64,000 bases of DNA from an uncultured Gammaproteobacteria bacterium. Its GTDB lineage: Bacteria; Patescibacteriota; Patescibacteriia; UBA11705; JABHMO01. This document shows positions 1-64,000 of the stretch, one piece after another (the stretch's first letter is position 1; each line of letters opens with the position of its first letter). The notes under the pieces are model-generated. The model was not told where the DNA came from and ran no database searches. It was given only the letters and a program-made list of their open reading frames with translations. Both the position numbers and the translations under genes were made by a program. The stretch lies in contig CAYIDA010000005.1 of assembly GCA_964362205.1 (NCBI GenBank), positions 1 to 64,000 on the forward strand, read 5' to 3'.

Positions 1-229
1 CATTACCGAACTTCACACAAAAAATCAAGTAATGGACGATTATCAGGGACATGGAGGTGCTAATTGGCTTTTAGGCAATTATCAAGCTGCTCTTGACTGT
101 TTACCGTATTTCGATTGGAGTCGTGGCTATGGGCAGGCTGACTTCCACGGGGGTTATCCGGGGGATCGCAATCTGTACTTCGGTTTTCGCTCCGCGGTGA
201 GAGTGGGACGCCGAAGTTCTGAAACGTAG
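1..229 (+). CDS. C-terminal fragment of a protein entering from upstream; possibly an FGE-sulfatase/SUMF1-like domain tail
   Basis: The ORF is open to the window edge. The tail ...HGGYPGDRNLYFGFRSA resembles the C-terminus of formylglycine-generating-enzyme-like domains. The match is weak. Confidence 0.3.
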   Translation, partial: ITELHTKNQVMDDYQGHGGANWLLGNYQAALDCLPYFDWSRGYGQADFHGGYPGDRNLYFGFRSAVRVGRRSSET

Positions 230-421
230 GCGGCGAGTGAGATATAAATTATACTAATTATTTTAATTAATCTAATTATTCAAAATAATAATCAGTGACG
301 AAATCCCAATAAAAACAATTCAGATTTTAGAAATTTTTGTGATTTGAGAATTGGATATTATTTAGGTTAATTAGTATAATTAGGTCAATTAGGTTAATTC
401 ATTTTCACTTTATAATCTTTT

Positions 422-3400
422 ATGTCAAAACGAGAAGCCGGAATGCCGAGCGTGGAACAAAAATCAAATATTTCATTAAATCAAGAACAAATCGATTTGA
501 TAAAAATGCGCGCGGATGTTCGCAGGCGCGATCAGATTTTGCGCGTTGAAATCATGAATATCAAACAGCCATGGGCAACAGACGCCATGAAAGAACGCGA
601 GGAACAGGTCAGGCAAACCGTCTTGGCTGAAGCCAGAGGATATGAATCCAGCTTGGCCGGCAAATCAGCGGATGAATTATTGGCGCAGGCTGACGCGCTC
701 CAAGACAGAGCAGATGAAGCGACAAAAATTTTTCCTGATTTGGCTGTCTATCAGCTGAGCCGCGTGGTGAAGTTGCGCATGTTGGCCGGCAGTGATGTGA
801 GTAAAGAGCTGGAGATAGCCAGAAAAGCGCGCGAAAGATCAAACGTCAAATTCAATACAGCCGCGGCCAACCTTTTGCCTGACGCTATTATTCTTGGCGT
901 ACAAAAAAAATTGATTGAACGCAAACCTTTGCCTTCGCCGGAGCAGGTGGCGGTCATGGTCGCCACTGATAAAAAAATATTGGTTGATTATGCTTTGGTT
1001 CTGACGGAAAAAGAGCGGCCAGGCTTTTTGGCGTTGATTCCTGATAAAGATCGTCGCGAGGTGGCGATCATGCTGGATGAAGCGGTCGCCAAGGTTTTGC
1101 ATCAAGCCATTGTGGAAAAAGATACTGATGAAGACAAACAAAGAAAAGAAGTTCGCTTACGCGTTTTCAGGGAGTTGCAGCAAACATTGAAAGAGGGCAA
1201 AAAATCAGATAAATTCATGGCCGCGAAATTGGCTCGGGCAATGCTGAAATTGGGTGGAGATTCGCGTTTGTTGTTGCTTGAACTTGCGCGCGATGAAATG
1301 GAAGGCGAGCGTTTTGGCGTCAGCAATGAAGCAGAATACTTGCCTTACGTACTTGGAGTTTTAATGAAAGAATTCGATGATTATCGCATTAATGACGTTG
1401 CTCTTCAGCTTGTTGGCGATACTCGCACCCCCGTTCCGGTGGCGATCAGTTTATTGCACAAATTGGTTAGGCGCGGTTATGTACCGGCAACAGTCGATGA
1501 ATGGTGGAAGAAGCGAAACGAAGGATTTGACTCAACAAAGAAATATTCTGAATATAAAGAGTTGCAGGAGGATCATAAAAAACGTTTGGTGCTCTTGCAA
1601 AAAGTCATTGCTGATCTCGGCGTGGTGCCGAGTAAGGATGTTTTGGAATTTTTGGATGATGATAAACGCTGGAAAGGCGCGTCGCTCGATGAACGCGTTG
1701 AAACTATTCAAAAGAGCCAAGCTGAATTTGACAAAGCTCAAAGTCAGCATGAATTAGTCGGCATTCTAGCGCAAGACGAACACAAAGCCATGATTTATTA
1801 TCTTCTGCACGGCGGAGACGATCGGTTTAATTTGATCAATAATTACGGCATTGATAAATTCAAGGAAATGTTAAAGATGATTGTTGACTTGAAAATTCAC
1901 GAGAAACCAATTCAAATGTTTGCGCAATCTTTGAAAAAAGCCGGTATGAAACCAGCGGAAATTGAAAAAATTATTGAACGGCTGCGCGCCGGACATTTTC
2001 CATTGGATCATCCGGGACAAGATACCCAGGAAGCCAGCTTTGAAGTCAGCGAGAACGCGGCGGTGAAGAATGCTAATGCGGAAATCGGTCGGGTTTTAGG
2101 AAGAGAACAGTTAGGTGTGGTTTTGCTTTTCCCGATGTATCGCGATTATTTGGAAAAAGAGAATGGTGGTCAGGCCAAAACATTTCTGAAGGAGATGCAG
2201 GCCGCGCATACTTTCTCCGACCGATTGAGAATGATTGGAGAAATTGAAACAGCTTATCCTGATTTTCAAGCAAAAGTTAAAGCAGAGCTTGAAGATAGCT
2301 GGAAAGCTTTGGGTGAGAAAATGGTTTTGGAGGTTTCCCTGGAACAAGTTTTTACCGGCCAGTCCGTGCCGGTGCGCGGCGAAGAACTTATTCCGCGCCT
2401 GAATTCCAAACGAGTTGATTTGAAAAGAATGAAAAAAGATTTGCTCGTGGCTTTGCGCGGCGGAAATGAAAAATTGGAAAAAATTTACGCGGAAATATCA
2501 AAAAAGAAAAAAGCGCGTTCCGGCCTGTCCGCCGGACTGGAAAAGCAAACTGATCCTGCGAAGAAAAAGGAATTGGAAAAAAAACTGGAAGAACTTGATC
2601 GAGATTTGGGCGATCTTGAAGCGCAGAAAGCGCTCGTGAATAACGCAAAAACATCAGAACGTTTTTCGCATTTGGGTAAAGCCGAGAAAGATGAGGAAAT
2701 TGAACGCATTAGTCGAGAAATCATTGCGCTCACAGAAAAATCAGCCAGTGCCATTTTCACTTACTTAACGATGCAAGTATTGGGAGAAGACAGATTGCGC
2801 GAACAGGATGTGGCGTTGGTTCAGGAAATGGAGAGCCATTTGCAAGGGCCGTTTCAAACCGTGAACGATTTTTTGACTTATCAACCGACCGGCAAAGAAA
2901 AAACAGAAAAGAAAAATCAGCGCGTGACTTTGTGTTATCTGGATAAGGTTAAACGTTTGATGAATATGGTGCGGTTTGCTGACAGTAAAATTTGTTGTTT
3001 TTCCAGTATTAATTATGAAATGAAGGTTCAACACGAAACCGCGAACAAATATTGGGTGGCATCAATCAATGCTGATCCGATGTCATTTGTTATTTCCATG
3101 GAAATTCCTCAAGGCGAAGTAGCGGCAGAAGCGCGGCAATCAAAGTCAGTGGAAAACCTCGGGTTTATTTTTGGCAGTTTTTCAATTGACAATGATGGTT
3201 TGCCGGGAATAATGTTGAACGGTATTTATTATGCTCCGGGCATTGAGGACAGCAAGCAGGTGGCGGCGATTATGGAAAAGATTGAGAAGATTTTCGAGGG
3301 CATGCCGCTCAAACATATTGCTCTGGCCAGCCAACACGGCGGATCAATCAAATTACCCAATGAATATACCAATGAGGCGGTGGAATTGACTCGTTTGCGC

Positions 3401-3532
3401 GGTCTTGATGACAATAGCGGTTCGCCGGAAACAAAAGTTTACGATGATATTGGAACTAACGAAAGTTTGAATACTGCTAAGGTTTATAATGCCGGTGACA
3501 GTGGCAGTTTGTGGCATAAGAGGGTTAAATAG
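422..3532 (+). CDS. Large hypothetical protein (1036 aa), coiled-coil/charged, no recognised domain
   Basis: Long uninterrupted ORF with no competing frame. The ATG follows an AT-rich palindromic leader. A rho-independent terminator lies at 3546-3583. Confidence 0.8.
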   Translation: MSKREAGMPSVEQKSNISLNQEQIDLIKMRADVRRRDQILRVEIMNIKQPWATDAMKEREEQVRQTVLAEARGYESSLAGKSADELLAQADALQDRADEATKIFPDLAVYQLSRVVKLRMLAGSDVSKELEIARKARERSNVKFNTAAANLLPDAIILGVQKKLIERKPLPSPEQVAVMVATDKKILVDYALVLTEKERPGFLALIPDKDRREVAIMLDEAVAKVLHQAIVEKDTDEDKQRKEVRLRVFRELQQTLKEGKKSDKFMAAKLARAMLKLGGDSRLLLLELARDEMEGERFGVSNEAEYLPYVLGVLMKEFDDYRINDVALQLVGDTRTPVPVAISLLHKLVRRGYVPATVDEWWKKRNEGFDSTKKYSEYKELQEDHKKRLVLLQKVIADLGVVPSKDVLEFLDDDKRWKGASLDERVETIQKSQAEFDKAQSQHELVGILAQDEHKAMIYYLLHGGDDRFNLINNYGIDKFKEMLKMIVDLKIHEKPIQMFAQSLKKAGMKPAEIEKIIERLRAGHFPLDHPGQDTQEASFEVSENAAVKNANAEIGRVLGREQLGVVLLFPMYRDYLEKENGGQAKTFLKEMQAAHTFSDRLRMIGEIETAYPDFQAKVKAELEDSWKALGEKMVLEVSLEQVFTGQSVPVRGEELIPRLNSKRVDLKRMKKDLLVALRGGNEKLEKIYAEISKKKKARSGLSAGLEKQTDPAKKKELEKKLEELDRDLGDLEAQKALVNNAKTSERFSHLGKAEKDEEIERISREIIALTEKSASAIFTYLTMQVLGEDRLREQDVALVQEMESHLQGPFQTVNDFLTYQPTGKEKTEKKNQRVTLCYLDKVKRLMNMVRFADSKICCFSSINYEMKVQHETANKYWVASINADPMSFVISMEIPQGEVAAEARQSKSVENLGFIFGSFSIDNDGLPGIMLNGIYYAPGIEDSKQVAAIMEKIEKIFEGMPLKHIALASQHGGSIKLPNEYTNEAVELTRLRGLDDNSGSPETKVYDDIGTNESLNTAKVYNAGDSGSLWHKRVK

Positions 3533-3545
3533 TTGAATTGCACGG

Positions 3546-3583
3546 AAAACACAGCGAGGTATGATCGCTGTGTTTTGTTTTAA
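3546..3583 (+). terminator. Rho-independent terminator
   Basis: Stem acacagcga / tcgctgtgt with a 7-nt loop, followed by tttgtttt. Confidence 0.75.
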
Positions 3584-3703
3584 TTTAGTGGAGGTTTATA
3601 TGAAAGAAAGCTTGACAGATTCATTGGAATAGCATATAGTGTGACATTGAATCAGTTGATTCTGTTTTGTCCTTTTCCAAATAAACCAAACGGAGGTGAT
3701 TCT

Positions 3704-4294
3704 ATGGGAAGTACTTGCGATGTTTGCAAGAAAGTGCGAAAACGCGTTCATCGTAATCTTCTGACTGGTAAATACGTTTGCGCTAATTGTTATTGGATGG
3801 CTCGCTATTATAATCCCGCCTCTCATGAACGTTGTATGAAATGCGGCAAGAAAAAGCCGGTGCAGGCGCGTGATGAGTCTGGTCAGGCCATTTGTCCAAA
3901 TTGTCGGCTCAAGAATCCTGCTATTCACGAGCGATGTTTCAAATGCGGAAAAATGAGATGGGTGGAAATTCGCACAAGTTCTGGTAAAGCTATTTGCGGT
4001 CGTTGTTACAATGTATCTCGTTATCATGATCTATCCACTCACGAACGTTGTATGAAATGCGGCAAGAAGAAGCCGGTGACAAAACGTAGTAAAACCGGCG
4101 AAGCTATTTGCTCAAATTGTTACAAAAAGGCTCGCTATCACGATTCATCCACCTTTGAACGATGCTCAAAATGTGGCGAAACAAAACCGGTGGCAACACG
4201 CAACAAAAATGGCAAGGCTATCTGTCATAAATGCCGTTCACGCGATATTCGGAAGCAATGTTTAAAAATGAAGGAAAGGAAGGTTGCCACGTGA
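3704..4294 (+). CDS. Basic protein made of 5 tandem C4 zinc-ribbon units (CxxCG-x15-17-CxxC, each preceded by HERC)
   Basis: ATG at 3704 is preceded by GGAGGTGA at 3693-3700. The unit 'HERCMKCGKKKPV..R...G.AIC.NC' repeats five times. The protein is K/R-rich. Confidence 0.7.
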   Translation: MGSTCDVCKKVRKRVHRNLLTGKYVCANCYWMARYYNPASHERCMKCGKKKPVQARDESGQAICPNCRLKNPAIHERCFKCGKMRWVEIRTSSGKAICGRCYNVSRYHDLSTHERCMKCGKKKPVTKRSKTGEAICSNCYKKARYHDSSTFERCSKCGETKPVATRNKNGKAICHKCRSRDIRKQCLKMKERKVAT

Positions 4295-4914
4295 AAGGTA
4301 TCTGTGTTGTGTGCGGTCTTGAAAAGACTGTTTACAAAAACAGAAAAACCGGCAAGCAGACTTGTCATAGTTGCAGTGAGAGAGCTCGTTTCCACGCTGT
4401 TTCCAGTCACGAGAAATGTTTCAAGTGTGGTGAGATTAAAGCAGTGCATTCTCGCGATAAGAATAATCGGGCTGTCTGCAACGTTTGCTATTATCGTCAT
4501 TTTGTTAGCCGTGAAAAGTGCCGGCAATGTGGCAGGGTTCAAAAAGTGTATTCACGGAATGAAGCAGGGCAGCCTGTTTGCCGCAATTGTTTTAATCATG
4601 ATTCTTCTAATCACGAGAAGTGTTGCCAGTGCGGTCAGCTTAAAATAGTGCATGGACGGAGCGAATCCAATCAACCCATTTGCAACAGCTGTTATCGCAA
4701 AAATCCATCCACCCACGAAAAGTGCATCAAGTGCGACCAGGTAAAACGGGTATGTGTAAGGCATGAACTTGGCGCCATCTGCGAGAACTGTCGAGGCCAA
4801 GATCCCTCAACACACGAAGAATGCATCAAGTGCGGTCGAGTCAGACGGGTAAACAGCAGAGATAAGTCCGGTCGAGCTATTTGCCCTGCGTGTAATCAAA
4901 AAAGCAAGTGCTAA
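4291..4914 (+). CDS. Second tandem zinc-ribbon array protein (6 HEKC.KCG...C..C units)
   Basis: The frame has the same repeat architecture. A likely GTG start at 4291 lies after GGAAAGGAAGG and overlaps the upstream stop by 4 nt (GTGA). Alternative ATGs at 4231 and 4258 are in frame. Confidence 0.6.
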   Translation: MKGICVVCGLEKTVYKNRKTGKQTCHSCSERARFHAVSSHEKCFKCGEIKAVHSRDKNNRAVCNVCYYRHFVSREKCRQCGRVQKVYSRNEAGQPVCRNCFNHDSSNHEKCCQCGQLKIVHGRSESNQPICNSCYRKNPSTHEKCIKCDQVKRVCVRHELGAICENCRGQDPSTHEECIKCGRVRRVNSRDKSGRAICPACNQKSKC

Positions 4915-5012
4915 TATCAACGGTCCCAGTCATAAAAGGTTGGGACTTTTTCATTTTTTAAAAATCGTATTATGTGGTATAATAAACATTGAAGTAAAAT
5001 TAAAGCATTAAT

Positions 5013-5249
5013 ATGTTTTTAAGAATTTTGATCGGAATAGTCATGTGCGTAGTCGGATTTTTTATGGTCAAAAAACCGGACGCCGCACTTCGGGCAATCG
5101 GCCAGGTGGACTTCGCGGAAAAATTTTTCAGCGGCGGCAGTTATACTTTTTTTCAGATATTCGGCGTGGTTTTGGTTATGCTCGGTTTTGCCATAATTCT
5201 GAATTTGCATCTACTACTGCTCGGCAAATTCTATAATTTGTTTTTTTAA
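5013..5249 (+). CDS. Small hydrophobic (2-TM) hypothetical protein
   Basis: 78-aa ORF with two hydrophobic stretches. No homology recognised. Confidence 0.35.
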   Translation: MFLRILIGIVMCVVGFFMVKKPDAALRAIGQVDFAEKFFSGGSYTFFQIFGVVLVMLGFAIILNLHLLLLGKFYNLFF

Positions 5250-5250
5250 C

Positions 5251-5625
5251 ATGCTCGGTTATAAGAAAAAACTGGGCGCGTGGGGAGAAGAACTGGCGTT
5301 AAAATATTTTGAAGAAAAAGGTTATCGCTTGGTTGAAAAGAATTGGCACGCTTCCGGTCAGAAACAGATTGGTGAAATAGATTTGATTGTCGGGCTTGGT
5401 CAGGATTTGGTTTTTGTTGAAGTTAAAACCAGAACCACCAAAGAATTCGGTTTCGCGGAGAACGCGGTTGATCGATTTAAAAAAGAAAAAATCAGCAGGG
5501 CGATCAATCAGTTTATTTTTCTGCACGAGCAATATTGTGATCATTATCCGAGGTTTGATATTTTGGTGGTGGAAATTTTTGGTTTAACACCGAGGTTTGA
5601 ACATTTCTCGAACGTTGAACTGTAG
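5251..5625 (+). CDS. yraN: YraN family (UPF0102) predicted endonuclease
   Basis: Matches the GEELALKYFEEKGYRLVEKNW...GEIDLIV...LVFVEVKTR pattern of the UPF0102 family. Confidence 0.8.
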   Translation: MLGYKKKLGAWGEELALKYFEEKGYRLVEKNWHASGQKQIGEIDLIVGLGQDLVFVEVKTRTTKEFGFAENAVDRFKKEKISRAINQFIFLHEQYCDHYPRFDILVVEIFGLTPRFEHFSNVEL

Positions 5626-5803
5626 CCGCTTAAACTGAATTGGAAAGAATACATGATCTACTGATTACTAATGATATACTGATTACCGTTGACTATAATT
5701 TTAGTTGAGGTTTAATCAGTAGATTACGTAACTATCAGTACATCTGTATTATTTTGCTTCAAAGTTTTTAATCTTTCAATCTATTTTAATAATCCCAAAC
5801 TTT

Positions 5804-6139
5804 ATGTCAGAAGAAACACAGCAATTAAGCTCCAAGGACGTGTCGGACAATAAAGTAATCTCCGCCATCGGTTATATCGGCGTACTGTGCTTGATTCCGC
5901 TTTTGTTAAAAAAAGATAGCAAGTTCGCGCAGTTTCACGCCAAGCAGGGATTGGTTTTGTTTATCGCGGAAATCATGGTTTCTTTTGTGAATATTGTTCC
6001 ATTGCTTGGACAAATTGTTTGGTTTTTCGCCGGTTTAGTTTTTTTGGTGATGTCAGTGATTGGTTTACTGAAAGCCTGGAAAGGCGAGTGGTGGAAAATA
6101 CCGTATCTGCATGAATACGCGGAAAAAATTAATATTTAA
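5804..6139 (+). CDS. Small membrane protein (DUF4870-like, FHAKQG motif)
   Basis: 111 aa with two TM segments and a 'FAQFHAKQGLVLF' motif. Confidence 0.6.
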   Translation: MSEETQQLSSKDVSDNKVISAIGYIGVLCLIPLLLKKDSKFAQFHAKQGLVLFIAEIMVSFVNIVPLLGQIVWFFAGLVFLVMSVIGLLKAWKGEWWKIPYLHEYAEKINI

Positions 6140-6149
6140 GTTGTAAGGA

Positions 6150-6423
6150 TTGACAGCGTTGTATATAGTTTAATCTATAGATTCAATGAATATTCCGACA
6201 AATTGGTTTATCGCAGTTCTCCGAAGGGTTACTTTTTGACGCCCTGCACCAGTCGCTACGCCTGCCTGCGCGGCAGGGCTCCGGTGCAGGGCAAGCCAAA
6301 AGAGTTCACCTTTACCGTGAATTCGACGAAGGAGTGGTTTACGGCCAGACCCCGTGAAATGCAATGTAATCACGATAAACTATTAAATAAGTGGTTTCAT
6401 TATAAAACGTAAACAACGTTGGC
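6150..6423 (+). repeat. ~250-bp TIR-flanked structured element, copy A (candidate ncRNA or MITE). It is paralogous to 24520-24772 on the opposite strand.
   Basis: GC-rich island in AT-rich DNA. The ends AGCGTTGTATATAG (left) and AAACAACGTT (right) form an inverted repeat. The conserved 5' block is aatctatagattcaatgaatattccgacaaattggtttatcgc and the conserved 3' block is ccagaccccgtgaaatgcaatgtaatcac. The internal 9-bp stem is ccctgcacc...ggtgcaggg. Two six-frame ORFs called here are rejected as compositional artefacts. Confidence 0.6.
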
Positions 6424-6434
6424 AAATCTAATAT

Positions 6435-7880
6435 TTGATTATGGAAAATTTAAAACGAACAAAAATTGTTTGCACGCTGGGGCCGACTTCTGACAAGAAA
6501 CCGATTATCAAGCGTTTGATCAAAGCAGGCATGAATGTCAGCCGGCTTAATTTTTCGCACAATGTTCACTCTTATCATTTGAAAGTAATGAAGATGGTGA
6601 GGGCGGCGGCTATGGAATGCGCTGAACCGGTTGCAATTCTTCAAGATTTGCAAGGTCCGCGGATTAGATTGGGCGAATTGTCGGAAACTGGAATTAATCT
6701 GAAAAATAAAAGCCGTGTAATATTGACTACGGCTGATTCGACGGATGGGAAAAAGATTCCAGTGACTTACAAAAAAATGCATGAAGACGTTAAGGCTGGA
6801 GAAAGAATTTTGATTAGCGATGGTTTGATCGAGTTAAAAGTAAAAAGCGTTCAAAAAAAAGATATTATCTGCGTGGTGATAAACGGCGGTAAAATTTTTT
6901 CTCATAAAGGCATTAATTTGCCCGATACCAATGTTCGAATCGAGGCCTTGTCCGAGAAAGATAAAGAAGACCTGTTGTTTGGTGTGAAAAATAAAGTTGA
7001 TTTTGTGGCCTTGTCGTTTGTGAGAACCGCGAAAGATATTTATAATCTTAGAAAATTAATAGAGAAATATGAACGCCAACTAAAAATCAAAGCAACGTCG
7101 CCGATCAGAATTATCGCGAAAATAGAGCGGCGCGAGGCGATTGAAAACATAGACGAGATTTTGGCGTCGGCCGATGGTTTAATGGTGGCGCGCGGGGATC
7201 TTGGAATTGAAATGCCGGCTGAAGAGATTCCTTTGCTCCAAAAAATGTTGATTGACAAATGTTTGCACGCGGCCAAGCCAGTGATCGTGGCCACGCAAAT
7301 GTTGGAGTCCATGATCAATAATCCGCGACCGACCAGAGCCGAGGTTTCAGACGTGGCTAACGCCGTGATTGATCACACTGACGCGATCATGCTTTCCGGC
7401 GAAACGGCCAATGGGAAATTTCCGGTTGAGGCAGTGGAATATATGACGAAAATCGCGATCAATACGGAAAAATCAACTTATGATGATTTTGTTCTGCAGG
7501 AAAAAGTGAATCAAATTACTCCGGCGAATGACGCGGTGGCCGGCGTAGCCAAAGTTTTGACCGAGCAAGCAAATGTTAAATTAATTTTAGTTGCCTCATT
7601 GTCCGGGCATTCCGGCCGCGTGGTGAGCCGTTATCGGCCGGAAAAACCCATCTATGTTGCTTGCGATGAGCATCGGGTCGAACGTCAACTGAATTTGAAC
7701 TGGGGACTCAAACCGTTTGTTTTGCCCGCTTGTCAAACGATAAACAGCTTCATTGATCAGGCAACAAATTATTTGAAAAGGAAAAAAGTTGTTAAAAAAA
7801 ATGATCGAATCACGATTGTGTCCGGCATCACCATGGGGAAGTCGGGGACAACAGATTTTATAGAAATAAAAAAAATATAA
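6435..7880 (+). CDS. pyk: Pyruvate kinase
   Basis: N-terminus KIVCTLGPTSDKK...MNVSRLNFSHN and the MVARGDLGIEMP signature. The 481-aa length is consistent with pyruvate kinase. Confidence 0.95.
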   Translation: MIMENLKRTKIVCTLGPTSDKKPIIKRLIKAGMNVSRLNFSHNVHSYHLKVMKMVRAAAMECAEPVAILQDLQGPRIRLGELSETGINLKNKSRVILTTADSTDGKKIPVTYKKMHEDVKAGERILISDGLIELKVKSVQKKDIICVVINGGKIFSHKGINLPDTNVRIEALSEKDKEDLLFGVKNKVDFVALSFVRTAKDIYNLRKLIEKYERQLKIKATSPIRIIAKIERREAIENIDEILASADGLMVARGDLGIEMPAEEIPLLQKMLIDKCLHAAKPVIVATQMLESMINNPRPTRAEVSDVANAVIDHTDAIMLSGETANGKFPVEAVEYMTKIAINTEKSTYDDFVLQEKVNQITPANDAVAGVAKVLTEQANVKLILVASLSGHSGRVVSRYRPEKPIYVACDEHRVERQLNLNWGLKPFVLPACQTINSFIDQATNYLKRKKVVKKNDRITIVSGITMGKSGTTDFIEIKKI

Positions 7881-8150
7881 ATGTTTAAGCATTCAAAATA
7901 TTTGTTGCTTATATTTTTCATTTTAATGGTTTTGATAGCCATGATTTTAATTTACTCAAATGTTAATTCAACCGACAAAGTGGTTTACTTCGCTTCCAAA
8001 CAAGCGCCTTCTTGGTCAGAATTAATCGGTTGTGTGATTCGCGGCGGAGCGGTTGAGAGCGCGCCGGCCGGCAGTTCAGATAGCGCTGACTGTGAGAAGA
8101 AGACTGAAAGTTGCCAGAATAGCGCGCGATATTTATGTCATTATCGTTAA
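7881..8150 (+). CDS. Small hypothetical membrane-anchored protein
   Basis: 89-aa ORF with an N-terminal TM segment. It overlaps the next gene start. Weak support. Confidence 0.3.
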   Translation: MFKHSKYLLLIFFILMVLIAMILIYSNVNSTDKVVYFASKQAPSWSELIGCVIRGGAVESAPAGSSDSADCEKKTESCQNSARYLCHYR

Positions 8151-9280
8151 AAATAAAAGCAGTTAATTTTTGGGAAGCAGTGGCGGTTTTGACCGGTACG
8201 ATTATTGGCGCCGGTGTTTTGGGGTTACCTTTTGTCATTGCCAAACTGGGCGCGTTGCCCGGACTGGCTATGTTGCTCGTTTTGGGATTAGCGTCACTCA
8301 TTTTAAATTTGATGTTCGCGGAAGTCATTTTGCGTACACGTTACCGCCATCAGCTCGCCGGTTACGCGAGAAAGTACTTGGGAAAATTCGCTTTCACTTT
8401 GGAAACCGTTTCATTCCTCGTTGGCGGCTTTGGCGCGCTCACCGCTTATTTGATTGGCGAGGGAAAGGTGCTGACTGCTTTGTTCGGCGGTTCGGAGATG
8501 ACGAACGCGCTGATTTTTTTTGTTGTGACCGCGATTATTTTGTTCGCCGGGTTGAAAATTTTAAAAGTATTTGAACTATGGATGGTGCTCGCGCTCTTGG
8601 CGGTTGTTTTTTCCATTTTTATTTTTGGTTTTTCTTCGGTAGATCTTTCTAATTATAAAAACATTCAGATGAACGGCTGGTTGGTTGCTTACGGCGTAAT
8701 TCTTTTCGCTTACGGAGGCGCGGCTTCCATTGTGCCACTGCGAGAAATTTTACGTGGACATGAGCAACAAGTGAAACGAGCTGTTATTGTTGCGACCGTT
8801 ATTCCAATTGTTGTTTATATTTTATTCAGCTTAATCGTGGTGGGCGTGACCGGTCTCGCGACCACGGAAGTGGCGACCGTCGGACTGGGCGAAAAATTAG
8901 GACAGTACATGATTATTTTTGGCAATCTTTTCGCTTTTTTTGCCATGGGCACAAGTTTTTTAACGGTCGGAAACACGCTCAAAGAATTTTTGCATTATGA
9001 TTTGAAATTATCGCGCATTGTTTCATGGGCGCTGACCTTGATTGTGCCACTCTCAATATTTTTATTTGTGGCTCGCGGTTTTATCGATACGCTGGGCGTG
9101 GTGGGCGGTCTGGCTTTTGGGTTATCCGGTATTATTTTGGTCTTAATGTTTTGGCGCGCCAAAAAGCGCGGCGATCGATTGCCTGAATTTCATTTGTCAA
9201 AATTGAAAATCGTTGGTGGCGCGCTCGTTTTAATGTTTTTGTTTGGGTTGGTTTATACGGTTTACGGTTTTCTGAATTAG
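8135..9280 (+). CDS. Amino-acid permease (aromatic/Trp-Tyr permease-like transporter family)
   Basis: Polytopic membrane protein with the N-terminal 'GTIIGAGVLGLPF' motif typical of amino-acid transporter families. Confidence 0.7.
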   Translation: MSLSLKIKAVNFWEAVAVLTGTIIGAGVLGLPFVIAKLGALPGLAMLLVLGLASLILNLMFAEVILRTRYRHQLAGYARKYLGKFAFTLETVSFLVGGFGALTAYLIGEGKVLTALFGGSEMTNALIFFVVTAIILFAGLKILKVFELWMVLALLAVVFSIFIFGFSSVDLSNYKNIQMNGWLVAYGVILFAYGGAASIVPLREILRGHEQQVKRAVIVATVIPIVVYILFSLIVVGVTGLATTEVATVGLGEKLGQYMIIFGNLFAFFAMGTSFLTVGNTLKEFLHYDLKLSRIVSWALTLIVPLSIFLFVARGFIDTLGVVGGLAFGLSGIILVLMFWRAKKRGDRLPEFHLSKLKIVGGALVLMFLFGLVYTVYGFLN

Positions 9281-9500
9281 AAAGGTGCGGGGTTTGGCTG
9301 ACATTTTAATAATACTGATTTACCCTGTACTATAATTATTTCATATTAAGTACAGGGCAAGCTGATTGCTACTGATTTACTGATTATGCACTAATGGGAC
9401 AAAATAGACGAGATAATTAGGAGACGAGGGGCTCTTTTTTGTTTAATTTAATGACTTGATTTTCGTAAGAAATAATGATATGGTATTGGAGCAAATATTT

Positions 9501-18895: not shown

Positions 18896-21800
18896 ATGAA
18901 ATACACTCCTCTTCACGTCCACAGCCACTACAGTCTGCTCGACGGTTTGTCGAAGATTGATGATTTGGTTGATAAAGCCAAGGCAGACGGCATGACCAGC
19001 TTGGCCCTGACTGATCACGGCGTGATGTATGGCGCGATTGAATTTTATCAGAAATGTAAAGCCAACGGGATTAAACCGATTGTCGGAGTTGAAGCATATA
19101 TCGTGAATGATCGGAAACGCAAAGAGGCTGGCGAAGAACAAAGATTTCACGCGATTTTATTAGCCAAAAATTATGATGGATACAGAAATTTGATCAAACT
19201 GACCACCATCGCGCACCTTGAAGGATTTTATTATCGGCCGAGAATTGACTGGGAATTATTGGAGAAATACGGAAATAATATTATTTGTTTGACTGCATGT
19301 CTCGCCGGTGAAATTCCGCGAGCGATCCAAGCCGGATTAAACGATGAAAAAATTAAAGAAATTATTAAGAGATATCAAAAAGTTTTCGGGCAAGAAAATT
19401 TTTATTTGGAAGTTCAGCATCATCCGAATATTCCGGAGCAGAAAATTGTAAATAATAAAATTTTTGAGCTGGGCCGCAAACTGGACATCCCGATTGTCGC
19501 CACCAATGATAGTCATTATTTGGATAGCGAGGACGCGGAAGCGCATGATATTTTGATTTGCCTGCAAACTAAACATGTTCTCAGCGACACGAATCGCATG
19601 AGCTATCTCGGTGAAGATTTTTCTTTGCAAAATTCAGCGCAGATGTCAGATATTTGGCGCGGTAATTTGGAAGTGCTGGAAAACACAAATAAAGTCGCGG
19701 ATCAGTGTCAAATTGAAATTCCTCTCGGACAAATTCAGTTGCCGGTTTTTGAAGTACCTGTGGGAAAAACCGATTTTGAATATTTGGCTGAACTTTGTTA
19801 TGGCAATTTAATGGGTCGCTATAAATTCAGCGCGGATAAAGAAGGGTTGAGCGACAAAGAAAAAAAACTTATTGACCGAATTGAATACGAGCTCGGTGTG
19901 ATCAAACGCACCGGATATGCCTCGTATTTTTTGATTGTTCAAGACTTTGTGGTTTGGGCGAAGAACAATGGGATCATTGTTGGTCCGGGCAGAGGCTCGG
20001 CCGCCGGTAGTGTGGTTGCTTATTTATTGCACATTACGAACCTTGATCCGTTGCCGTATGATTTATTGTTTGAGAGATTTCTCAATCCTGATCGTATTTC
20101 CATGCCTGATATTGATATTGATTTTGCGGATGAGCGGCGCGACCAAGTGATCAGTTATGTTGAACAAAAATACGGCAAGGATCATGTCTCGCAGATTATC
20201 ACGTTTGGCACCATGGCCGCGAGAGCCGCGGTGCGCGATGTTGGTCGCGTGCTGGCTATGCCATACAGTTTTTGCGATCAAGTGGCCAAGCTTATTCCGG
20301 CGAATGAAACATTAAGCGAAGCGATTGAAAAAGTGGCTGAAGTTAAGGAGATTTACAAATCGAACAGTGAAGCAAAGCGTTTACTCGATTTTGCCAAAAA
20401 GCTGGAAGGCGTTGTTCGCCATGCTTCCACTCACGCGTGCGGCGTGGTGATTACTCGCGAGCCGGTGGATAATTATTGTCCGTGTCAATTCGCACGCGAC
20501 GAAAAGGAAGCGGTCATCACGCAATATTCGCTGCATCCAATTGAAGATTTGGGACTTTTAAAAATGGACTTTTTGGGTTTGAAGAATTTAACCATTATTG
20601 AGAGGGCGCGCGAGATTATAGAAAAAATTCATAACAAAAAAATAATTATTGACGAGATTCCGCTGGATGACAAGAAAGCTTATCAATTATTTCAAAAAGG
20701 CCAGACCACCGGCGTTTTTCAGTTTGAATCGAGCGGCATGAAAAAATATTTGAAACAATTGCGGCCAACCGAGTTTGAAGATTTGATTGCCATGGTGGCG
20801 CTCTATCGGCCGGGTCCACTCAATTCCGGCATGGTGGATGAATTCATCAGCCGCAAACACGGCGAAAAACAGATCAGCTACGCGCATTCGCTCATGAAAA
20901 ATTCTTTGCAGAATACTTACGGTGTGATCGTTTATCAGGAGCAGGTCATGCAATTGTCAAAAGACATGGCCGGCTACACCGGCGGGCAGGCGGACACTTT
21001 GCGCAAAGCCATGGGTAAGAAGATTGCCGAGCTCATGGAAAAAATGAAAAAAAGTTTCATTGAAGGTTGCGTGAAAAATAATATTTCCGAAAATATCGCG
21101 AAAGAAACCTTCACCAGTATGGAAAAGTTCGCGGAATATGGTTTCAATAAATCACACGCCGCCTGTTACGCGCTCATTGCTTATCAAACAGCTTATCTCA
21201 AAGCGAATTATCCGGCTGAATTCATGGCTTCTCTTCTGACTTCCGATCAGGATGATCTTGACCGTATTAGCGTTGAAATTGATGAATGCAAACAGCTCGG
21301 AATTGAAATCATGCCGCCCAGCATCATTGAAAGTTTTTCGACCTTTACGGTGGTGGCAGAATCATTGCAAGGAGAGAAGCCACGCATTCGTTTTGGTTTA
21401 AACGCGATCAGAAATGTCGGCGAGAATGTGGCCAAAGAGCTTATTCATGAACGAAAAAAAAGCGGAGATTATAAAAGTTTGGCTGATTTTTTGAGTCGCG
21501 TGGGCGGTTCGGTTCTGAATAAAAAATCTTTGGAAGGGCTGATCAAGAGTGGCGCGATGGATCAGTTCGGCCTACGGTCGCAACTGCTAGATAATATGGA
21601 CAAGATGCTGCTTTTTGTCAAAGAGGCGGAGAGCGGACGATCCAGTAAACAAATAAATATTTTTAATTTAAATAATAACGACAACTCTTCTTTACCGCAA
21701 CTGGTTTTAAGGCCGTCGACCGATCTACCGAGCGGGCAATTGCTGTCATGGGAAAAAGAATTTCTTGGTTTATACGTGTCGCAACACCCGTTCAATGAGT

Positions 21801-22429
21801 TTGAAAAAGAGCTTCATGATTATGTGGTACCGATCACCGCGCTGGTTGATTGCGAGGAAAACAGAATGCTTCGAGTCGGCGGCGTGATTTCAACCATTAA
21901 GAAAATTATTACGAAAAAAGGAGATCCCATGTTGTTTGTTACGCTTGAAGATGCTTTGCGGGCGGTGGAATGTTTGATTTTCCCGAAATTGTACAAGCAG
22001 TATGAACAGCTCTGGGTTCCCGGCGCGGTCATTGTGATTGAAGGGGCGTTGTCGTTAAAAGAAGGAGCGCCGAAAATTTTAGGCAATAAGGTTTGGCCGC
22101 TCAATCAAGAAACGCTCGCCAATATAAAAAAAGATTTGTCAGTGGGGCCGGTCGCTCGCGAACAAAACCATTATCGCAGGTTTGATAAAAATGAAAGTGT
22201 GGTAGTTCCGGTAAGACCGCAAGGACAATTGGTGATCAATTACCCTCATGGCGCCAGCAAAGATTTCGCGGATAAAGCCAAGATGCTTTTTATGGCCATT
22301 CCGGGAAAAGTCCAAGTAATCTTAAAAGTTCAGGACAAATTGATAAAAACCAATTTTTTGATAGAATTTAACAATGAAATAAAAACTCGGTTAGAGTCTG
22401 TTTTTGGCGCAAATTGCGTTAACGGTTGA
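18896..22429 (+). CDS. dnaE: DNA polymerase III alpha subunit
   Basis: PHP domain (HVHSHYSLLDG), polymerase core and OB fold. 1177 aa. Confidence 0.95.
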   Translation: MKYTPLHVHSHYSLLDGLSKIDDLVDKAKADGMTSLALTDHGVMYGAIEFYQKCKANGIKPIVGVEAYIVNDRKRKEAGEEQRFHAILLAKNYDGYRNLIKLTTIAHLEGFYYRPRIDWELLEKYGNNIICLTACLAGEIPRAIQAGLNDEKIKEIIKRYQKVFGQENFYLEVQHHPNIPEQKIVNNKIFELGRKLDIPIVATNDSHYLDSEDAEAHDILICLQTKHVLSDTNRMSYLGEDFSLQNSAQMSDIWRGNLEVLENTNKVADQCQIEIPLGQIQLPVFEVPVGKTDFEYLAELCYGNLMGRYKFSADKEGLSDKEKKLIDRIEYELGVIKRTGYASYFLIVQDFVVWAKNNGIIVGPGRGSAAGSVVAYLLHITNLDPLPYDLLFERFLNPDRISMPDIDIDFADERRDQVISYVEQKYGKDHVSQIITFGTMAARAAVRDVGRVLAMPYSFCDQVAKLIPANETLSEAIEKVAEVKEIYKSNSEAKRLLDFAKKLEGVVRHASTHACGVVITREPVDNYCPCQFARDEKEAVITQYSLHPIEDLGLLKMDFLGLKNLTIIERAREIIEKIHNKKIIIDEIPLDDKKAYQLFQKGQTTGVFQFESSGMKKYLKQLRPTEFEDLIAMVALYRPGPLNSGMVDEFISRKHGEKQISYAHSLMKNSLQNTYGVIVYQEQVMQLSKDMAGYTGGQADTLRKAMGKKIAELMEKMKKSFIEGCVKNNISENIAKETFTSMEKFAEYGFNKSHAACYALIAYQTAYLKANYPAEFMASLLTSDQDDLDRISVEIDECKQLGIEIMPPSIIESFSTFTVVAESLQGEKPRIRFGLNAIRNVGENVAKELIHERKKSGDYKSLADFLSRVGGSVLNKKSLEGLIKSGAMDQFGLRSQLLDNMDKMLLFVKEAESGRSSKQINIFNLNNNDNSSLPQLVLRPSTDLPSGQLLSWEKEFLGLYVSQHPFNEFEKELHDYVVPITALVDCEENRMLRVGGVISTIKKIITKKGDPMLFVTLEDALRAVECLIFPKLYKQYEQLWVPGAVIVIEGALSLKEGAPKILGNKVWPLNQETLANIKKDLSVGPVAREQNHYRRFDKNESVVVPVRPQGQLVINYPHGASKDFADKAKMLFMAIPGKVQVILKVQDKLIKTNFLIEFNNEIKTRLESVFGANCVNG

Positions 22430-22463
22430 GTTGCATTTATCTGTAGATTTGGTAAGCTATTAA

Positions 22464-22603
22464 GGGCTACAAATTACAAATCGTACAAATGTTACAAATT
22501 ACGAATTGTACGAATGTAATGTTGTGAATGGATTTGAAGTGGATTGGTAAGATTTGTATTATCTGTAATTTGTAACATTTGTACGATTTGTAATGTGTAA
22601 CGA
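22464..22603. repeat. Inverted-repeat leader (family F2: gctacaaattacaaatcgtacaaat words), copy a
   Basis: Left arm gggctacaaattacaaatcgtacaaatgttacaaattacgaattgtacgaatgtaatg. Right arm ttgtattatctgtaatttgtaacatttgtacgatttgtaatgtgtaacg. Confidence 0.75.
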
Positions 22604-22642
22604 AAAATTTTTCACCTTTGATTCTAATTTATAAAAATTTTT

Positions 22643-23788
22643 ATGTATTTAAGAAAACACCCGGGAGTAACAGAGGGTTATAAAAAAATGATTTTAGGTT
22701 TTGTTATCGTGACGGTACTGCTCGTCGGCGTGATTATTTATTTTTCCGCCAGCCGAGCGGTCATCGGAATCGTGCCAAAAGGGAAAACAGTGGAAACTGA
22801 TTTTGTGGCTGATGTCGCGACCGATGGCGGAGGAAATCAAGCAGAAGTTTTTCAGGGCGTGTTAAAAGAAATGGAACTTGTGGGAGAGCTCGAGGGTGAC
22901 GCGACCGGTTCGCAGATTTTGAATGGCAATACGATCGGCAAAGTGACTTTGTTCAATAAACGACCTGAAGCGCAAACTTTAGTGAAGACCACGCGTCTTC
23001 TAAGCAAGGACAATGTTTTATTACGATTGACGAATCAAGTGGTGATTCCGGCGAATGGCCAGATCGAAGCTGATGTTTACGCTGATAATCCTAATTCTTT
23101 TCAGGAAATGGCGCCCACCTCTTTTATTATCCCAGGACTTTGGGAGGGGATTCAAGATAAGGTTTATGCTCAAAACAAGAGCGCTTTGAAAAGTACAGGC
23201 ACGGCCGTGAAAGTGGTCAAGGACGTTGACATCACCCGCGTTGAAGAAGAACTCACGAACAAATTGTATGATCAAGCGATTGAACAATTTAAGAAACAAG
23301 CGCCGGATCAGAATTTCGTGACGTTTGTTGTTTCTAAAAAAGTTATTGAGAAGCAGGTGGTGCCGGCAGCGGAAACCGTGCAGGACAAAGTTAAAGTTTC
23401 TTTGAAAGTGAGCGTTGCTCTCGTGGCCATCAATCAAAATGAAATTGTTAATAAGGCTGGTGAGCGTCTTAAGGGCGTGGTGCCGACCGGTTATGATCTC
23501 ATGAATCTTGATGTTGATAAATTTGTTTACACTGTGCAAGCGTTTGATGAGCAAAAGAAAACCGCGAACGTTAAAGTTCATGTCATTGGTGAGGCGGTTG
23601 TCAAAGCGGACAATGAAATTTTCAATAAAGACAAAATCGCCGGTTTAAGTCCGAAAGGCGTTGAACTTTATTTATCAAATTTTGAAGAAGTTGAAGCAGT
23701 CAGCGTGGAATTATCGCCATTCTGGGTAAAAAAAGTGCCGGGTTTGCGCGATCATATTGAAATCGTGGTAGTGAGTCCGTCGAAGTAG
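22643..23788 (+). CDS. Membrane-anchored hypothetical protein
   Basis: 381-aa ORF with an N-terminal TM segment. No recognised domain. Confidence 0.75.
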   Translation: MYLRKHPGVTEGYKKMILGFVIVTVLLVGVIIYFSASRAVIGIVPKGKTVETDFVADVATDGGGNQAEVFQGVLKEMELVGELEGDATGSQILNGNTIGKVTLFNKRPEAQTLVKTTRLLSKDNVLLRLTNQVVIPANGQIEADVYADNPNSFQEMAPTSFIIPGLWEGIQDKVYAQNKSALKSTGTAVKVVKDVDITRVEEELTNKLYDQAIEQFKKQAPDQNFVTFVVSKKVIEKQVVPAAETVQDKVKVSLKVSVALVAINQNEIVNKAGERLKGVVPTGYDLMNLDVDKFVYTVQAFDEQKKTANVKVHVIGEAVVKADNEIFNKDKIAGLSPKGVELYLSNFEEVEAVSVELSPFWVKKVPGLRDHIEIVVVSPSK

Positions 23789-23811
23789 TGTTACAATTTA
23801 AACATAATTAT

Positions 23812-24036
23812 ATGAAAAATCTACACTTAACAAGCTACATAGAAAAAGACGAAGATGGTGTGTTTATTGGATCTATACCGGCTATTCCCAGTTGCTATGC
23901 TCAAGGAAAAACTCAAGAAGAAATGCTGAAAAATTTAAATGAGGTTTTACGGCTTTGCCTGCGAAACACCAGTCAAGGAAATTTGAGGAGAACCAAATTT
24001 ATAGGCATACAGAATATAGAAATTTCCTATGCCTAA
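23812..24036 (+). CDS. hicB: HicB-family (UPF0150) antitoxin
   Basis: LTSYIEKDEDGVFIGSIPAIPSCYAQGKTQEEMLKNLNEVLRLCL matches the UPF0150/HicB pattern. The ORF opens at GTG 23788. The first ATG is at 23812. Confidence 0.7.
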   Translation: MKNLHLTSYIEKDEDGVFIGSIPAIPSCYAQGKTQEEMLKNLNEVLRLCLRNTSQGNLRRTKFIGIQNIEISYA

Positions 24037-24253
24037 ATTGGTTCCAATTAAACCAAAAAGGTTAATAAAAATCATACTCGGTTTAGGCTTCAGACAACGT
24101 GATGCCGAAGGCTCGCATATTTTTTTTCGCCATCTCGACGGTCGAACCACGGTTATTCCAATACATGCTAACGAAATCAGCAGAGGTCTTTTGAGAAAAA
24201 TTTTGAACGATGTTCAGTTGTCAATTGAGGAATACGATGTCCTGAGAAAATAA
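24029..24253 (+). CDS. hicA: HicA-family mRNA interferase toxin
   Basis: MPKLVPIKPKRLIKIILGLGFRQRDAEGSHIFFRHLDGRTTVIPIH is the HicA/YcfA fold. It overlaps hicB by 8 nt. Confidence 0.75.
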   Translation: MPKLVPIKPKRLIKIILGLGFRQRDAEGSHIFFRHLDGRTTVIPIHANEISRGLLRKILNDVQLSIEEYDVLRK

Positions 24254-24463
24254 GTTATGGTTTATTGCGATGCGTGTTATTGACGAAGAAATATATTTTT
24301 AGTACAATTAAAGTGTTCAAGAAATTGGGTCAGCTACCAACTGATTAACCGTCCACCTTCGCATAAAGCTCCGGTGGATCGGTTGAACCAATGTTTTGAT
24401 GAATTAAGAGCTCTGGAATCTGATTTTCCGGAGAACTTGGGTGGGACCCCCCGCAATTTGTGG

Positions 24464-24497
24464 GGCCCAAGGCATAGAGCCTTGGGTTTTTGTTTTA
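24464..24497 (+). terminator. Rho-independent terminator on the + strand
   Basis: Stem cccaaggc / gccttggg with loop atag, followed by tttttgtttt. It lies ~210 nt after the hicA stop. Confidence 0.7.
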
Positions 24498-24519
24498 ATA
24501 ACAAGCTGTTAGAAACGAG

Positions 24520-24772
24520 AGCGTTGTATACATTTTTACCCTTTAACACTCTTATTTGATTTACGGTGATTACGTTGCATTTCACGGGGTCTGGGGTGAA
24601 CTCTTGCCACTTTCAGCACCACGAAAGATGATAGAACCACGCAATTGTGAACCCCAGCGCTTTTGCCTACTTTTGGCGTCAAAAGTAGGTCTGCGAAGCA
24701 TCGCGATAAACTAATTTGTTGGGATATTCATTGAATCCATAGATTAAACTGTAAACAACGCTACCAATTCTT
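24520..24772 (-). repeat. ~250-bp TIR-flanked structured element, copy B (paralogue of 6150-6423; minus-strand orientation)
   Basis: The reverse complement aligns with copy A. Both 5' blocks read agtttaatctat(a/g)gattcaatgaatat(t/c)cc(g/a)acaaatt(g/a)gtttatcgc. Both 3' blocks read ccagaccccgtgaaatgcaa(t/c)gtaatcac. They share ttttgacgcc and agagttcacc. The TIRs are AGCGTTGTATACAT and GTAAACAACGCT. Confidence 0.6.
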
Positions 24773-24791
24773 ACAAATAAGTCTTAATTTT

Positions 24792-26591
24792 ATGAACAAC
24801 AATTTAGAAACAATGCGTCATTCACTTAGCCACGTCATGGCGCAGGCAGTGCTTAAATTTTTTCCTGATGTGAAATTAACGATCGGCCCCCCGATTGACA
24901 ATGGCTTTTATTATGATTTTGATTTAGGCGAAAAATCTTTTACGAAAGATGATTTGAAAAGAATTGAAAAAGAGATGAGAAAAATTGTCAGAGAAGATCA
25001 AGCGTTTGAACAGTTTTCGTTGTCAGCAGAAGAAGCGCTCAAAAAACTGGCGGATAATCCGTATAAACAAGAATTGATCGAAGAGCTTGTTAAACAAGGA
25101 GAAACTCAAATTAGTTTTTACAAAAACATCAACAAACAAGGCGAAATTGTTTTTGAAGATATGTGCCGCGGACCGCACCTTGAATCAACGGGCGGGGCTG
25201 GCGCGTTTAAACTGCACAAACTGGCCGGCGCGTATTGGCGCGGAGATGAGAAAAATAAAATGTTGCAAAGAATATACGCCCTGGCGTTTGAAACCGAGGA
25301 AGAGATTGAAAAATATTTGATTCTGCTCGCGGAAGCGGAAAAAAGAGACCACCGCGTCATCGGCAAAGACTTGTTTTTGCTTGATCCGCAAGTTGGCATG
25401 GGTCTCGCCATGTGGAAACCAAAAGGCGGCCAACTTTGGCGCACGATTGAAGATTTTTGGTATAAAGCGCATCTTGATAACGGTTATGAACTGGTTCGTT
25501 CTCCGCATATCGGCAGCCGCGCTTTGTGGGAGACGAGCGGCCACTGGAATTTTTACAATGACAGCATGTATCCGGTGCTTGAAGTCAGTAAATCACTCAA
25601 AGAAATGCAGACCGGCGCAGTGGTTGATCGCCCGAAAGAAGAGTATTTATTAAAACCAATGAACTGCCCGTTCCATGTTCGGCTTTATAAATCAGAGAAA
25701 TGGTCATATCGCGATTTGCCATTGCGCTGGGCGGAATGCGGCACGGTTTATCGTTACGAAAAGTCCGGCGAATTGTCGGGACTAACTCGCGTGCGCGGAT
25801 TTACGCAGGATGACGCGCATATCATTTGTTCAAAAAAACAAGTTGAAGAAGAATTGAAACGCGTGGCCAATTTCGTTAAATATATTTTTGATACGTTCGG
25901 TTTCAAGGATTATAAAATTTATTTATCCCTTAGTGATCCGAACAATATGAGTAAATATGCCGGCGACAAAGAGGGTTGGCAGTTTACAGAAACGGTTTTA
26001 GAAAAGGTGGCCAAGGAATTGGGCATTCCTTATGAAAAAGAAATCGGCGAAGCGGCGTTTTACGGACCGAAACTGGATTATAAAGTGAAAGACGCGCTGG
26101 GGCGCGAGTGGCAATGTTCTACTTTGCAGTTTGATTTTAATTTGCCGGAACGTTTTGATATGACTTTCACCAATGATGAGGGACAAGAAGAACGGCCATA
26201 CATGTTGCATCGAGCTTTGTTTGGTTCGTTTGAAAGATTCATGGGATTGCTGATTGAACATTACAGCGCGGCTTTTCCACTGTGGCTTTCGCCGGTGCAA
26301 GTAAAAGTCTTGTCGGTTTCGGAAAAATTCAATGATTATGCCAGTGAAGTGGTGTCTGCTCTCAAAAAGAAAAGCATCAGGGTTAAGTTGGCTGATGATG
26401 GCGATTCATTACCCAAGAAAGTTCGCAACGGAGAAAAAGAAAAAATTCCTTATCTTTTAGTTGTTGGAGAAAAGGAAGTCGCTGATAGAACGGTCGCGGT
26501 CAGAAAACGCGGTCAAGGCGATCTTGGACCGCAAATATTGGCTGATTTCGTTGAGCTTGTTTCACGAGAAAACGAAGAGCGAGTAATTTAA
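24792..26591 (+). CDS. thrS: Threonyl-tRNA synthetase
   Basis: N-terminal HSLSHVMAQAV (second additional domain), class II core and anticodon-binding domain. 599 aa. Confidence 0.95.
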   Translation: MNNNLETMRHSLSHVMAQAVLKFFPDVKLTIGPPIDNGFYYDFDLGEKSFTKDDLKRIEKEMRKIVREDQAFEQFSLSAEEALKKLADNPYKQELIEELVKQGETQISFYKNINKQGEIVFEDMCRGPHLESTGGAGAFKLHKLAGAYWRGDEKNKMLQRIYALAFETEEEIEKYLILLAEAEKRDHRVIGKDLFLLDPQVGMGLAMWKPKGGQLWRTIEDFWYKAHLDNGYELVRSPHIGSRALWETSGHWNFYNDSMYPVLEVSKSLKEMQTGAVVDRPKEEYLLKPMNCPFHVRLYKSEKWSYRDLPLRWAECGTVYRYEKSGELSGLTRVRGFTQDDAHIICSKKQVEEELKRVANFVKYIFDTFGFKDYKIYLSLSDPNNMSKYAGDKEGWQFTETVLEKVAKELGIPYEKEIGEAAFYGPKLDYKVKDALGREWQCSTLQFDFNLPERFDMTFTNDEGQEERPYMLHRALFGSFERFMGLLIEHYSAAFPLWLSPVQVKVLSVSEKFNDYASEVVSALKKKSIRVKLADDGDSLPKKVRNGEKEKIPYLLVVGEKEVADRTVAVRKRGQGDLGPQILADFVELVSRENEERVI

Positions 26592-26609
26592 ATAATTGGA
26601 AAATTAAAA

Positions 26610-26645
26610 AGCGGGCTGAATTTGATTCAGCCCGTTTTGATTTAT
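26610..26645. terminator. Bidirectional rho-independent terminator
   Basis: Stem cgggctga / tcagcccg, with T-runs on both sides. It sits between convergent thrS and 26677-27330. Confidence 0.75.
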
Positions 26646-26676
26646 GGTTTACCATGAACCGAACCGGAGTTCTGGT

Positions 26677-27330
26677 TCAGGGCAGACGGTCAACGCTGAC
26701 GCGTTTTGATTTGTTTGTTTTTTTTGTCGCTTCGGCAAAATCTTTTTCATGTTGCTTGCGATACATGCGCAAGACAATAAAAAAGTACATTTCACCTTTG
26801 ACCAATTTCAGCGGCACTTCAGGCGGCTCCACCGGTTTCGCGAATTCGTCTTTCAGAAAAAGGACTCGGTTGGTTCGTTGTTCTGGAGAAACCTTGAAAT
26901 TCACGTGCGCAGTCATGAAGTCAAAGCGAGGAATCAATTCCTCTTCTTCAATTATTGCGTTCATCCAGAGAGCTTCTTCTTTTTTAGCGAGCTGGTTGGC
27001 GGTCGGCTTTGGGGGTTCAGTATATTCATTCATGACATCGAGTACAGTGTCCGTGTCAACAAACGGCAGGAGCGTGCGTAGGGGCTCGGTGGCTCTGCAA
27101 ATTTTGGCGTGTTCCTGCCAACTGATCAGAGCGTCTCTGCCTGGACGTTTTCTAGGCAGTTTGCCGAGATAGGACAGTATTGGATCACGGCGCGGCTCTT
27201 CTGCTACTGGTGTTGGAACCAATGTTTTGGTTTTTTTTTCAATTGGCGACAAGGAATAATCGGTTGGCGGACGTCGCTTTTTAAGGGCAAGTTTTATAAC
27301 CTTGCCATCAGTTTTATCTTGGCCGGTCAT
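26677..27330 (-). CDS. Hypothetical protein
   Basis: ATG at 27330 (MTGQDK...) is preceded by GGAGGAGG. The overlapping +-strand ORF 26654-27172 has no RBS and is rejected. Confidence 0.7.
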   Translation of the reverse strand: MTGQDKTDGKVIKLALKKRRPPTDYSLSPIEKKTKTLVPTPVAEEPRRDPILSYLGKLPRKRPGRDALISWQEHAKICRATEPLRTLLPFVDTDTVLDVMNEYTEPPKPTANQLAKKEEALWMNAIIEEEELIPRFDFMTAHVNFKVSPEQRTNRVLFLKDEFAKPVEPPEVPLKLVKGEMYFFIVLRMYRKQHEKDFAEATKKTNKSKRVSVDRLP

Positions 27331-27462
27331 CGTTACCTCCTCCTTTGATTCTAGCTCATTCAAGGAACATTTATAGGTTAAAACATTATGACAAAGATTA
27401 ATTAAGTTGTCAAGCTCTTGGTTTTTTCTTAAATTATGCTACAATAATTGCAGGTTTTAAAG

Positions 27463-29559
27463 ATGAAAAATACAATTATGAAAAGAAAGATATTTTTAGT
27501 TGTTTTTTTGTTAACCGGTTTTTTGATTTCTAGCACTGTGCTCGCCAGCAGTGATCCTTATTTTCCGAAGCAATGGTACTTGCAAAAAGTTCATGCTCCT
27601 GAAGTTTGGGAAAAAACAAAAGGCAGTTCTTCCATCATTATCGCAGTGCTCGATACCGGAGTTGATGTTGATCATCCTGACTTAAAAGATAATATCTGGG
27701 TGAACAGCGATGAAGTTCCGAATGATGGATATGACAATGATAAAAACGGTTACATTGATGATGTGAATGGCTGGGATTTTGTGCACGATTCAGCCAGCCC
27801 GGCGCCGAAATTGACTTCAAAATATACGGTCAGCGCGGCCAATCACGGCACTTTTGTGGCCGGGATTATTTCCGCTGTGCATGACAATAACATTGGCACG
27901 AAAGGCATAACCGCCAATGTTAAAATAATGCCGCTGGTCGTTCTGGACGCCGAAGGTTATGGCGGTTCAGCGGCGGTGGCGGAAGCAATCAATTACGCGG
28001 TCAATAATGGCGCGGACATTGTTAATTTGAGTTTTGGAGGCAATGAAAAAAGCGCTGATTTGAAAGGCAGTATTACCAATGCGTACAATAAAGGAGTGCT
28101 GGTTGTGGCCGCTGCCGGTAATGCGATTAACGGAGAAAAAACCGGCAAGGACTTGACCAATGCGCCGATTTATCCGATTTGTTATGATCAGGAATTTTCA
28201 AAGAATATGATTTTGGGTGTTCTGGCCACCGACGAAAACAGCAAAGTCACCTCATTCACGAATTACGGTGAAGGTTGCATTGATCTCGCGGCTCCGGGTA
28301 CGGATTTTGTCAGTACAATTTATCAAAATGAACAATTAAGCCAGTTTCAATCATATTATGAAGATGGCTGGAACGGCAGTTCTTTTGCCGCGGCCTTGGT
28401 TTCCGGCGCGGCCGCATTGCTTTTGTCCGCGGACAACTCACTGAAACCGGAAACATTAATAAAAGTTTTAACCGAGGAAAGCGGCTTGTTGTTTCTTGAC
28501 GCGAAATATAAGGATAAGGCCGGTTCCGGTTTGCTTGATATAAAAAAAGCGTTTGATAAAATTTATTCGCCCTCTAAACTTATTAATGAACCGGTGACGA
28601 CAACGATCAATACAACAAACAATCAAAATTTAATTTTAAAAACAAATAAGAACGCGGCCGCGCAACTGTTTGTTTCAACAAAATCCGGCGGTCTCGGTAC
28701 AGTGAATATTTACGATTATCAATTCAAAAAGAAGAATGAACTTTTGGTGATCATGGCCGACGAGTTCAAAGGATTGAATATCACGCTGGCTGACATTATT
28801 CCTGAAGGCAACAAAGAAATCGTGGCCGGCGCGGCGAGAGGAGGGACGCCGTTTGTGCGCGTGGTGGATGTTTACGGCAATATCATCAGCAGTTTTTTGG
28901 CGTTTGACGCGAAATTTAAAGGCGGGGTAAAAGCTGCGGCCGGCGATGTTGATGGAGATGGGAAAATTGAGATAGTGGCAGTGCCTGAATCAGCGTCAAA
29001 TCCAACGGTTAAGATTTTTGATCTGAACGGTACTTTGGAAAAAGAGTTTGTTGCTTATAACATTGATTACAAAGGCGGTATGAACGTAGTTGTCGGAGAT
29101 TTGGATAATGATAAAAAGGCGGAGATTGTGGTCGCGCCGCATCAAGGGATTTTGCCAAAAGTGAAAGTATTTGATAATAATGGAAAATTAAAAAAAGAAA
29201 TTTTGGCATATTCGCCGCAGTTTAGCGGTGGAGTGAATATTGCGCTCGCGGATATTGATAAAAATTCAAAACTGGAAATCATCACCGGAGCGGGTCCTGG
29301 TGGCGGACCGCATGTTCAGGCGTTCGGTTATGACGGTGTAAAACTAGTCAGCTTTATGGCGTATGGTTCAAATATGAAACAAGGAGTGGAAGTAAAAGGG
29401 ATGGATTGGGATGGCGATGGCAGTATGGACATTATCACTGCGCCTGGGCCAGGAGCCGGACCGCATATTAAAATTTTTGATCGTTTTGGAGGTTTTCAGC
29501 AGGAATTTTTTCCATTTTCCTCAACGTTCACTTACGGGATAAATATTGAAGCGAATTAA
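27463..29559 (+). CDS. Secreted subtilisin-like (S8) serine protease with C-terminal FG-GAP/VCBS-like repeats
   Basis: Signal peptide. Asp box DTGVDVDHPDL, His region HGTFVAG and Ser region GSSFAAALVSGAAALL. The C-terminus has repeated GDxDGDGKxEIV units. The ORF opens at TTG 27448; the first ATG is at 27463. Confidence 0.9.
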   Translation: MKNTIMKRKIFLVVFLLTGFLISSTVLASSDPYFPKQWYLQKVHAPEVWEKTKGSSSIIIAVLDTGVDVDHPDLKDNIWVNSDEVPNDGYDNDKNGYIDDVNGWDFVHDSASPAPKLTSKYTVSAANHGTFVAGIISAVHDNNIGTKGITANVKIMPLVVLDAEGYGGSAAVAEAINYAVNNGADIVNLSFGGNEKSADLKGSITNAYNKGVLVVAAAGNAINGEKTGKDLTNAPIYPICYDQEFSKNMILGVLATDENSKVTSFTNYGEGCIDLAAPGTDFVSTIYQNEQLSQFQSYYEDGWNGSSFAAALVSGAAALLLSADNSLKPETLIKVLTEESGLLFLDAKYKDKAGSGLLDIKKAFDKIYSPSKLINEPVTTTINTTNNQNLILKTNKNAAAQLFVSTKSGGLGTVNIYDYQFKKKNELLVIMADEFKGLNITLADIIPEGNKEIVAGAARGGTPFVRVVDVYGNIISSFLAFDAKFKGGVKAAAGDVDGDGKIEIVAVPESASNPTVKIFDLNGTLEKEFVAYNIDYKGGMNVVVGDLDNDKKAEIVVAPHQGILPKVKVFDNNGKLKKEILAYSPQFSGGVNIALADIDKNSKLEIITGAGPGGGPHVQAFGYDGVKLVSFMAYGSNMKQGVEVKGMDWDGDGSMDIITAPGPGAGPHIKIFDRFGGFQQEFFPFSSTFTYGINIEAN

Positions 29560-29563
29560 TTTT

Positions 29564-30019
29564 ATGATTGATGGCGTAAAAATCAAACAATTGAAAAAAT
29601 TCAGCGATGATCGAGGTTTTTTTGCGGAGATTATTAAGTTTGGCGAAGAAACGTTTCATGAGGTGAAACAAACGAGTTATACAGAAACTTATCCGGGCGT
29701 GATTAAAGCTTTTCATTGGCATAAAAAACAGTGGGATATCTGGTTTGTGGTAAAAGGAATGGCGCAAGTGGTGTTGTATGATTTGCGCGATGAATCAAAA
29801 ACAAAAGGCGAAACGCAAGTTGTTTACGCCGGAGAGGACAGTCCGGTCACGATCGCCATTCCGCCGGGTGTGGCTCACGGTTATCGCGTTCTTGGCAATG
29901 AAAAAGTGTGTTTGTTCTATCACACGAGCGAAGCATATGATCCGGCGAGTCCCGACGAAGAGCGGATAGCGTTTGATGATCCGAAAATTAACTTTGATTG
30001 GACAACCAAAAACAAATAA
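29564..30019 (+). CDS. rfbC: dTDP-4-dehydrorhamnose 3,5-epimerase
   Basis: RmlC cupin: FSDDRGFFAEI...HWHKKQWDIWFVVKG...IPPGVAHGYRVL. Confidence 0.9.
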   Translation: MIDGVKIKQLKKFSDDRGFFAEIIKFGEETFHEVKQTSYTETYPGVIKAFHWHKKQWDIWFVVKGMAQVVLYDLRDESKTKGETQVVYAGEDSPVTIAIPPGVAHGYRVLGNEKVCLFYHTSEAYDPASPDEERIAFDDPKINFDWTTKNK

Positions 30020-30166
30020 GGCTACAAATCATGGCTACATATTACAAATCACTACGAATTTACGAATAGAACTAAAACGTATGAAGAGCGAAACGAAAGA
30101 ACAGTCTAAACCGATTTGCCTGCCCGCGCAGGCGGGTAAATTTGTAGTGATTTGTAATTTGTAGCA
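30020..30166. repeat. F2 inverted-repeat leader, copy b. It forms a perfect long hairpin and ends 5 nt before the ATG at 30172.
   Basis: Left arm ggctacaaatcatggctacatattacaaatcactacgaattt. Right arm aaatttgtagtgatttgtaatttgtagcaaac. The centre contains the gcccgcgcaggcggg hairpin. Confidence 0.75.
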
Positions 30167-30171
30167 AACAT

Positions 30172-30747
30172 ATGCAGGAAAAAATAGTTTTCGCGCCATA
30201 TGATCGCATAGTAAAGTTTTTTTTACCGATCATTCCGAAAAAGCTAAAACCGAATCAGCTGACTTTTTTCAGGTTGATATGTTCGCCGTTACTTATCGGA
30301 CTTTTGGAAACAAAAGAATATACGATTGCTTTGATTTTTTTTGCGATTTTGGCGATAACGGACATGCTGGACGGCTCGCTCGCGCGGCTACGCAATCAAG
30401 TCACGGAATGGGGAAAAATTTGGGATCCGATCGCGGATAAATTGTTGATTGGTACAGTGGTCGTGGTTTTGTTACTTAAAATAAACTTGAGTTTAACGAT
30501 TTTTCTTTTGGCTTTTGAATTGGCTTTTGTGCTCGGCGGCGCGTTCCATAAAATCGGGGAAAACGGCAATCACGCCTTGCAGGCCAATATGTGGGGCAAA
30601 ATAAAAATGAATTTACATTGTTTTGGCGCGGGGCTCTTGATTCTGGGGGTTATTATGGATCACAACATGCTGACCTTTGTCGCCGAAATTTTATTTTATC
30701 TCAGCTTGTTGTTCGCGGCCGTAAGTTTAATTAAACGCGGCGTGTAG
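30172..30747 (+). CDS. CDP-alcohol phosphatidyltransferase family protein
   Basis: DMLDGSLARLRNQVTEWGKIWDPIADK (D-x2-DG-x2-AR...G-x3-D-x3-D motif) and TM segments. Confidence 0.8.
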   Translation: MQEKIVFAPYDRIVKFFLPIIPKKLKPNQLTFFRLICSPLLIGLLETKEYTIALIFFAILAITDMLDGSLARLRNQVTEWGKIWDPIADKLLIGTVVVVLLLKINLSLTIFLLAFELAFVLGGAFHKIGENGNHALQANMWGKIKMNLHCFGAGLLILGVIMDHNMLTFVAEILFYLSLLFAAVSLIKRGV

Positions 30748-30890
30748 GTTAGTTGATAATTAACCTAATTATTCTAATTATTTTAATTGACCTAAATAAT
30801 AGCCAAATAACAATAACCAAAAACTATTTTATGTTTGGGATTTCGGAATTCGAAATTATTTAGAATAATTAGAACAATTAGGTCAATTAT
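30748..30890. repeat. AT-rich inverted-repeat leader (family F4: taattagg / cctaatta words), copy b
   Basis: Left arm ttgataattaacctaattattctaattattttaattgacctaaataat. Right arm ttagaataattagaacaattaggtcaattatcg. Sister copy at 251-400. Confidence 0.65.
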
Positions 30891-30931
30891 CGTGTCAGGG
30901 CCAGATCCGTCCTTTGGCGGAGAATAATTTA

Positions 30932-31348
30932 ATGCTTATGTCTTGCTTGTTTTGTGAAATTATCAACAAAGAAATTCCCGCGGAAATCGTTTATGAAGAC
31001 GATTTTGTTTTGGCTTTTCTTGATATCAATCCGGTGAATCCCGGGCACACTTTGGTTGTTCCGAAAAATCATTGCGAAAATTTGTTGGACGCGAGAGAAG
31101 ATGATTTAAAAAAACTAATCGCGATTATCCCGAAAATAGCCAAAGCAGTTATGGCCGGTAGTCAGTCTGAGGCTTTTAATTTGAGTAACAATAACGGGGT
31201 TGCGGCCGGACAAGTGATCCCGCATTTGCATTTTCATGTTATTCCAAGGAGAATTGACGACGGCGTTCATTTGTTCAAAGGAACAGCGAGGGCTAATGAA
31301 GAATTGAGAGCTGATGGGGAGAAGATAAGAAAACTTTTAAGCATTTAA
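30932..31348 (+). CDS. HIT-family (histidine triad) nucleotide hydrolase
   Basis: CLFCEII...NPVNPGHTLVVPK...HLHFHVIPR is the histidine triad motif. The ORF opens at TTG 30914; the first ATG is at 30932. Confidence 0.85.
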   Translation: MLMSCLFCEIINKEIPAEIVYEDDFVLAFLDINPVNPGHTLVVPKNHCENLLDAREDDLKKLIAIIPKIAKAVMAGSQSEAFNLSNNNGVAAGQVIPHLHFHVIPRRIDDGVHLFKGTARANEELRADGEKIRKLLSI

Positions 31349-31383
31349 GCAAAGAAACAAAGCTTAGTTGTTTAAAAAAGAAA

Positions 31384-31409
31384 ATCCCGTCACATGCGTG
31401 TGACGGGAA
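31384..31409. terminator. Rho-independent terminator, mainly for the minus-strand lipoprotein gene (bidirectional)
   Basis: Stem cccgtcaca / tgtgacggg with loop tgcg. The T-run is on the minus side. Confidence 0.7.
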
Positions 31410-31416
31410 ATTGCGT

Positions 31417-32265
31417 TTAAAGAAGAGTAGTCGGTGGACCGAAGATAACGTTTAGTATTGATTCGCCGCGCTCTATGGCACGCAGTTTTTTCGTCAAGTT
31501 ATTGTCATAACAACCGTTTCTAGCGAATTCGTATTCTGCCAGCATCTCATCAATCTTATCAACTTCTTGATAAGGTAAATATTCGCTGTCTGCGTTAGTC
31601 AGGTGAGTAACCAGTTTCGCGTCCAGCGGTTCGTCTAGATAGCAGTGGGAGCCGTCCCAACGCAACTTTTCGCAATTGCCTTCGGCCGGGTCGCTGACGC
31701 GAATTTCTTTTGCTTTGACAATGACTAGCCTGATCGTGTCCTTAGTCAGTTCCAGCATGCTGATTGACCGATCATCGGTTCGCGCGATGATATTGCCAGA
31801 ACCCAAGCTGAGAGATTCTTTGAGAATATCCACGGGATGATCACGGAAAACAACCGTTTCTTGTGAGACGCTTGAACTGCATTTGTCCATACCCGGAATA
31901 CATTCTTTTATGATGGTCTCTCTGACGATTATCTGGGCACTGCGAAAGACATCGTGTGTTCGTACGGATATTGTCATTGTCGGCATTTCAGTTGTTCCAT
32001 CCGGTAGCGGGCGGCTGTTTTCTTTTTCGTATTTTTGATATTCATCGTTTCCAGTGTATTCAGTTTTTTCGTAAACAACCGCTTCCGGAAAATAACGTAT
32101 TGAAAGGTTGCCGCTGGGTTCAATAAATGCGCGTTCTGTTGCCGAGAGAGAAGAAAGTTCAATATCACTCAGCGGATATGATGGGCGCACATAGGATGGT
32201 GTGTTGTACATGCAACCGGTTAAGAAAATTGTGAATAGAACAATAATTTGTATGGTTCTGCGCAT
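31417..32265 (-). CDS. Hypothetical lipoprotein
   Basis: Signal peptide with lipobox LTGC (LFTIFLTGCMY). 282 aa. Confidence 0.75.
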   Translation of the reverse strand: MRRTIQIIVLFTIFLTGCMYNTPSYVRPSYPLSDIELSSLSATERAFIEPSGNLSIRYFPEAVVYEKTEYTGNDEYQKYEKENSRPLPDGTTEMPTMTISVRTHDVFRSAQIIVRETIIKECIPGMDKCSSSVSQETVVFRDHPVDILKESLSLGSGNIIARTDDRSISMLELTKDTIRLVIVKAKEIRVSDPAEGNCEKLRWDGSHCYLDEPLDAKLVTHLTNADSEYLPYQEVDKIDEMLAEYEFARNGCYDNNLTKKLRAIERGESILNVIFGPPTTLL

Positions 32266-32419
32266 TCTGAACCTCCGACAGGAGAACCATTCTCCTTCAA
32301 TATGATATTACATTATTTTTGTCATTGTGTCAAGTGTCATAAAATCGAGACAAAACGATTGACAGCCCAGTGGTTACGTGCTAAGTTGAATTTGAACCCG
32401 AAAGGGAAAGGAGGGAACC

Positions 32420-34657
32420 ATGTCAGATAAAGATAATGTGCATGTCAGTGATGAAATTGGAAACATGTTACTGCTCGACTTTTTGCGCAAGTATCGAGGT
32501 TCTCCGGCCATCAGCACTTTGACAATTCGTGATATTATCCGTTTGTGTCATGAGGTAGAATGTGGAATACATCATCCAAACATTGCAGCAGAGTCAGGAC
32601 ATCCGTGCGTTTGCAGGCAGGATGATTTAGTTTGCGAGGAATCGTTTGAAGTTGAACCTGAACCAGAAACTCAGGATAAGGGTTCTTGGTATTTCAAGGG
32701 ACCAAGCGGATTGACGTACCGCTTCAAAAGTTTTGCCTCGTTGCAGAAGTGGGTAAGAGGGAAGATCAGCGAAGGTCATCCCGAGCATGCTCTTGTTTCG
32801 CCAGATGGAGAGACGTGGAAATTATATGTGGAAGTTGAGAAAAATCTTATTGTCAGCGCCAATTCTGCCATTGAGGCGTTCAAGATGTCGAGAAACATTG
32901 AAGACGATTTTGATTCGGTTGGCGTGGAAGGATCGGGCAAGCCGGATCAGTTGGGCAATATTGGTTTAAGTTTTGATGAACACATGGTTGCAAATGATCC
33001 GTTGTTTAGCCCTGATCGCGCTCCATCTCCTGAATATCAAAGAGAAGCTGAATCAGCGGCCAGATATGCAGAAGCAGATCTTCAGCATCAAGACGGCACT
33101 GGCGCTGTGAGCGTTGTGTCATCCGAGTCTGGCTGTTTCAAAGGCGATCCTGCCAGTTTGGTGAGGAGAACCGAGCCAACGCTAGAACAACCGATTGAAT
33201 CAGAGACAGAACCATCAGTTAAGGAAAATATTCTTTGGAAGTTGAAGGAAACGAGTGGTCAGCATTACAATTTTGTTTCTTTCACTTCTTTGCAAAAGTG
33301 GGTTAGTAATTTACCATACACTGATCTGGCACCTATTTCAATTGACGGCGGAAAAACATGGAAAGCGTATGACGAAGTCATGGCCATTATCAATGCAAGT
33401 AACGGAATCCTCACTCCCATCAAAGCGTTTGACTGTGCTCACGTGATTGAGATAGGTGAAAGGCCAGCTGTTGCAACGGAAATCGTTGAGACAGGGACGG
33501 GCCAGACTTGCGCTTGCGGAACGACTGAAGAAGATTTGAAGATTGCCCCACACTTGTGTGACTGCGGCTGTGGTCAGACAGGCGGATGTAAATTCCCGGT
33601 TGATTCGTCGGGCAAGCCAGAAACGCCGAGAGCTGTTGAGACTGCGTCTGAAGCTGAAGCAGTATCCACTCTCAATGACTATCGTTGGAAATTGATAGCA
33701 CCGGATGGAGTGCTTCATGATTTTTGCACATTAGAGTCTTTGAGTTTGTGGGTAAAAAATTGGGGACTTTCTGGAAAATATTCAATCTCGTCTGACGGAA
33801 ATACGTGGACTGATTATGATGATTTCATGGCTAAGCTTGAACCTGCTGAAGCATTTACACAGGCGGTTGCACCAACAGAAGAAGGTTCAGCTGATTCGTC
33901 AGAGCAGTCGATTGAATTGGATTCGCAGGAAGTTTCTGATGAAACGCCAGGAGAAATGGAGTTGCTTGACGACGAGGTAGTAGAGGCAGATTCAGAGCAA
34001 ACTCCTGACGTCATTGACGAATCGCTTCGCGGTTGTCCGCACGATCCGTTGGCGGAGCAAGAAGTGCCGCGGATAGATTCAGATCAAGCTGATTCATCGG
34101 CCGAAAGTTCAACTCAGCCGGAGACATCAACTACTCCGGTTGTTACTATAGTTAATGAGATAATTTGGAAAGTGAGAGGCGAAAGAAGTGAACGAATTCA
34201 GGAGTTTCCTGGATTTGCCGCTTTGCAGCAGGGAGTGAGCAATCTTCCCGACGCGCCGGATAAGATTTATATTTCACTTGATGGAAAAGAATGGAAAACA
34301 TATGAGCAGGTTCAAAATTTGATAAAAAGTGGTGTTCGGCTTCGTGACGCTTATGAAGTCGCGACTCCAGTACGTTTTCGTAAACCAAGTTTGAACGGAA
34401 TACCAAACGCGGATCTGACAAAATGTGAAATTTGCCGTGACACGGTTGAGCTTTTGACGAGAGAAGATTGCGTGAGCAGAATGATTGTTCCCGTGGCAAT
34501 ACACGGTGGTGTTTTGGTGGTGGCAGTAGCCAATCCTGACGATCTGGAATTGGTTGCGTATCTTGAGAGTAAATATCCGTATTCTATCAGCCGTGTAGAG
34601 GCCGACAGAGAACAGATTCAAGAAGTTTTGGATACAATTTACGAAGAAAAAAGTTAA
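32420..34657 (+). CDS. Acidic multi-repeat protein with four GYF-like ~50-aa modules and a C-terminal T2SS-E N-terminal (GSPII_E_N / MshEN-like) domain
   Basis: RBS AAGGAGGG. Four repeats share W(K/Y)..G......F.SF.SLQKWV......IS.DG.TWK.Y. The C-terminal ~70 aa read LLTREDCVSRMIVPVAIHGGVLVVAVANPDDLELVAYLESKYPYSISRVEADREQIQEVLDTIY, matching the T2SSE_N fold. Confidence 0.8.
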   Translation: MSDKDNVHVSDEIGNMLLLDFLRKYRGSPAISTLTIRDIIRLCHEVECGIHHPNIAAESGHPCVCRQDDLVCEESFEVEPEPETQDKGSWYFKGPSGLTYRFKSFASLQKWVRGKISEGHPEHALVSPDGETWKLYVEVEKNLIVSANSAIEAFKMSRNIEDDFDSVGVEGSGKPDQLGNIGLSFDEHMVANDPLFSPDRAPSPEYQREAESAARYAEADLQHQDGTGAVSVVSSESGCFKGDPASLVRRTEPTLEQPIESETEPSVKENILWKLKETSGQHYNFVSFTSLQKWVSNLPYTDLAPISIDGGKTWKAYDEVMAIINASNGILTPIKAFDCAHVIEIGERPAVATEIVETGTGQTCACGTTEEDLKIAPHLCDCGCGQTGGCKFPVDSSGKPETPRAVETASEAEAVSTLNDYRWKLIAPDGVLHDFCTLESLSLWVKNWGLSGKYSISSDGNTWTDYDDFMAKLEPAEAFTQAVAPTEEGSADSSEQSIELDSQEVSDETPGEMELLDDEVVEADSEQTPDVIDESLRGCPHDPLAEQEVPRIDSDQADSSAESSTQPETSTTPVVTIVNEIIWKVRGERSERIQEFPGFAALQQGVSNLPDAPDKIYISLDGKEWKTYEQVQNLIKSGVRLRDAYEVATPVRFRKPSLNGIPNADLTKCEICRDTVELLTREDCVSRMIVPVAIHGGVLVVAVANPDDLELVAYLESKYPYSISRVEADREQIQEVLDTIYEEKS

Positions 34658-34763
34658 TCGTATTAAACAACCTTGTCTTTCTTAAAGACAGGGTTTTTTG
34701 TTTTAATCGTAGTTATTTAGTGTGAGTTTGCTTCGAGGTTTTCCTGAAGGAAAGTTTGAACAG

Positions 34764-34880
34764 GGAAGGTTGAGGAGGTCAGGAGATCGGCGAAGCCGAC
34801 AAGCCGTTAAGGTTTCTAAAATCCTGTTCATGTCGGAATAGGGTTGGGCATGGGCGGTAAGATGTTTTTGTTTATAAAAC
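34764..34880 (+). repeat. GC-rich structured element family F5, diverged copy 1
   Basis: Begins GGAAGGTTGAGGAGGTC and ends tgtttataaaac. GC-rich in an AT-rich intergenic region. Confidence 0.55.
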
Positions 34881-34894
34881 GTTTAGAGTATAGT

Positions 34895-35074
34895 TCAGCT
34901 GATTTTTTTGTTTAAAAATGGAAGGTTGAGGAGGTCGATAGACCGACGAAACCGACCGCCCGTCAGGGCATCTCAACCCCCTCCACGTCGGAACGGGGAG
35001 GGGGCAGGCTTGCCCAGTACTTGCGCGAAGCAAATAGTGCTGGGGGGTGGGGCGCAGTCCATGTTTATAACACT
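34895..35074 (+). repeat. GC-rich structured element family F5, copy 2 (candidate ncRNA or leader upstream of rfbB)
   Basis: Nearly identical to 52696-52887 over ~170 nt: ggaaggttgagg(a/g)agtcgatagaccgacgaaaccgaccgcccgtcagggca...ggcaggcttgcccagtacttgcgcga(a/t)gcaaatagtgctggggggtgggg. Internal hairpin ttgc-gcgaa-gcaa. A six-frame ORF called here is rejected. Confidence 0.6.
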
Positions 35075-35164
35075 TTGTTTGGAGTCACTTTTTATTGTTG
35101 ACAATCAATTTGCCAGAAATATATTAAACAGGTAAGATATTCTCGATCAAAAGATTACTAAATT

Positions 35165-36211
35165 ATGAAATTACTCGTAACCGGCGGTGCCGGTTTTATC
35201 GGTTCAAATTTCATTCGGCATATTTTGAATAAATATCCGTACTATTTTGTTATTAATCTTGATAAACTGACTTACGCCGGCAATTTGGACAATTTGAAAC
35301 AGTTTGAGAGTCATCCGAATTACAAATTCGTTAAAGGAGATATTCTGAACTCAGAATTAATTGAGCATGTCGCGGCTGATGTTGATATTATTGTTCACTT
35401 TGCCGCTGAGACGCACGTTGATCGTTCGGTTCTTGATCCGTTTTCTTTTGTGAAAACCAATGTCCTCGGCACGCACGTTCTGCTTGAAGCCGCGAGAAAA
35501 TTAGGCAACAAAAGATTTCATCATATTTCCACTGACGAAGTTTTCGGTTCTTTGCCGCTTGAGGATACGCATCGTTCATTTCACGAAGAAACGCCGTATG
35601 ATCCGAAGAGTCCGTATTCATCATCAAAAGCCGCGTCCGATCATTTGGTTCGGGCGTATTATCACACTTATGGTTTGCCGATTACGATTTCCAATTGTTC
35701 AAATAATTATGGACAGTTTCAATTTCCGGAAAAAGTGATTCCGCTTTTCATTACCAATTTACTGGAAGGGAAAAAAGTGCCGCTTTACGGAGATGGAAAA
35801 AATGTACGTGATTGGATTCACGTGGAGGATCATTGCGAAGCAGTGGACGCGATTATTCACAAAGGAAAAATCGGCCATACTTATGTTGTTGGCGCTGATT
35901 GCGAGAAAACAAATTATGAATTGACCATGACGATTTTGAAACATTTGGGACATGGCGAAGAAATGATTGAATTTGTGAAAGACCGTCCGGGCCATGATCG
36001 CCGCTATGCTATGCGTTCGCACAAAATTCAGGCAGAACTCGGCTGGAAACCGAAATACAATTTTGAAGATGGTATGCGCCAAACCATTGATTGGTATGTG
36101 GCAAACAAAGATTGGTGGCAGAAAGTGAAGTCAGGGGAGTATTTGAAATATTATGACGAGTGGTACGGAAGTCGGCTACAAATTACGAATCGTACAAATG
36201 TTACAAATTGA
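35165..36211 (+). CDS. rfbB: dTDP-glucose 4,6-dehydratase
   Basis: MKLLVTGGAGFIGSNF... SDR-family with YxxxK. 348 aa. The last ~12 codons are encoded by the left arm of an F2 repeat. Confidence 0.95.
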   Translation: MKLLVTGGAGFIGSNFIRHILNKYPYYFVINLDKLTYAGNLDNLKQFESHPNYKFVKGDILNSELIEHVAADVDIIVHFAAETHVDRSVLDPFSFVKTNVLGTHVLLEAARKLGNKRFHHISTDEVFGSLPLEDTHRSFHEETPYDPKSPYSSSKAASDHLVRAYYHTYGLPITISNCSNNYGQFQFPEKVIPLFITNLLEGKKVPLYGDGKNVRDWIHVEDHCEAVDAIIHKGKIGHTYVVGADCEKTNYELTMTILKHLGHGEEMIEFVKDRPGHDRRYAMRSHKIQAELGWKPKYNFEDGMRQTIDWYVANKDWWQKVKSGEYLKYYDEWYGSRLQITNRTNVTN

Positions 36212-36347
36212 CCAAGACTGTATATTTTGTTCTAAATGATTTTTCGACTGCTTTTTCCTAACTGATAAGCCTGTTCTTCCGTTCTTTCGTTTAAAGTTTT
36301 TTATGTAGAAATTCGTAGATTCGTAGCCAATTCGTAATTGGTAGCCC
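36174..36347. repeat. F2 inverted-repeat element, copy c. Its left arm overlaps the rfbB 3' end.
   Basis: cggctacaaattacgaatcgtacaaatgttacaaatt ... gtagaaattcgtagattcgtagccaattcgtaattggtagccc. The centre holds ccgttctttcgtt words. Confidence 0.7.
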
Positions 36348-36392
36348 TTGTTTATTGACAATAAAAACCCCATGGTGGGGAAAGGAGGTTCA

Positions 36393-37640
36393 ATGAATAA
36401 TGATTTGATCGAATTTACGAAAGATAATGACCGCAATTGGTCTGAAGTGAAAAGGTTGAGAGAAATACCGATAACTGAATTGATTGAAGAAGTTCAAGTT
36501 GATTCGCGAGAAGTCGCCTTTAAACGTGGCGTTCAAGCTTTGCAAGTGATTCTCAATAATTTGCATGATGCGGGTGTGAGATTCAGAATGACTGATCCGG
36601 GGCATGGTCCAGGACACCTGGCGCGCGACGCGGCCAATGCCGTATCATTGCTTAGCAAGATTGAAGCTGATCCGAGGCACATCTTCATCGGGCTGATGGC
36701 CGGTGTTCTTCATGACGTAGGTTGCGCGCTGGTTGATCGCTATGCGGATAAGACGCGCGCGGTTCGTCACGCGGAAGTCGGAGCCATGGTCGTAAATCAT
36801 GTTCTAGGCCTCAATCATTCAGCGATAAAATTGAGTGAAGCTGAAAGGCGGTTGGTTTGCTACGCGATTGCCGCTCATACTCATTATTTGAAGTCAACCG
36901 AGGTGACTCGCGCTGACGGACAAGTTCGCACAATTGAACCGTACGTTGATCTTGATAAAGACGGAAAACCGTTTTATTTTGTTTGGTTCCCTCGCTGGAT
37001 TGATCGTTTGGATTGCGTAGGGCCGAGTTTTATCGCGAGGCACTATCTGACTTTAGTAAAACCGCACGCTGACTTTGCGGGAGATAAAGGTTTTGTTGAT
37101 ACGTCATTTGAAAAAGATATGACGCCGAAATTTCAGGAAGAATGCGGTCAGCGCACTATGCTGGATCATCTCCGAATGTTCGCTAATAGCCAGACCAATG
37201 ATTCTCCTTACGGCAAGTGGGATTATGGTTGGATGATTGAACTTCGCGATCACGCGAAAAAAAGAACAAATGAGGTTGTTCTGGCTGTGCGTGATTTAGA
37301 TAAACGTGAACAGACCTTTGGAAGCTCGGAAGCGGTCAGTGCTGATTGGCGAATAATATTAATGGAAGCGATCAGTGCTGAGTGGCACAGATTTTTAGCT
37401 GAAAAGATTGAACCGACCGGCAAAGGCGCGGCTGTGGCTGATGAACTTCAAATAATGTTTGAGAATTTGCCGCTCGAAACGCAGAAAGCGTGGTGCGTTG
37501 GATTTCGAACGGTCATGTCACAATACAAAGAGTGGAAGAATGAAATGCTTATTGAGGACGTGATGCCACAGCTTCATGCTCTTAGTCCTTTGGGATTGAT
37601 AATACCAAGAATGGGAAAAACCATTGAACTAATGTTATAG
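36393..37640 (+). CDS. HD-domain phosphohydrolase-like protein
   Basis: ATG at 36393 lies after AAAGGAGG. H...HD motifs are present: HGPGHLARD and LMAGVLHDVGCA. The ORF opens earlier, at 36348. Confidence 0.75.
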   Translation: MNNDLIEFTKDNDRNWSEVKRLREIPITELIEEVQVDSREVAFKRGVQALQVILNNLHDAGVRFRMTDPGHGPGHLARDAANAVSLLSKIEADPRHIFIGLMAGVLHDVGCALVDRYADKTRAVRHAEVGAMVVNHVLGLNHSAIKLSEAERRLVCYAIAAHTHYLKSTEVTRADGQVRTIEPYVDLDKDGKPFYFVWFPRWIDRLDCVGPSFIARHYLTLVKPHADFAGDKGFVDTSFEKDMTPKFQEECGQRTMLDHLRMFANSQTNDSPYGKWDYGWMIELRDHAKKRTNEVVLAVRDLDKREQTFGSSEAVSADWRIILMEAISAEWHRFLAEKIEPTGKGAAVADELQIMFENLPLETQKAWCVGFRTVMSQYKEWKNEMLIEDVMPQLHALSPLGLIIPRMGKTIELML

Positions 37641-37654
37641 TTTGAGAAGCAAGG

Positions 37655-37682
37655 AGGCGTTAATAACGCCTCCTTTTAAAAT
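37655..37682 (+). terminator. Rho-independent terminator
   Basis: aggaggcgtta ataacgcctcct, followed by ttttaaaat. A near-duplicate hairpin lies at 38159-38186. Confidence 0.7.
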
Positions 37683-37741
37683 ATTTGCCACTTTAAATAA
37701 TCATTGATATAATACCCGCAGATATAAAATTGAATTAAAAT

Positions 37742-38140
37742 ATGGATGCAGAAATCAAACAAGAATTTGAGAAGTTAGCAACGGGGTTAACGAAAGAAAT
37801 AGAAGATTTAACGGTTGTGATTAAGGAAAGCTTCGAAGCCGTAGATGTCAGGATGGATAGCCTGGAAAATAAAATGGATGTCAGAATGGACGGTTTGGAA
37901 AACAAAGTGAATGGCCTGGAAAATAAAATGGACGCTGGATTCTCTTCGGTTCAAACGGAATTAAGATCGATTCGAGCGGAACTAAGATCAATTGACGAAC
38001 GATTAACTGCCTTGGAAATTTTCGTGGCAAAAATCAACAAAACCGAAACTGAAGACATCGGCGTTGCTTATAAAGACTTAGAAGAAATAAAAACACGCGT
38101 TGCCAACATTGAACAGCAAATGAAACTTCAATCAGTTTAG
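37742..38140 (+). CDS. Small coiled-coil protein with MD(S/G)LENK(M/V) heptad-like repeats
   Basis: 132-aa ORF with repeats RMDSLENKMDVRMDGLENKVNGLENKMD. It is bracketed by two similar terminator hairpins. Confidence 0.55.
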   Translation: MDAEIKQEFEKLATGLTKEIEDLTVVIKESFEAVDVRMDSLENKMDVRMDGLENKVNGLENKMDAGFSSVQTELRSIRAELRSIDERLTALEIFVAKINKTETEDIGVAYKDLEEIKTRVANIEQQMKLQSV

Positions 38141-38158
38141 GGCTTGATTTTTACCGAT

Positions 38159-38186
38159 TAAGAGAGGTGTTAATGCCGCCTCTTTT
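38159..38186 (+). terminator. Rho-independent terminator (paralogue of 37655-37682)
   Basis: agaggtgttaatgccgcctct followed by ttttgattt. Confidence 0.6.
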
Positions 38187-38246
38187 TGATTTGACTTTTT
38201 TCTATCAATTGATAAAGTGTTAGCGATAAAATTAACATCAGACATT

Positions 38247-40019
38247 ATGAAGATTCTAATCATTGGCGCCAAGGGTATGCTTGGTCAGGAATTGGCCAAG
38301 GCGTTTATTGGCAATGAACTTGTTCTGTGGGACAAAGAAGAGTTGGACATTACGGATTTTGAACGAGTAAAAAAGACGATTAAAGAATTACAGCCGGAAC
38401 TCATTATTAATTCCGCAGCCTTTAACGCGGTGGATGATTGCGAACAAAATTTTGATTTGGCGAAAAAAATAAATTACGACGGTCCGGTGAATTTGGCGAA
38501 AGCGGCTAACATGGTTGGCGCTTTTTTTGTTCATTACAGCACTGATTATGTTTTTGATGGAGAAAGAAGAGATGGCTACGTGGAATATGATTTGCCGGCG
38601 CCGATTTCAAAATACGGAGAATCAAAATATTTAGGCGAAGAAGTATTGGAGCATAATGATGCGATCTATTTAATAAGAACATCGCGTTTGTTCGGTAAAC
38701 AGGCGAGCGCAATCGGCGCAAAAAAAAGTTTTGTGGAAGTGATGCTCAAGTTGGCCGATGAAAAAGAGGAGCTCGAAGTTGTGAATGAGGAAGTGAGTAA
38801 TCCGACGTATGTCGTTGATCTGGCTTATCAAACAAAATTAATTGTTGATGGAAATTATTCACCGGGAATTTATCACGCCACGAATGAAGGCGGTTGTACG
38901 TGGTATGAGTTTGCTTTGGAAATTTTCAAATTATCAGGAAAAACTGTTCGAGTTAAACCGGTTGGCGGAGAAAAGTTTCCGCGGCCGGCCAAACGTCCGA
39001 AATTTTCTTCACTGCGCAATACCAAATTACCGAAAATGAGAAGTTGGCAAGAGGCGTTGGGAGAGTTTCTTGGTGAGTTGGGACACGTGAGTTCAGTTCA
39101 ACAAGTTAGGGCTGAGTCATCTTTTGTTAACGCCTCAACGAGCGAACCCAAGAACAATTTGAACAACGTCAACAACTCCAACAATTCGAACAACTCTAAC
39201 ATCTTGAGCAAAGTTACTCTCAACGAAGTTATCTTGAAAGCGAGCAAACAAGCAACAAATAATCAAAAAATCATGAAAGGCATCATTTTGTCGGGAGGGA
39301 AGGGCACACGCTTACATCCATTAACAAAAATTACGAGTAAACAATTATTACCGGTTTTTCACAAACCAATGATCATGTTTCCGCTCGAAACCTTAATGAA
39401 GGCGGGGATTAAAGATATTTTAATAATTGTTTCGCCTGAGTACGCCGGACAATATTTGCATCTGCTCGGTTCTGGTAAAGAAATGGGCATAAAATTGACT
39501 TATGAAATTCAAGATGAACCGCGCGGTTTGCCGGAAGCATTTATTATCGGCGAAAATTTTATTGGTGATGATAATGTGACCATGATTCTCGGCGACAACA
39601 TATTTTTTGACCATGATTTCACGGACGATATTAAATCGTTTACCAGTGGCGGCCGGGTTTTTGCAGTGGAAGTGCCTGATCCGGAGAGATTTGGCGTGGT
39701 GGAATTTGATCAGAATAATCGCGTCTTATCCATTGAAGAAAAACCGCAAAAGCCGAAAAGCAATTACGCGATTCCGGGAATGTATATTTACGATCAACGT
39801 GTTTGTAATATCGCCAAGGGCATAAAACCAACTTGGCGGCCGGAAACTGATATCACTGAAGTTCACAAAGCTTATTTGAATATGAACGAACTCGATGTGC
39901 GCAAAGTTCACGGCCGCTGGCTCGATGCCGGCACGCACGAATCGTTGTTAAAAGCTTCCAACTGGATCGCGGCTATGGAGTATCAGAAGAGAATGGGGTA
40001 TAATGACATTAAAGCATAG
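38247..40019 (+). CDS. rfbD-rfbA: Bifunctional fusion: dTDP-4-dehydrorhamnose reductase (RfbD, N-terminal) + glucose-1-phosphate thymidylyltransferase (RfbA, C-terminal), joined by an Asn/Ser-rich linker
   Basis: N-terminal half MKILIIGAKGMLGQEL...YSTDYVFDG...SKYGESK matches RmlD. The linker is NNLNNVNNSNNSNNSNILS. C-terminal half MKGIILSGGKGTRLHPLT...GDNIF...LDAGTHESLL matches RmlA. It is a single frame with no stop. The ORF opens at GTG 38217; the first ATG is at 38247. Confidence 0.9.
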   Translation: MKILIIGAKGMLGQELAKAFIGNELVLWDKEELDITDFERVKKTIKELQPELIINSAAFNAVDDCEQNFDLAKKINYDGPVNLAKAANMVGAFFVHYSTDYVFDGERRDGYVEYDLPAPISKYGESKYLGEEVLEHNDAIYLIRTSRLFGKQASAIGAKKSFVEVMLKLADEKEELEVVNEEVSNPTYVVDLAYQTKLIVDGNYSPGIYHATNEGGCTWYEFALEIFKLSGKTVRVKPVGGEKFPRPAKRPKFSSLRNTKLPKMRSWQEALGEFLGELGHVSSVQQVRAESSFVNASTSEPKNNLNNVNNSNNSNNSNILSKVTLNEVILKASKQATNNQKIMKGIILSGGKGTRLHPLTKITSKQLLPVFHKPMIMFPLETLMKAGIKDILIIVSPEYAGQYLHLLGSGKEMGIKLTYEIQDEPRGLPEAFIIGENFIGDDNVTMILGDNIFFDHDFTDDIKSFTSGGRVFAVEVPDPERFGVVEFDQNNRVLSIEEKPQKPKSNYAIPGMYIYDQRVCNIAKGIKPTWRPETDITEVHKAYLNMNELDVRKVHGRWLDAGTHESLLKASNWIAAMEYQKRMGYNDIKA

Positions 40020-40099
40020 AAGCAATTAAACAATGAAGCACAAAATTCTAAGCTCAAAGCACAAATAAAATTCAAAATAGAAAATTCAAAATTTAAATT

Positions 40100-40972
40100 A
40101 TGAAAAAGCTTCAGTTCGAAGAAATAATAAAAAGCGCGTGGCAATTGGCGATCAAGAGCCGGTTGTTGTGGTTTTTCGGTATCTTTACAGGCGGCGGCAT
40201 GATGATGAGTTTTCAGACAGATCAGTGGGACGTTAAAAGTCTCAATTTTTCGGAAATGATAAAGAGGTTTTTGGAAGCAATCAAAGAGCCGCTTTTCTTA
40301 TGGACATTGATTATCGCTTGGTTGTTGTTTGTCGTGGCGCTTATCATCAGCTTTGTGGCGCGCGCCGCCATGCTTCATGGAATTGATGGGAAAAGCAAAT
40401 CAGGCGTGGTCGGTTCATTTAAACAGCTTTTGAAATTTGGTTTTTCCAAATCGCTTAGAGTTATCTTGATGGAGCTTATTTATTTCATTCCGAGCGTTGT
40501 CCTTGGTTCTTTGCTGGTTTTGTTTTTGATTTATTTACCGACAGAAGCGCTGGGTCTTGTTATTATCATCGCCCTGGTTTTGTTTTTTATTTATTTTCTA
40601 GTAATTTCATTTTTTCGCGGATATTCTTATTGTTTTTTGGTTTTCGAAGATGAAAGTCCGTGGACCGCGATCAAATCAGGTTGGAAATTATTGATGAATA
40701 ATTTTGGGGAATTGATAACCGCCGGGGTTTTAAAAATGGCCTTGCTCATTGGCGCCGGGCTGGCCACTTTGATCGCTCTGGTGGCGGCCGCTTTGCCGCT
40801 GTTGCTGGTTGGCGCTTTGGTTTTAATTTTTGTGGGTAACACTGGACTGTATGTTCTGATCGGCCTGGGTCTATTTGCATTATTGGTAGTTTTTATGATT
40901 ATACGCGGTTTTTTGAACACGTTTTTTTACGCATATACTGTCTTTGTGTATCGTCGATTAACAGGAAAATAG
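40100..40972 (+). CDS. Polytopic membrane protein, hypothetical
   Basis: 290 aa with ~6 hydrophobic segments. No recognised family. Confidence 0.7.
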   Translation: MKKLQFEEIIKSAWQLAIKSRLLWFFGIFTGGGMMMSFQTDQWDVKSLNFSEMIKRFLEAIKEPLFLWTLIIAWLLFVVALIISFVARAAMLHGIDGKSKSGVVGSFKQLLKFGFSKSLRVILMELIYFIPSVVLGSLLVLFLIYLPTEALGLVIIIALVLFFIYFLVISFFRGYSYCFLVFEDESPWTAIKSGWKLLMNNFGELITAGVLKMALLIGAGLATLIALVAAALPLLLVGALVLIFVGNTGLYVLIGLGLFALLVVFMIIRGFLNTFFYAYTVFVYRRLTGK

Positions 40973-40980
40973 TAATAATT

Positions 40981-41017
40981 AAAACCCCGCCGTTCGCGAA
41001 CGGCGGGGTTTTGTTTT
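40981..41017. terminator. Bidirectional rho-independent terminator
   Basis: Perfect palindrome ccccgccgttcg/cgaacggcgggg flanked by aaaa and ttttgtttt, between convergent genes. Confidence 0.8.
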
Positions 41018-41020
41018 GGA

Positions 41021-42394
41021 TTAATCTAACTCTAAATATTGCAATTCTGTTGATGGCGGTTTATTTGCTTCAAGAAAAAAAACGGTTTGCGATTTGGCGT
41101 CAGTGCTGAAAGTGACAGCCGGCGTGGAAGTAATATTGGTTATTTGGTGACCGCTTCGATCATCGAGCTCAATGATGTCAATCAAACCGTCTCGCAAGAC
41201 AAAAGCATAATTGCTCGAGGAGTGCCATTTGGCTTTTTGTAAACCCTGACTGTAACGGGTAATGATTTTTTCCTGCGGATTGGCGTCTCGTAAATCAAGG
41301 AAAGACAGTTCCTGGCCTGTGGCAATGAGCAGGAGATAGCCGTTTTTGTGCAGATCCGCGCTGATCACGCTTTCTTTTTGAAAATAAATTTTATTTAAAT
41401 CAGTGTCGATCAGGTAGAGCGCTTGGTTTGTCAGGTCCTTGAAGGATAATAATCCACGATAGGTGGAGTCAAATTTGAAAGCATCGTTTTTCAGTTCAAT
41501 GGCTCTTGATAAATTTTGCGTATCGCCGCTCTTCGCGGGCTGTTTGGTTAGAAAAGTTTTTCCGCTGATTTTTTCAATCAAATATATTTTTTTATCAAAA
41601 ACGAAATAATCCAAGAGAGCTTCGTCGTTCGGCAGAGAGAACATTTTTTCTTCCACGTTGGTTGAAATATTGAATTCAAATAGATCGTTGTCTCTCTGAA
41701 AAAACAAGAGCTCGTTCGATTCATTGCTCCAGCGGAAATTTTTTGATTCAGATTGACCGTCCTTGTTTGGTAAAGATATTTTTCTAGTTGGTTCAAAGGT
41801 CGAGAAAATAAAAGGTTTGTCTTTGGCGTAAAGAAATAATAATGAACCATTCTTTGACCAAGAAATACTGGATGTTTCAAGATTTTTTATTTCAATCAAC
41901 GGCTCGAGTTTGCGGTTATTCAAGTTGAGAAAAGACAAATCAGCGGAATTCAGAGTAGAATCTTGTTCGACGTAGAGCGCGAACTTTTTATCCGGAGAAA
42001 AATCAATCCAAACAGATTTGTTAGTCTGCGATTTGATTGTTGTCGGGGATGATTTTTTGAAGAGGACGATATCCTCGGCAAAGGTGGTCGCTTGCGTGGC
42101 GATGGTTAGTTTTTTGTTCCATGGATAATAACCTTCTTTTTCTATTTTGATGGAATATTCATCAGGTAAAATATTATTTAATCGCACCGGTGTTTTGGAT
42201 TTGATTTTTTGTTCATTCAAAAAAATATTCGCGCCGCTCGGTTCAGTGTCGAGCACCAGCGCGCCGGTTTTGGTCAGTTGCGCTTTTTTGAGATTATAGC
42301 GAAAACCGGCTGTGTACAGGATCAGCATGGGTGCGCTCACCATAAAGAAGATGAAGAAAGTAATGGCGATAATGCGTCTGGTGGTTAAGCTCAT
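41021..42394 (-). CDS. Membrane-anchored PEGA-domain protein with a beta-rich (propeller-like) C-terminal region
   Basis: N-terminal TM segment. PEGA-like ALVLDTEPSGANIFLNEQKIKSKTPVRLNNILPDEYSIKIEKEGYYPW. 457 aa. Confidence 0.8.
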   Translation of the reverse strand: MSLTTRRIIAITFFIFFMVSAPMLILYTAGFRYNLKKAQLTKTGALVLDTEPSGANIFLNEQKIKSKTPVRLNNILPDEYSIKIEKEGYYPWNKKLTIATQATTFAEDIVLFKKSSPTTIKSQTNKSVWIDFSPDKKFALYVEQDSTLNSADLSFLNLNNRKLEPLIEIKNLETSSISWSKNGSLLFLYAKDKPFIFSTFEPTRKISLPNKDGQSESKNFRWSNESNELLFFQRDNDLFEFNISTNVEEKMFSLPNDEALLDYFVFDKKIYLIEKISGKTFLTKQPAKSGDTQNLSRAIELKNDAFKFDSTYRGLLSFKDLTNQALYLIDTDLNKIYFQKESVISADLHKNGYLLLIATGQELSFLDLRDANPQEKIITRYSQGLQKAKWHSSSNYAFVLRDGLIDIIELDDRSGHQITNITSTPAVTFSTDAKSQTVFFLEANKPPSTELQYLELD

Positions 42395-42578
42395 AATATT
42401 GTTGTTAGCTGGTGATATTAAAGCAAATTATAAGGAAATTTGCAATGCTATGGGATTTTTTAAAATCGTGGTATAATATTAAAGCAATTAAGCACAGAAA
42501 CAATTAAGCATAGAAACACAACCTTAAATTGCCGTATTTTCTTATCTAAGCGAATTAAATAAATTTAAACTAAATATT

Positions 42579-42881
42579 ATGAATCCACAGGAAATAATCA
42601 ACGAGAACATTATTGCTGCTTTGGGTCTGCAATCATTGCCCCTTGAAAAGAAGCAGGAGGTTTTGAACAAATTGGTTGAATTGGTGCAAAAAAGAATTAT
42701 GCTCCGAGTTATGGACGGTTTGTCAAAAGAGGATGGCGAGAAAATGGCTGAACTCGAAAAAAATCCAATGGCCATGCTGGCGTTTATCGCGGAAAAGTTT
42801 CCGAATTTTGAGGAAATCGTGAAAGAAGAAGTTGAAAAAGTAAAAGAAGAAGCGCTGGCTGCGGCTGAACAAGTCAATTAA
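42579..42881 (+). CDS. Small acidic hypothetical protein
   Basis: 100-aa ORF. The stop is immediately followed by an F2 repeat. Confidence 0.55.
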   Translation: MNPQEIINENIIAALGLQSLPLEKKQEVLNKLVELVQKRIMLRVMDGLSKEDGEKMAELEKNPMAMLAFIAEKFPNFEEIVKEEVEKVKEEALAAAEQVN

Positions 42882-42993
42882 TGGCTACAAATTACAAATC
42901 ACTACAAATTTACAAATAGACAAAAGAATGTATGAACAAAAGAACAGTCTAAACAGATTTGTAAATTTGTAGTGATTTGTAATTTGTAGCAAC
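42882..42993. repeat. F2 inverted-repeat leader, copy d (perfect long hairpin), ending 1 nt before the ATG at 42995
   Basis: tggctacaaattacaaatcactacaaattt ... aaatttgtagtgatttgtaatttgtagcaac. Confidence 0.75.
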
Positions 42994-42994
42994 T

Positions 42995-43180
42995 ATGAGC
43001 ACAGACACAAAAAAGCAAGAGTTGATCGCCAAGATGCGGCTGGCTTATGATGAGTTCGTTAAATATGTTGAAGCGCTTGAAAAAGAGGGTGATGTTTTGT
43101 TGCATCAGCATATTCAGAAGATTGAAAAAGAAAAGATTGATCAAGTGTTAAAAAATATTCAAAATATCGGCTCAAAATAA
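42995..43180 (+). CDS. Small coiled-coil hypothetical protein
   Basis: 61-aa ORF. It has the same start-codon context (F2 right arm 'tttgtagcaa' then ATG) as two recognisable genes (CDP-alcohol phosphatidyltransferase at 30172 and pyrG at 50965). That raises its plausibility. Confidence 0.5.
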   Translation: MSTDTKKQELIAKMRLAYDEFVKYVEALEKEGDVLLHQHIQKIEKEKIDQVLKNIQNIGSK

Positions 43181-43190
43181 TTTTTAGAAT

Positions 43191-46100
43191 ATGGCTAAGT
43201 TAGAGGCATCGTTACCAAAAAAACAACAAGACGAAATTGATAAGATTGAATCAACCGAACCGGAAGAACGGCCGGAAGCAAAGGTTGAGCTCAAAGTTGT
43301 TCCTGATTTAAAAAAAGAAGCAGAGATCTTTTTGGGTGGTGCAAACGCTTTGATGCAGCGTTTTGAGAGTTTTGTTTCAAAGCTGGAATCATTTGGCGCG
43401 ACCGATGAAAGCAAGGTGCTCCTCGAAAAAGCCAAAGCTAAACATCAAGAGTTTTCTGTGTTGATGGAAGAATTTAAAAAGCAAGCTGAACTTCATGAGA
43501 AGAGGACCAAGCTCGATGAAAACGTAAAGGAACTGCATCTTGATTTTAATCGCGCTAAAGATAATGAAAAGCAAAAAGCAGCTTTGCGCGGAAAGATTGA
43601 GCAAGCTGAAGAGGCGCTCTATCAAGCGAAGAAACCGGCCGAGGTCAATCTTAGTGCACATGAAAAAGCAATTGCCGAGCTTGAAATGGAGAGTGAAAAA
43701 ATCGGCGGAGAATTTAAATCCGGAGAAACGGTTAAATGGAAATCTGAAAAAGGCGAGGAGTTGGCTGGCGAGATCGTTGGCCCAGCTGAAAGAATCGGTT
43801 CAATAATCGTTAAAACCGAAAAAAATCCGGGTGGTTTTGCGATTCAAAAAGGCAAATTGGAAAAATTTGTAAAAACAATTGAAGAGCGACCCTTCGATGC
43901 GACTCAGGGTGACATAACGGAGCGGGATGATACAAAAAAAGAAAAGTCTGAAGCAGCGGAATTGATTGGTGGTGCGCAAGATTTTGAATCATTGGCGCAG
44001 GCCATTGAAAAGATCGGTGAAATAAAAGGGATGGATGGGAAGGTTTATGGAGCAGAAATATTAAAACAAATCATTCAAGATATTTCAAAACATTTACCTG
44101 AAAACCATAGCCCGCTTGTGAATTTAATTACCAGAAACGAAGGGTTGCGCGATAAAGTAAGAGAACTTTTGCAGAATAAGCGATTAGAAATAAAACGCAA
44201 TGATTTTGCGGACAAAGACGTTAAATTAAATCGCGAATATGGCACGGTGACCGGTTGGCTGAAACGCGCGCTTAGTTCAACCAATTATCTTGAAGCGAAG
44301 GTTGCTCGCGATGAAGCTTATGAAATTTATGGCAAAGAAAGAGCAGAAGCGGTGTTGGCCAATGTGGAAAAAATGATGGGCGAACAAATAAAATTGGCTG
44401 ACTCGCGTGCCGAAGCGTTTAATGACGCCAAAGGCTGGGGAGCTCGAGCTTATGATGTTTATAAAAATAACCCACTCTTTAAAAAATTTAATCGAGCGCG
44501 ATTGATTACCAATATAGGTCTTATGGGTGCTGGTTTTGTTATTGGTGCGCCGGCAATAGCTGCGACGTTAGGAGGCGGATATATTGCTTGGCAAGTACTT
44601 GGCCGCGGTTTGGGTGGCGTTGCTTCAACTATCAGTTCATATGACATGATGAGTATGATCGCGCGCAACAAAGGTACGAAAGTTTTGTCAAAAGGACAGG
44701 AAGGAGAGTTGCAGCAATATAGCGATGAGCAAGGACTTTCCAAGTTTAAAAGATTTTTTAACAGAAAAGTTAAAGTTGGTGATCGCGAGGTTGGAGCCAG
44801 AGATTTATATGAACAAAAGAAACTTGAACTGGAAACAAAACAGGCGAAGAGTTTGAGCAATGAACGCTTGGATGAATTGATTGAATATTATGAAGCGGTC
44901 GTGGCCGCGGATGGCAAAAAACCGTCAGAAGACCCTAAGTATTTGATGCTCATGCGCGAGAAAGCAAATCGTTTCAAGAAAGCTTTGGGTGGCGAGAATG
45001 AAGCTGTCAAAGATATTGTCGAGGGGGACGCGTTTGATGAAATTAAACAAGCGGAGAAAATAAAATTGACTGATTATTTAAAACAAAAGTTTTTAGTGGA
45101 AACTGTTTTGTTTGAAAAAATGAGAACCGCGACCGGTGACGCGACTGCTCGAAAAAATTCTAAAGAATATCAAGGTTGGAGTGCTGGACAGATCAAATTG
45201 CAAAAGCAGTATGAAGCGCTGACGCCAGAATTGCAGATATTGGTTGATCGTTTCATTCAGAGTCACAAACAGCCGGTCATGGAAATGCTTAATCCGAAAA
45301 ACAGCGATGAATTGAAAGGCATTAAAGCAGGTGAAGTTGATGAAGCTGGTGTCTGGGCTGCGGATTGGAAATTTAATCCGGTTTTAACTGATGAGATTGA
45401 GGAGCTTTTGAATCAAAATGAAGTTTTAAGTCAAATGGCGGCTGAGGCCGGAGAAGGAGAGATGAAAAAATTTGTCAGCGCGGTGGAGGGACGTGATCAA
45501 AAGGTCGAACAAAAAACAGCGGCTTTACTTAGGTTTTGCGAAAAAGGGATAAAGGAGGCGCAGGAAATGATTGATAATAAACGAACGGAAAAAGGATATT
45601 CTGCGGTTGCCTGGAAAAAAGCGCGTCAAGCTATGGCGGTTTTGATTGGCGTTGGCATGGGTAGTGGATTTATTCAGAAACACATCATGGAGTTTTTGGC
45701 GCCGTCTGTTTCAGCCGAGATATTGCCTGCTTCCGGCAAGGGAGGAGTCATCGCGCATGTCAGCGAAGCAGGAGGAGGAGTAGAGAGTGAAGGTCTTATA
45801 AATCTTGATAAATTGGAGAAGGCCGGCGTCCTCAGACCGGATTGGCAGAAGCATATCAGTTATGATGTTGTTAAAGATCCGTCTAAAGTACAAAGTGTGA
45901 TAATGGCCAGAGCCAGAGAAATATTTTTGATTGAGAAGGCTCTTGATCAAGCCCAAGCAGCCGGCAACGCAAAGGAATTTAAATTATTGCAAGGAGTGTT
46001 GGATCAAAAAATAGCAAAAGCTGAAAGTCTTTATGGAAATGTTTTTAGTGAACCGCCGAAACTTGAAGCGCCGGTTGAGGTTGTTTCGGAAAAACCTGCG

Positions 46101-47807
46101 TTAACTGTTGAAGAGCCAAAAGCGCCGATGAAAGCGGCTGATATTGAGCCGGCAAAAGCGCCAAAAGTGATTGAACGGCCGAAAGTTGGTCGAGTGATTG
46201 ATGCGAAACCAGCGTCAACGGTTGAAGAGATGAAAACTGGAAAGCCGGAAATTGTGGAATCTTCAGTGATCATGGGTGGTGGACAAGATGAGCTGATAAA
46301 AGCTGGCGTTCTAAAAAAAGGTTTTTGGTCTGAAGTAAAGCCAAGCGTATTAAAAGGCGAGGTCGGTTATCATAGATCGCAGATTTTGGCTTCTGCTCAA
46401 AATATTTATTCAACAGAGCAAGCACTATTAAGGGCGAAAGAAATTGGTGATGTGAAAGGATTTAGGTTATTACAGGAATCTTTAGAAAAAGATATTGCTG
46501 CCGTAGAAGCAAAATATGGTAATATTTTTGAAGAACCGCCGAAAATTGAACCGCCGGTTGAGGTTCCAACTGCAGCAACAACTGAAGCTGTTTCTAAACC
46601 AGCAATTAAAGACGTTAAATATGATGCGGCCAGTGAGCATAAAATAATAACTTCTGGCGAAGTGTCTGTTGACGCTCAAGGGTTGGTTAAAGCCGGTGTT
46701 CTAAAGGAAGATTGGCATAAATTTGTTCAATCAAAAATTCAAAATCCAAGTATGTTGACGACAGTGGTTGAGGGTCGAGCGAGAAGTATTTTATTAACTG
46801 AGCGTGCGTTGATAGACGCGAAAGAAGCCGGTGATTTGAAATCATTTAATGCTTTACAAGCAAAACTGGATAAGCAGATATTTTTAGCCGAAAAAAATTT
46901 AGGCAAAATTTTTGAAAAACCACTGACTATTGAACCGCCAGTTGGAACTATCCAACCAGAGGCGGAAGTTGTGGTTGAAAGGCCAAGAGGCGCGATGAGA
47001 GTAGCTGACGTTGAATCAGGCAAAACAGCGGAACGAGCGATTGAAGTTAAAACAACCGCAAAAGTAATTGAAAAAATTGATAAACCGGAAATAGAAAAAC
47101 CAGTTGCGCCAAAAGTCGCGGAACAAGTTGGAAAAGTTAAAGTGGAACATCCACGAGTTGAAGAAACGGTTGAAAGAATTGAAACCGCTGAGCCGGATCA
47201 TGATTTTGATGAACGCGCCACGGAAGCTGAACTGGATGAAATAGCAAAAAAATATGGAACAGGGTCTGCTGTATCTCACAGAGCGGATGATGCGTTTGCT
47301 GAAATGGACGATAAACCCACTTCTGGATATAAGCCATTACAACCGCATACGGCTAGACCCAGAATTATTGAAACTACTGATGAAGCGCCAAAACCGAGAG
47401 GCGGCAGGGTTCAGGTTGAAGACGTTGAAACCAAACAGTACGGTGATCGCGTGAAGTTTAGAAACGGACGTTTATCAATTAAAGAAGATCAGATATCAAC
47501 CGATCGTCTGCCGACTCGGCCGCGCATTACTCCTGAAGATCTTAAGATTCAGAAAGAAGATCCTGATCCTCTCTGGAAAAAGCTGTTGGGTTCAAAGCAT
47601 AAAGATGAATTTCATTATCATAAGCCGAAGATTAGTCTGCATGAAGAGGCTTTGCATTCTCGCGCTCGCTTACTTCCTGAATTGAAAACAGCGTTGGAAC
47701 AAGCTGAAGAAGCCGGTGATAAAGACGCGGCTTATGCCATTCGTCAGGAGATGAATAAAATTATGAATTCCATGGGCGGAAGAAATCGGGGATCGTTTAG
47801 ACCGTAA
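43191..47807 (+). CDS. Giant hypothetical protein (1538 aa): N-terminal coiled-coil, central TM hairpin, three ~100-aa tandem repeats, basic C-terminus
   Basis: One long frame. Hydrophobic pair NIGLMGAGFVIGAPAIAATLGGGYIAWQVL. Repeats GxxxLxKAGVL(R/K)xDW...ALxxAxxxGxxKxFxLLQxxLxxxIxxAExxYGNxFxEPPKxExPVEV occur three times. The terminator at 47825-47856 follows. Confidence 0.85.
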   Translation: MAKLEASLPKKQQDEIDKIESTEPEERPEAKVELKVVPDLKKEAEIFLGGANALMQRFESFVSKLESFGATDESKVLLEKAKAKHQEFSVLMEEFKKQAELHEKRTKLDENVKELHLDFNRAKDNEKQKAALRGKIEQAEEALYQAKKPAEVNLSAHEKAIAELEMESEKIGGEFKSGETVKWKSEKGEELAGEIVGPAERIGSIIVKTEKNPGGFAIQKGKLEKFVKTIEERPFDATQGDITERDDTKKEKSEAAELIGGAQDFESLAQAIEKIGEIKGMDGKVYGAEILKQIIQDISKHLPENHSPLVNLITRNEGLRDKVRELLQNKRLEIKRNDFADKDVKLNREYGTVTGWLKRALSSTNYLEAKVARDEAYEIYGKERAEAVLANVEKMMGEQIKLADSRAEAFNDAKGWGARAYDVYKNNPLFKKFNRARLITNIGLMGAGFVIGAPAIAATLGGGYIAWQVLGRGLGGVASTISSYDMMSMIARNKGTKVLSKGQEGELQQYSDEQGLSKFKRFFNRKVKVGDREVGARDLYEQKKLELETKQAKSLSNERLDELIEYYEAVVAADGKKPSEDPKYLMLMREKANRFKKALGGENEAVKDIVEGDAFDEIKQAEKIKLTDYLKQKFLVETVLFEKMRTATGDATARKNSKEYQGWSAGQIKLQKQYEALTPELQILVDRFIQSHKQPVMEMLNPKNSDELKGIKAGEVDEAGVWAADWKFNPVLTDEIEELLNQNEVLSQMAAEAGEGEMKKFVSAVEGRDQKVEQKTAALLRFCEKGIKEAQEMIDNKRTEKGYSAVAWKKARQAMAVLIGVGMGSGFIQKHIMEFLAPSVSAEILPASGKGGVIAHVSEAGGGVESEGLINLDKLEKAGVLRPDWQKHISYDVVKDPSKVQSVIMARAREIFLIEKALDQAQAAGNAKEFKLLQGVLDQKIAKAESLYGNVFSEPPKLEAPVEVVSEKPALTVEEPKAPMKAADIEPAKAPKVIERPKVGRVIDAKPASTVEEMKTGKPEIVESSVIMGGGQDELIKAGVLKKGFWSEVKPSVLKGEVGYHRSQILASAQNIYSTEQALLRAKEIGDVKGFRLLQESLEKDIAAVEAKYGNIFEEPPKIEPPVEVPTAATTEAVSKPAIKDVKYDAASEHKIITSGEVSVDAQGLVKAGVLKEDWHKFVQSKIQNPSMLTTVVEGRARSILLTERALIDAKEAGDLKSFNALQAKLDKQIFLAEKNLGKIFEKPLTIEPPVGTIQPEAEVVVERPRGAMRVADVESGKTAERAIEVKTTAKVIEKIDKPEIEKPVAPKVAEQVGKVKVEHPRVEETVERIETAEPDHDFDERATEAELDEIAKKYGTGSAVSHRADDAFAEMDDKPTSGYKPLQPHTARPRIIETTDEAPKPRGGRVQVEDVETKQYGDRVKFRNGRLSIKEDQISTDRLPTRPRITPEDLKIQKEDPDPLWKKLLGSKHKDEFHYHKPKISLHEEALHSRARLLPELKTALEQAEEAGDKDAAYAIRQEMNKIMNSMGGRNRGSFRP

Positions 47808-47824
47808 TTAATTTAACTTTATTT

Positions 47825-47856
47825 TAGGCCGTCCATTGTGACGGCCTTTTTATTTG
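47825..47856 (+). terminator. Rho-independent terminator
   Basis: ggccgtc cattg tgacggcc followed by tttttattt. Confidence 0.75.
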
Positions 47857-47939
47857 TTGTGGAAAATTAGTGATAGTTTTAATATTTGCCCGCTTGTTAT
47901 TTTTATGATAAGATGGCTTACGAAATAACAACTCAATTT

Positions 47940-49190
47940 ATGCCAAGATTTATCATAAAAGGAGGTCAAAAACTAAAAGGAGAGATTCGGGTTAATGGCG
48001 CGAAAAACGCGGCTTTGAAAATCATCGCCGCTTCATTGCTTTCAGACGAGGAAATCACCATAAATAATGTGCCTGACATTGAAGAGGTTAATCGGCTTTT
48101 GGAATTATGCGTTGAAGTTGGCAGTAAAGTTGAACGGATTGACGGCCAAGTAGTCATGAAAACAGAAAAAATTTTATCCGATAATTTGAATCCTGAATTA
48201 GTAAAAAAAATTCGCGCGGCAGTTTTGCTGATTGGACCAATACTTATCCGTCGGGGAGAAGTGCGTTTGCCCCATCCGGGCGGTTGCGCCATCGGCGAGC
48301 GTCCGATTGATATTTTCGTTGACGGCTTCAAAAAATTCGGTGTAGAGGTTGAGGAGAGTGATCATGATTATTATTTCAAAGCGAAAAAACTCAAAGGCAT
48401 GACTTTTGTTTTTCCAAAAATTTCCGTGACCGCGACCGAAGTGTTGATGATGAGCGCGACTTTGGCCGAAGGAACAACGATTTTGAAAAATTGCGCGTGC
48501 GAACCGGAAATTCCGGCGCTGGCGGAATATTTGAATAGCGTTGGCGCGAAGATTACAGGCGCCGGCACGCACACCATTCAGATTGAGGGCGTGGCCAAAT
48601 TGTCAGCCGGTACTTATGAAGTTATTCCGGACAGAGTTGAAGCTGGTGGCTTTGCGATTTTAGGCGCGTTGTGCGGCGATCCGATCAGAGTAACCAATTG
48701 TCGGCCGGAGCACCTTGAGGCGCTCTGGTGCATGTTTGATAAAATGGGTATTGAATATAAATTGGGCCATGATTGGGTGGAGGTGGCTCAACCGAAAAGG
48801 CTGAACTCGGTTGACGTGGTCACTCACGAATATCCGGGATTTATCACTGATTTGCAACAACCGTTTACCGTACTTTTAACGCAAGCGACCGGCATCAGTC
48901 TGGTGCACGAAACGATTTTTGAGGGACGTTTGTTTTATACTGATAAATTGAAACAGATGGGCGCGAATATTATCATGTGTGATCCTCATCGCGTGATTGT
49001 GAATGGCCCGAGCGTTCTTTACGGCCGACATCTTGAGAGTCCTGATTTGCGAGCCGGTTTCGCTTTGGTGATGGCCGGACTGATTGCACAAGGAGAGACG
49101 TTGATTGACAATATTTATCAGATTGACCGCGGTTATGAAAAAATTGAGGAGCGTTTAAAAAAGATTGGCGCGCAAATTGAACGAATTTAA
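47940..49190 (+). CDS. murA: UDP-N-acetylglucosamine 1-carboxyvinyltransferase
   Basis: MPRFIIKGGQKLKGEIRVNGAKNAALKIIAASLL aligns with the E. coli MurA N-terminus. The ORF opens at TTG 47886; in-frame ATGs lie at 47913 and 47940. Confidence 0.9.
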   Translation: MPRFIIKGGQKLKGEIRVNGAKNAALKIIAASLLSDEEITINNVPDIEEVNRLLELCVEVGSKVERIDGQVVMKTEKILSDNLNPELVKKIRAAVLLIGPILIRRGEVRLPHPGGCAIGERPIDIFVDGFKKFGVEVEESDHDYYFKAKKLKGMTFVFPKISVTATEVLMMSATLAEGTTILKNCACEPEIPALAEYLNSVGAKITGAGTHTIQIEGVAKLSAGTYEVIPDRVEAGGFAILGALCGDPIRVTNCRPEHLEALWCMFDKMGIEYKLGHDWVEVAQPKRLNSVDVVTHEYPGFITDLQQPFTVLLTQATGISLVHETIFEGRLFYTDKLKQMGANIIMCDPHRVIVNGPSVLYGRHLESPDLRAGFALVMAGLIAQGETLIDNIYQIDRGYEKIEERLKKIGAQIERI

Positions 49191-49193
49191 TTT

Positions 49194-50456
49194 ATGAATA
49201 ATAACTTTAACGCAGAAGCAACGAAGCAAGGAAGTAAAAAAACAAAGAAAAAAAAGGGAAAGGTTTTTTATGTTTTTATATTTTTAATTTTTATTTTTAT
49301 TGTTTCTCTTTCTGGTTTTACGGTAGGAAAATTTTCTGAAGGGAAAATAACGATTAAGGGTAATCCGACTTTGTATAAAGAAACAAAATTAACCGAGTTG
49401 TTTGACAATAGTTTGGTCGAACAAGCGTGGACGATTTTGAAGAGCGATTTTGTTGATCAAGGAAAACTGGATGAAAAAGAAATGTTCTATGGAGCCTTGA
49501 AGGGTTTTGTGTCAGCCGCAGGTGATCCTTATACGGTTTTGTTTGATCCGCAAACCGCCAAGGAATTCGAAGACCAAATCGCCGGCGCGTTCGAGGGAAT
49601 TGGCGCGGAAATCGGATTGAAAGAAGGAGTGGTTGTGGTGGTGGCAGCTCTGCCGGATAGTCCGGCGTCAAAAGCCGGTCTCATGTCCGGCGATAAAATT
49701 TTCAGTGTTGACGCTAAACAGGTGACTGGCATGAGTTTGGATAAAGTTGTTCGAATGATTCGCGGAGCGAAAGGAACAAATGTTTCCTTGATTATTGTTC
49801 GCGGTGATGAAGAGCCAAGAGAGGTAGTGATTACGCGTGACGTAATTGAATTGAAGAGTATTAAATGGCAGTTTCGTGATGATGGGATTTTAAAAATTGA
49901 TTTAATGGCTTTCAATGTTGATACAACGGATTTGTTTATGCAAATCGTCAAAGAGGCAAAAACGAAAAATCCAAGAGGGATTATCTTGGACTTACGGAAC
50001 AATCCTGGCGGTTTGCTTGATACGGCGCTTGATATTGCTTCAGCTTGGGTGCAAACTGATTTAGTGCTTATAGAGAAATTCGGAGATGGTCGGGAGATTG
50101 CTTACAATGGTTCGAAAAACGCATTTTTCAAGGGACTGCCGACGGTTGTTCTGATAAATCAAGGCAGTGCTTCCGGCTCGGAAATTGTAGCCGGCGCGCT
50201 TCAAGATTATGGCTTGGCCAAAATCGTCGGGCAAAAGAGTTTCGGCAAGGGATCAGTGCAAGCAGTGAAAAAGCTTTCCGACGGTTCATCACTCAAAGTT
50301 ACGATCGCCAAGTGGTTGACGCCAAAAGGCCGCAGTATTAATGACGAAGGTATTAAACCGGACATTGAAGTTAAATTCACCAAAGAAGATTTTGATCAGA
50401 AAAAAGATCCGCAATTGGACAAAGCGATTGAAATATTATTGAAAAAAGATAAGTAA
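49194..50456 (+). CDS. ctpA: Carboxyl-terminal processing protease (S41) with PDZ domain
   Basis: N-terminal TM segment. PDZ region GVVVVVAALPDSPASKAGLMSGDKI. S41 motifs ILDLRNNPGG and INQGSASGSEIVAGALQD. Confidence 0.9.
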   Translation: MNNNFNAEATKQGSKKTKKKKGKVFYVFIFLIFIFIVSLSGFTVGKFSEGKITIKGNPTLYKETKLTELFDNSLVEQAWTILKSDFVDQGKLDEKEMFYGALKGFVSAAGDPYTVLFDPQTAKEFEDQIAGAFEGIGAEIGLKEGVVVVVAALPDSPASKAGLMSGDKIFSVDAKQVTGMSLDKVVRMIRGAKGTNVSLIIVRGDEEPREVVITRDVIELKSIKWQFRDDGILKIDLMAFNVDTTDLFMQIVKEAKTKNPRGIILDLRNNPGGLLDTALDIASAWVQTDLVLIEKFGDGREIAYNGSKNAFFKGLPTVVLINQGSASGSEIVAGALQDYGLAKIVGQKSFGKGSVQAVKKLSDGSSLKVTIAKWLTPKGRSINDEGIKPDIEVKFTKEDFDQKKDPQLDKAIEILLKKDK

Positions 50457-50463
50457 AAATTTT

Positions 50464-50910
50464 ATGAAAATTCTCTTGATTAAACACTTAGAATCATTAG
50501 GCCGCAGAGGAGAAATAAAAAATGTCGCAGAAGGTTACGCGAGAAATTTTTTATTGCCGGGGAAATTTGCGGTGGTGGCCAATGAAGCGAATGTAAAGAA
50601 ATATGCTAATATCGAAAATCAGGTTGAATCGAAACAGGTTAATAAAAAATTAAAAACTCCGGAGGAAATCGCGGCGCGGCTTCGCACGATATCAATCGTG
50701 TTGGCGGAAAAAGCGGATGACAGTGGAACGTTATTCGCCGGCCTTACCAAAGAAAAACTGGTTCAATTGCTCGCGGCCAAAGGCATTGATTTAAAAACAA
50801 AACAAATTGATTTGGCGGAACCAATAAAGAAGATCGGTGATTATAGAATCGGAGTGAATATCAGCGCCAGTTTCAAAAGTGAATTTCGGGTTTCAATAAA
50901 AAAAAATTAA
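50464..50910 (+). CDS. rplI: 50S ribosomal protein L9
   Basis: MKILLIKHLESLGRRGEIKNVAEGYARNFLLP matches the L9 N-domain. 148 aa. Confidence 0.9.
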   Translation: MKILLIKHLESLGRRGEIKNVAEGYARNFLLPGKFAVVANEANVKKYANIENQVESKQVNKKLKTPEEIAARLRTISIVLAEKADDSGTLFAGLTKEKLVQLLAAKGIDLKTKQIDLAEPIKKIGDYRIGVNISASFKSEFRVSIKKN

Positions 50911-50964
50911 AATTTGTATAATTCGTAATTTGTAACATTTGTACGATTTGTAATTTGTAGCAAT
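50911..50964. repeat. F2 half-element (right-arm type only) filling the rplI-pyrG spacer, ending 0 nt before the pyrG ATG
   Basis: aatttgtataattcgtaatttgtaacatttgtacgatttgtaatttgtagcaat then ATG. Confidence 0.7.
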
Positions 50965-52611
50965 ATGTGCAAGTTTATTTTCGTGGTCGGCGGAGTGATG
51001 AGCGGTGTTGGCAAAGGAGTGGCCGCTGCTTCCATCGGCCGGATTTTGCAGAGCAAAGGCTATCGCGTTTCCGCGATTAAGATTGACCCATATATCAATA
51101 TTGACGCCGGCACCATGAATCCCACGGAGCACGGCGAAGTTTTTGTCACAGAGGATGGAGATGAGACTGATCAAGATATTGGCAACTATGAACGCTTTCT
51201 AAATCAGAATATATATTCCGATAACTACATGACCACCGGCCGAGTTTACCAAACAGTAATCGAGCGCGAAAGAAATCTCGGCTATCATGGAAAATGCGTG
51301 GAGGTGGTGCCGCATATTCCCGAGGAAATTATTCGTCGCATAAATAACGCGGCCAAGAAGAGCGACGCTGAAATAATGATGGTGGAAATCGGCGGCACGG
51401 TCGGTGAATATCAAAACCTGTTATTTTTGGAGGCAGCGCGCATGATGAAGATGCAGAATTTTCATGATGTGCTTTTTATTTTGGTTTCTTTTTTGCCGGT
51501 GCCGGGAAAATTGGGAGAAATGAAAACCAAACCAACGCAATATGCGATTCGCACTTTGAATTCCGCCGGCATTCAAGCTGACTTTGTCCTGTGCCGCGCC
51601 GAGCAAGCGATTGACAAAGAACGTAAACAAAAAATTGCCGTGAATGGCGGTTTGTTTCCGGATCATATTATATCCGCGCCGGACGTTGATTCTATTTATG
51701 ATATTCCGGTTAATTTTGAAGCAGAACATTTGGGTGAAAAGATTTTGAAACAATTCGGTTGGAGCCCGCGTCAGATCGGCGGACTTGAGGAATGGAAAGA
51801 GTTCGTGATGAAAAGCAAATCAGCGCAGAAAATAGTTAAAATCGGTATCTGCGGAAAATATTTTAAAACCGGTGATTTTGTTTTAAAGGATTCATACATT
51901 TCTGTGATTGAGGCGATCAAACACGCGGCCGGCGTAAATGATGTTAAGACGGAAATACAATGGCTGAACGCAGAAGTTTACGAAGAAGACGCTTCAAAAC
52001 TGAGAGAGTTGTCACAGTTTGACGGAGTGATTGTGCCGGGCGGTTTTGGCGGACGGGGGGTGGAAGGAAAAATTAATGCTATTCGTTATTTGCGAGAGAA
52101 TAAAATTCCATTTTTCGGGCTTTGCTACGGATTGCAATTAGCGACGATTGAATTTGCCAGGAATGTTTGCGGATTAACGGACGCGACTTCTGAAGAAATC
52201 AATTCGAGCGCCAGTCATCAAGTGATTCATATCATGCCTGACCAAATTCAAAATATTGATCAGAAGAAATACGGCGCGACCATGCGTCTCGGCGCCTACC
52301 CCTGTGTTCTCGACGAGCGTTCGATTTGTTATCAGGCATATGGCGAAAAACAAATATCCGAGCGCCACCGCCACCGCTATGAAGTTAACAATTATTATCG
52401 CGATTTAATGGAACAAAAAGGATTGATGTTTGCCGGCTTGTCGCCTGATCGGCGTTTGGTGGAAGCGATTGAATTGCCCGGACATCCGTTTTTCGTGGCC
52501 ACGCAATTTCATCCTGAATTTAAATCAAGACCAATTGTCGGGCACCCGCTATTTAATGCGTTTATTAAAGTTTGCCTTAATAAATATGAACGAGAATTTA
52601 ATAGTAGATAA
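50965..52611 (+). CDS. pyrG: CTP synthase
   Basis: MCKFIFVVGGVMSGVGKGV... synthetase domain plus a GATase-1 domain (GLCYGLQ). 548 aa. Confidence 0.95.
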   Translation: MCKFIFVVGGVMSGVGKGVAAASIGRILQSKGYRVSAIKIDPYINIDAGTMNPTEHGEVFVTEDGDETDQDIGNYERFLNQNIYSDNYMTTGRVYQTVIERERNLGYHGKCVEVVPHIPEEIIRRINNAAKKSDAEIMMVEIGGTVGEYQNLLFLEAARMMKMQNFHDVLFILVSFLPVPGKLGEMKTKPTQYAIRTLNSAGIQADFVLCRAEQAIDKERKQKIAVNGGLFPDHIISAPDVDSIYDIPVNFEAEHLGEKILKQFGWSPRQIGGLEEWKEFVMKSKSAQKIVKIGICGKYFKTGDFVLKDSYISVIEAIKHAAGVNDVKTEIQWLNAEVYEEDASKLRELSQFDGVIVPGGFGGRGVEGKINAIRYLRENKIPFFGLCYGLQLATIEFARNVCGLTDATSEEINSSASHQVIHIMPDQIQNIDQKKYGATMRLGAYPCVLDERSICYQAYGEKQISERHRHRYEVNNYYRDLMEQKGLMFAGLSPDRRLVEAIELPGHPFFVATQFHPEFKSRPIVGHPLFNAFIKVCLNKYEREFNSR

Positions 52612-52695
52612 AGAGTTTTGATGGAGCTTGTTCGGAGCGATTGGACAAAAGTCAATTTAAAAATCATAAATAGATTTCAGGATAATTAGACTGAT

Positions 52696-52887
52696 TTTTT
52701 TTGTTTTAAAATAGAAGGTTGAGGGAGTCGATAGACCGACGAAACCGACCGCCCGTCAGGGCACCTCAAACCCCCTCCACGTCGCCCTTCGAGTACCTCA
52801 GGGTGACAGGAGGAGGGGGCAGGCTTGCCCAGTACTTGCGCGATGCAAATAGTGCTGGGGGGTGGGGTGCGGTCTTGGTTATAAAAG
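52696..52887 (+). repeat. GC-rich structured element family F5, copy 3
   Basis: Close paralogue of 34895-35074, including the shared upstream gatttttttgtttaaaa(t/a)(g/t)(g/a) context. A six-frame ORF called here is rejected. Confidence 0.6.
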
Positions 52888-53089
52888 TTTTAGTTATTCG
52901 TCAGGCTGACAATAAATAAATCCTGCCAATATTCGTAGCCGTTTTTGAAATGTTTTTTCAAGCCGCATTTCTTCTGGAAATAATTTAACCAACGCTCATT
53001 ATTCATAATATTATTAATCTTGAGAGGAACACTCATCTTGGCTAAAAGTTTGAGGGGTCTTTATTAAACTGTTTATTTTACGAAAAATT

Positions 53090-54433
53090 TCAATAATGCA
53101 GAATGTTTTTTATTGCGTTAATTTCTTCTTCTTTGTTGGCCAAGATTTTTTTAATATTATCAACCCCGCAGGTGGAGGCCTCAAGAAATCCGTTCATGGC
53201 TGCTTCCGCGAACCAGCCGCTGTCTAGCCAGTCGAAGAACCATTGATGCGCGCATGTTGGATCTTCTTGATTGACGCCCGAGCCAATGGCGCGCAACCAA
53301 TTATGATTGAATTTTTCCTGCGAGCCGATGATGGGTGACATGATAATGGGTAGACCGAGCGCGGTATAGAAAGACAGTTCGCTCGGTTTAGTCCAGAGAA
53401 CGTCGGTATGTTTCAAGGAGTTATTGAATTTTCTGAAATAATCTTCTTTGGTCTGGCTGAAAATTATTTTTATTTGTTTATTGATTTGTTCGCGCAATCC
53501 GAGCTTGACGAGTTCACTGCGGAAATATTTACTGACTTCATTGTGAATGCCGGCGACCAGAATCAGATTAATTTTATTTTGTTGTATTTGTTTTTTTAAG
53601 CTCTTGGCGATTTCAATTCCCAGTTCTCTTTGAGCGCCAGCGCCGCCCACGGCAAAAGTGATCGTCAGAGGATGATGTTTTCGGCGCGGGAAATTGGCTT
53701 GACCGAGATGACGGACGATTGATTCCTTAAAGCGGCCTAAATACACCTTTTTTGGATCAAGATTAAACAGGCGATAGCCCAACTCTTTGCGCAAAACATT
53801 TTTATTGTTCGCGCCAATTAATTCTTCAGGTAGAGGAAAGCCGGTGACAAAAATGTTTTCATCTTTGACGCCGTAAAGTTTCAAACGTTCCTCGACGCGG
53901 TGATTGGGCGCGAAATATTTGATTTTGCTTTTTGACGGATTGAGCGGCGCCCAAGCGCGGCTGATGTCAGAGTCAGTGGCCAAGCAATAAATTTCTCCCG
54001 GATATTTAAAAGTTTCAGCCATGAAAGCTGGAATAAAAAAAGTAGCGACGATTGGCAAAGGCTTTTTCGCCAGAGTTTCAAATAAATGTTTGCCCCAATT
54101 TTTTCTTTTAATCAACGAATAAATCGCTTTCAGTTGAAGCGTTGGAGCTGATAAATCTTGCTTGGGATAAAACGGCGGAATTTCCTGAAGTTTGTCATAA
54201 AGATCCCAGACGATTTCGCCGATCAGCGGAGTTTTTTTGAAGCGCGACATGAATTCATAACTTTTTCTGCTGTTCTGCCAGATTTTTTTATCAGCTTCGG
54301 GAATTCCTTTGTAAACATTGGCGTTCAAAACTTCATTGTTTATTGACAGCTTGCGCAGGGGATAAGCGGCGCGTTGATGGCCATAGCCCATGTCCACGGC
54401 GATAATGTACGCTTTTTGGTTGTGATTAGGCAT
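53090..54433 (-). CDS. Putative GT-B fold glycosyltransferase (MurG/MGDG-synthase-like)
   Basis: N-terminal IAVDMGYGHQRAA resembles the G-loop of GT28-type enzymes. C-terminal LGLPIIMSPIIGSQEKFNHNWLRAIGSGV resembles the donor-binding region. 447 aa. Function is tentative. Confidence 0.55.
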   Translation of the reverse strand: MPNHNQKAYIIAVDMGYGHQRAAYPLRKLSINNEVLNANVYKGIPEADKKIWQNSRKSYEFMSRFKKTPLIGEIVWDLYDKLQEIPPFYPKQDLSAPTLQLKAIYSLIKRKNWGKHLFETLAKKPLPIVATFFIPAFMAETFKYPGEIYCLATDSDISRAWAPLNPSKSKIKYFAPNHRVEERLKLYGVKDENIFVTGFPLPEELIGANNKNVLRKELGYRLFNLDPKKVYLGRFKESIVRHLGQANFPRRKHHPLTITFAVGGAGAQRELGIEIAKSLKKQIQQNKINLILVAGIHNEVSKYFRSELVKLGLREQINKQIKIIFSQTKEDYFRKFNNSLKHTDVLWTKPSELSFYTALGLPIIMSPIIGSQEKFNHNWLRAIGSGVNQEDPTCAHQWFFDWLDSGWFAEAAMNGFLEASTCGVDNIKKILANKEEEINAIKNILHY

Positions 54434-54548
54434 AGAGTTACGGGTAGATATTGTTTAATGGTAAACTAAGTATATTTTATCATGAATTGACGGAATAAAA
54501 AATAGTTTGGCGGAATTGTCGTTAAATAAGCCAGTTTCAAATTTGTTG

Positions 54549-54577
54549 TTGACAAACCTGATAAATAGGAGTATACT
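54549..54577 (+). promoter_or_regulatory. Sigma70-like promoter for the cold-shock gene
   Basis: TTGACA (54549-54554), 17-nt spacer, TATACT (54572-54577). It lies ~80 nt upstream of the csp ATG, consistent with the long csp 5' UTRs. Confidence 0.5.
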
Positions 54578-54655
54578 GAAGATCTACAAAATTCGTTTAG
54601 AAAATTGGTCGGGCTTCTACCATTTTGTAATTATTCACTAAACATTATTTATACT

Positions 54656-54856
54656 ATGAAGGGTACAATCAAAACCTTAATTGCTGAAAAGCATTTTGGC
54701 TTCATCACTCCTGAAGACGGCTCAAAGGATGTTTTTTTCCACGAGTCCGGCCTCCAAGGCGTTCAATTTTCTGAATTGAAAGCCGGCGACGCTGTCAGCT
54801 TCGAAATGGAGCAATCTGACAAAGGACCTCGCGCAGTCGGAGTTACTCGCGAATAA
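54656..54856 (+). CDS. cspA: Cold-shock protein (CspA family)
   Basis: MKGTIKTLIAEKHFGFITPEDGSKDVFFHESGL... contains the RNP1/RNP2 cold-shock domain. The ORF opens at TTG 54605; the first ATG is at 54656. Confidence 0.9.
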   Translation: MKGTIKTLIAEKHFGFITPEDGSKDVFFHESGLQGVQFSELKAGDAVSFEMEQSDKGPRAVGVTRE

Positions 54857-54871
54857 ATTTATCAGAAAAAT

Positions 54872-54908
54872 AAAACTCCGGCCGCAAGGCCGGAGTTTTA
54901 TTTTAGTT
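54872..54908. terminator. Bidirectional rho-independent terminator
   Basis: actccggcc gcaa ggccggagt flanked by aaaa and ttttatttt, between convergent csp and the CxxC gene. Confidence 0.8.
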
Positions 54909-55559
54909 TTACTTTTTCTTTTTTTCTGAAGTTTTTTTCGTCGCAGTTTTTGCCTTAGTTTTTTTATCCTTGGCAGTTTCTTCGGCGATTTCCACTTTCT
55001 TGATTTCCCCTGTTTTAACAGCGGGAATCGGCTTTTCGTTTTTTTCTTTTTCAACCGGAGCGTTTGGAGTCAATATCCTGATAAGTTTATCAATTTTGGA
55101 ATTAAGCATTGTTAATTGCTCGGCCACATTGCCTGAATCCTTGCTGGAGTTTTCGTTGCCCTTGCCGAAACAGTCGCGGCAAAATACAGGTTTGCCTTCT
55201 CTTGGTCTGAATGGCAATTGGCATGATTGACCGCATTTATCGCAAACAGCATCATATCTCGGCTTATCGCCAAAATTTGATCTTTCACGTCTGTCGCCAA
55301 AGCTTGGTCTTTCGTGTCGATCGCTGTTGAATCTGGTTGGTCGCTCATCGCCACCTTTTTGCTTGCCGAAGCAGTCACTGCAGAAGACCGGTCTGTCTCC
55401 GCTTGGTCTGAACGGCAATTCACAGCTGACCCCGCATTCACTGCAGGTTGCGCTGTGCATAGCTGGACGGCCTTCATCTCTGTCGCTAAAGGAATTGTTG
55501 CTGAATTTACGGCTAAAACCGCCACCTGGCCGTTTACCGTCTCGCTTAAAATTTCCCAT
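54909..55559 (-). CDS. Double CxxC-x17-CxxC zinc-ribbon protein with Lys-rich C-terminal tail
   Basis: Two copies of C.ECG..C.LPFRP...PVFC.DCF, each flanked by RP/ER-rich low-complexity sequence. C-terminus KKTKAKTATKKTSEKKKK. Confidence 0.8.
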   Translation of the reverse strand: MGNFKRDGKRPGGGFSRKFSNNSFSDRDEGRPAMHSATCSECGVSCELPFRPSGDRPVFCSDCFGKQKGGDERPTRFNSDRHERPSFGDRRERSNFGDKPRYDAVCDKCGQSCQLPFRPREGKPVFCRDCFGKGNENSSKDSGNVAEQLTMLNSKIDKLIRILTPNAPVEKEKNEKPIPAVKTGEIKKVEIAEETAKDKKTKAKTATKKTSEKKKK

Positions 55560-55634
55560 ACTTAATGTTTAATTATTTAAGTTGCTTAACTATAACATAA
55601 CTTCAAAAAAAAATCAAGAGCGCTGGAGTTTTTG

Positions 55635-57086
55635 TTAAAATTTGCCCAAATCAAGCTCCTGGTCAAATTTTATTTCTTTAACAAAATCAGGCATGTGGCT
55701 GATTAAAATTAACGCGCCGTCATAAGCGTTTATGGCTTTGGCAATCACCGGCAAATGGCGAAAGTTGATATGATTGGTCGGCTCGTCCAAAACCAATAAT
55801 CCTGGTTTCATGAGTACTAGTCGCGCGAAAGACAGCAATCCTTTTTGGCCCTCTGATAAATGAGAAATTTTTAGTCCCATGAGTTCGCCGGAAATGAGAA
55901 AGCCTGCGGCAATGGAACGCATGTCCTGAATATCGGTTCCGGGAGTAAGAGCGCTTTTTAGAGAATCAAAAACCGTTTGCTCATAATCAAGCGTGGCAAA
56001 ATCTTGGCTGTAATAGCCGACGCGAGTGCCTTCAAGGATATTGACGCCTTCGCTCGTTTGATTTACCAGTGTTCGCAATAAAGTGCTTTTGCCAATACCA
56101 TTCGGTCCGGAAATCAACAGACGATCTCGCTGTCTTAACAAAACATCAACTTCTTTTGTTATTGGTTCGTGATTTTTTATTATTTTTATTGATTTGATGG
56201 TAACCACATTGCCGACAATTCCTTGAGCGGGGATAGTGAAGTCTCGAATGGTTTTGTCTTCTCGGCGAACGTCAACTTTATTTTCTTCCAGCTCTTCAAC
56301 ATCGTCTTTTAATTTTTTCGCCAGCCGACGCATTTTTCCTCCTTTGTGGGCGAAGAAATTCACTTTGTCTTTGTTGTCTTGGATTTCTTTTTCCAGTTGA
56401 GCGTTCTTTTTTATTTCTCGTTCGATTCTCCTGTCAATTTCTTCCACCACGGAAAAGTAATCTCCGACATAAGTTTCTGTTTTTTTCGTGTGGCCGTCGA
56501 GATAAACAACGCCTTCGGTAAAACAATTCAAAAAATCAGCGTCATGAGAAATGACCATTACGGTTTTGTCGTACATGACCAGAAATTCAATCAAATGATC
56601 AATGCCCGCTTTGTCCAAATTATTCGTTGGCTCATCCAAAAGCAAAATATCCGGATTCTGAATGAGCGCGTAGGCCAATAAAATTCTCGCTTGTTGCCCG
56701 CCGGACAGCATGCCGACCTTGAGACTAATCGGAACATCGAGATTGACCGCGTTCATGACCTTGCTGATTTGGCTTCTGATATTTCCGGGAACAGGCTTGA
56801 AGGCCTTGCTGAAATATTGTTCAACGGTTAAATCCGCGTCTTTTTTATCAAGCATCTGGCTGGCAATGGCAATGGTGGCGTTATCGGAAAGGGAAACATT
56901 GCCTTCGGTTGATTTGAGTTCGCCGGTGGTTAGTTTGAAAATCGTGCTTTTGCCGGATCCGTTCTGTCCCATTAATGTTATCTTTGCGCCTTTACGCACG
57001 CTAAAACACACCTCGTCCAATACAGGTTTTCTTTCTTCATATTCAAAGGTTACATTGTCGAATCTTAAGATTACATTTTCAGACAT
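55635..57086 (-). CDS. ABC-F family ATPase (two tandem ABC domains, no TMD; EttA/Uup-like)
   Basis: Two Walker A motifs (GQNGSGKST, GPNGIGKST), two LSGGQ-type signature motifs and an inter-domain linker. 483 aa. Confidence 0.9.
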   Translation of the reverse strand: MSENVILRFDNVTFEYEERKPVLDEVCFSVRKGAKITLMGQNGSGKSTIFKLTTGELKSTEGNVSLSDNATIAIASQMLDKKDADLTVEQYFSKAFKPVPGNIRSQISKVMNAVNLDVPISLKVGMLSGGQQARILLAYALIQNPDILLLDEPTNNLDKAGIDHLIEFLVMYDKTVMVISHDADFLNCFTEGVVYLDGHTKKTETYVGDYFSVVEEIDRRIEREIKKNAQLEKEIQDNKDKVNFFAHKGGKMRRLAKKLKDDVEELEENKVDVRREDKTIRDFTIPAQGIVGNVVTIKSIKIIKNHEPITKEVDVLLRQRDRLLISGPNGIGKSTLLRTLVNQTSEGVNILEGTRVGYYSQDFATLDYEQTVFDSLKSALTPGTDIQDMRSIAAGFLISGELMGLKISHLSEGQKGLLSFARLVLMKPGLLVLDEPTNHINFRHLPVIAKAINAYDGALILISHMPDFVKEIKFDQELDLGKF

Positions 57087-57114
57087 AATAACTATTTAAC
57101 CAGCTTAAAATCAA

Positions 57115-57360
57115 TTAGAGTTGTTCCTTGATGTCGTCCCAGGTAATACCGCTATATGATTCAATTTCTTTTAATAAATAATACAAAACATCTTTTCTCA
57201 GGTTGAATTGCATTGTTATTGTTTTTTGCGTTTTCGGCCAAGTGGCTTTGTAGTGACTGCCGGCACCTCCTGCTTTGTCAATAATAAATCCGAGCCGTTG
57301 CAAAGCCCGGATAAATTTTCGGCGTTTTATTTCACCAGGTAATTCGCTAAGCGATGGCAT
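57115..57360 (-). CDS. HicA/YcfA-family toxin-like protein
   Basis: ATG at 57360 (MPSLSELPG...) lies after AGGGAGA. KRRKFIRALQRLGFIIDKAGGAGSHYK matches the YcfA/HicA core. The ORF opens further upstream, at 57426. Confidence 0.6.
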   Translation of the reverse strand: MPSLSELPGEIKRRKFIRALQRLGFIIDKAGGAGSHYKATWPKTQKTITMQFNLRKDVLYYLLKEIESYSGITWDDIKEQL

Positions 57361-57676
57361 ATTCTCCCTGCTTGTCACCAACCTTACATATTGCGGCTTC
57401 CTTAGCGAACGAAGAAGGAATATCAAAAGAGGTTAAAATAGCATCTTTAATATTTTCATCCAGCTGCTCCAGTGTCTTTGCTGAAGTTATAATAGAACCA
57501 TATTTAAAATTGTTACTGACAGCAATGATGTTTCCGTCCTCTCCTTTTTCTTGCCTGAAGTTTATTGGTTCGTTATGTATAAAATATTGATTTAACTCAA
57601 ACAGTCCGCGGGGAACTGAATCTTTTCCTGAAAGCGCCTTGATCAGTTGGTCTTTGATTTTTTTGGTTATAGTCAT
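57347..57676 (-). CDS. HicB/UPF0150-family antitoxin-like protein
   Basis: ATG at 57676 (MTITKKIK...). EKGEDGNIIAVSNNFKYGSIITSAKTLEQLDENIKDAI follows the UPF0150 pattern. It overlaps the downstream toxin by 14 nt. Confidence 0.55.
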   Translation of the reverse strand: MTITKKIKDQLIKALSGKDSVPRGLFELNQYFIHNEPINFRQEKGEDGNIIAVSNNFKYGSIITSAKTLEQLDENIKDAILTSFDIPSSFAKEAAICKVGDKQGEYAIA

Positions 57677-57789
57677 ATGTTTGGTTTTTCTGTTATTTGA
57701 GATAATAGCACGGATTATTTTGTGTGTCAATTATTCGCATCCGCGACGTTTGACTTTTTTTGTTATATTAGATAGTATATCAGTAGTCT

Positions 57790-57930
57790 GTTTGAATTTA
57801 AATTGTTCGGTGATTGTCTGACTTGCTCCGCCGTTGGCGGGGTGAAGTAGGGTAGTCGGTCTAGTGATTTGTTTGAATTTTTAATTTGGAATTTTATTTG
57901 GGTTTCGGATTTTGAATTTTGAGTTTGTCT
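57790..57930 (+). repeat. Word-stutter leader (tttgaatttt words) upstream of tRNA-Gln
   Basis: gtttgaatttaaattg ... gatttgtttgaatttttaatttggaattttatttgggtttcggattttgaattttgagtttg. Includes the small GC hairpin ccgccgttggcgg. Confidence 0.55.
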
Positions 57931-57933
57931 TAT

Positions 57934-58007
57934 TCGGGGATCGTCTAATGGTAGGACTCCAGGTTTTGGTCCTGGCTATCGGGGTTCGAATCCCTGTCCC
58001 CGAGCCA
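57934..58007 (+). tRNA. tRNA-Gln (anticodon UUG)
   Basis: Acceptor stem TCGGGGA/TCCCCGA (U1-A72). D-arm GTCT-AATGGTA-GGAC. Anticodon stem CCAGG/CCTGG with loop TTTTGGT, giving UUG. T-arm CGGGG-TTCGAAT-CCCTG. Discriminator G then CCA. 74 nt. Confidence 0.9.
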
Positions 58008-58106
58008 AATTGAATTGAACATTTTGCTGTAGTGGAAATAAATTTTATAAAAAGTAAATGAGTGAATGAAAAAGACCAAGCGTTGGAGCGTGGTCTTTTT
58101 GTTTTT

Positions 58107-58532
58107 TTATTGAGGGCAATTGCAGGGCATCTTGTCTATACATTCGTCCGATGATCGTTCGGTTGAAGCAATGCTGAGCAGGATAGCGCCGGGCGCCAGT
58201 CGCACTTTGTGCCAGAGCATATTGGGAACGAGCAAACCTTGCTTCGGAGAGTCAAGAGTAACGTGAGTGCAGAATTGCAGACAATGCAATTCAACATTGG
58301 CAAGGCCGGATAGGCAAATCATGATTTCCCTTTTACCGCCTTGCGGATGGCAGTGTCCGCCGCGTTCCACTTCTTGCTCCGTGTTGTTTATAATCCAATA
58401 AACGCGCGGAGCGGAATGAAAGAAATTGAGACAAATTTTTCTCGGTTCAGCGATAATAAGATCACCCGGCTTGTGAGTTAAAACCGGCAGGGTAATCAGC
58501 AAGTCGTTTAGGTGTAATGTGCCTGAATTCAT
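58107..58532 (-). CDS. WxcM/FdtA-like cupin (dTDP-sugar 3,4-ketoisomerase-like)
   Basis: HCHPQGGKREIMICLSGLANVELHCL...LLVPNMLWHKVRLAPGAILLSIAS follows the FdtA/WxcM C-terminal domain pattern. Confidence 0.7.
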   Translation of the reverse strand: MNSGTLHLNDLLITLPVLTHKPGDLIIAEPRKICLNFFHSAPRVYWIINNTEQEVERGGHCHPQGGKREIMICLSGLANVELHCLQFCTHVTLDSPKQGLLVPNMLWHKVRLAPGAILLSIASTERSSDECIDKMPCNCPQ

Positions 58533-58676
58533 CTCAACCCCCTTTCATTGGTTGAATCTTTAAGAGTTTAACCGAGGAGAAACGGTTTGTCAAGCGGTTA
58601 AATTTTTGTTATACTTTTGTCGTTATGCGCTACACGCTACACGATATACGACACACGTATACGATACACGAACATT

Positions 58677-59816
58677 ATGAAAAAGGCTTTGATAGTATTT
58701 TTATTGATTATAGCGATTGCGCCAAATTTTGTATTTGCTGGAGAAATCCAGACTGAAGGGACAGAACAGGCGATTAAAGATCAAAATTTTGAGGCGAAAG
58801 TTATTGAAGTTTTGGAAGAGAAAAAGGTAACACGCGAAGATGGATCCACGGCGATTCAGCAGAATTTGAAACTGAAAGGTTTGGCTGGTGATTTTAAGGG
58901 CAAGGAATTTGTGTTTAGCGGTATCGGAGACATTGAAGTCATGAGCGCGTTCCAGGCGAAAAAAGGCGATAAGGTGGTGGTTTCTTATTCTGTGGGAGAA
59001 GACGGGGCTGGAACTTTTTACGTTACAGATTTTGTCCGGCGCGGATATTTGTATTTGCTGGCGATTGTTTTTTCAGTTGTCATCGTACTCATTGGGAAAA
59101 AACAGGGATTCAAATCACTGATCAGTTTGATTTTGACATTCGTGGTGATTATGAAATATATTGTGCCGAAAATCGTGGCCGGCGGAAATCCATTGTTCGT
59201 GAGTATTATCGGCTCAGTGATAATTTTGGCAGTGATAATTTATTTAACTTGGGGATTTAAATTGAAAGCGCATATCGGGCTTCTCAGTATTCTGCTTAGT
59301 TTGATTATCACCGGGTTGATTTCAATTTTATTCACAAAACTCACTGAACTGTCCGGTTTATCAGATGAGAATGCCATGTTTTTAGTTGGTTTGAGTAAGA
59401 CAGCGATAAATTTCAAAGGATTGCTTCTGGCCGGCATAGTTCTCGGTACAGTGGGCGTACTTGACGACGTGGTAATCAGTCAGATTTCCAGTGTGGAACA
59501 ATTGTCTGACGCGAACAAAAGTTGGAAGTTTAAGGAACTGTACAAAAGCGCGATGAAGGTGGGCGTTGACCATATCAGTTCCATGACCAATACTTTATTT
59601 CTAGCTTATGCCGGAGCGTCGTTGCCATTGCTTTTATTATTTAATTTAAATTCCGGACCGTTTATTAATTTTTCACAAATAATAAATAATGAAGCCATTG
59701 CCACGGAAATCGTGCGCACTTTGACCGGCAGTGTTGGCTTGATGCTGGCCATGCCGCTGTCAACTTTGATTGCCGCGAAATATTACGCGCGGAAATATAA
59801 AAATATAAAAACATAG
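58677..59816 (+). CDS. YibE/F-family membrane protein
   Basis: Signal peptide then multiple TM segments. 'YIVPKIVAGGNPLFVSIIGSVIIL' is YibE/F-like. The ORF opens upstream, at 58617, inside the tacacg/atacga stutter. Confidence 0.75.
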   Translation: MKKALIVFLLIIAIAPNFVFAGEIQTEGTEQAIKDQNFEAKVIEVLEEKKVTREDGSTAIQQNLKLKGLAGDFKGKEFVFSGIGDIEVMSAFQAKKGDKVVVSYSVGEDGAGTFYVTDFVRRGYLYLLAIVFSVVIVLIGKKQGFKSLISLILTFVVIMKYIVPKIVAGGNPLFVSIIGSVIILAVIIYLTWGFKLKAHIGLLSILLSLIITGLISILFTKLTELSGLSDENAMFLVGLSKTAINFKGLLLAGIVLGTVGVLDDVVISQISSVEQLSDANKSWKFKELYKSAMKVGVDHISSMTNTLFLAYAGASLPLLLLFNLNSGPFINFSQIINNEAIATEIVRTLTGSVGLMLAMPLSTLIAAKYYARKYKNIKT

Positions 59817-59825
59817 AAATAGTAT

Positions 59826-60569
59826 ATGGTTTGGTTTAATACTTTATTCAGTGTAATCGTGGTCAGCCTGCTTTCTTTCAGCGGCGCGTTATTGTTTTTG
59901 ATGAAAAAAGAACGGTCAACGCATTTTCTGTTATATTTGGTGAGTTTCTCCGTGGGCGCTCTGCTTGGCGATGTTTTTATTCATATTCTGCCTGAAATAG
60001 TTGAGAAAGAAAGATTTTCCGCGTCAACGGGTTTGTATTTCTTAATTGGTATTGTGATTTTTTTCGTGATTGAAAAATTCGCCAATTGGCATCACTGTCA
60101 TGATTTGGAACATACTCATCATTTGAAAAAACTAGCGTACACAAATTTAATCGGCGACGGTCTGCACAATTTTATTGACGGTATGATTATCGCCGGCGTG
60201 TATTTAATCAGTTTTCCTCTTGGGTTGGCCACCACACTCGCCGTTGTTTTTCATGAAATACCGCAAGAGATCGGAGATCTTGGAGTTCTTATGTATTCAG
60301 GTATGAGCCGCGTTAAAGCATTGTTCTTTAACTTTTTTTCCGCTTGTTTGGCCTTGCTTGGAGCAATCGTTACGCTCATTGTTGTTGAGAATGTTGAAAA
60401 TTTATTAGTTGTTTTGTTGGCCATTGCCGGCGGCGGATTTATTTATATTGCCGGTTCTGATCTGATTCCCGAATTGCACAAGGAATGTAAATTTTGCCGG
60501 TCAATTTATCAATTACTCTTTATTGTTGGAGGTATGGCGCTGATGTGGGGGTTGAAGTTGGTTGGGTAA
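59826..60569 (+). CDS. zupT: ZIP-family zinc transporter
   Basis: HNFIDGMIIAG...VVFHEIPQEIGDLGVL signature. 247 aa. Confidence 0.9.
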   Translation: MVWFNTLFSVIVVSLLSFSGALLFLMKKERSTHFLLYLVSFSVGALLGDVFIHILPEIVEKERFSASTGLYFLIGIVIFFVIEKFANWHHCHDLEHTHHLKKLAYTNLIGDGLHNFIDGMIIAGVYLISFPLGLATTLAVVFHEIPQEIGDLGVLMYSGMSRVKALFFNFFSACLALLGAIVTLIVVENVENLLVVLLAIAGGGFIYIAGSDLIPELHKECKFCRSIYQLLFIVGGMALMWGLKLVG

Positions 60570-60623
60570 AATTTTTAAAAATATAAAAATAAAAAATAGA
60601 AAAAATATAAAAAAATAAAAATA

Positions 60624-60657
60624 AAAAGCCCGCCTTTTGTGAAAGACGGGTTTTTTG
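60624..60657. terminator. Bidirectional rho-independent terminator
   Basis: agcccgcctttt tgtg aaagacgggtt followed by ttttttg. Preceded by an A-rich run. Confidence 0.65.
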
Positions 60658-60963
60658 TTATTCAGTGAAGGTGAGCGGAACGCAGAGTCCTCGCACTTTT
60701 TGAGAAAATCGTTTGCAAGCTTGAATAAAGCGTTGGTCAATAACCAACCATTCCACTAACTTGTCTACTTTTTTGCCCAAGAATTTTAGTGCAATGAAGG
60801 AAAGGATAAAAGGGGAGAATACAATGGCGAGTGCTGATAGAATGATAAATTTGAAAGGGGCGCAAAGGAGATCAAATAAAAATCCTACCAAGGTTTTTTC
60901 TGAGATCGGGTCATCTAAAAAGTAAGCGAGTTTGTACAATGGATTCTTTTTCGAAATCGTCAT
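60658..60963 (-). CDS. Small membrane protein, MTISKN-family paralogue 1
   Basis: ATG at 60963 after GGGAGGTG. N-terminus MTISKKNPLYKLAYFLDDP. Two TM segments. Confidence 0.6.
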   Translation of the reverse strand: MTISKKNPLYKLAYFLDDPISEKTLVGFLFDLLCAPFKFIILSALAIVFSPFILSFIALKFLGKKVDKLVEWLVIDQRFIQACKRFSQKVRGLCVPLTFTE

Positions 60964-61541
60964 TTGGCACCTCCCAAGGTGGTATCAGTCGCGGTTTGTT
61001 CTTCAACGAAAGTAATCAATGGACAGACGTGTTCTTTTTTGGCCTTGATGTAGGCAATGGTCAATTGATAGACAGATGAATTTTTAAGCGACCCAAAAGA
61101 CTTTTTGAACGAAACAACAAGTAAACAAAAACTTATGAGACATGTTGCGACTATTGCGAGACAGAGCAAGAGGATAAAAATTCGTGACGTTTCTTCAGGG
61201 TATTGCCAGAACAAACAACTAAGTCCGATAATGGTCAACGGGTAAATCGGCAAGATGCGAAATCCTTTGATTGTCGGCAACCAGGTTATTTTTTTCTGAT
61301 CCTCTACGTCTGGGACAGGCAGGGTTATTGGGAAATAAAATCCGAAAGCGACAAAAATAATTTCTAAAATTGTGCAAAGTATCGCTGTAATACAGCCTAG
61401 AATTAATAGCAAGATCGGAAAGGCAGTCACGGCCAAGATGAATCGCCAAAAAAATTCGCACAAATTAGTTTGATTGTTTTCCGGCTTGTCATACCAACTG
61501 TAAGTGTATTTGTAAAGAACACTGTTTTTGGAGATTGTCAT
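60960..61541 (-). CDS. Membrane protein, MTISKN-family paralogue 2
   Basis: ATG at 61541 after AAGGAGG. N-terminus MTISKNSVLYKYTYSWYDKPEN. Four TM segments. The 4-nt ATGA overlap with paralogue 1 suggests translational coupling. The ORF opens upstream, at 61574. Confidence 0.65.
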   Translation of the reverse strand: MTISKNSVLYKYTYSWYDKPENNQTNLCEFFWRFILAVTAFPILLLILGCITAILCTILEIIFVAFGFYFPITLPVPDVEDQKKITWLPTIKGFRILPIYPLTIIGLSCLFWQYPEETSRIFILLLCLAIVATCLISFCLLVVSFKKSFGSLKNSSVYQLTIAYIKAKKEHVCPLITFVEEQTATDTTLGGAK

Positions 61542-61697
61542 TGGGAACCTCCTTTGGCGTTTCGCCAAGTCCACTTTTTATTCTAATAAGAAACTTTCGT
61601 TTTGTCAAATCTTGTAACTTGTCAACACTACTCTGATTACCGATCGTCTTTGACGAAAGAAGATAGATTGCGTAAGATATTAGTGTTATAAAACAAT

Positions 61698-63314
61698 ATG
61701 TCCCACCAGGAAAACAATGTTTGCTGTCGTAATATTACGATAATCGCGCGCTATGTCCAGAATGCTTTGGGCAGTGATGTTTTATTGCTGGAAAATTTGC
61801 CGTACTCAGTTGAATATCTGAAAGACGAGCATAACTGGATTCCTCTCGAGCTTTATGTTCAAATAATGGAGCGAGCGATTGAACTTTTGAAAGACGATGA
61901 AGCGCCGTTCAAAATGGGTTTGTCCGCGCAGGAACTCGAATCTTGGGGTGCATTTAAATATTTGCAGAAAGTTTTCGGCAGTGTGATTTTCGGTCCGATT
62001 GAAGTTTACAAACAAGTCGGGAAATACAATGAGTTTTTTAATCGCACGAAAGATTTGATTGTGGTTAAGACCGGCCTTGACCATTGTTACGTTAAAATAA
62101 AATTCAAAAATAACGTCAACCCGGTAGATGATTTCGCGAGTGACGCTTTTATTCGCGGCATTCTTTGCGGCGTGCCGAATATTTGGCATTTGCCGCCGGC
62201 GAAGTTGGAGGAACCGCTTTTTGAATATGATCTCAAATATTTATTAACGAAGATTGGCGGCGTTGACATAGCGGCGATTGAATTGCGCGGAGATAATTAT
62301 TTTGTAAATGGCGTAGAGTGCGCTAAGCGCGTGGCGTTAATATCTGAATTCAACGGTAATGAACCTCTTTTTCTCGGACAGTATCGGGAAATCAAATCAA
62401 ACGATAATTTGGATGGTTTTACGCTGGCTATTTTGATCACCAAGGATTTGGAAATTAATAAAAAGCTTGTTTTGAAAAAAGGACAAATTTACAACGCGCC
62501 GTATTTTATTTATAGATTAACTTGGAAGCCGCTCAGTTTTTGGCGGAAAATGTATCAGTTGACCATTCATTCGTTTCTTAGTAAGCGCGCCTATCGCGAA
62601 GGCATTGAATCGCAGCTCGCGACCATTAGAAATTACGTTGAAACTTTGGAAGATAAGGTTTTGAAACGAACAGAACAATTGAATCAAGCCAAAGCTGAAG
62701 CTGAATTTTGGCGCGCCAAAGCTGACAATCTTTTGCACACCATGTTGCCGCAAAACATTGTTGAAAAAATGATCAAGGGAAAATTGATTGCTGAAGAAAT
62801 AAACGGCACCGTGGTTTTTACTGACTTGGTTGGGTTCACTGATTTCAGCCGCAACCTCGAACCGCAACAAGTGGCTGATGTGCTGACAAAATATTTTACC
62901 GGCATGAGCAGAATTCTCACGAAACACGGTGGCTGGGTGAATAAATTTATGGGTGATGGCATTCTCGCTTTATTTGGTTTGGCAGGTGAAGTTGACGCAG
63001 CCGAACGCGCGGTTGAAGCGGCTATTGAAATGCAGAAACAAATGTCAGAGTACACTTGGAAGATGCGCGTTGGCGTAGCCAGCGGAAAATTTATTGTTGG
63101 AGAGTTCGGCGCTGAAGGATTGCGCAGGTTTGATTGTCTCGGACATATTGTCAATTTGGCAAGCAGATTGCAATCAGAAGCAAAGGAAGATGAGATTTTG
63201 GTTTGCAGCCGCACGCGTGAACTTTTGACTGACAAATTTAATTTTTCAGAAGTAAAAAAAATATCACCGAAAGGAATCGGCGAGGTGGAAGTGTTTACAA
63301 TAAAAAGCGTTTAG
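61698..63314 (+). CDS. Class III adenylate/guanylate cyclase with ~330-aa N-terminal domain of unknown function
   Basis: The C-terminal CHD core reads GTVVFTDLVGFTDFS...FMGDGILALFG...RVGVASGKFIVGEFG. Confidence 0.85.
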   Translation: MSHQENNVCCRNITIIARYVQNALGSDVLLLENLPYSVEYLKDEHNWIPLELYVQIMERAIELLKDDEAPFKMGLSAQELESWGAFKYLQKVFGSVIFGPIEVYKQVGKYNEFFNRTKDLIVVKTGLDHCYVKIKFKNNVNPVDDFASDAFIRGILCGVPNIWHLPPAKLEEPLFEYDLKYLLTKIGGVDIAAIELRGDNYFVNGVECAKRVALISEFNGNEPLFLGQYREIKSNDNLDGFTLAILITKDLEINKKLVLKKGQIYNAPYFIYRLTWKPLSFWRKMYQLTIHSFLSKRAYREGIESQLATIRNYVETLEDKVLKRTEQLNQAKAEAEFWRAKADNLLHTMLPQNIVEKMIKGKLIAEEINGTVVFTDLVGFTDFSRNLEPQQVADVLTKYFTGMSRILTKHGGWVNKFMGDGILALFGLAGEVDAAERAVEAAIEMQKQMSEYTWKMRVGVASGKFIVGEFGAEGLRRFDCLGHIVNLASRLQSEAKEDEILVCSRTRELLTDKFNFSEVKKISPKGIGEVEVFTIKSV

Positions 63315-63413
63315 GATTGGTGAGATGATTGGGATATTTGAGATGATTGAGATTTATTTGAATCATATATAGATGTCCCAATATTCCCAAATTTCTCAAT
63401 GATCCCAATAATC
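63314..63413. repeat. F1 inverted-repeat element, copy b (ttgggata/gagat ... atctcaa/atcccaa words)
   Basis: ggattggtgagatgattgggatatttgagatgattgagat ... gtcccaatattcccaaatttctcaatgatcccaataatcc. It lies between convergent genes. Confidence 0.7.
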
Positions 63414-64000
63414 CTAGTTCGGGTTTAGGATCACTTGCCAGTCATGATCAACCGCATAGTCCAAAAGTTTTTCGTCCGGATTGACGGCCGTGGGATATTT
63501 CACTAATTGGAGAAAGGGGACATCAGAACTGCTGTCCGCAAAAGCATAACTTTTATTTAGATCAATATTCGCTCGTTTGGCGAAATCATGCACCAAGCGG
63601 GCTTTTTGTTCTTTGTAGCAAAGGCAAGTTGTCTCGCCCGTGTAACAGTGGTGGACAGTTTGCAAACGCGTATCAAGACTGCTTTTGGCGTGAACAAGAT
63701 TTTTGAATTCGCGAGCCAGCGGATGGATAACTTCTGAAACCAAGACAATAGTATGATTCAATTCCGAGTGATCTTTGAGTAGGGGGAAAAAGCCATATTG
63801 AATATTTTTCAAGAGTTTGTGTTCAAAAGTTTCGTGAACAGCTTTATTAAGTTCAGCCACGTCCCAGCCTTTTAAAACCAACAACGCTTTGCGCATCAGA
63901 TCAGCGTGTTGAATTTTATGGAGCTTTTCTAGGAAAAGCCAGTAAGCGACTTTGAAGGCACTTTTTGCTGGGATTTGGTGAAGCCAGAATAAATATGAAA
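63414..64000 (-). CDS. HAD-superfamily hydrolase, subfamily IB-like (partial; N-terminus beyond window end)
   Basis: C-terminal YAFADSSSDVPFLQLVKYPTAVNPDEKL is the HAD-IB motif III region. The frame stays open upstream of the first Met to position 64000. Confidence 0.7.
   Translation of the reverse strand, partial: SYLFWLHQIPAKSAFKVAYWLFLEKLHKIQHADLMRKALLVLKGWDVAELNKAVHETFEHKLLKNIQYGFFPLLKDHSELNHTIVLVSEVIHPLAREFKNLVHAKSSLDTRLQTVHHCYTGETTCLCYKEQKARLVHDFAKRANIDLNKSYAFADSSSDVPFLQLVKYPTAVNPDEKLLDYAVDHDWQVILNPN

Follow-up and report, generated by a model that had tools for sequence, protein, structure and literature searches.

Do the eleven tandem four-cysteine units that are spread over two overlapping open reading frames at positions 3704-4914 represent one gene broken in two or a pair of genes, and what would the encoded proteins do in a bacterium? 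The window analysed, i.e. the whole stretch of 64,000 nucleotides, belongs to a groundwater Patescibacteria genome. Arrays of many tandem zinc fingers joined by a conserved linker typify the DNA-binding proteins of eukaryotes, and engineered zinc-finger tools are built on them; to our knowledge, bacterial 'multiple zinc fingers' have previously been mentioned in passing only, at the N-terminus of TnsF. A preliminary description had counted five units in the first frame and six in the second, and had offered an ancestral gene split by a frameshift, a programmed frameshift, or a coupled pair as explanations of the layout.

Gene structure and repeat anatomy

The two genes and the signals recognised in the sequence around them are as follows.

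3546..3576, + strand: terminator-like hairpin (inverted repeat I1), a 12-bp stem then a T-run, which ends the upstream 1036-aa gene
3612..3640, + strand: sigma-70-like promoter candidate TTGACA-17-TATAGT, 11 of 12 consensus matches (consensus match only)
3692..3696, + strand: Shine-Dalgarno sequence GGAGG, 7 nt 5' of the ORF1 ATG
3704..4294, + strand: ORF1, ATG start, 196 aa; one N-terminal-type and four internal-type fingers and a 19-aa basic tail
4235..4291, + strand: ORF1 C-terminal tail RSRDIRKQCLKMKERKVAT, translated through the ORF2 ribosome-binding region
4270..4283, + strand: purine-rich Shine-Dalgarno-like sequence GAAGGAAAGGAAGG, 7 nt 5' of the ORF2 GTG
4282..4357, + strand: mRNA structure predicted to be stable, spanning the ORF2 start (-28.2 kcal/mol, z = -3.8)
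4291..4914, + strand: ORF2, GTG start, 207 aa; one N-terminal-type and five internal-type fingers
4922..4947, + strand: terminator-like hairpin, which closes the two-gene unit

The genes overlap by the four nucleotides GTGA, as originally described, with the ORF1 stop lying on the GTG start of ORF2, and the same coordinates, 3704-4294 and 4291-4914, were obtained from independent gene callers on the contigs L010 and L011; exact-sequence look-ups of ORF1 and ORF2 gave no match, though the same genes are called on these contigs. As for the start of ORF2 at 4231, suggested earlier with an overlap of about 60 nt, neither of the alternative in-frame ATGs, at 4231 and 4258, has a usable Shine-Dalgarno sequence. 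The GTG sits in an unpaired stretch of the predicted structure 4282..4357, and among the homologues, where GTG starts are common, a GGAGG-like sequence occurs at the position matching that of ORF2.

The hairpin at 3546..3576 sets the finger-gene pair apart as a separate transcription unit. The candidate -10 box is flanked by the two arms of an imperfect inverted repeat (3615-3626 and 3645-3656), and neither a promoter-like site nor a strong terminator was found at the ORF1-ORF2 junction. The two proteins align colinearly from residue 1, with 38% identity across 190 aa. As far as the sequence can tell, ORF1 and ORF2 are translationally coupled paralogues within one putative promoter-to-terminator unit. 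The neighbours of the pair encode the 1036-aa protein, which matches no family significantly, a 78-aa membrane protein, YraN and a DUF4870 protein. No DNA-level tandem repeat was found by TRF, and the search of the two intergenic regions for repeats gave no obvious binding-site array. The proteins are indeed very basic, with a pI of 9.9 (ORF1) and 9.3 (ORF2), and are composed of 11-12% Cys and 20-25% Lys plus Arg.

The finger units, assigned with the unit HMMs described below, are the following.

3716..3790, + strand: ORF1 finger 1, N-terminal type, C-x2-C-x17-C-x2-C; first-unit HMM 41.7 bits, internal-unit HMM 28.7 bits
3833..3904, + strand: ORF1 finger 2, internal type
3935..4006, + strand: ORF1 finger 3, internal type
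4049..4120, + strand: ORF1 finger 4, internal type, included in the AlphaFold model
4163..4234, + strand: ORF1 finger 5, internal type, included in the AlphaFold model
4303..4374, + strand: ORF2 finger 1, N-terminal type, (M)KGICVVCGLEKTVYKNRKTGK; first-unit HMM 47.5 bits, internal-unit HMM 28.2 bits
4417..4488, + strand: ORF2 finger 2
4519..4590, + strand: ORF2 finger 3
4621..4692, + strand: ORF2 finger 4
4723..4791, + strand: ORF2 finger 5, with the x15 loop
4822..4893, + strand: ORF2 finger 6

The pattern C-x2-C-x15-17-C-x2-C fits all eleven units, whose first Cys lie at aa 5, 44, 78, 116 and 154 of ORF1 and at aa 5, 43, 77, 111, 145 and 178 of ORF2, with a period of 33-39 aa; the loop counts 16 residues in nine units, 17 in ORF1 finger 1 and 15 in ORF2 finger 5. 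Since composition-preserving shuffles of the two proteins gave on average 0.04 and 0.11 such units (maxima 1 and 2), the five- and six-unit arrays are far beyond chance. The first-unit HMM was built from 58 units and the internal-unit HMM from 190, all taken from homologues with the window sequences left out; with these HMMs every window unit was found at 32-56 bits, including the nine internal ones with the internal-unit HMM. Pattern fit, shuffles and unit HMMs thus bear out the count of five plus six. The units themselves are real; the motif in which they had first been written is an idealised consensus, matched literally by two of the eleven (at aa 41 and 113 of ORF1), with H-E-[RKE]-C present in seven and the H-E missing from the first unit of each ORF.

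Two types of finger are present in both ORFs: the N-terminal type at residue ~5, M-x-G-[ITV]-C-x-[VI]-C ... V-x-[KR]-N-R-K-[TS]-G-K, and the internal type, [HE][KR]-C-x2-C-G-x2-K-x-V-x2-R-x3-G-x-[AP]-[IV]-C-x2-C-Y. The fingers are joined by the conserved linker (A-R-Y-H)-D-P-S-T-H-E-K, the linkers being of 14, 10, 14 and 14 residues in ORF1 and 14, 10, 10, 10 and 10 in ORF2, with D-P-S-T-H-E within. The short-loop C-terminal cap finger C-x2-C-K-E-T-K-V-I-Q-A-L-G-L-C-x2-C-Y-x3-R-R with its ...AAHPA tail, found in many family members, is absent from ORF1 and ORF2; as it is also missing from P0005, P0006, P0007, L004, L006 and L007, it is an optional feature of the family. Units of one ORF resemble each other more closely than do units at corresponding positions of ORF1 and ORF2, and the unit identity matrix does not resolve the duplication history. 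A tally of the variable positions between recently duplicated units comprises 24 pairs only and is confounded by two linker types.

One gene or two at the junction

Overlapping out-of-frame ORFs look like the typical signature of an indel, and an assembly or sequencing artefact, i.e. one ordinary gene with a spurious single-base indel, had been considered for this locus. The observations contradict it: five contigs, which represent two strains and a minimum of four samples or sequencing runs, have no indel at the junction. Three of them, L010, L011 and L013, come from ENA and Logan assemblies in which the samples or runs differ, and show 100% identity to the window over the junction, and the second strain (L015, GCA_038057815.1; L016, SRR32696713), from another assembly and another study, is 99.2% identical without indels, with both frames kept and only 3 SNPs inside ORF1 and ORF2. 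The artefact reading is effectively refuted.

A recent real frameshift may also have split an ancestral single gene of 11 fingers, as a fission or the onset of pseudogenisation. The ORFs do overlap with a frame shift of one base, there are fused relatives in which N-terminal-type fingers lie internally, and one of them, P0104, carries the same basic 19-aa junction in frame; the layout of the ORF1 tail at 4235..4291, which aligns to the start of ORF2 finger 6, is that of the in-frame linker of P0104. However, ORF1 and ORF2 are both intact with good ribosome-binding sites, the two-ORF arrangement is retained in two strains, and the ORFs align as whole-gene paralogues, ORF2 starting with an N-terminal-type unit (MKGIC.VC...KNRKTGK) of the kind that begins about 60 homologues. 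Moreover, the basic junction looks like a downstream gene's Shine-Dalgarno region in translation, which agrees better with duplication followed by fusion in P0104 than with fission here; this direction of change is inferred. The split of one ancestral gene is accordingly regarded as improbable.

The following site is the one that a programmed -1 ribosomal frameshift would use.

4261..4267, + strand: candidate -1 slippery heptamer T_TTA_AAA in the ORF1 frame, where a slip would join ORF1 to ORF2

Slippage at U_UUA_AAA would give an 11-finger fusion beside the separate products. ORF2 lies in the -1 frame, the heptamer is of the canonical X_XXY_YYZ form and falls inside the 21-codon overlap window, and the RNA structure downstream is significantly stable (-28.2 kcal/mol, z = -3.8); single-ORF relatives of 10-12 fingers with an internal N-terminal-type finger (P0104, L040, P0010) exist, so that a fusion product would be viable. 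Against this, the chance expectation of such a heptamer in the 21-codon window is ~0.2 (background 0.96% per codon), and the structure begins only after 14-16 nt, where a spacer of 5-9 nt is usual for -1 frameshifting. Neither is a frameshift needed, as ORF2 has its own Shine-Dalgarno sequence, start codon and family N-terminal unit, and this explanation is very unlikely. Among the three gene-structure options offered at the outset, the data best favour the coupled pair; no tandem gene pair of other lineages was found among the 35 family loci.

Predicted fold, family and relation to TnsF

The units had been called zinc ribbons, and for this term the fold prediction gives no ground. In the AlphaFold (AF2) model of ORF1 fingers 4-5 (pLDDT 92.8), each unit consists of a strand, a knuckle, a hairpin and a helix, and the second CxxC (C34, C37) forms the end of strand 3 and the first turn of the helix 35-44; the arrangement of a classical zinc ribbon, with both CxxC on beta-hairpin turns and a three-stranded sheet, is not seen in the model. 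The fingers are therefore predicted to be of treble-clef, GATA-like topology, with the second CxxC at the N-terminus of the helix. Because the Cys4 pattern is invariant and the predicted fold confident, each finger is also predicted to bind one zinc ion via its four Cys.

Among the known systems, the GATA finger (C-x2-C-x17-C-x2-C; PF00320) is alike in its four Cys at almost equal spacing, in the C-x2-C-G, the hairpin Arg, the G-x2-[LIV]-C and the second knuckle that opens the helix. In the PDB, the di-finger profile has its best sequence matches in the double fingers of GATA-1 and GATA-3 (E = 1.6e-4 and 6.9e-4), though this profile similarity is marginal, and 33 residues of GATA4 can be superposed at 1.7 A. 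However, the loop in the window is one residue shorter (16, range 15-17), the T-P-L-W-R-R signature is lacking, Pfam GATA gives no match to the window proteins at E <= 1, and the bacterial arrays run up to 12-17 units in contrast to one or two GATA fingers; the resemblance may have arisen convergently among treble-clef proteins. The eukaryotic C2H2 poly-zinc-finger proteins resemble the arrays in their many small tandem zinc modules and a conserved linker (TGEKP, DPSTHEK here), but their beta-beta-alpha Cys2His2 fold and their sequence are unrelated, and DNA recognition by the bacterial arrays is putative.

That no specific named family could be recognised proved correct: NCBIfam and PHROGs returned nothing meaningful for either protein and Pfam only the generic DZR_2 (PF18912; gathering threshold 27 bits), at 33.1 bits for ORF1, above the threshold, and 25.3 for ORF2, below it. 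Each ORF1 match to it covers two adjacent units; the match is a generic one of CxxC spacing, and the topology predicted for the fingers has a helix at the second knuckle, not two beta-hairpin knuckles. The archaeal C(P)XCG zinc-finger micro-proteins of <70 aa (Haloferax HVO_2753, HVO_0758; PMC11241148, PMC10716476) are likewise small prokaryotic proteins made of Cys4 zinc sites alone, with a CxxCG first knuckle, and a weak PDB match to an HVO_2753-like protein was obtained (E 0.14); they differ as short proteins from long tandem arrays and have no significant sequence similarity to them.

The exhaustive profile search yielded 1302 clusters (50% identity) with E <= 1e-3, 617 of them with E <= 1e-10, and on this profile evidence ORF1 and ORF2 belong to a large, uncurated family. 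Word-indexed homologue searches gave very few matches (2, 7 and 1), and it was the exhaustive profile search that made the family visible. The 35 loci from Patescibacteria genomes and metagenomes contain 2-10 fingers per locus; the stand-alone arrays span 2-12 fingers, and every organism-named case is of Patescibacteria. The finger number varies between orthologues, and some adjacent units are recent duplicates (L005 compared with L008; L024, L036). No relatives were found on viral contigs.

Cys-rich repeats of this sort give rise to long ORFs that are spurious, both in the other frames and on the reverse strand, and in the sister strain the ORF2 gene call of the NCBI assembly is in the wrong frame. 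A finger-array locus is, in this respect, a caution for genome annotation.

By profile similarity, the same finger array also makes the N-terminal part of TnsF-like tyrosine-recombinase proteins of Tsy-type mobile elements in Actinomycetota and other bacteria. In passages of Faure et al. 2023 (Mol Cell; PMC10293859), TnsF and TnsF-like proteins are given as the target selectors of Tn6022 and Tsy transposons, and TnsF, whose array is not dissected separately there, binds a 200-bp dsDNA target in EMSA and selects the integration site. Two of the TnsF relatives listed in the supplement of that article, WP_085915795.1 and WP_203775029.1, score 64.6 and 59.6 bits with a window-derived profile. The long relatives show the YRec-HTH-TnsF(-GIY-YIG) layout and a tyrosine-recombinase fold; the array is combined with GIY-YIG in P0041, P0050 and P0107, and Phage_integrase is matched above the Pfam cut-off in P0050 and below it in P0041, whose locus has the order YRec, HTH, array protein and a protein of array, integrase and GIY-YIG. 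Recombinase-HTH-array operons around long array proteins were seen at two plasmid loci, and the long array protein matches 258 actinobacterial plasmids.

The likeness to TnsF consists in the N-terminal run of Cys4 fingers, and the actinobacterial TnsF relatives share the C-x2-C-G-x4-V-x2-R-x3-G-x-P-x-C-x2-C units and a short-loop final 'cap' unit (...GLCxxC), as seen in P0069. The finger region of the proteobacterial Tsy-type TnsF is matched weakly, at 25.5 and 17.5 bits, by the broad profile (supplement sequences, excluding AjTnsF and ZooTnsF) and near noise by the window-derived profiles. In contrast to TnsF, the window proteins are the array alone: they end right after the last finger, with no recombinase domain, core-binding or catalytic, and possess a special finger type for the N-terminus (at residue 5) and the strongly conserved DPSTHEK linker. 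Within the 64-kb window, a tblastn search with the P0069 and P0041 C-terminal domains gave nothing, and no YRec, HTH or GIY-YIG genes or other Tsy components were found; the operon context of TnsF (YRec and HTH for Tsy; TnsABC and TniQ for Tn6022) is absent from the locus. Because, in addition, no neighbour gene is conserved across the 35 loci, the genomic context offers no functional hint. No description of a stand-alone family was found in the literature on prokaryotic zinc-ribbon or treble-clef arrays, and ORF1 and ORF2 are an undescribed stand-alone form of the finger array known on transposon recombinases.

Putative function and its meaning

The preferred reading, in which we have fair confidence, is that of two complete, coupled paralogous Cys4-finger-array genes, whose proteins most likely bind nucleic acid, most probably dsDNA. 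Zinc-dependent DNA binding is proposed on the model of TnsF, since those TnsF proteins that have been studied bind a specific dsDNA target, and the 'beads-on-a-string' idea of nucleic-acid binding, put forward in the preliminary description, is consistent with the evidence. Each finger would consist of a CxxC knuckle, a beta-hairpin and a second CxxC at the helix start around one zinc ion, the fingers would line up next to one another along the DNA, and the proteins may serve as regulators or as nucleoid-associated proteins.

The arrays may instead bind RNA (rRNA, tRNA, mRNA) or the ribosome, serving as basic RNA chaperones of the zinc-finger type or as accessory proteins of the ribosome, or they may be devoted to protein-protein contacts, as anti-sigma-like proteins, adaptors or scaffolds that bind no nucleic acid. 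Treble-clef fingers can also bind RNA or proteins, and the weak matches include eL40, RanBP2-type fingers, CsfB and ClpX-ZBD. The RNA reading is doubtful, and protein contacts as the sole role are quite improbable. Within the preferred reading of DNA binding, the most far-reaching version is rather unlikely: the stand-alone arrays would be a natural modular DNA-recognition system, in which a finger reads a few bp, the DPSTHEK linker keeps the register and the specificity shifts by unit duplication or gene fusion, and they would act as major transcription or nucleoid factors of Patescibacteria or as decoys at the target sites of TnsF-guided transposons.

What is new is that the TnsF-type finger forms a large uncurated family and that in Patescibacteria it also occurs alone, in small basic proteins of 2-12 fingers, with the finger number shifting between close relatives and whole genes duplicating and fusing. 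If the arrays read DNA modularly, this would explain the target choice of Tsy and Tn6022-type elements and would provide a compact natural scaffold for programmable DNA binding.

Organisation of the finger-array genes

The two adjacent zinc-finger-array genes, ORF1 and ORF2, are enclosed by a promoter-like site and two terminator-like hairpins, and the ORF1-ORF2 junction lacks both a promoter-like site and a strong terminator:

3546-3576, + strand: terminator-like hairpin before the finger-gene pair
3612-3640, + strand: promoter-like site, candidate promoter of the finger operon
3704-4294, + strand: ORF1, 196 aa, ATG start, GGAGG 7 nt upstream
4291-4914, + strand: ORF2, 207 aa, GTG start, GAAGGAAAGGAAGG ending 7 nt upstream
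4922-4947, + strand: terminator-like hairpin after the finger-gene pair

The array of the preliminary description is confirmed, with five units in ORF1 and six in ORF2 of the pattern C-x2-C-x15-17-C-x2-C at a period of 33-39 aa, against means of 0.04 and 0.11 such units in composition-matched shuffles of the two proteins. The explicit motif given for the units holds as a consensus but, read literally, fits only 2 of the 11, and its H-E-[RK] lead-in is missing from the first unit of each ORF. The proteins are as basic as had been stated (pI 9.9 for ORF1 and 9.3 for ORF2), with a Cys content of 11-12%, and the finger-gene region contains no tandem repeat at the DNA level. An imperfect inverted repeat (3615-3626 / 3645-3656, ACAGATTCATTG / CATTGAATCAGT, 83% complementary) surrounds the -10 box of the promoter-like site and is a possible operator of the finger operon.

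The overlap of the ORF1 stop with the ORF2 start in GTGA was borne out by the sequence, and the coupled pair, one of the options proposed for it, is favoured by junction, homologue and alignment evidence. An assembly frameshift is ruled out, because the junction is 100% identical in contigs of other samples or runs (ENA ERZ1292641, Logan ERR3858130 and ERR3858132), and a second strain (GCA_038057815.1 and SRR32696713) aligns at 99.2% identity, gapless, with both frames kept. The window belongs to a MAG of the Patescibacteria group; the neighbouring proteins match NCBI MEK7512375.1 and MEK7512379.1 exactly, between which the accession numbering has space for three proteins. The suggestion of a single gene split in two is not supported by the protein comparison, as ORF2 opens with an N-terminal-type finger and the two proteins are colinear from residue 1 (38% identity across 190 aa), the 19-aa tail of ORF1 aligning with the start of ORF2 finger 6. 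About 60 small relatives open with M-x-G-[ITV]-C-x-V-C ... V-x-K-N-R-K-T-G-K, a unit that constitutes an N-terminal finger type of its own; under HMMs derived from homologues alone, finger 1 of ORF2 scored 47.5 bits as a first unit versus 28.2 as an internal one, and finger 1 of ORF1 scored 41.7 versus 28.7, while the remaining nine fingers are clearly internal-type. The position of the ORF2 start is settled by homologues, many of which also have a GTG start after a GGAGG-like sequence.

A -1 frameshift fusing ORF1 and ORF2, the source of much of the initial interest in the locus, is very improbable. ORF2 does lie in the -1 frame relative to ORF1, and the heptamer U_UUA_AAA at 4261-4267 is followed by a stable RNA structure (-28.2 kcal/mol, z = -3.8), but chance alone would place about 0.2 heptamers of this kind in the 21-codon overlap, the structure begins 14-16 nt downstream of the heptamer, and the locus is explicable without frameshifting. 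The idea of a split or frameshifted gene is not supported, and the best reading is that ORF1 and ORF2 represent two complete paralogous genes of one operon, translationally coupled.

Gene calling and strain variation

Long open frames arise from the Cys-rich repeat both in a second + frame (4304-4648) and on the minus strand (3596-4027, 4225-4542 and 4552-4800) of the window. In the sister-strain assembly GCA_038057815.1 (contig L015, 4333-4662) ORF2 was misannotated, in the wrong frame, as an ORF of 109 aa, and other gene callers put its start at ATG 4231 or ATG 4258. Both proteins were absent from an exact look-up in the protein collection, though calls of the same coordinates and length exist on the ERZ1292641 and ERR3858130 contigs; for ORF2 this may be partly due to V, not M, at the GTG start in the query.

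Between the window (400-6140) and L015 the divergence is mosaic: the 1.2-kb finger-gene pair differs at 3 positions (0.25%), whereas the gene of a 78-aa membrane protein (5013-5249) diverges by about 9% and yraN (5251-5625) by about 7%, and in the 1036-aa gene the differences are clustered. This pattern suggests inter-strain recombination or a recent sweep at the finger locus. Pfam showed no significant match for two very large proteins: the 1036-aa one (422-3532, +), encoded immediately 5' of the finger genes and found at an identity of at least 90% in related MAGs, and a 1538-aa one (43191-47807, +). NCBIfam and PHROGs were likewise empty for the former. By its domains, the 848-aa product of 13208-15754 (+) is vault-like, although it comes from a Patescibacteria genome: it combines the shoulder domain of the Major Vault Protein (93.6 bits) with a vault repeat and SPFH/Band 7.

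Fold and relatives of the finger unit

The absence of a specific named family, as described earlier, holds: Pfam gave the generic DZR_2 alone (ORF1 33.1 bits, ORF2 25.3 bits, cut-off 27), and NCBIfam and PHROGs gave nothing specific for the finger proteins. The term zinc ribbon is not supported. In an AlphaFold2 model of ORF1 fingers 4-5 (54-sequence alignment, pLDDT 92.8) every unit combines a short strand with a CxxC knuckle and a beta-hairpin, and the second CxxC starts a 10-residue helix continuing into the linker, so that the predicted fold is a treble clef and not the classical two-hairpin ribbon. Among PDB sequences the di-finger profile matched best the double fingers of GATA-1 (E = 1.6e-4) and GATA-3 (E = 6.9e-4), and no solved relative exists. 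The treble clef is GATA-like; however, the loop is one residue shorter and a Pfam GATA match is absent, and membership of the GATA family was rejected. The family-wide consensus is E-x-C-x2-C-G-x2-[KR]-P-V-x2-R-x3-G-x-[PA]-[IVL]-C-x2-C-Y-x-[KR]. An unrelated second zinc protein of the window (54909-55559, -, 216 aa) carries two domains listed by Pfam as "probable treble clef zinc finger" (zf_Tbcl_2, PF23477; 104 bits); their motif is C-x2-C-G-x4-PFRP-x3-[KR]-PV[FY]C-x2-C.

An exhaustive profile search returned 1302 clusters (50% identity) at E <= 1e-3, 617 of them at E <= 1e-10. Stand-alone arrays of 2-12 fingers occur at 8 loci in GTDB genomes, labelled Falkowbacteria, Saccharibacteria and once Gammaproteobacteria, and at 27 further loci on metagenome contigs; no conserved neighbour gene was found across these loci, nor any stand-alone array on the viral contigs searched. 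The tandem pair of the window is, on this comparison, regarded as a lineage-specific duplication, because the other loci each hold one array gene. Since NCBI MFA7309233.1 (P0175) covers just the C-terminal 182 aa of a 12-finger Patescibacteria protein, which forms one 90%-identity cluster with it (P0010, 490 aa, JGI), annotation may often cut long arrays short or break them up.

An N-terminal-type finger lies mid-protein in the single-ORF relatives P0104, P0010 and that of locus L040. In P0104 this finger (ITGICFFC...) is preceded by a 19-aa basic linker, RARQLRKKKKREERRKKKV, a layout matching the ORF1 tail RSRDIRKQCLKMKERKVAT followed by (M)KGIC of ORF2, and P0104 looks like a tandem pair fused via read-through of the Shine-Dalgarno region. 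Identical adjacent units occur at loci L024 and L036, and the syntenic loci L005 and L008 have 3 versus 7 fingers, counting the cap, an optional short-loop C-terminal finger. Therefore, two routes of array growth seem to be at work, one through duplication of units and one through duplication of whole genes that then fuse, though the direction is inferred.

Recombinase-linked arrays and the proposed role

Sequence comparison places the ORF1 and ORF2 arrays in a large family fused elsewhere to DNA recombinases and nucleases. The array is joined to GIY-YIG in the homologues P0041, P0050 and P0107, with a Phage_integrase match also in P0041 (under the Pfam cut-off) and P0050 (over it). Actinobacterial proteins of 700-880 aa (e.g., Streptacidiphilus WP_037607575.1) have the array followed by a domain of about 400 aa, and such genes lie on 258 actinobacterial plasmids, in the order tyrosine recombinase - HTH - array protein in both plasmid loci examined. 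This gene order is that of the Tsy elements in Faure et al. 2023 (PMC10293859), where TnsF is a target selector with multiple N-terminal zinc fingers and a tyrosine-recombinase-derived part, which binds a 200-bp dsDNA comM fragment and chooses the insertion site, and where the supplementary list of TnsF relatives includes actinobacterial proteins. The latter carry the same finger units as the window, and two scored 64.6 and 59.6 bits with the window-derived di-finger profile; in two proteobacterial TnsF proteins of the Tsy type the finger regions matched weakly (25.5 and 17.5 bits, broad profile). The TnsF finger region is the closest characterised relative of the window arrays; no Tsy components were found in the 64-kb window. 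The Tsy-like P0041 locus (L045) has the order integrase - 210-aa protein - HTH - array protein - array+integrase+GIY-YIG, and, unlike the published Tsy layout with one TnsF, contains two adjacent finger-array genes (4057-5964 and 6001-8601; 635 and 866 aa).

As modelled, each finger would hold one zinc ion in the treble clef, with a structured linker between fingers. By analogy, the probable ligand of the proteins is nucleic acid, and most likely dsDNA, along which the fingers would be aligned, and the proteins would serve as regulators or nucleoid-associated proteins. The two paralogues may differ in the sites that they recognise or may work jointly. The chief alternative to DNA is binding to RNA or the ribosome, and next comes binding to proteins; the genomic context gave no further functional clue, and no description of the stand-alone Patescibacteria form was found in the literature searched. 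With the frameshift idea set aside, the remaining interest of the finding is real but moderate: the family comprises widespread, uncurated bacterial poly-zinc-finger proteins whose unit is a predicted GATA-like treble clef and whose linker is conserved, among which the finger number is dynamic.

Follow-up and report, generated by a model that had tools for sequence, protein, structure and literature searches.

A dispersed repeat with terminal inverted repeats and a hairpin-rich interior, very probably a MITE family, in a Patescibacteria lineage near Falkowbacteria

The window, by which we mean the whole 64-kb stretch of DNA that was analysed, carries two related stretches, one ahead of pyk and the other ahead of thrS. 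The DNA originates from groundwater of the Hainich well H51. The ThrRS and Pyk proteins encoded in the window are closest to Patescibacteria and Falkowbacteria-labelled proteins. Copy A (6142-6433, plus strand, 292 bp), which belongs to a subfamily with a long inserted GC hairpin, splits an abutting pair formed by a DUF4870 gene and pyk. Its 3' end is found 7 nt from the ATG of pyk at 6441, so that it sits directly before this gene, as had been pointed out from the sequence. Copy B (24507-24775, minus strand, 269 bp) is antisense and lies between the terminator (24462-24490) of a T-box-like leader and the ATG of thrS. The leader itself spans 24194-24495 on the plus strand and contains a promoter-like TTGACG-17-TACAAT (24280-24308) and the T-box sequence AACUUGGGUGGGACC; it reaches 32.5 bits versus an Rfam gathering score of 93, and was also observed upstream of thrS at two loci outside the window, L031 and L034. 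Between a 381-aa gene and this leader, a HicB-like (UPF0150) and HicA toxin gene pair was detected at 23788-24253 on the plus strand.

The original prediction had described two look-alike, GC-rich elements of ~250 bp with inverted termini and conserved end blocks. The two stretches are real and related, showing 77% column identity in the alignment of A versus B, and a family nhmmer profile revealed no third copy in the 64-kb window. The 5' block of 43 nt was recovered as an exact match at 6172-6214 (plus strand) and 24703-24745 (minus strand), with a chance expectation of 0, and the 29-nt 3' block at 6345-6373 (plus strand) and 24566-24594 (minus strand), where none was expected by chance. Both internal anchors are present in the two copies; AGAGTTCACC is confined to them, whereas TTTTGACGCC also appears at two unrelated sites of the window. 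The central regions of A and B could not be aligned with each other, in agreement with their description as unrelated. Inverted arms of the form AGCGTTGTWTA were located at 6155-6165 and 6410-6420 in copy A, the 3' arm of which (AACGTTGTTTA) carries 1 mismatch, and at 24752-24762 and 24520-24530 in copy B. While the inverted termini proved correct, the length had to be revised, as the true ends lie ~14 nt beyond the AGCGTTGT arms on each side. Similarly, a high GC content is confined to the core of copy A (6225-6350, 58.7% GC) and does not extend to whole elements, with values of 43.5% in copy A and 40.9% in copy B versus 41.8% in the window.

The element terminates in imperfect TIRs (terminal inverted repeats) of ~30 bp, with the arrangement 5'-TGTAAGAATTGGTAGCGTTGT...ACAACGCT...TCTTACA-3'. 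Conservation across all aligned copies begins at TGTAAG and stops at YTWAYA, the consensus ends being TGTAAG...CTTACA, and in every full copy the first 30 nt match the last 30 nt once the latter are reverse-complemented, as exemplified by TGTAAGAATTGGTAGCGTTGTATACAGTTT versus TGTAAGATTGAACAGCGTTGTTTATACTTT. In copy A, the 5' TIR (TGTAAGGATTGACAGCGTTGTATATAGTTT) occupies 6142-6171 and the 3' TIR (AAAACGTAAACAACGTTGGCAAATCTAATA) 6404-6433, both on the plus strand. In copy B, the corresponding TIRs are located at 24746-24775 (TGTAAGAATTGGTAGCGTTGTTTACAGTTT) and 24507-24536 (AAAATGTATACAACGCTCTCGTTTCTAACA), both given on the minus strand. Past 30 nt the likeness of the two ends was no greater than that of shuffled sequence, and extended TIRs were rejected because of this dissimilarity. 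Repeated subterminal sites were also considered and rejected, since the terminal motif has no internal repeats.

A 7-bp direct repeat flanks the element. Within the 14 full copies compared, 68 of 98 positions matched in this register, versus 16-37 in shifted registers, and permutation of the partner flanks (20,000 trials) gave a mean of 43 and a maximum of 64.4. This high permutation baseline is due to a shared target preference: the left 7-mers have T at position 3 in 13 out of 14 cases and A at position 5 in all 14, and the target consensus is nnTnAnn, AT-rich with a T-N-A centre. Both repeats agree completely (7/7) in L009 (AATCAAA) and L020 (TCTAATT), at 6/7 positions in L008, L021, L022 and L027, and at 5/7 positions in both window copies, L013b and L015; no recognisable repeat was observed in L024 (0/7) or L025 (2/7). 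These last two copies, and the match of only 5/7 in the window, count against an interpretation as a MITE.

In the window, copy A is flanked on the left by TTTAAGT (6135-6141, plus strand), which includes the TAA stop (6137-6139) of the upstream DUF4870 gene, and on the right by TTTGATT (6434-6440, plus strand), immediately followed by the ATG of pyk. The repeats of copy B are AACAAGC at the low-coordinate side (24500-24506, plus strand; GCTTGTT in element orientation) and AATAAGT at the high-coordinate side (24776-24782, plus strand), the latter 9 nt before the thrS ATG at 24792. The same geometry is shared by copy A and L008, in which the stop codon forms positions 3-5 of the left repeat and is followed by 2 nt, the element, the 7-nt right repeat and an ATG. 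The T-N-A target often contains one of the stops TAA and TGA, and the duplication thereby leaves the upstream gene with its stop and the downstream gene with its start context.

Further copies were found beyond the window. In total, the family comprises 15 full and 2 partial copies, two of them in the window and the others from two related Patescibacteria populations, namely the MAG JBBTXH01 (H51-bin326_1), with 5 full copies and the partial copy L005, and the metagenome Ga0209211, with 8 full copies and the partial copy L037. A scan for exact matches to the 3' block in one genome per species yielded five matches in JBBTXH01 (the partial L005, L008, L009, L010 and L013), and the exact-match scan of metagenomes yielded seven copies on seven Ga0209211 contigs; L013b, L031 and the partial L037, located at a contig end, were added by a TIR scan and nhmmer. 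Exact-match hits within genes, including a class 3 FBPase-like coding region, were discarded as chance (loci L001-4, L006-7, L011-12, L014, L016-19, L023, L026 and L028). Thus, JBBTXH01 has at least 6 copies and Ga0209211 at least 9, compared to the 2 of these 64 kb, and no two copies share the same context. Copy A shares 84-86% identity with L009 and L013a, and copy B 87% with L008, in each case from another genome. In phage and plasmid collections nothing similar to the element was detected.

Three of the copies (L005, L025 and L037) sit at contig ends, which suggests that the repeat breaks assemblies. At another locus (L013:3415-5209), two copies of different subfamilies and in the same orientation flank a dinB-like (IMS family) polymerase gene, from the ends of which they are separated by no more than 10 and 19 nt. 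The outer TIRs of this pair could in principle mobilise the whole 1.8-kb unit.

All 15 full copies are intergenic and occupy short spacers, where the nearest ORF is often only 2-20 nt away; about 9 of them are co-directional with the neighbouring genes and about 6 are antisense. The neighbours are unrelated to each other and include pyk, thrS, dinB, and genes for an amino-acid kinase, a glycosyltransferase and a TrmB regulator. Regarding coding capacity, no frame is open or conserved across the copies, and a 69-codon frame of copy A (6203-6412) was rejected as a small ORF, being interrupted in most other copies. Searches of Rfam (15) gave no match to the element, neither in the whole window at gathering thresholds, nor for the two copies under permissive filters and E <= 10, nor at six loci with other subfamilies. 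The sole promoter-like site of copy A, TTGTAA-17-TATAGT at 6141-6169, falls in the 5' TIR; shuffled sequences yield as many such sites, and the -35 match relies on a flanking base. Within either copy, no terminator was found. As neither copy places a terminator-like site in the path of the host transcript, pyk and thrS are probably expressed by read-through past copies A and B.

Several other repeats are present in the window. A second, unrelated family consists of intergenic palindromes of TACAAAT-like heptamers (22457-22599, 30022-30177, 36166-36211, 42875-43001 and 50908-50984) in which a distance of 36-72 nt separates two arms of 35-50 nt with 83-100% complementarity; these may represent another MITE or a REP-like element, and a related sequence was observed in L031, upstream of the 381-aa gene. 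A GC-rich repeat of ~170 nt, whose copies are 92-95% identical, occurs at 34903-35059 and 52696-52874, both opening with a T-run followed by GGAAGGTTGAGGAGGTCG, and partially at 34747-34825; it had no Rfam match in the window-wide search at gathering thresholds. AT-rich repeats (AATTATTCTAATTATTTTAATTG...) were found at 247-391 and 30758-30889, both intergenic and 81-88% identical. Finally, a 140-nt unit is present in three tandem-like copies over 3765-4234, with 61-71% identity to the reference copy, in a stretch of overlapping ORFs on both strands (3596-4027 on the minus strand, 3641-4294 and 4231-4914 on the plus strand).

The Ga0209211 population, whose ThrRS and Pyk are 89% and 87% identical to those of the window, allowed us to compare occupied and empty sites. 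In the window, the sequence around the pyk insertion is ttaataTTTAAGT-(copy A)-TTTGATTatg. The equivalent sites of L037 (ttaataTTTGATTatg; Pyk 87% identical) and L038 (ttaataTTTAATTatg; Pyk 82% identical) are both empty and contain a single 7-mer, TTTGATT in L037 and TTTAATT in L038; the DUF4870 gene and pyk overlap in the former and are 2 nt apart in the latter. Around the thrS insertion, the sequence of the window is ...gggtttttgttttaatAACAAGC-(copy B)-AATAAGTcttaattttATG, with ..aatAACAAGC before the element, versus ...gggtttttattttatAATAATTtaaaattttATG (that is, ..tatAATAATTtaaaattttATG) in L031, where the site is empty and the one 7-mer is AATAATT. Thus, at both loci a single 7-mer of the relative occupies the exact position of the pair that encloses the element in the window. 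There are also copies at sites of its own in the relative, one upstream of the 381-aa gene (L031:473-747) and one upstream of a 78-aa gene (L037:1-98). The orthologous window spacer of the latter (about 4915-5012) is without a copy. For the former, which was compared with 22430-22642 of the window, the upstream neighbour differs and, therefore, no clean empty site can be drawn. The Hic gene pair of the window is missing from the syntenic locus of the relative (L031-L033), which constitutes a second insertion/deletion difference there.

Taken together, the TIRs, the duplication and the empty sites demonstrate that the element has transposed. The preference of the original prediction for a mobile element was well founded, given the TIRs, the 7-bp duplications, the dispersal over three genomes or populations and the exact empty sites in a close relative. 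We are highly confident that A and B are copies of one non-coding MITE family of a Patescibacteria lineage near Falkowbacteria, from groundwater.

As for the mechanism, we infer mobilisation in trans: a DDE-type transposase encoded elsewhere would bind the TIRs, cut the AT-rich nnTnAnn target with a 7-bp stagger and insert the element, and repair of the gaps would then give rise to the 7-bp target-site duplication. Differences between the TIRs are non-compensatory, as had been remarked for the two window copies: none of 18 TIR pairs was altered on both sides, which fits recognition of the sequence by a protein and not a selected helix. An autonomous partner with the same TIRs was not found in the window, in the 41 fetched loci or in IMG/VR. 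Scanning of the window and the loci with the TIRs returned element ends only, save for a site with 5 mismatches at 39172-39192 that was taken as chance, and two scans of IMG/VR returned one chance match inside a gene (L036) and nothing else. A Pfam scan of 20 window ORFs recognised no transposase. The TG...CA ends and the 7-bp duplication fit an IS481- or IS21-type rve transposase and provide a lead; since no partner element was found, the assignment to an IS family is to be read only as such.

The interior of the element comprises, in this order, the conserved 5' block, the P2 hairpin, a variable module that stem P3 closes, the conserved 3' block and the AT-rich hairpin P5. P2 consists of a YTAC-U4-5 stem with a GACGCC loop, and P3 of CUGGGGY...RCCCCAG. 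In copy A, P2 (GAAGGGT.ACTTTTT / AAAGAGT..ACCTTT) extends over 6223-6315 on the plus strand, and its GACGCC loop has received an inserted GC-rich hairpin, the arms of which are at 6241-6250 and 6283-6292. In copy B, P2 (CCTACTTTT-GACGCC-AAAAGTAGG) is located at 24666-24689 and the variable module, closed by the P3 stem CTGGGGT...ACCCCAG, at 24591-24657, both on the minus strand. At least five module variants exist, which are common to different genomes at non-orthologous sites; besides the copy A subfamily with its long GC hairpin within the P2 loop, L008 corresponds to copy B plus one extra perfect hairpin. The 3' block contains a 15-mer, ACCCCGTGAAATGCA, which is invariant across all aligned full copies. 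Among three copies found independently it is kept in two and substituted in L037. Because most copies were found by an exact match to this block, its conservation is partly an ascertainment artefact.

Since the central modules are not homologous, RNAalifold returned only trivial helices when run on all 15 copies. On the 11 alignable copies, 88.7% of the cells were paired, versus 38-47% when partners were slid. Changes on both sides were observed at four pairs, all in P2 and P3, in these 11 related copies, with slid controls showing 1-4. The covariation score among the related copies was 0.091, compared to 0.072 in shuffled alignments (0 of 500 shuffles reached the observed value) and 0.02-0.07 in slid ones. 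The inner 7 bp of P2 in L010 (CCCTGAACC/GGTTCAGGG) contain a compensatory change from C-G to A-T with respect to copy A. For helices P1 (in the 5' block) and P4 (GUGAAAUGCA..UCAC), only mismatches or one-sided changes were seen; P4 overlaps P5 and was therefore left out of the tested structure. The compensatory support for P2 and P3 is thus real but thin, amounting to ~5-6 events among related copies. No consistent bias of fold energy between forward and reverse strand was found, and A·C mismatches, which the opposite strand would show as G·U, exceed G·U pairs in the robust hairpins, so that neither strand stands out as that of an RNA.

The blocks and hairpins of the interior seem more conserved than would be expected of a neutral MITE, which hints at an added function beyond that of a plain MITE. 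The core might act as RNA, either by insulating, stabilising or processing the transcripts of split operons or in the form of a small RNA whose promoter is carried by the element, or as DNA, by providing subterminal protein-binding sites or a cofactor or binding platform for the transposition of the element itself. Such a functional modular core would supplement the MITE interpretation, and we regard it as possible, though rather doubtful. It is favoured by the pairing of P2 that is kept through changes on both sides (GGCTAC/GTAGCC, GGTTAC/GTAACC, ACCTAC/GTAGGC), by that of P3 (CTGGGG/CCCCAG versus CCGGGG/CCCCGG), by the covariation above that of every shuffle, and by the retention of the closing stems when modules are swapped or hairpins are added. 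The predicted fold of each window copy is also more favourable than those of its shuffled versions (z = -3.5 and -2.2). However, there are only a few compensatory events, in copies of close kinship, a covariation score above that of shuffles can arise without structure, slid controls produced both-side pairs as well, and P1 and P4 lack convincing covariation. The two strands fold about equally, and the promoter-like site in the 5' TIR of copy A, which could be adduced in favour of a transcript, occurs at the frequency of chance, needs a flanking base and is not accompanied by a terminator.

The folding could alternatively mean that the copies are stand-alone genes of structured small RNAs, whose termini form a long-range closing RNA helix and are not the ends of mobile DNA. 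The terminal helix does close the predicted fold of every copy, and sequence blocks are conserved over three genomes, but the 7-bp direct repeats fall outside this helix, its 18 pairs are devoid of compensatory change, and a close relative has exact empty sites. Furthermore, transcription from the 5' promoter-like site, if this was used, would begin within or beyond the 5' arm and, therefore, the helix could not form. With no Rfam family, no terminator, a promoter at chance level and mixed orientation, the small-RNA alternative of the original prediction is very improbable. The interior rich in hairpins also recalls REP/BIME-like or IS200/IS605-derived palindromes, which a Y1 (HUH) transposase would mobilise in single-stranded form, and the CTAC...GTAG stem of P2 resembles the GTAG head of REP sequences. 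However, IS200/IS605 and REP/RAYT elements are not known to possess TIRs or a fixed-length duplication, both of which are present here, and such an origin is most unlikely. The position of copy A immediately upstream of pyk, and the finding that several copies end 7-20 nt ahead of a start codon, might suggest a cis-regulatory leader, that is, a riboswitch or attenuator of pyk and of other downstream genes. Against it, some 6 of the 15 copies, copy B in the thrS leader among them, run antisense to the adjacent gene, the adjoining genes are functionally unrelated, and the orthologous pyk and thrS genes of relatives lack the element, with the upstream gene overlapping pyk in L037. The mixed orientation and the unrelated neighbours exclude a leader or riboswitch for all practical purposes. 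A MITE is the interpretation that we retain.

Patescibacteria (CPR) have tiny, gene-dense genomes that are usually thought to be poor in mobile elements. Several presence/absence differences between close relatives within ~10 kb of shared gene order indicate that transposition still shapes these genomes. The insertions cut an abutting gene pair (the DUF4870 gene and pyk) and a regulatory leader (that of the T-box and thrS). The element would explain a class of MAG contig breaks, is usable as a strain-level marker, and is a trap for false positives in screens for structured RNAs. If the hairpin core was functional, it would show a way for a mobile element to render its insertions harmless; a structured-RNA core would explain why insertions are tolerated at stop/start junctions and inside a T-box leader, and, if selected, would make this the first structured-RNA-bearing mobile element described in reduced Patescibacteria genomes. 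A search of the accessible literature brought up no paper dealing with MITEs or insertion-sequence repeats of Patescibacteria/CPR. MITEs are well known; the present family, with its unusually hairpin-rich core, appears to be undescribed.

Among known insertion sequences with TG...CA ends and an rve-type DDE transposase, duplications of 4-15 bp are listed in ISfinder for IS481, the ends of which are TGT, of 4-8 bp for IS21 and of 3-5 bp for IS3. The 5'-TGT...ACA-3' termini of our element resemble those of the IS481/IS21 type, and its 7-bp duplication is within the ranges of both and outside that of IS3. The TIR core TAGCGTTGTATACA resembles TAGGTTGTATGCA in the IS481 primer GATTCAATAGGTTGTATGCATGG, which we take to be located at the IS481 end; the similarity is short and serves as a lead, not as a test. 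This primer sequence is widely used and present in the literature. Unlike IS481, IS21 and IS3, the present element has no associated transposase gene.

With structured RNAs of Rfam, the family shares predicted folds that beat shuffles and some compensatory change in local hairpins, with no family match. The BOX elements of Streptococcus pneumoniae are modular (boxA-boxB(n)-boxC) and have no clear signature of TIRs plus duplication. As in BOX, conserved end modules surround a variable middle, the predicted structure is strong and the location is intergenic; unlike BOX, the present family has TIRs and a duplication, and the sequences are not comparable. Bacterial MITEs such as Correia/NEMIS of Neisseria and RUP of Streptococcus pneumoniae measure about 100-160 bp, duplicate TA, are often co-transcribed with neighbouring genes, and have an interior that is essentially two fused IS ends. 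Like these, our element is short and non-coding, has TIRs and a fixed-length duplication, is dispersed in intergenic regions and is polymorphic between relatives. It differs from them in having no detectable sequence similarity to either, a length of 269-292 bp, a 7-bp duplication at nnTnAnn, a host among the Patescibacteria, and an interior that is modular and rich in hairpins.

Follow-up and report, generated by a model that had tools for sequence, protein, structure and literature searches.

Inverted word arrays in the intergenic spacers of a Patescibacteria genome and their association with GxxExxY nuclease genes

A 64-kb stretch of Patescibacteria DNA, referred to here as the window, carries long arrays of short tandem words at five places, four of them with an inverted partner that would allow a hairpin to form, which raises the question of whether these hairpins are leaders kept by the host for the genes behind them or copies of a mobile repeat. 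The preliminary description presented them as perfect inverted-repeat leaders lying immediately 5' of genes, and offered protein-binding platforms, RNA thermometers and REP/BIME-like elements as possible identities. We favor a mobile repeat, with a probability of roughly 0.6 for the specific reading that F2, as we call the family, is a REPIN- or MITE-like, gene-less partner of an element encoding a GxxExxY nuclease, and not a set of gene-specific leaders.

Anatomy of the F2 copies in the window

The clustering of TACAAAT- and TACGAAT-type words at five loci was confirmed, since 37 of the 50 TACRAAT occurrences in the window lie inside the loci named beforehand. Shuffled sequences contained 22.8 +/- 5.2 occurrences, and none of 100 shuffles reached 50 or more. 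The F2 loci are inverted word arrays, the words of the full loci standing on the + strand in left arms and on the - strand in right arms. The copies and one nested insertion are listed below, with the arm subtypes of the wider family.

Copy a, 22465-22601: subtype 2; left arm (+ words) 22465-22515, centre of 36 nt, right arm (- words) 22552-22601
Copy b, 30020-30166: subtype 1; left arm (+ words) 30033-30067, asymmetric centre of about 69 nt, right arm (- words) 30137-30165
GC-rich mini-insertion, 30119-30136: 18 nt, CCTGCCCGCGCAGGCGGG; interrupts copy b at ATTTG^TAAATTTGTA, within word one of its right arm
Copy c, 36174-36346: decayed; left arm (+ words) 36174-36208, subtype 2; right arm (- words) about 36305-36346, TACGAAT-type words
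Copy d, 42883-42990: subtype 1; perfect stem of 34 bp (42883-42917 / 42957-42990), centre of 39 nt
Copy e, 50911-50961: solo right arm, subtype 2, filling the gap between rplI (stop codon 50908-50910) and pyrG (ATG at 50965)

The arms had been described as exact reverse complements with perfect 28-bp stems at copies b and d. Complementarity held and exactness did not: the stem of d has 34 bp, that of b is interrupted (23 perfect pairs, one mismatch and six further pairs), the 48-nt arms of copy a are 88% complementary and its right-arm terminus is degenerate (GTAATGTGTAAC), and copy c must be regarded as decayed, because pairing is left only in its 17 terminal nt (94%), its centre has grown to 139 nt and its fold z-score is only -1.9. 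Likewise, a centre of 60-80 nt fits copy b and not copies a, c and d, while the half-site recognized at the fifth locus is indeed a solo right arm. Copy b additionally has a duplicated terminus of 13 nt (30020-30032). For copies a, b and d folded as RNA, the energies are -51.2, -52.4 and -49.1 kcal/mol and the z-scores -7.8, -7.5 and -13.6, respectively, and the opposite strands of these copies fold about equally stably.

A dispersed family and its turnover at orthologous sites

A search outside the window with the 18-mer GGCTACAAATTACRAATC revealed F2 as a dispersed family: a Patescibacteria MAG of the same aquifer (well H51) contains 28 loci, and further copies lie in one Falkowbacteria genome, one Parcubacteria genome and several metagenomes. 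Matches in Nostoc, Prochlorococcus and other bacteria outside the Patescibacteria lie within genes and were rejected as chance. Altogether more than 50 further F2 copies were found outside the window. They comprise complete copies as well as solo arms, and their arms belong to two matched subtypes; the loci that carry them have no DNA in common with the window apart from repeats. This distribution does not argue for a transfer of F2 between genomes, since the window and the MAG richest in F2 agree in GC and GC3 and may stem from the same or a sister species. Identical proteins are encoded on contigs recovered from two groundwater wells of the Hainich, H51 and H32.

A full copy measures 89-186 bp and consists of two matched arms around a short, poorly conserved centre, each arm comprising 32-48 nt built from four to six tandem words of 7-9 nt (TACAAAT/TACGAAT) and ending in GGCTAC. 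The two arm subtypes are GGCTACAAATTACAAATCACTACAAATTTACAAAT and GGCTACAAATTACAAATCGTACAAATGTTACAAAT; the subtype is the same on both arms in 22 of 23 full copies, and Watson-Crick pairs occur at 428 of 463 stem positions (92%). Solo arms are remnants. No direct repeat indicative of a target-site duplication was found beside any of the 23 full copies. Moreover, the F2 words contain a fixed site, ATT(T/C)G^TA(A)TTTGTA, that holds GC-rich inserts of 18, 30, 33 or 45 nt in window copy b and in loci L017, L019, L022, L040, L007, L033, L006 and L077, and by analogy these inserts look like a nested site-specific mini-element of the kind of the very small dispersed repeats of Nostoc. In one of the collected loci (L042, 5472-6193), two full F2 hairpins enclose an hsp20 gene, and 2 nt separate its ATG from the end of the hairpin ahead of it.

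Comparison of orthologous sites was possible at several places. The PyrG of the window is 77% identical to Kuenenbacteria and Falkowbacteria proteins, which, together with the identical proteins from the Hainich wells, makes the host a member of the Patescibacteria. The rplI-pyrG spacer, which contains an F2 arm in the window, was compared with relatives in which PyrG is 91-94% identical: it contains a plain GC hairpin in two of them (L045 and L046, 91-92%) and other word arrays in the more distant L047 and L048. The rfbC-pgsA spacer of a 92% relative holds a diverged, G-rich F2. At the rfbB locus, the left arm of copy c encodes the last 11 codons of the gene, the stop codon of which (36209-36211) lies inside the copy; the orthologue in L048 stops directly after WYNRK, without these codons. 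The turnover of the spacers and the overwritten 3' end of rfbB are marks of an inserted, fast-evolving selfish repeat, and F2 would be one judging from these sequence comparisons.

About one third of the intergenic spacers of the window hold other word-array hairpins of the F2 design, some of them common to the MAG:

247-399 and 30757-30889: AATTA-word hairpins
10982-11114 and 63321-63408: CCCAA-word hairpins, the latter between convergent genes
5650-5745, 9310-9390, 18735-18895, 58631-58671 and 57868-57926: hairpins of other words (TACTGAT, TACAGAT, TACACGA, TTTGAAT)

The TACAGAT hairpin makes up the whole 5' UTR of dnaE and directly follows a -10 box (TGTGGTAAAAT). Two repeats of other kinds were also observed. 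One, of about 200 nt and dispersed, occurs at 24576-24790 and, inverted, at 6126-6440, upstream of thrS and pyk, and elsewhere in L042 (twice), L001, L085, L057, L045, L012, L022 and L104 with 70-92% identity; it gave no Rfam match. The other, GC-rich within AT-rich surroundings, about 180 nt long and 82-95% identical between copies, is found at 34890-35070 and 52691-52884, with a partial copy at 34747-34825; it lies past a terminator upstream of rfbB and past pyrG, likewise gave no Rfam match, and could represent a structured RNA or a further kind of mobile element.

Position of F2 relative to genes

All copies in the window had been placed immediately 5' of a + strand gene. This is correct for copies b, d and e, in which an ATG follows 5, 4 and 3 nt past the terminal GTAGCA, and incorrect for copies a and c, from which the next start is 41 or 87 nt and 47 nt away, respectively. 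In copies b, d and e, 0-1 nt separates the element from the stop codon ahead of it, and the whole spacer is filled, b reaching from the rfbC stop directly upstream to the ATG of a CDP-alcohol phosphatidyltransferase gene and d, 1 nt past the stop of a DUF5663 gene, to that of a 61-codon ORF; copy a begins 35 nt past the dnaE stop codon. When distances were tabulated across the family, the expected bias toward 5' leaders did not appear, as termini lie near stops about as often as near starts: among 75 F2 termini, 31 are within 12 nt of an outward start codon and 19 within 5 nt of the stop of a gene running toward the element. Since termini abut starts as well as stops, F2 elements are spacer-filling and are no markers of 5' ends. 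Among the solo arms, 9-10 adjoin a start and 3 a stop, a difference that is not significant. The genes adjoining copies a-e are mutually unrelated housekeeping genes, and a tRNA gene lies just downstream of one F2 copy (L081).

The three identities proposed for the hairpins fared differently. An RNA thermometer was not borne out, because there is no Shine-Dalgarno sequence to sequester and the start codon lies outside the stem; no hairpin masking either of them in the manner of ROSE or fourU elements was seen. A protein platform specific to certain genes does not fit the stop-abutting copies, the occurrence of both orientations or the lack of conservation at orthologous sites. The REP/BIME-like suggestion comes nearest, in that F2 copies are palindromic, lie outside genes, are dispersed and come as full copies and as solo arms. 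No Shine-Dalgarno sequence was found after F2 elements, which is a genome-wide trait and no property of the element (a recognizable one precedes only 6 of the 47 window genes). A -10 box stands 6-8 nt ahead of the ATG in several window genes (15888, 16532 and 61698), which suggests leaderless or very-short-leader mRNAs.

Searches for other known signals gave little. No Rfam covariance model matched anywhere in 22000-53200, whether the gathering threshold or a limit of E <= 1 was applied. Intrinsic terminators have a short GC-rich stem and a T-run, whereas the arms are rich in AT and lack such a run; a terminator scan scored only the nested GC insert of copy b within F2, and the real terminators of the window are canonical. 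The arms contain no consensus match to a sigma-70 promoter (-35/-10 with a spacing of 16-18 nt), and the promoter scan picked up a single 9/12 match, which falls within the centre of copy a.

These observations bear on the reading of F2 as cis-acting RNA leader hairpins kept by the host, be it as 5' stabilizers, thermometers or stop/start translation-coupling devices, which we consider improbable. The strength of the hairpins would agree with it, as would the geometry of copies b and d, with a stop 0-1 nt before the 5' arm and a start 4-5 nt past the 3' arm, the hsp20 gene preceded by one copy and the non-significant excess of solo arms at starts. Besides, a -10 box lies directly before the left terminus in L103 and L090/L096, where the copies would form the 5' end of the transcript, as it does before the TACAGAT-family hairpin of dnaE. 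However, F2 occurs in both orientations, its asymmetric centre being sense relative to transcription in four copies and antisense in three, and the mismatches compatible with G-U pairing have no strand bias (9 fall on the transcribed strand, 11 on the opposite one), which counts against selection on the RNA strand, since such selection should favor G-U on the transcribed strand. Copies are also found 3' of genes, ahead of a tRNA gene and overlapping a coding end, the related hairpin at 63321-63408 stands between convergent genes, the genes flanking F2 are functionally unrelated, orthologous sites are not conserved, and there is neither a Shine-Dalgarno sequence to mask nor an Rfam match. A host regulatory role of F2 is thus secondary at best: the stop-hairpin-start geometry of b and d could couple the translation of the adjoining genes, and mRNAs that begin with a copy could be stabilized by it.

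GxxExxY nuclease genes and the possible origin of the hairpins

At two loci of the MAG, the F2 arms stand about 450 nt apart with a single ORF in between. This ORF encodes a PD-(D/E)XK nuclease of 129 aa belonging to the Pfam family PDDEXK_3 and the NCBIfam family GxxExxY, with matches of 90.7 bits to PF13366 (cut-off 22, E = 1e-25) and 87.7 bits to TIGR04256 (cut-off 35, E = 7e-25). Residues E34, D73 and E83-x-K85 are invariant in the GxxExxY alignment, and the fold of the protein is Cas4-like. All four GxxExxY homologues in the collected F2 loci lie between F2 arms (L043, L013 with its orthologue L099, and L077), in three independent contexts and with both arm subtypes, and the inner arm ends at these loci match the inner ends of gene-less copies. 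The 64-kb window itself contains no GxxExxY gene. At another locus, from a Parcubacteria genome of Lake Pavin (L041, 5324-5876), an ORF of 154 aa with no Pfam or NCBIfam match lies between F2-like arms and may be a second type of cargo.

The F2-linked GxxExxY loci were baited by the repeat, so that proximity alone is a biased measure there, and distant homologues were for this reason fetched by protein instead. Four homologues with 37-45% identity, from metagenomes and genomes, all lie inside inverted arrays of the words TACGAAA, TACGGAG, CCAGATAAT and CACGAAA. In Bacteroides finegoldii, Bernardetia and Sphingomonas (from a plasmid collection), the gene is wedged between housekeeping genes, e.g. 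fabD and fabG, and bracketed by arrays of the words CACAGAGGA, CACAGAGA and CGCGAAGG, and one Gemmatirosa copy has complete gene-less hairpins of CGCAGAGGA words on both sides. A flanking inverted-repeat score above 13 was obtained for 7 of 13 protein-baited GxxExxY genes and for none of 93 control genes (0/46 neighbouring plasmid genes and 0/47 window genes; Fisher p = 5e-6 against the 46 plasmid genes). A clear flanking inverted array is missing in the other six, from Prevotella, Persicobacter, Fusobacteria, Treponema (marginal) and Gemmatirosa (two copies), both low-scoring Gemmatirosa copies having gene-less word hairpins nearby. The association of GxxExxY genes with word arrays is statistically strong and generalizes across Patescibacteria, Bacteroidota, Sphingomonas and Gemmatimonadota. 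Moreover, protein similarity tracks word similarity, as the nearest outgroup (45% identity) has the word TACGAAA and the group of Bacteroides, Bernardetia and Gemmatirosa (49-55% identity) has the common word C(A/G)CAGAG(G)A. The GxxExxY genes are co-directional with the surrounding operon.

On a Fusobacteria plasmid (CP102406.1, locus L112), a GxxExxY gene stands between direct repeats of about 55 nt instead of inverted arrays. Many GxxExxY relatives carry two domains in tandem and are about 265 aa long. The family comprises 20,530 clusters at 50% identity, and no relatives in viral contigs were confirmed. A survey of PD-(D/E)XK proteins lists the function of GxxExxY as "unknown" (PMC3424549). 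An incomplete search of the literature on GxxExxY, PDDEXK_3 and TIGR04256, on Patescibacteria MITEs and on palindromes of the candidate phyla radiation found nothing on the association of these genes with word arrays, and a class of mobile elements with GxxExxY genes and word-array ends, if real, would be undescribed in the searchable literature.

The preferred reading, F2 as gene-less partner of a GxxExxY nuclease element, builds on what the sequences show: a repeat family with matched arms, signs of insertion, orthologous spacers with differing content, and GxxExxY genes associated with word arrays across phyla. The arm-nuclease-arm unit would be the gene-carrying form of the element and F2 the gene-less form. 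Nuclease action on the arrays, the chemistry of transposition or homing, and effects on RNA are inferred. Most probably, the enzyme would recognize either the word array that belongs to it or the structure, hairpin or cruciform, into which both arrays fold, and would cut there; cutting would allow copies to spread into short intergenic spacers or to be copied between them. Inserted hairpins would then be transcribed along with the flanking genes and might alter mRNA stability or couple the translation of neighbours. Several points count against this explanation: the window has no GxxExxY gene, the F2-linked nuclease loci were baited by the repeat, six of the 13 protein-baited genes have no clear flanking array, a PD-(D/E)XK nuclease alone cannot join strands, target-site duplications are absent, the F2-rich MAG may be the window's own or a sister species, and no spacer was seen both filled and empty within one population.

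A different division of labour, which we hold to be unlikely and yet worth keeping in mind, would make the hairpins landing pads that spread in some other way, for instance through a different transposase or recombination by the host. GxxExxY would then be a selfish gene of the homing type, the product of which cuts hairpins lacking a gene, and would be copied into their centre with the arms serving as homology. The gene is always central, its arms match those of gene-less copies of both subtypes, gene-less hairpins vastly outnumber gene-bearing ones, complete hairpins lie beside the gene in Gemmatirosa, and the co-orientation with the operon resembles that of free-standing homing genes, all of which this model would accommodate. 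However, the arrays of Bacteroides, Bernardetia and Sphingomonas travel with the gene into ordinary operon spacers such as fabD-fabG, which fits a unit of arrays plus gene, and no other transposase was found near F2 in 762 kb of collected sequence. It is far less plausible that F2 consists of REP/REPIN elements moved by a RAYT (a transposase of the Y1 HUH type) from another part of the genome, with the GxxExxY link being incidental. The termini of F2, CTAC...GTAG, are reminiscent of the GTAG conserved in REPs. Its doublets and singlets resemble REPINs (PMC3116915), and a faint Y1_Tnp match was seen at the edge of the Kuenenbacteria contig L048. However, the arms are not palindromes themselves, the GxxExxY association is statistically strong and cross-phylum, and a tblastn search of the 762 kb, which come from incomplete genomes, with an approximate IS200 TnpA query found no Y1 transposase near any F2 copy, so that a RAYT-driven system is not supported; the sole match, in L058, has no F2 word cluster, and the 18-mer match there is apparently chance.

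Known repeat systems share parts of this design. REPINs are REP doublets that form hairpins (Bertels and Rainey 2011, PMC3116915). F2 is likewise extragenic and of high copy number (five copies in the 64-kb window and 28 loci in a single MAG), with two inverted units around a short spacer forming a hairpin, decayed singlets, a small enzyme gene inside inverted repeats and no target-site duplication. It differs in that REP units are single imperfect palindromes of 20-40 nt, whereas F2 arms are direct tandem words of 7-9 nt with no internal palindrome, in the bracketed gene, which encodes a PD-(D/E)XK nuclease and not a Y1 HUH transposase, and in its Patescibacteria host. As in MITEs (non-coding elements of 50-500 bp with terminal inverted repeats), the copies are 89-186 bp long with 92% complementary arms, but the target-site duplication of classical cut-and-paste MITEs is missing in the 23 full copies, and no parent IS having F2 termini and a DDE transposase was seen in the fetched loci. 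The Correia/NEMIS elements of Neisseria and the ERIC elements of enterobacteria are bacterial MITEs co-transcribed with neighbouring genes. F2 resembles them in its size (about 100-150 bp), long terminal inverted repeats, location in spacers and operons, hairpin transcripts and variable orthologous sites, and differs in having no TA or other target duplication, no DDE transposase partner found and tandem-word arms.

Additional likenesses concern other kinds of repeats. In cyanobacteria, very small dispersed repeats reportedly insert into the heptamers of short tandemly repeated repetitive sequences (STRR); F2 has in common with these the intergenic tandem 7-mers, several word families per genome and nested GC-rich mini-insertions at a fixed site, and differs in phylum, in its matched inverted pairs, in a conserved order of word variants and in being dispersed as a whole. 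Integron attC sites, e.g. the Vibrio cholerae repeats, are also imperfect palindromes of about 60-140 nt that fill stop-to-start gaps between co-directional genes. However, F2 has no R''/R' core sites (RYYYAAC / GTTRRRY), its termini being GGCTAC/GTAGCC, its stems are perfect, without extrahelical bases, its neighbours are syntenic housekeeping genes and not cassettes, and no integrase was found. The intervening sequences of 23S rRNA carry a small ORF for a four-helix bundle protein between inverted termini. Like them, the gene-bearing F2 loci have an ORF of about 120-130 aa enclosed by inverted repeats that pair once transcribed, and are inserted in a host transcription unit; they differ in the family of the ORF and in lying between protein genes instead of in rRNA helices.

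In a wider reading, to which we give slightly less than an even chance, GxxExxY proteins would be the nucleases of widespread small mobile elements with lineage-specific word-array ends, and hairpins of the F2 type would be their offspring or landing pads. For annotation, word-array hairpins should not be taken for riboswitch-like leaders, and they break assemblies and confuse the prediction of gene starts. If the proposed relationship is true, it would provide the first directly testable function for GxxExxY, a very large family without a known role, and would place a second enzyme class beside the RAYTs in the systems that maintain bacterial palindromic repeats. It would also explain the word-array hairpins that pack the spacers of these reduced Patescibacteria genomes.

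Follow-up and report, generated by a model that had tools for sequence, protein, structure and literature searches.

The question raised by this locus is what fills the non-coding interval between hicBA and thrS. A first-pass annotation of the window (the whole 64,000-nucleotide stretch of DNA analysed here) had described a discrete terminated RNA on the plus strand and, behind it on the minus strand, one copy of a dispersed element, and both are present at the positions listed below. It is highly probable that they are two unrelated things, a T-box leader of thrS on the plus strand and a mobile repeat lying behind that leader on the minus strand. The neighbouring genes are:

23788-24036, plus strand: hicB, open reading frame with the likely ATG at 23812, UPF0150/HicB-like (Pfam, 31 and 22.8 bits)
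24029-24253, plus strand: hicA, HicA_toxin (Pfam, 52.2 bits)
24792-26591, plus strand: thrS, threonyl-tRNA synthetase of 599 aa without the N-terminal TGS domain

The homologues of thrS contain the domains tRNA_SAD, tRNA-synt_2b and HGTP_anticodon and bear the name threonine--tRNA ligase. thrS is the gene under control of the leader, and the hicB-hicA toxin-antitoxin pair is a neighbour outside it. A link between the interval and this pair had been suggested, but hicBA is missing from the syntenic site of the sister genome L007 and nothing supports a functional tie.

The plus-strand segment has a G+C content of 42-49%, compared with approximately 30-37% in its flanks. It is GC-rich, as the first-pass annotation has it, in a relative sense only, and "ORF-free" also needs qualification: mechanical open reading frames of 41-83 aa run across it, none of which is credible. 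Searches for housekeeping RNAs (tmRNA, RNase P, SRP and 6S) gave no Rfam match in 24100-24900 or 6050-6500 at E values up to 10, nor across the whole window at E values up to 0.05, in agreement with the earlier judgement that tmRNA, RNase P and SRP RNA do not fit. A tRNA-Gln was the only Rfam match at gathering threshold in the whole window, and the only gene reported there by ARAGORN, which covers tRNA and tmRNA. The segment instead showed the elements of a T-box leader:

~24315-24496, plus strand: thrS leader RNA, a T-box transcription-attenuation leader of about 180 nt
24280-24308, plus strand: leader promoter, sigma-70-type, TTGACG, 17-nt spacer, TACAAT (10/12 matches)
24323-24346, plus strand: decoding module, AAUUG (the equivalent of GAUUG) and a short Stem I
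24347-24392, plus strand: variable hairpin, AACCG...CGGUU, lengthened in the window by UCCACC/GGUGGA, and the CCAA(U/G) motif after it
24406-24433, plus strand: Stem III with AAGAG (RAG) motif, CUCUGGAA / UUCCGGAG, matched by the Rfam T-box model
24436-24471, plus strand: antiterminator, helix A1 CUUGGG/CCCAAG and helix A2 CCCCGC/GUGGGG
24442-24448, plus strand: T-box bulge UGGGACC, 7 nt, between A1 and A2
24466-24496, plus strand: intrinsic terminator, stem CCCAAGGC/GCCUUGGG, then UUUUUGUUUU

The promoter is the leader's own and lies 3' of the hicA stop codon. By eye, a near-consensus promoter also precedes the GAUUG motif of most related leaders, at a distance of approximately 14-24 nt. The -10 box is so close to the first hairpin that the RNA cannot accommodate a long Stem I. 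The leader combines a short-Stem-I T-box with a terminator at its end, an unusual pairing of traits. Stem I consists of 6 bp (GGUCAG/CUGAUU) and a 7-nt apical loop, CUACCAA, which contains the candidate specifier, the threonine codon ACC at 24336-24338, followed by A. The tRNA-arm-like pieces in non-tRNA order that had been noticed in this region, tcagctaccaactga at 24330-24344 and ggtggatcggttgaacc at 24374-24390, do exist as strings, but they are the specifier hairpin, which looks like an anticodon arm, and the 3' half of the next hairpin.

This next hairpin differs in length between the window and L007. It is followed in all aligned leaders by a conserved CCAA(U/G) motif belonging to an RNCYAAG box. 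GAACCAA or AACUAAG after the second hairpin was also considered as specifier and dropped, since L015 reads GCUAAG there. CUGAUUA after the hairpin is F-box-like, and the Rfam alignment puts the F-box at this place. Between the GAUUG and CYAAG motifs a pairing of 3-4 bp is possible, with too little variation in either for covariation. A Stem II S-turn (AGUA/GAA) was not seen in the leader, and neither a K-turn nor an elbow-binding distal platform was found in it. Glycine T-boxes, too, lack the S-turn, together with the Stem IIA/B pseudoknot and its F-box.

The terminator that the first-pass annotation had placed after hicA is well formed, with 12 pairs in a stem spanning 24462-24490 and a T-run reaching 24496. 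Its 5' arm, CCCAAGGC, includes the 3' strand of helix A1, so that antiterminator and terminator are mutually exclusive. Intact leaders fold into the terminator; when its 3' arm is removed most of them adopt the canonical bulged antiterminator (9 of 14 by hand count), and the leader of the window adopts a shifted variant of it. GGGUGGAACC occurs in all 14 related loci scanned. The variable base of the bulge sets the window apart from these loci, for it reads UGGG in the window and UGGA in 14/14 of them. To judge from the sequences, either base could pair with U73 of tRNA-Thr; ARAGORN reported tRNA-Thr genes neither in the window nor in 40 loci scanned.

Related leaders were found by regex searches and their structure was judged by pair counting. 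Sixteen leaders from Patescibacteria, upstream of thrS or dtd-thrS, have in common a GAUUG motif, a 6-bp hairpin and the loop YYACCAR. ACC followed by A is present in the hairpin loop of every one of the 16, while the sequences of the stems vary; as the comparison covers thrS and dtd-thrS alone, the codon match is known for threonine only. In 14 leaders 86.9% of the cells were paired, compared with 65.6% after shuffling and 27-51% when the partners were slid, and all 14 pairs showed changes on both sides. Among these were the six pairs of Stem I, with 92.8% of cells paired, and the eight pairs of Stem III, of which the outer four were paired in 98% and the inner four in 65% of cells. The same leader stands directly 5' of thrS in L007, where the U-run of the terminator ends approximately 24 nt before the ATG.

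An Rfam scan of the interval had been proposed as a check and it does return a known RNA, although below the gathering score. The T-box model (RF00230) matches 24194-24472 with E = 2.3e-5 and 32.5 bits, compared with a gathering threshold of 93. The model aligns well with Stem III, the T-box sequence and the antiterminator, but its "Stem I" is placed over hicA and the promoter, and the ACC hairpin falls at Stem IIA. None of 15 leaders (the window and 14 related loci) reached the gathering threshold, the best relatives scoring 41.6 and 40.7 bits.

It might be thought that the segment stands alone as a terminated sRNA, or belongs to hicBA as its 3' untranslated region, with no relation to thrS, and the first-pass annotation had leaned towards an sRNA-rich locus. 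The segment does come straight after hicA and a strong terminator ends it approximately 295 nt before thrS. This gap exists, however, because the repeat was inserted there: in L007, where hicBA is absent, the leader was kept in its place about 24 nt from thrS. The promoter past the hicA stop codon argues in the same direction, as do the T-box sequence, the antiterminator/terminator alternative and the threonine codon, and we consider an sRNA or a 3' untranslated region very unlikely. Less likely still is a ThrRS-binding operator of the type found upstream of Escherichia coli thrS, in which a mimic of the tRNA-Thr anticodon arm mediates feedback by the enzyme. As in the E. coli translational operator, an anticodon-arm-shaped hairpin (UCAG-CUACCAA-CUGA) lies 5' of thrS, and its 7-nt loop, its equivalent of U33 and the purine after the triplet all fit such a mimic. 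But what the loop shows is the codon and not the anticodon: ACC is present in 16/16 loops, and a threonine anticodon (GGU, UGU or CGU) in none. Moreover, the hairpin is coupled to a full T-box discriminator and a terminator, neither of which the E. coli operator is known to have.

In the T-box reading, transcription from the promoter at 24280-24308 would produce a leader RNA that senses uncharged tRNA-Thr. The predicted GGU anticodon of this tRNA would pair with ACC in the apical loop of Stem I, and its free 3' NCCA end with UGGG of the T-box bulge, thereby stabilising the antiterminator. With the antiterminator formed, RNA polymerase would pass the terminator at 24466-24496 into thrS; when the tRNA is charged, the terminator would form and transcription would end. 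The conserved architecture, the covariation, the agreement of codon with gene and a pair of folds that exclude each other can be seen in the leaders themselves, whereas tRNA binding and read-through would follow the known T-box mechanism. Since the repeat lies between the terminator and the start codon of thrS, read-through transcripts must cross it before they reach the gene.

The leader shares several features with the RF00230 attenuators, such as those of Bacillus subtilis thrS, tyrS and glyQS. It stands before a codirectional gene for an aminoacyl-tRNA synthetase, a RAG motif precedes Stem III and a 7-nt UGGNACC bulge separates A1 from A2. One strand is common to terminator and antiterminator, and the specifier codon fits the amino acid of the enzyme and is followed by a purine. 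Unlike these attenuators the leader possesses no long Stem I, K-turn, AG bulge or elbow-docking distal loop, its specifier is in an apical 7-nt loop instead of an internal loop, its score is far below the family threshold and its hosts are Patescibacteria. No paper in the literature searched deals with T-boxes in CPR, Patescibacteria or Parcubacteria.

A short Stem I with the specifier in the apical loop has been documented (PMC7583486). In Actinobacteria, Stem I of the ileS T-boxes is short or "ultrashort" (Sherwood et al. 2015, after the account in PMC7583486). The thrS leader resembles them in that its short Stem I carries an apical-loop specifier and lacks an elbow-binding platform, and helix A2 insertions, which have been reported from the ileS class as well, are found in some of its relatives (L009, L020, L023 and L040). 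But the ileS T-boxes are translational and sequester the ribosome-binding site, whereas the thrS leader contains an intrinsic terminator; the expression platform of all leaders is a GC-rich hairpin with a U-run and not the sequestration of a ribosome-binding site. The ileS T-boxes also make use of a Stem II S-turn and a IIA/B pseudoknot. An S-turn is not evident in the thrS leader, in which Stem I is followed by just one or two plain variable hairpins and the CYAAG motif.

The second component of the interval lies behind the terminator. Its features and those of the other copy in the window are:

24776-24506, minus strand: repeat copy B, 271 nt, in the opposite orientation to thrS
24507-24536 and 24746-24775: terminal inverted repeats of copy B, 30 nt, imperfect (77%), TTGTAA...TTACAA
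24501-24505 (ACAAG) and 24777-24781 (ATAAG): candidate 5-bp target duplications of copy B, 4/5 match
6141-6434, plus strand: repeat copy A, 294 nt, between a DUF4870 gene and pyk (upstream of pyk)

The minus-strand copy and the ttggta box of the first-pass annotation are real: the box is located at 24766-24761, and copy B is 77% identical to 6132-6446 of the plus strand over about 300 nt. The repeat has the end sequences TTGTAAGAATTGRYAGCGTTGT ... ACAACGCT (14 nt, ending TTACAA). Terminal inverted repeats were also found in copy A (23 nt, 74%), in the copy of L007 (30 nt, 73%) and in copy L006b (19 nt, 74%). Beyond the window there were six copies and an adjacent terminal fragment in the Patescibacteria MAG H51-bin326_1 and one copy in L007, at a locus other than thrS, giving a total of ten copies or fragments in three genomes. 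The copies are intergenic and occur in both orientations. Two conserved blocks of 25-28 nt had no match in shuffles, and conservation was highest in internal blocks and not at the ends. An exact-word scan gave no match in metagenome contigs and 35 chance matches in viral contigs, none of which was confirmed by nhmmer.

The repeat is an insertion. The site of copy B, between the leader and thrS, is empty in L007, and that of copy A is empty in L128 and L129, in which the DUF4870 gene and pyk abut. Exact 5-bp flanking repeats are present at L005 (ATCAA) and L006b (ATTAC); a target duplication of this length matches at 3/5 positions for copy A and L007 and fails at L006a, where a 12-nt repeat is offset from the end. 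No transposase was found near the copies, and no autonomous parent in the window or the fetched loci. Two other interpretations were dropped: a protein gene, as the open reading frames are not equal between copies (the frame is shifted by indels and no ORF is credible), and a leader or riboswitch of pyk, as elsewhere the copies run antisense to neighbouring genes or lie downstream of them. The antisense regulation that the first-pass annotation had also proposed is not supported for the element, a mobile insertion that occurs at unrelated loci in both orientations. Taken together with the T-box reading of the leader, it is very likely that the repeat is a MITE-like non-autonomous mobile element, which was probably transposed by a DDE-type enzyme supplied in trans.

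Comparable elements are Correia/NEMIS of Neisseria, ERIC/IRU of enterobacteria, and RUP and BOX of the pneumococcus. Like these, the repeat is non-coding, multi-copy and, at 270-295 bp, of small size; it has terminal inverted repeats, lies in either orientation between genes and near gene ends, and forms size variants from internal segments. Co-transcription with neighbouring genes and folding into hairpins are likely for it as well. The repeat differs from all of them in sequence, its core is far GC-richer than the host genome and its internal blocks surpass its ends in conservation. Its target duplication, moreover, is not firm, and the genomes from which it is known so far are just three, all of closely related Patescibacteria. 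A paper on MITEs in CPR was not found in the literature searched.

The core of the repeat is GC-rich and hairpin-rich, which leads to the idea that the copies are a family of small structured RNA genes with a promoter of their own (TTGTAA, 17-nt spacer, TAYAGT). The inverted ends would then be a processing stem, and transcription of copy B would run in the direction of the T-box terminator, with a possible antisense effect on the thrS leader. A GC-rich core in an AT-rich genome would suit such genes. So would the helices, which vary in length and sequence, with compensatory changes in three of them when copy B is compared with L002/L006b, and the long-range pairing UGAUUAU/GUAAUCA, which is preserved through wobble changes in L006b and L007. 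Promoter-like hexamers are present at the 5' end of copy A and, by eye, a similar pair in copy B. However, this promoter-like site is degenerate in 4/7 copies, and the T-box promoters of the same genomes are far stronger. The core is not followed by a terminator, and the repeat has no Rfam match. RNAalifold over all subtypes gave no consensus fold, and in the alignment of the one alignable subtype the energies of both strands were nearly equal. In single-sequence folding the opposite strand did better (z-scores of -2.5 and -3.8) than the sense strand (-1.2 and -1.8). Finally, empty sites and flanking repeats show that the whole unit, with its inverted ends, moves in the form of DNA. We therefore regard RNA genes as rather unlikely. 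Nevertheless, the compensatory changes in three hairpins suggest selection on a folded strand, which would not be expected of a passive MITE, and instead of passive DNA the core may be a folded molecule, either an RNA with a function or a single strand of DNA.

The insertion also bears on the state of the leader. The T-box might be a decaying relic that was uncoupled by the repeat, thrS being served by a promoter inside the repeat or at its edge. In support of this, 271 nt of repeat separate leader and gene, the bulge deviates from that of the related loci, and a weak TTGTTG, 18-nt spacer, TAGATT at about 24720-24749 faces thrS (by eye). But the leader is intact and its helices show compensatory changes relative to L007 (in Stem III), and the G in the bulge is still able to pair with a U discriminator base. 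When the plus strand of the repeat was scanned, no terminator was found and the sole promoter-like site was weak (TTGCCA-17-GATGAT, 9/12, 24604-24632). A relic is accordingly improbable, and we prefer a working T-box leader with a mobile repeat behind it.

A more far-reaching version of this interpretation, which we put forward tentatively and hold to be possible but not probable, is that the leaders represent a minimal class of terminator-type T-boxes and that the mobile repeat has a functional folded GC-rich core. The minimal class may decode tRNA by an anticodon-arm-like hairpin alone, with the codon in the 7-nt apical loop, and may do without the elbow-docking platform and the Stem II S-turn. 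According to a review, transcription-terminating T-boxes generally require a long Stem I. A minimal terminator-type class would thus conflict with the view that T-boxes of this type need a long Stem I for fast tRNA capture.

The present locus is a riboswitch parted from its gene by a mobile insertion, which is evidently tolerated, and the repeat is a new lineage-restricted family with two clean pairs of filled and empty sites. Because this class of leaders is far below the Rfam threshold it goes unannotated, and amino-acid-responsive control of thrS and dtd-thrS in Patescibacteria has probably been overlooked. A terminator-type T-box with an apical-loop specifier alone tests how little RNA is sufficient for tRNA capture within the time window of transcription, a question that may matter in organisms whose genomes are tiny and whose transcription is possibly slow.

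The 538 nt between the end of hicA and the start of thrS divide cleanly in two. On the plus strand is a unit that forms the T-box leader of thrS; the minus strand carries one copy of a dispersed repeat. The first-pass annotation had named a terminated RNA followed by the repeat, and all of these features are present in the sequence. Its interpretation as an sRNA or antisense locus linked to hicBA is not supported. The interval combines the repeat with a threonine T-box that is unusual in having a short Stem I and a terminator. The features are:

end at 24253: hicB-hicA
24280-24496, plus strand: leader unit with its own promoter (TTGACG-17-TACAAT, upstream of the leader) and terminator
24411-24433, plus strand: Stem III, preceded by AAGAG (Rfam alignment)
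24436-24471, plus strand: CUUGGG, bulge UGGGACC, helix A2 and CCCAAG (Rfam alignment)
plus strand: terminator whose 5' arm reuses CCCAAG, with UUUUUGUUUU after the stem
24776-24506, minus strand: copy B of the dispersed repeat
start at 24792: thrS
6141-6434, plus strand: copy A of the repeat, just upstream of pyk

In a permissive Rfam scan of 24100-24900 the only meaningful match was to the T-box family RF00230 at E = 2.3e-5; its score, 32.5 bits, falls well short of the gathering score of 93. The alignment is convincing over the 3' half of the leader; that of the 5' half is wrong because it was placed on hicA and the promoter. Rfam's assignment of the ACC hairpin described below to Stem IIA, a formal alternative, was rejected because no decoding element would remain.

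The nearest ThrRS and pyruvate kinase homologues of this Parcubacteria-like genome all belong to Patescibacteria. In the closest relative, a sister genome with a ThrRS 89% identical (locus L007), dnaE is followed by a 381-aa gene and then by the leader and thrS, and the terminator U-run stops about 24 nt upstream of the thrS ATG. Neither hicBA nor the repeat is found at this site, where the 381-aa gene directly precedes the T-box promoter. Therefore hicBA (23788-24253) also looks like a lineage-specific insertion.

Scanning 80 metagenome thrS loci, together with loci fetched via individual proteins, yielded 16 distinct leaders, each preceding either thrS or a dtd-thrS pair. Their common order starts with a near-consensus promoter and GAUUG, followed by a 6-bp hairpin whose loop reads YYACCAR and by one or two plain hairpins that vary in length. 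Next come the motif RNCYAAG, a linker, AAG(U/A)G with Stem III, and the T-box bulge; helix A2, which contains large insertions in some leaders, and the terminator complete the series. GAUUG is otherwise invariant but is replaced by AAUUG in L007, L074 and the window; L029 is exceptional, with a 9-nt loop and a 5' motif that diverges. The fourth base of the bulge, the candidate partner of the tRNA discriminator base, is G in the window and A in the relatives. While the hairpin stems vary freely (UCAG/CUGA, AUCGG/CCGAU, GUUGG/CCAAC, GCUAU/AUAGC, CCUGG/CCGGG), ACC followed by A is kept in the loop of every leader. ACC is a threonine codon, and all leaders of this class that we found precede thrS. 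In an alignment of 14 leaders, 86.9% of the cells in the hairpin and Stem III were paired, against 65.6% in shuffles and 27-51% with slid partners, and changes on both sides occurred in all 14 pairs. Full leaders folded into the terminator; when its 3' arm was removed, most adopted the canonical bulged antiterminator. A short-Stem-I, terminator-type threonine T-box is widespread in this clade of Patescibacteria.

In six relatives (L011, L016, L019, L023, L024 and L040) dtd, encoding D-aminoacyl-tRNA deacylase, lies between the leader and thrS; there the T-box appears to control a two-gene dtd-thrS operon. At L009:3823-4000 and L015:991-1115 the T-box terminator and the thrS ATG are kept apart by other GC-rich inserts (130-200 nt) that bear no relation to the repeat, and at L040:4119-4250 an insert of about 140 nt separates the specifier hairpin from the remaining leader. 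The leader region seems to be prone to insertion.

Textbook T-boxes have a long Stem I with a K-turn and an elbow-docking platform, for which the present RNA has no space. In those leaders that could be read, the -10 box lies only a short distance 5' of GAUUG, leaving no room for a long Stem I, and no structure precedes the ACC hairpin in the transcript; no Stem II S-turn was seen. A short Stem I is here combined with a terminator. None of 14 related loci tested reached the Rfam threshold, and at E < 0.01 Rfam reported a T-box in just two of seven. The authors of TBDB searched for the short class in Actinobacteria only (PMC7778990), and within the literature searched we found no paper on T-boxes in CPR, Patescibacteria or Parcubacteria. 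For these reasons we rate the leader as a variant of the known T-box that, within that literature, is apparently new. No tRNA-Thr gene was found in the window or the 40 loci scanned.

The minus-strand element is a mobile insertion, a newly described MITE-like repeat that lies between the T-box and thrS. Copy B is 77% identical to copy A. An exact-word scan of species-representative genomes revealed five further copies in Patescibacteria MAG H51-bin326_1, to which a profile search added a sixth with an adjoining terminal fragment, as well as a diverged copy at another locus of L007. No copy turned up in viral contigs, and scanning metagenome contigs for the exact word was negative. Copies are intergenic, some oriented with the adjacent genes and others against them, with no transposase nearby; subtypes differ in the length of the central hairpin, and ORFs across the repeat shift frame between copies. 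All full copies have imperfect terminal inverted repeats starting TTGTAA. The thrS site is empty in L007, as is the pyk site in L128 and L129, where a DUF4870 gene abuts or overlaps pyk. Excision of copy B with one flanking ACAAG/ATAAG leaves a 26-nt spacer alignable with the 25-nt spacer of L007. Judged by the flanks, a 5-bp target duplication immediately beside the ends is likely: it is exact at L005 (ATCAA) and L006b (ATTAC); copy B matches at 4/5 positions, copy A and L007 each match at 3/5, and L006a does not fit. A short duplication together with TG-type termini is characteristic of DDE transposases such as those of the IS3 and IS481 families, Mu and Tn7, which provides a lead towards a possible parent family.

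At L006, in the related MAG, two copies (3409-3690 and 4907-5217) flank a dinB-like gene, both opposite to its strand; between the 5' end of one copy and the dinB start codon there are 6 nt, comparable to the 16 nt between copy B and the thrS start. The window also contains intergenic palindromes of about 9-nt TTTGTAAnn units (22457-22600, 30022-30177, 36166-36211, 42875-43001, 50908-50984; 10 matches to the pattern vs 1.4 expected), which resemble the TTGTAA termini. A second GC-rich repeat family, at 34747-35059 and 52696-52874, comprises two copies (92-95% identity over about 140 nt) and a weaker partial copy, and Rfam matched none of it with E allowed up to 0.05. An AT-rich repeat of 59-66 nt (79-83% identity, direct and inverted) occurs at 333-399 and 30758-30889, and a sub-threshold match to the cspA thermoregulator (RF01766) at 54489-54902 on the plus strand (63.1 bits vs gathering 78, E = 1.4e-13).

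The repeat may be more than passive DNA, as suggested by a core richer in G+C than its surroundings, by best-conserved blocks that are internal and by compensatory changes in three hairpins of copy B compared with L002/L006b (GGUUAC.../...GUAACC vs CCUAC.../...GUAGG; CCGGGG/CCCCGG vs CUGGGG/CCCCAG; GUUCG/CGAAC vs CUUUC/GAAAG). A reading of the repeat as a family of free-standing sRNA genes we consider rather unlikely. The repeat has no Rfam match, its subtypes share no common fold, and a promoter-like site inside it is degenerate in most copies. Moreover, both strands fold almost equally well in the alignment, while in single sequences the strand opposite the repeat's sense folds better (z -2.5 and -3.8 vs -1.2 and -1.8), and the wobble pairs of two helices favour opposite strands.

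As to thrS, the leader is intact, its helices show compensatory changes relative to those of L007, and it is therefore probably still used. Since a terminator scan found no plus-strand terminator-like site inside copy B, T-box read-through could plausibly cross it and reach thrS. The 5' untranslated region of this RNA would then carry the antisense strand of the repeat, in which the 30-nt inverted ends may be a candidate processing site, and a candidate weak promoter at the edge of the repeat may add to thrS expression.

Follow-up and report, generated by a model that had tools for sequence, protein, structure and literature searches.

The window, i.e. the whole 64-kb stretch of DNA that was analysed, carries on its forward strand an open reading frame whose coordinates and length had been given exactly in a preliminary description made from the sequence. 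The stop codon is followed, at a distance of 12 nt, by an intrinsic terminator, which renders the target gene monocistronic. The features of the gene and its product are listed below.

32409..32414, + strand: ribosome-binding site AGGAGG, read from the sequence, 5 nt before the ATG
32420..34657, + strand: whole ORF, ATG start, 745 aa plus stop codon
32420..32527, + strand: N-terminal 36-aa segment MSDKDNVHVSDEIGNMLLLDFLRKYRGSPAISTLTI, 86% identity to P0003/P0004
32675..32902, + strand: GYF_2-like module 1 (aa 86-161), HMM iE 5e-23, AF2 module model pLDDT 83.6
33134..33178, + strand: conserved linear element CFKGDPASLVRRTEP (aa 239-253), 86% identity in P0003/P0004
33224..33451, + strand: GYF_2-like module 2 (aa 269-344), HMM iE 3e-26
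33509..33589, + strand: Cys-rich insert CACG...CDCGCGQTGGC (aa 364-390), placed by its Cys positions, in the clade of the window protein, P0001 and P0002 only
33680..33865, + strand: GYF_2-like module 3 (aa 421-482), HMM iE 8e-9 and alignment
34151..34375, + strand: GYF_2-like module 4 (aa 578-652), HMM iE 5e-26
34391..34654, + strand: MshEN_C-type alpha/beta domain (aa 658-745), from Pfam MshEN, profile comparison with PDB and AF2
34669..34705, + strand: intrinsic terminator with a 12-bp stem, a 3-nt loop and a T run

The product is acidic, as described before (D 7.5%, E 10.5%, net charge -69), and its linkers are indeed D/E-rich (net charges -12, -8 and -26). Neither a signal peptide nor a TM segment or known secretion signal was found in the 745-aa protein, and its sole hydrophobic peak is the beta-hairpin of MshEN_C. 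When the whole protein was compared with Pfam and NCBIfam, no GYF, GYF_2, cNMP-binding, PilZ, GGDEF, EAL or ATPase domain was observed. PADLOC and PHROG were used as a test of a defence-system or phage origin, which was rejected as neither gave a match. The full-length AF2 model resembles beads on a string, with pLDDT of 70-84 for the modules and MshEN_C and less than 50 for about half of the chain. Its low confidence (pTM 0.22) is due to the shallow alignment. According to this model, about half of the protein is probably disordered.

Four repeats are present where they had been placed earlier, as seen from their W residues (aa 90, 273, 423 and 583) and their S-x-D-G-x(1-2)-W motifs (aa 127, 307, 457 and 619). 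An HMM trained only on modules taken from P0003 and P0004, two distant homologues, found four domains in the window protein, 86-161, 269-344, 423-474 and 578-652 (iE 5e-23, 3e-26, 8e-9 and 5e-26, respectively). HMMs made from a single paralogue type still recognised the other module types (iE 1e-4 to 3e-14), and the top score in 500 shuffles was 4.8 bits. Judged from these sequence scores, the four internal repeats are real, far beyond chance. The unit is about 70 aa and not 50 aa as proposed, because two conserved helices ending A-F/Y come after the Trp. The module consensus is WKLKxxxGxxYNFxGFxSLxKWV...ISLDGxTWKxY, and a small beta-beta-alpha-beta-alpha-alpha domain is predicted.

The four modules differ in their conservation. 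Module 1 shares just 50% identity with module 1 of the otherwise near-identical P0001. Module 2 carries a perfect Asp-box-like SIDGGKTW and a weak Pfam BNR match at aa 306-315. Module 3, the most divergent one, is inserted in the window clade only, P0003 and P0004 having three modules. Module 4 leads into the C-terminal domain through a near-invariant junction, AYEVATPxxFRxPSL, with invariant columns at 644-658.

The repeats had been called GYF-like, with a profile search for DUF4339/GYF suggested as a check. Pfam GYF_2 (PF14237) gave no match at E<=10 in the window protein, P0001, P0003 or P0004, whereas comparison with a genuine GYF_2 protein did support the relationship. When the module profile was searched against 1.84 billion proteins, P0035 was matched (E 2.8e-7), in register with its own Pfam GYF_2 domain at 288-337 (92 bits), and hhalign of the modules against the three P0035 copies gave 94.7% probability and an E-value of 6.3e-8 over 50 columns. 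The modules are thus homologous to GYF_2 by profile methods. The consensus contains neither GPF nor GYF of the signature GP[YF]xxxx[MV]xxWxxx[GN]YF, and these residues are usually missing from bacterial GYF domains (PMC11135422).

We also considered membership in the BNR/discoidin families. However, the BNR match reaches 13.9 bits (cutoff 27) in one stretch only, and the module profile found only motif-level matches among PDB sequences (aequorin, CBM32). The weak BNR and F5_F8_type_C matches, together with 45 partial matches of the exhaustive search, are explained by the shared S-x-D-G-x-x-W hairpin, which genuine GYF_2 copies of P0035 contain as well (ISRDGHNW, VSSDGNTW). As the likeness is at the motif level and the modules are predicted to be alpha+beta and not propeller blades, this membership was rejected.

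Among 75 distant proteins with the same module subfamily, 50 have an N-terminal CxxC..CxxC ribbon, 51 a TM segment and 37 Pro-rich stretches; none of the 75 has an MshEN match. P0005 and P0017 are multi-module arrays ending in a different C-terminal domain, which fits a layout of a GYF array plus an exchangeable docking domain. Related multi-module proteins are also found on a 536-kb contig with phage-like gene content.

Conservation within the family peaks in two short linear segments and at the junction of module 4 and MshEN_C, not in the domains, as would be expected for interaction motifs. The N-terminal 36 aa and aa 239-253 are jointly the most conserved part of the protein, while the folded domains share only 44-62% identity with P0003/P0004, compared with 86% for the N-terminal 36 aa. 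The start MSEKDNVHV... is also kept in P0001, P0003 and P0004. The N-terminal 36 aa are predicted, with low confidence, to be helical; the N-terminal 36-60 aa have no Pfam match and gave chance-level hits only in the PDB profile search (PurL, TREM2). The second element contains CFKGDPASLV and is embedded in an otherwise unalignable acidic linker with low pLDDT around it. In the case of cysteines, the Cys-rich insert is missing in P0003/P0004, the Cys at aa 43-72 are not kept there, and no Pfam zinc ribbon was matched in the window protein.

The C-terminal domain had been described as MshEN/T2SSE_N-like, and this was confirmed: Pfam MshEN PF05157 (formerly T2SSE_N) matches aa 660-743 with 49.1 bits (cutoff 23.1) and spans 2-86 of the 90 profile positions, and P0003/P0004 score 58-62 bits. 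Profile comparison with PDB aligned the domain with MxPilB 58-142 (E 8e-12), GmPilB 81-164, XcPilB N1D 78-157 and VcMshE 63-144, and AF2 gives a beta-hairpin/helix pattern with pLDDT of about 80. From these profile matches, the domain is assigned to the MshEN_C half only of the PilB/MshE N1D (GSPII), equivalent to PilB 56-142 and closest to type IV pilus PilB. The alignments begin at PilB residues 56-58 and MshE residue 63, and the preceding ~75 aa are a GYF_2-like module. The absence of an ATPase, as stated previously, also holds: T2SSE ATPase PF00437 has no match at E<=10, the TIGR02538 PilB model is matched at positions 55-139 of 564 only (24.6 bits, cutoff 675), and the protein terminates 2 aa after MshEN_C.

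This assignment bears directly on the proposal that the protein is a stand-alone receptor, in which the MshEN-like domain binds c-di-GMP or cAMP/cGMP and the GYF modules transmit the signal. The Pfam match above threshold speaks for it, as do the c-di-GMP binding of MshEN fused to non-ATPase partners (PMC5013675; for NfrB, PMC8669469) and the class III cyclase at 61698-63314, which was verified (Guanylate_cyc, 91 bits). However, c-di-GMP is bound in MshE by the four-helix MshEN_N subdomain (res 1-64), which binds it also when isolated, the sole MshEN_C contact, Asp108, is dispensable, and cAMP and cGMP are not bound by MshEN (PMC5013675). In the window protein this bundle is missing before MshEN_C and a GYF module sits in its place. 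MshEN receptors carry two tandem 24-residue motifs, RLGxx(L/V/I)(L/V/I)xxG(L/V/I)(L/V/I)xxxxLxxxLxxQ, with a 5-residue spacer (PMC5013675). The strict motif was not found in the window protein with up to 5 of its 12 defined positions changed, and the published relaxed motif was not found with <=2 changes in any of five homologues or in the six-frame translation of the window. With <=3 changes it occurred at the chance rate (4 observed, 2.3 expected) and was not conserved. All five family members are thus devoid of both the strict and the relaxed motif. An N-terminal cryptic MshEN_N was considered and rejected, as the N-terminal 60 aa match no MshE/PilB chain. Even in the intact GSPII-A bundle of PilF, small motif deviations abolish binding (PMC12002112).

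The remaining evidence on this proposal is also negative. Pfam scans of the protein and of 46 other window ORFs detected no cNMP-binding, PilZ, GGDEF or EAL domain. The cyclase, offered earlier as a hint, is 27 kb away from a monocistronic gene with its own ribosome-binding site and terminator, and no link was found. The preliminary description had named two findings that would speak against it, no T2SSE_N hit and no motif; the motif is absent, while the T2SSE_N match exists. Thus, with MshEN_N, both motifs and an ATPase domain all absent, the c-di-GMP receptor idea is not supported and a receptor for any of these messengers is very improbable. Of the two functions proposed, the second-messenger receptor fails and the scaffold survives. 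A Pfam 'MshEN' match spans the alpha/beta half only and by itself is uninformative on c-di-GMP binding, which calls for caution.

The family consists of five sequences and one fragment; its members belong to a Patescibacteria MAG where named and come from groundwater where sampled. Two scans of 185,579 species-representative genomes yielded no family member, a metagenome scan found only the known locus again, and a profile search with the C-terminal domain added one 86-aa fragment. No other gene of the locus evolves nearly as fast as the target gene: its best-HSP identity is 31-34% (48-49% over aligned columns), compared with ~90% for the neighbours. A module has been gained or lost within the family, and near-identical strains differ by an exchange of the N-terminal third.

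These patterns could indicate a fast-diversifying host- or phage-interaction factor that is exported or delivered by a presumably episymbiotic bacterium, with the N-terminal 36 aa as a targeting signal and the modules engaging host proteins. The rate of evolution, the module turnover and the exchanged N-terminal third agree with this, a conserved N-terminus before a variable body looks like a signal, and related arrays occur on the contig with phage-like genes. However, the protein lacks a signal peptide, a TM segment and any known secretion signal, PADLOC and PHROG gave no match, MshEN_C is a domain of cytoplasmic machines, and a large part of the divergence falls into disordered linkers, where drift is fast under ordinary constraint. 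We regard such a factor as quite unlikely.

In all four independent contigs the target gene is flanked by rmlC and rmlB, and rmlD-rmlA follow downstream. An operon link to the rml genes was rejected because of the terminator of the target gene and the own promoter of rmlB. Pfam was applied to 46 further window ORFs, and five more Pfam-scanned ORFs were also passed through PADLOC and PHROGs. No pilus, secretion, PilZ or c-di-GMP genes were found in the 64-kb window ORFs scanned, the related loci or the edge contigs, and no Pro-rich ligand candidates are encoded in the window. Because pilus, secretion and PilZ genes are absent from the window and related loci, domain homology is the sole pointer to a pilus link.

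The same absence, together with the rml position, would suit a pilus-independent hub, in which MshEN_C serves merely for oligomerisation or for interactions in general and the whole protein organises something else, for example, the dTDP-rhamnose cell-envelope glycan enzymes encoded around it. NfrB, in which MshEN is fused to an exopolysaccharide glycosyltransferase, is a precedent (PMC8669469). However, the syntenic genomes are so closely related that the shared rml position carries little information. Both the target gene (ribosome-binding site, terminator) and rmlB (promoter) have expression signals of their own, and the best matches of the domain are pilus PilB N1Ds. A hub of this kind is possible but rather doubtful.

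The explanation we prefer, and to which we would give about an even chance, is that the protein is a soluble, cytoplasmic, multivalent adaptor or scaffold that docks via MshEN_C; we infer every binding partner as well as the pilus connection. MshEN_C would attach the protein to the usual binding partner of a PilB-type N1D. N1D/GSPII is believed to be in contact with the stator (2BH1 and 4PHT for GspE-GspL, with PilM by inference), and in X. citri it binds PilZ (PMC11656802). Candidate docks are a stator protein of the PilM/GspL type, a cofactor resembling PilZ and the ring that the N1D of PilB forms. At the dock, other proteins could then be recruited or clustered by the GYF modules and the two linear motifs. 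Bacterial GYF domains are protein-protein adaptors: GltJ-GYF, the characterised relative, binds a proline-rich sequence of AglZ via its beta-sheet with micromolar affinity (PMC11135422). The ligand class is uncertain because bacterial GYF binding modes vary. In this reading a putative peptide-binding module would occupy the place of the nucleotide-binding bundle of MshE, and c-di-GMP would not be sensed in the MshEN mode.

A more specific form of the adaptor reading, which we consider unlikely, is a 'peptide-gated' mimic of the PilB N1D. In a lineage dependent on type IV pili, the GYF module would have replaced the bundle, with further modules on acidic tethers. The protein would be a free-standing adaptor or decoy, either in competition with a PilM-type stator or the PilB ring or as a bridge to them, and pilus activity would be coupled to protein ligands instead of a nucleotide messenger. 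If so, the pilus control of episymbiotic Patescibacteria would be under adaptation, and this would be mirrored in the fast evolution and the turnover of modules.

Cultivated Patescibacteria need type IV pili for host attachment (PMC9894109, PMC11623550), and the protein, if it does dock on the type IV pilus platform, would add a new kind of cofactor to the pilus. In a group whose genomes are small and encode few recognisable regulators, a half-disordered, fast-evolving adaptor of 745 aa is a sizeable investment. The protein shows that the MshEN_C/N1D docking subdomain is separable from the nucleotide-sensing half and the ATPase and recombinable with a bacterial GYF array. The domains are known and the architecture is new; at present it is an orphan architecture.

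When compared with known systems, the modules are homologous to bacterial GYF_2 (PF14237/DUF4339), and likewise lack the G-Y-F residues; their predicted fold may be GYF-like. They differ in escaping the Pfam model, in carrying the Asp-box-like S-x-D-G-x-x-W hairpin and a ~20-aa two-helix extension, in being present in three to four copies where one is typical elsewhere, and in their fusion to MshEN_C (0/75 distant proteins). With BNR/Asp-box and discoidin (F5/8 type C, CBM32) proteins only the local S-x-D-G-x-T-W motif is in common, since the window protein has no beta-propeller or jelly-roll and the motif is one hairpin inside a GYF_2-like module. Subfamily relatives elsewhere resemble Myxococcus GltJ (ZnR-linker-GYF) in showing a zinc ribbon, Pro-rich linker, GYF and TM (PMC11135422), whereas the window protein has no conserved zinc ribbon or membrane anchor and carries acidic instead of Pro-rich linkers. 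Its last 88 aa are homologous to MshEN_C in the MshEN/GSPII (N1D) of type IV pilus and T2SS assembly ATPases, such as V. cholerae MshE, M. xanthus/Geobacter PilB, X. citri PilB and T. thermophilus PilF. Unlike the MshE/PilB ATPases, the window protein has no MshEN_N bundle, 24-residue motifs, c-di-GMP site or T2SSE ATPase, and its domain is C-terminal instead of N-terminal, with a GYF module directly before it. The E. coli NfrB glycosyltransferase-MshEN and the MshEN_N fusions (Wang et al. 2016) likewise place an MshEN-family domain outside an ATPase; these fusions keep MshEN_N and bind c-di-GMP, while the window protein keeps MshEN_C only.

The open reading frame at 32420..34657 (+) starts with ATG and encodes a 745-aa protein, exactly as placed by the preliminary description, and the product is acidic, as also claimed there, and strongly so (D+E 17.9 %, net charge -69). 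Neither a signal peptide nor a transmembrane segment was found when the full-length protein was analyzed by sequence, and its sole hydrophobic peak is a beta-hairpin within the C-terminal domain. Two signals of the gene were read from the sequence:

5 nt upstream of the ATG (+), ribosome-binding site AGGAGG
12 nt beyond the stop codon (+), intrinsic terminator with a 12-bp stem

Since the gene has both signals and rmlB, the next gene, has its own near-consensus promoter (11/12 positions) 440 nt further downstream, the target gene is a separate transcription unit.

The C-terminus had been described as a T2SS-E N-terminal (MshEN-like) domain. Pfam MshEN was indeed matched at aa 660-743 (49 bits; cutoff 23), and this holds for the alpha/beta half (MshEN_C) only, without MshEN_N. 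In the division of the domain by Wang et al. 2016 (PMC5013675), c-di-GMP is bound by two 24-residue motifs of MshEN_N, a four-helix bundle (residues 1-64), and residues 65-145 make up the alpha/beta subdomain MshEN_C. MshEN_N by itself binds c-di-GMP no less well than the complete domain, and Asp108, the sole contact from MshEN_C, is dispensable. Every alignment of our C-terminal domain begins beyond this nucleotide-binding part. Residues 56-142 of M. xanthus PilB and only positions 55-139 of the PilB equivalog model were aligned, and the family profile matched MxPilB 58-142 (E 8e-12), Geobacter PilB 81-164, X. citri PilB N1D 78-157 and V. cholerae MshE (5HTL) 63-144. Thus, the protein has MshEN_C only; the place of MshEN_N is taken by a GYF module, joined to MshEN_C through a near-invariant AYEVATPxxFRxPSL. 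Because the 90-position Pfam model corresponds to MshEN_C by these alignments, the label 'MshEN' should not be taken to imply c-di-GMP binding.

The 24-residue c-di-GMP motif, whose conservation had been raised as a point for checking, is absent in both versions. The strict motif was not found in the window protein even with 5/12 defined positions changed, and the relaxed motif of Wang et al. was found, at up to two changes, in none of the five homologues and in none of the six frames of the window. At three changes, 4 matches were observed when 2.3 were expected by chance, and they were not conserved. The conserved N-terminus was also considered as a cryptic MshEN_N and ruled out by profile and Pfam searches. 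In T. thermophilus PilF, small motif deviations in an intact bundle already abolish binding (PMC12002112). The class III cyclase was confirmed at 61698-63314 (91 bits), 27 kb from the target gene. The protein contains no ATPase, as was stated before. With MshEN_N, the motifs and an ATPase domain all missing, the proposed nucleotide-second-messenger receptor was not supported and is given a low probability.

The four internal repeats were recovered with an HMM built from modules of the distant homologues P0003 and P0004 only, at aa 86-161, 269-344, 423-474 and 578-652 (iE 8e-9 to 3e-26). The top score among shuffled controls (n=500) was 4.8 bits, and an HMM of one module type still finds the other types. 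The repeat unit, earlier given as 50 aa, is ~70 aa long, with two helices that come after the invariant Trp and end in a conserved A-F/Y. AlphaFold2 on a 12-module alignment predicted with confidence a beta-beta-alpha-beta-alpha-alpha fold (pLDDT 83.6, pTM 0.73). Pfam gave no GYF or GYF_2 match at E<=10 in the window protein, nor a GYF_2 match in P0001, P0003 and P0004, and the modules matched weakly only BNR and F5/8-type-C, because of their S-x-D-G-x-x-W hairpin. When 1.84 billion representatives were exhaustively searched with the module profile, 123 matches were obtained; on re-scanning, 80 had the full module and 45 the Asp-box-like hairpin only. Those 80 are four family members, 75 distant proteins (then Pfam-scanned) and P0007, which was set aside. 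In one of the 75, P0035, the module match (E 2.8e-7) falls in register on a GYF_2 domain that Pfam itself recognises (aa 288-337, 92 bits), and hhalign of the module profile against its three GYF_2 copies gave 94.7 % probability (E 6e-8, 50 columns). These two results support the original 'GYF-like' call and, judged by profile comparison, the modules are divergent GYF_2 domains.

The module also occurs in 3-4 copies in two other proteins, P0005 (886 aa) and P0017 (494 aa), which share a ~150-aa C-terminal domain unlike that of the window protein. P0017 (L008 6001-7485) lies on a 536-kb contig with a long same-strand run of small Pfam-less ORFs and an RNA ligase, and this contig looks like a huge phage.

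The family is very small and consists of P0001 (84 % identical), an NCBI copy divided in two, the three-module proteins P0003 and P0004 (best-HSP identity 34 % and 31 %; the window protein has four modules) and one 86-aa fragment. Scans of 185,579 species-representative genomes recovered no member. The source of the window is a Patescibacteria (CPR) bacterium: an NCBI MAG labelled 'Patescibacteria group bacterium' has a fragment with 99 % identity. In that MAG the gene was called as two neighbouring hypothetical proteins, MEK7511857.1 (471 aa) and MEK7511858.1 (273 aa), with deviating sequence close to where they meet. An uninterrupted 745-aa form is present on an 82-kb contig and, independently, as an identical protein on a contig from groundwater of the Hainich aquifer; an error of assembly or a frameshift probably explains the split. 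The slot is the same for all copies (HIT, variable small genes, target gene, rmlB). Among these close relatives the neighbours (ThrRS, S8 peptidase, RmlC, CDP-alcohol phosphatidyltransferase and RmlB) are 88-93 % identical, and the target protein is 31-34 % identical by best HSP, or 48-49 % over aligned columns. A rival reading at this point is a fast-diversifying host-interaction factor; PADLOC and PHROGs gave no match for the window protein. Identity to P0003/P0004 was distributed as follows:

N-terminal 36 aa, 86 %
CFKGDPASLVxRTxP element, 86 %
GYF modules, 45-62 %
MshEN_C, 44-48 %
linkers, essentially unalignable

The full-length AlphaFold2 model, based on a four-sequence alignment, is of low confidence overall (pTM 0.22), yet its pattern is clear: folded regions (pLDDT 70-84) coincide with the four modules and MshEN_C, and the N-terminal 87 aa and three long acidic linkers, together about half of the chain, fall below 50. 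Module 3 and a Cys-rich insert are restricted to the window's clade. The insert, CACG-x13-CDCGCGQTGGC (window 33509-33589, aa 364-390), contains six Cys among its 27 residues and is a possible metal site; another Cys/His cluster, at aa 43-72, is not conserved. From aa 162 on, the protein is 98-100 % identical to P0001 except in module 2 (74 %) and a short stretch before it (53 %). Window 32528-32902 (aa 37-161; N-terminal variable segment and module 1) is ~50 % identical, and module 1 of P0001 resembles that of the distant P0003/P0004, which suggests, from these comparisons, that the N-terminal third was recombined or replaced between the two strains.

Pfam scanning of 46 further window ORFs found no pilus, secretion, PilZ, GGDEF or EAL genes. 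Housekeeping genes (ThrRS, DnaE, pyruvate kinase, a MurA-type EPSP-synthase-fold enzyme, CTP synthase and L9) were found together with dTDP-rhamnose genes (rmlC, rmlB and a fused rmlD-rmlA), glycosyltransferases and an S8 peptidase. Another rival reading is that the protein is a pilus-independent hub, possibly tied to these surrounding envelope-glycan genes. Genes of the rhamnose pathway are interspersed with unrelated ones and do not form one operon. Other features are:

13208-15754 (+), 848-aa protein with major-vault-protein domains (MVP_shoulder 93.6 bits, Vault_3 43 bits, weak Band_7), unusual in a Patescibacteria genome
31417-32265 (-), 282-aa lipoprotein-like ORF of no family in the HIT-target gene spacer
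36348-37640 (+), 430-aa protein of no Pfam family, kept after rmlB in the related locus L001 (67 % identity)
38217-40019 (+), one 600-aa protein of RmlD (dTDP-4-dehydrorhamnose reductase, 275 bits) and RmlA (nucleotidyl transferase, 206 bits)
34754-34890, 34910-35060 and 52699-52850 (+), copies of a ~130-150 nt intergenic element with core GGAAGGTTGAGGAGGTC

The HIT-target gene spacer varies among close relatives, with nothing called in L001, a 67-aa ORF in L002 and 249-aa and 92-aa ORFs in L003. The 430-aa protein weakly matches the Cas3 HD nuclease domain (PADLOC Cas3c 19.8 bits, aa 102-188) and a PHROG of unknown function, and is probably a divergent HD-superfamily phosphohydrolase. The core of the intergenic element has 3 matches in the window (0.05 expected); two copies lie in the 507-bp spacer that separates the target-gene terminator from the rmlB promoter, and the third follows the CTP synthase gene. 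RNAalifold predicted a common structure for the three copies (-30.9 kcal/mol, 32 pairs, 4 with compensatory changes), and Rfam gave no match.

Bacterial GYF domains are protein-protein adaptors, and assembly ATPases are thought to touch the stator with their N1D/GSPII domain (seen in GspE-GspL structures, inferred for PilM). The GYF domain of Myxococcus GltJ binds a proline-rich segment of AglZ through its beta-sheet with micromolar affinity (PMC11135422), and the X. citri N1D/GSPII also binds PilZ (PMC11656802). The best-supported reading of the window protein, which has no nucleotide site, is a soluble multivalent adaptor or scaffold. MshEN_C would dock on a partner recognising PilB-type N1Ds, and the GYF modules, N-terminal segment and CFKGDPASLV element would engage other proteins or, alternatively, hold one another in an autoinhibited state; reach would come from the acidic tethers. 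The domain identities and the missing nucleotide site are established results; the partners and the pilus connection are what we infer, and neither has support from genomic linkage.

Each of the two domain types is already known. None of the other proteins retrieved here combines three or four GYF_2-like modules with an orphan MshEN_C while lacking ATPase, MshEN_N, zinc ribbon and membrane anchor, and this architecture seems limited to a narrow lineage, represented by a Patescibacteria MAG and by groundwater metagenomes. The value of the protein lies in this orphan architecture and in the caution about the MshEN label. The GltJ study describes the ZnR-linker-GYF arrangement as a widespread switch module (PMC11135422). 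The 75 distant module carriers, none with MshEN by Pfam (0/75), are built mostly like such proteins of the GltJ type, with an N-terminal CxxC..CxxC ribbon in 50/75, a TM segment in 51/75 and Pro-rich stretches in 37/75.
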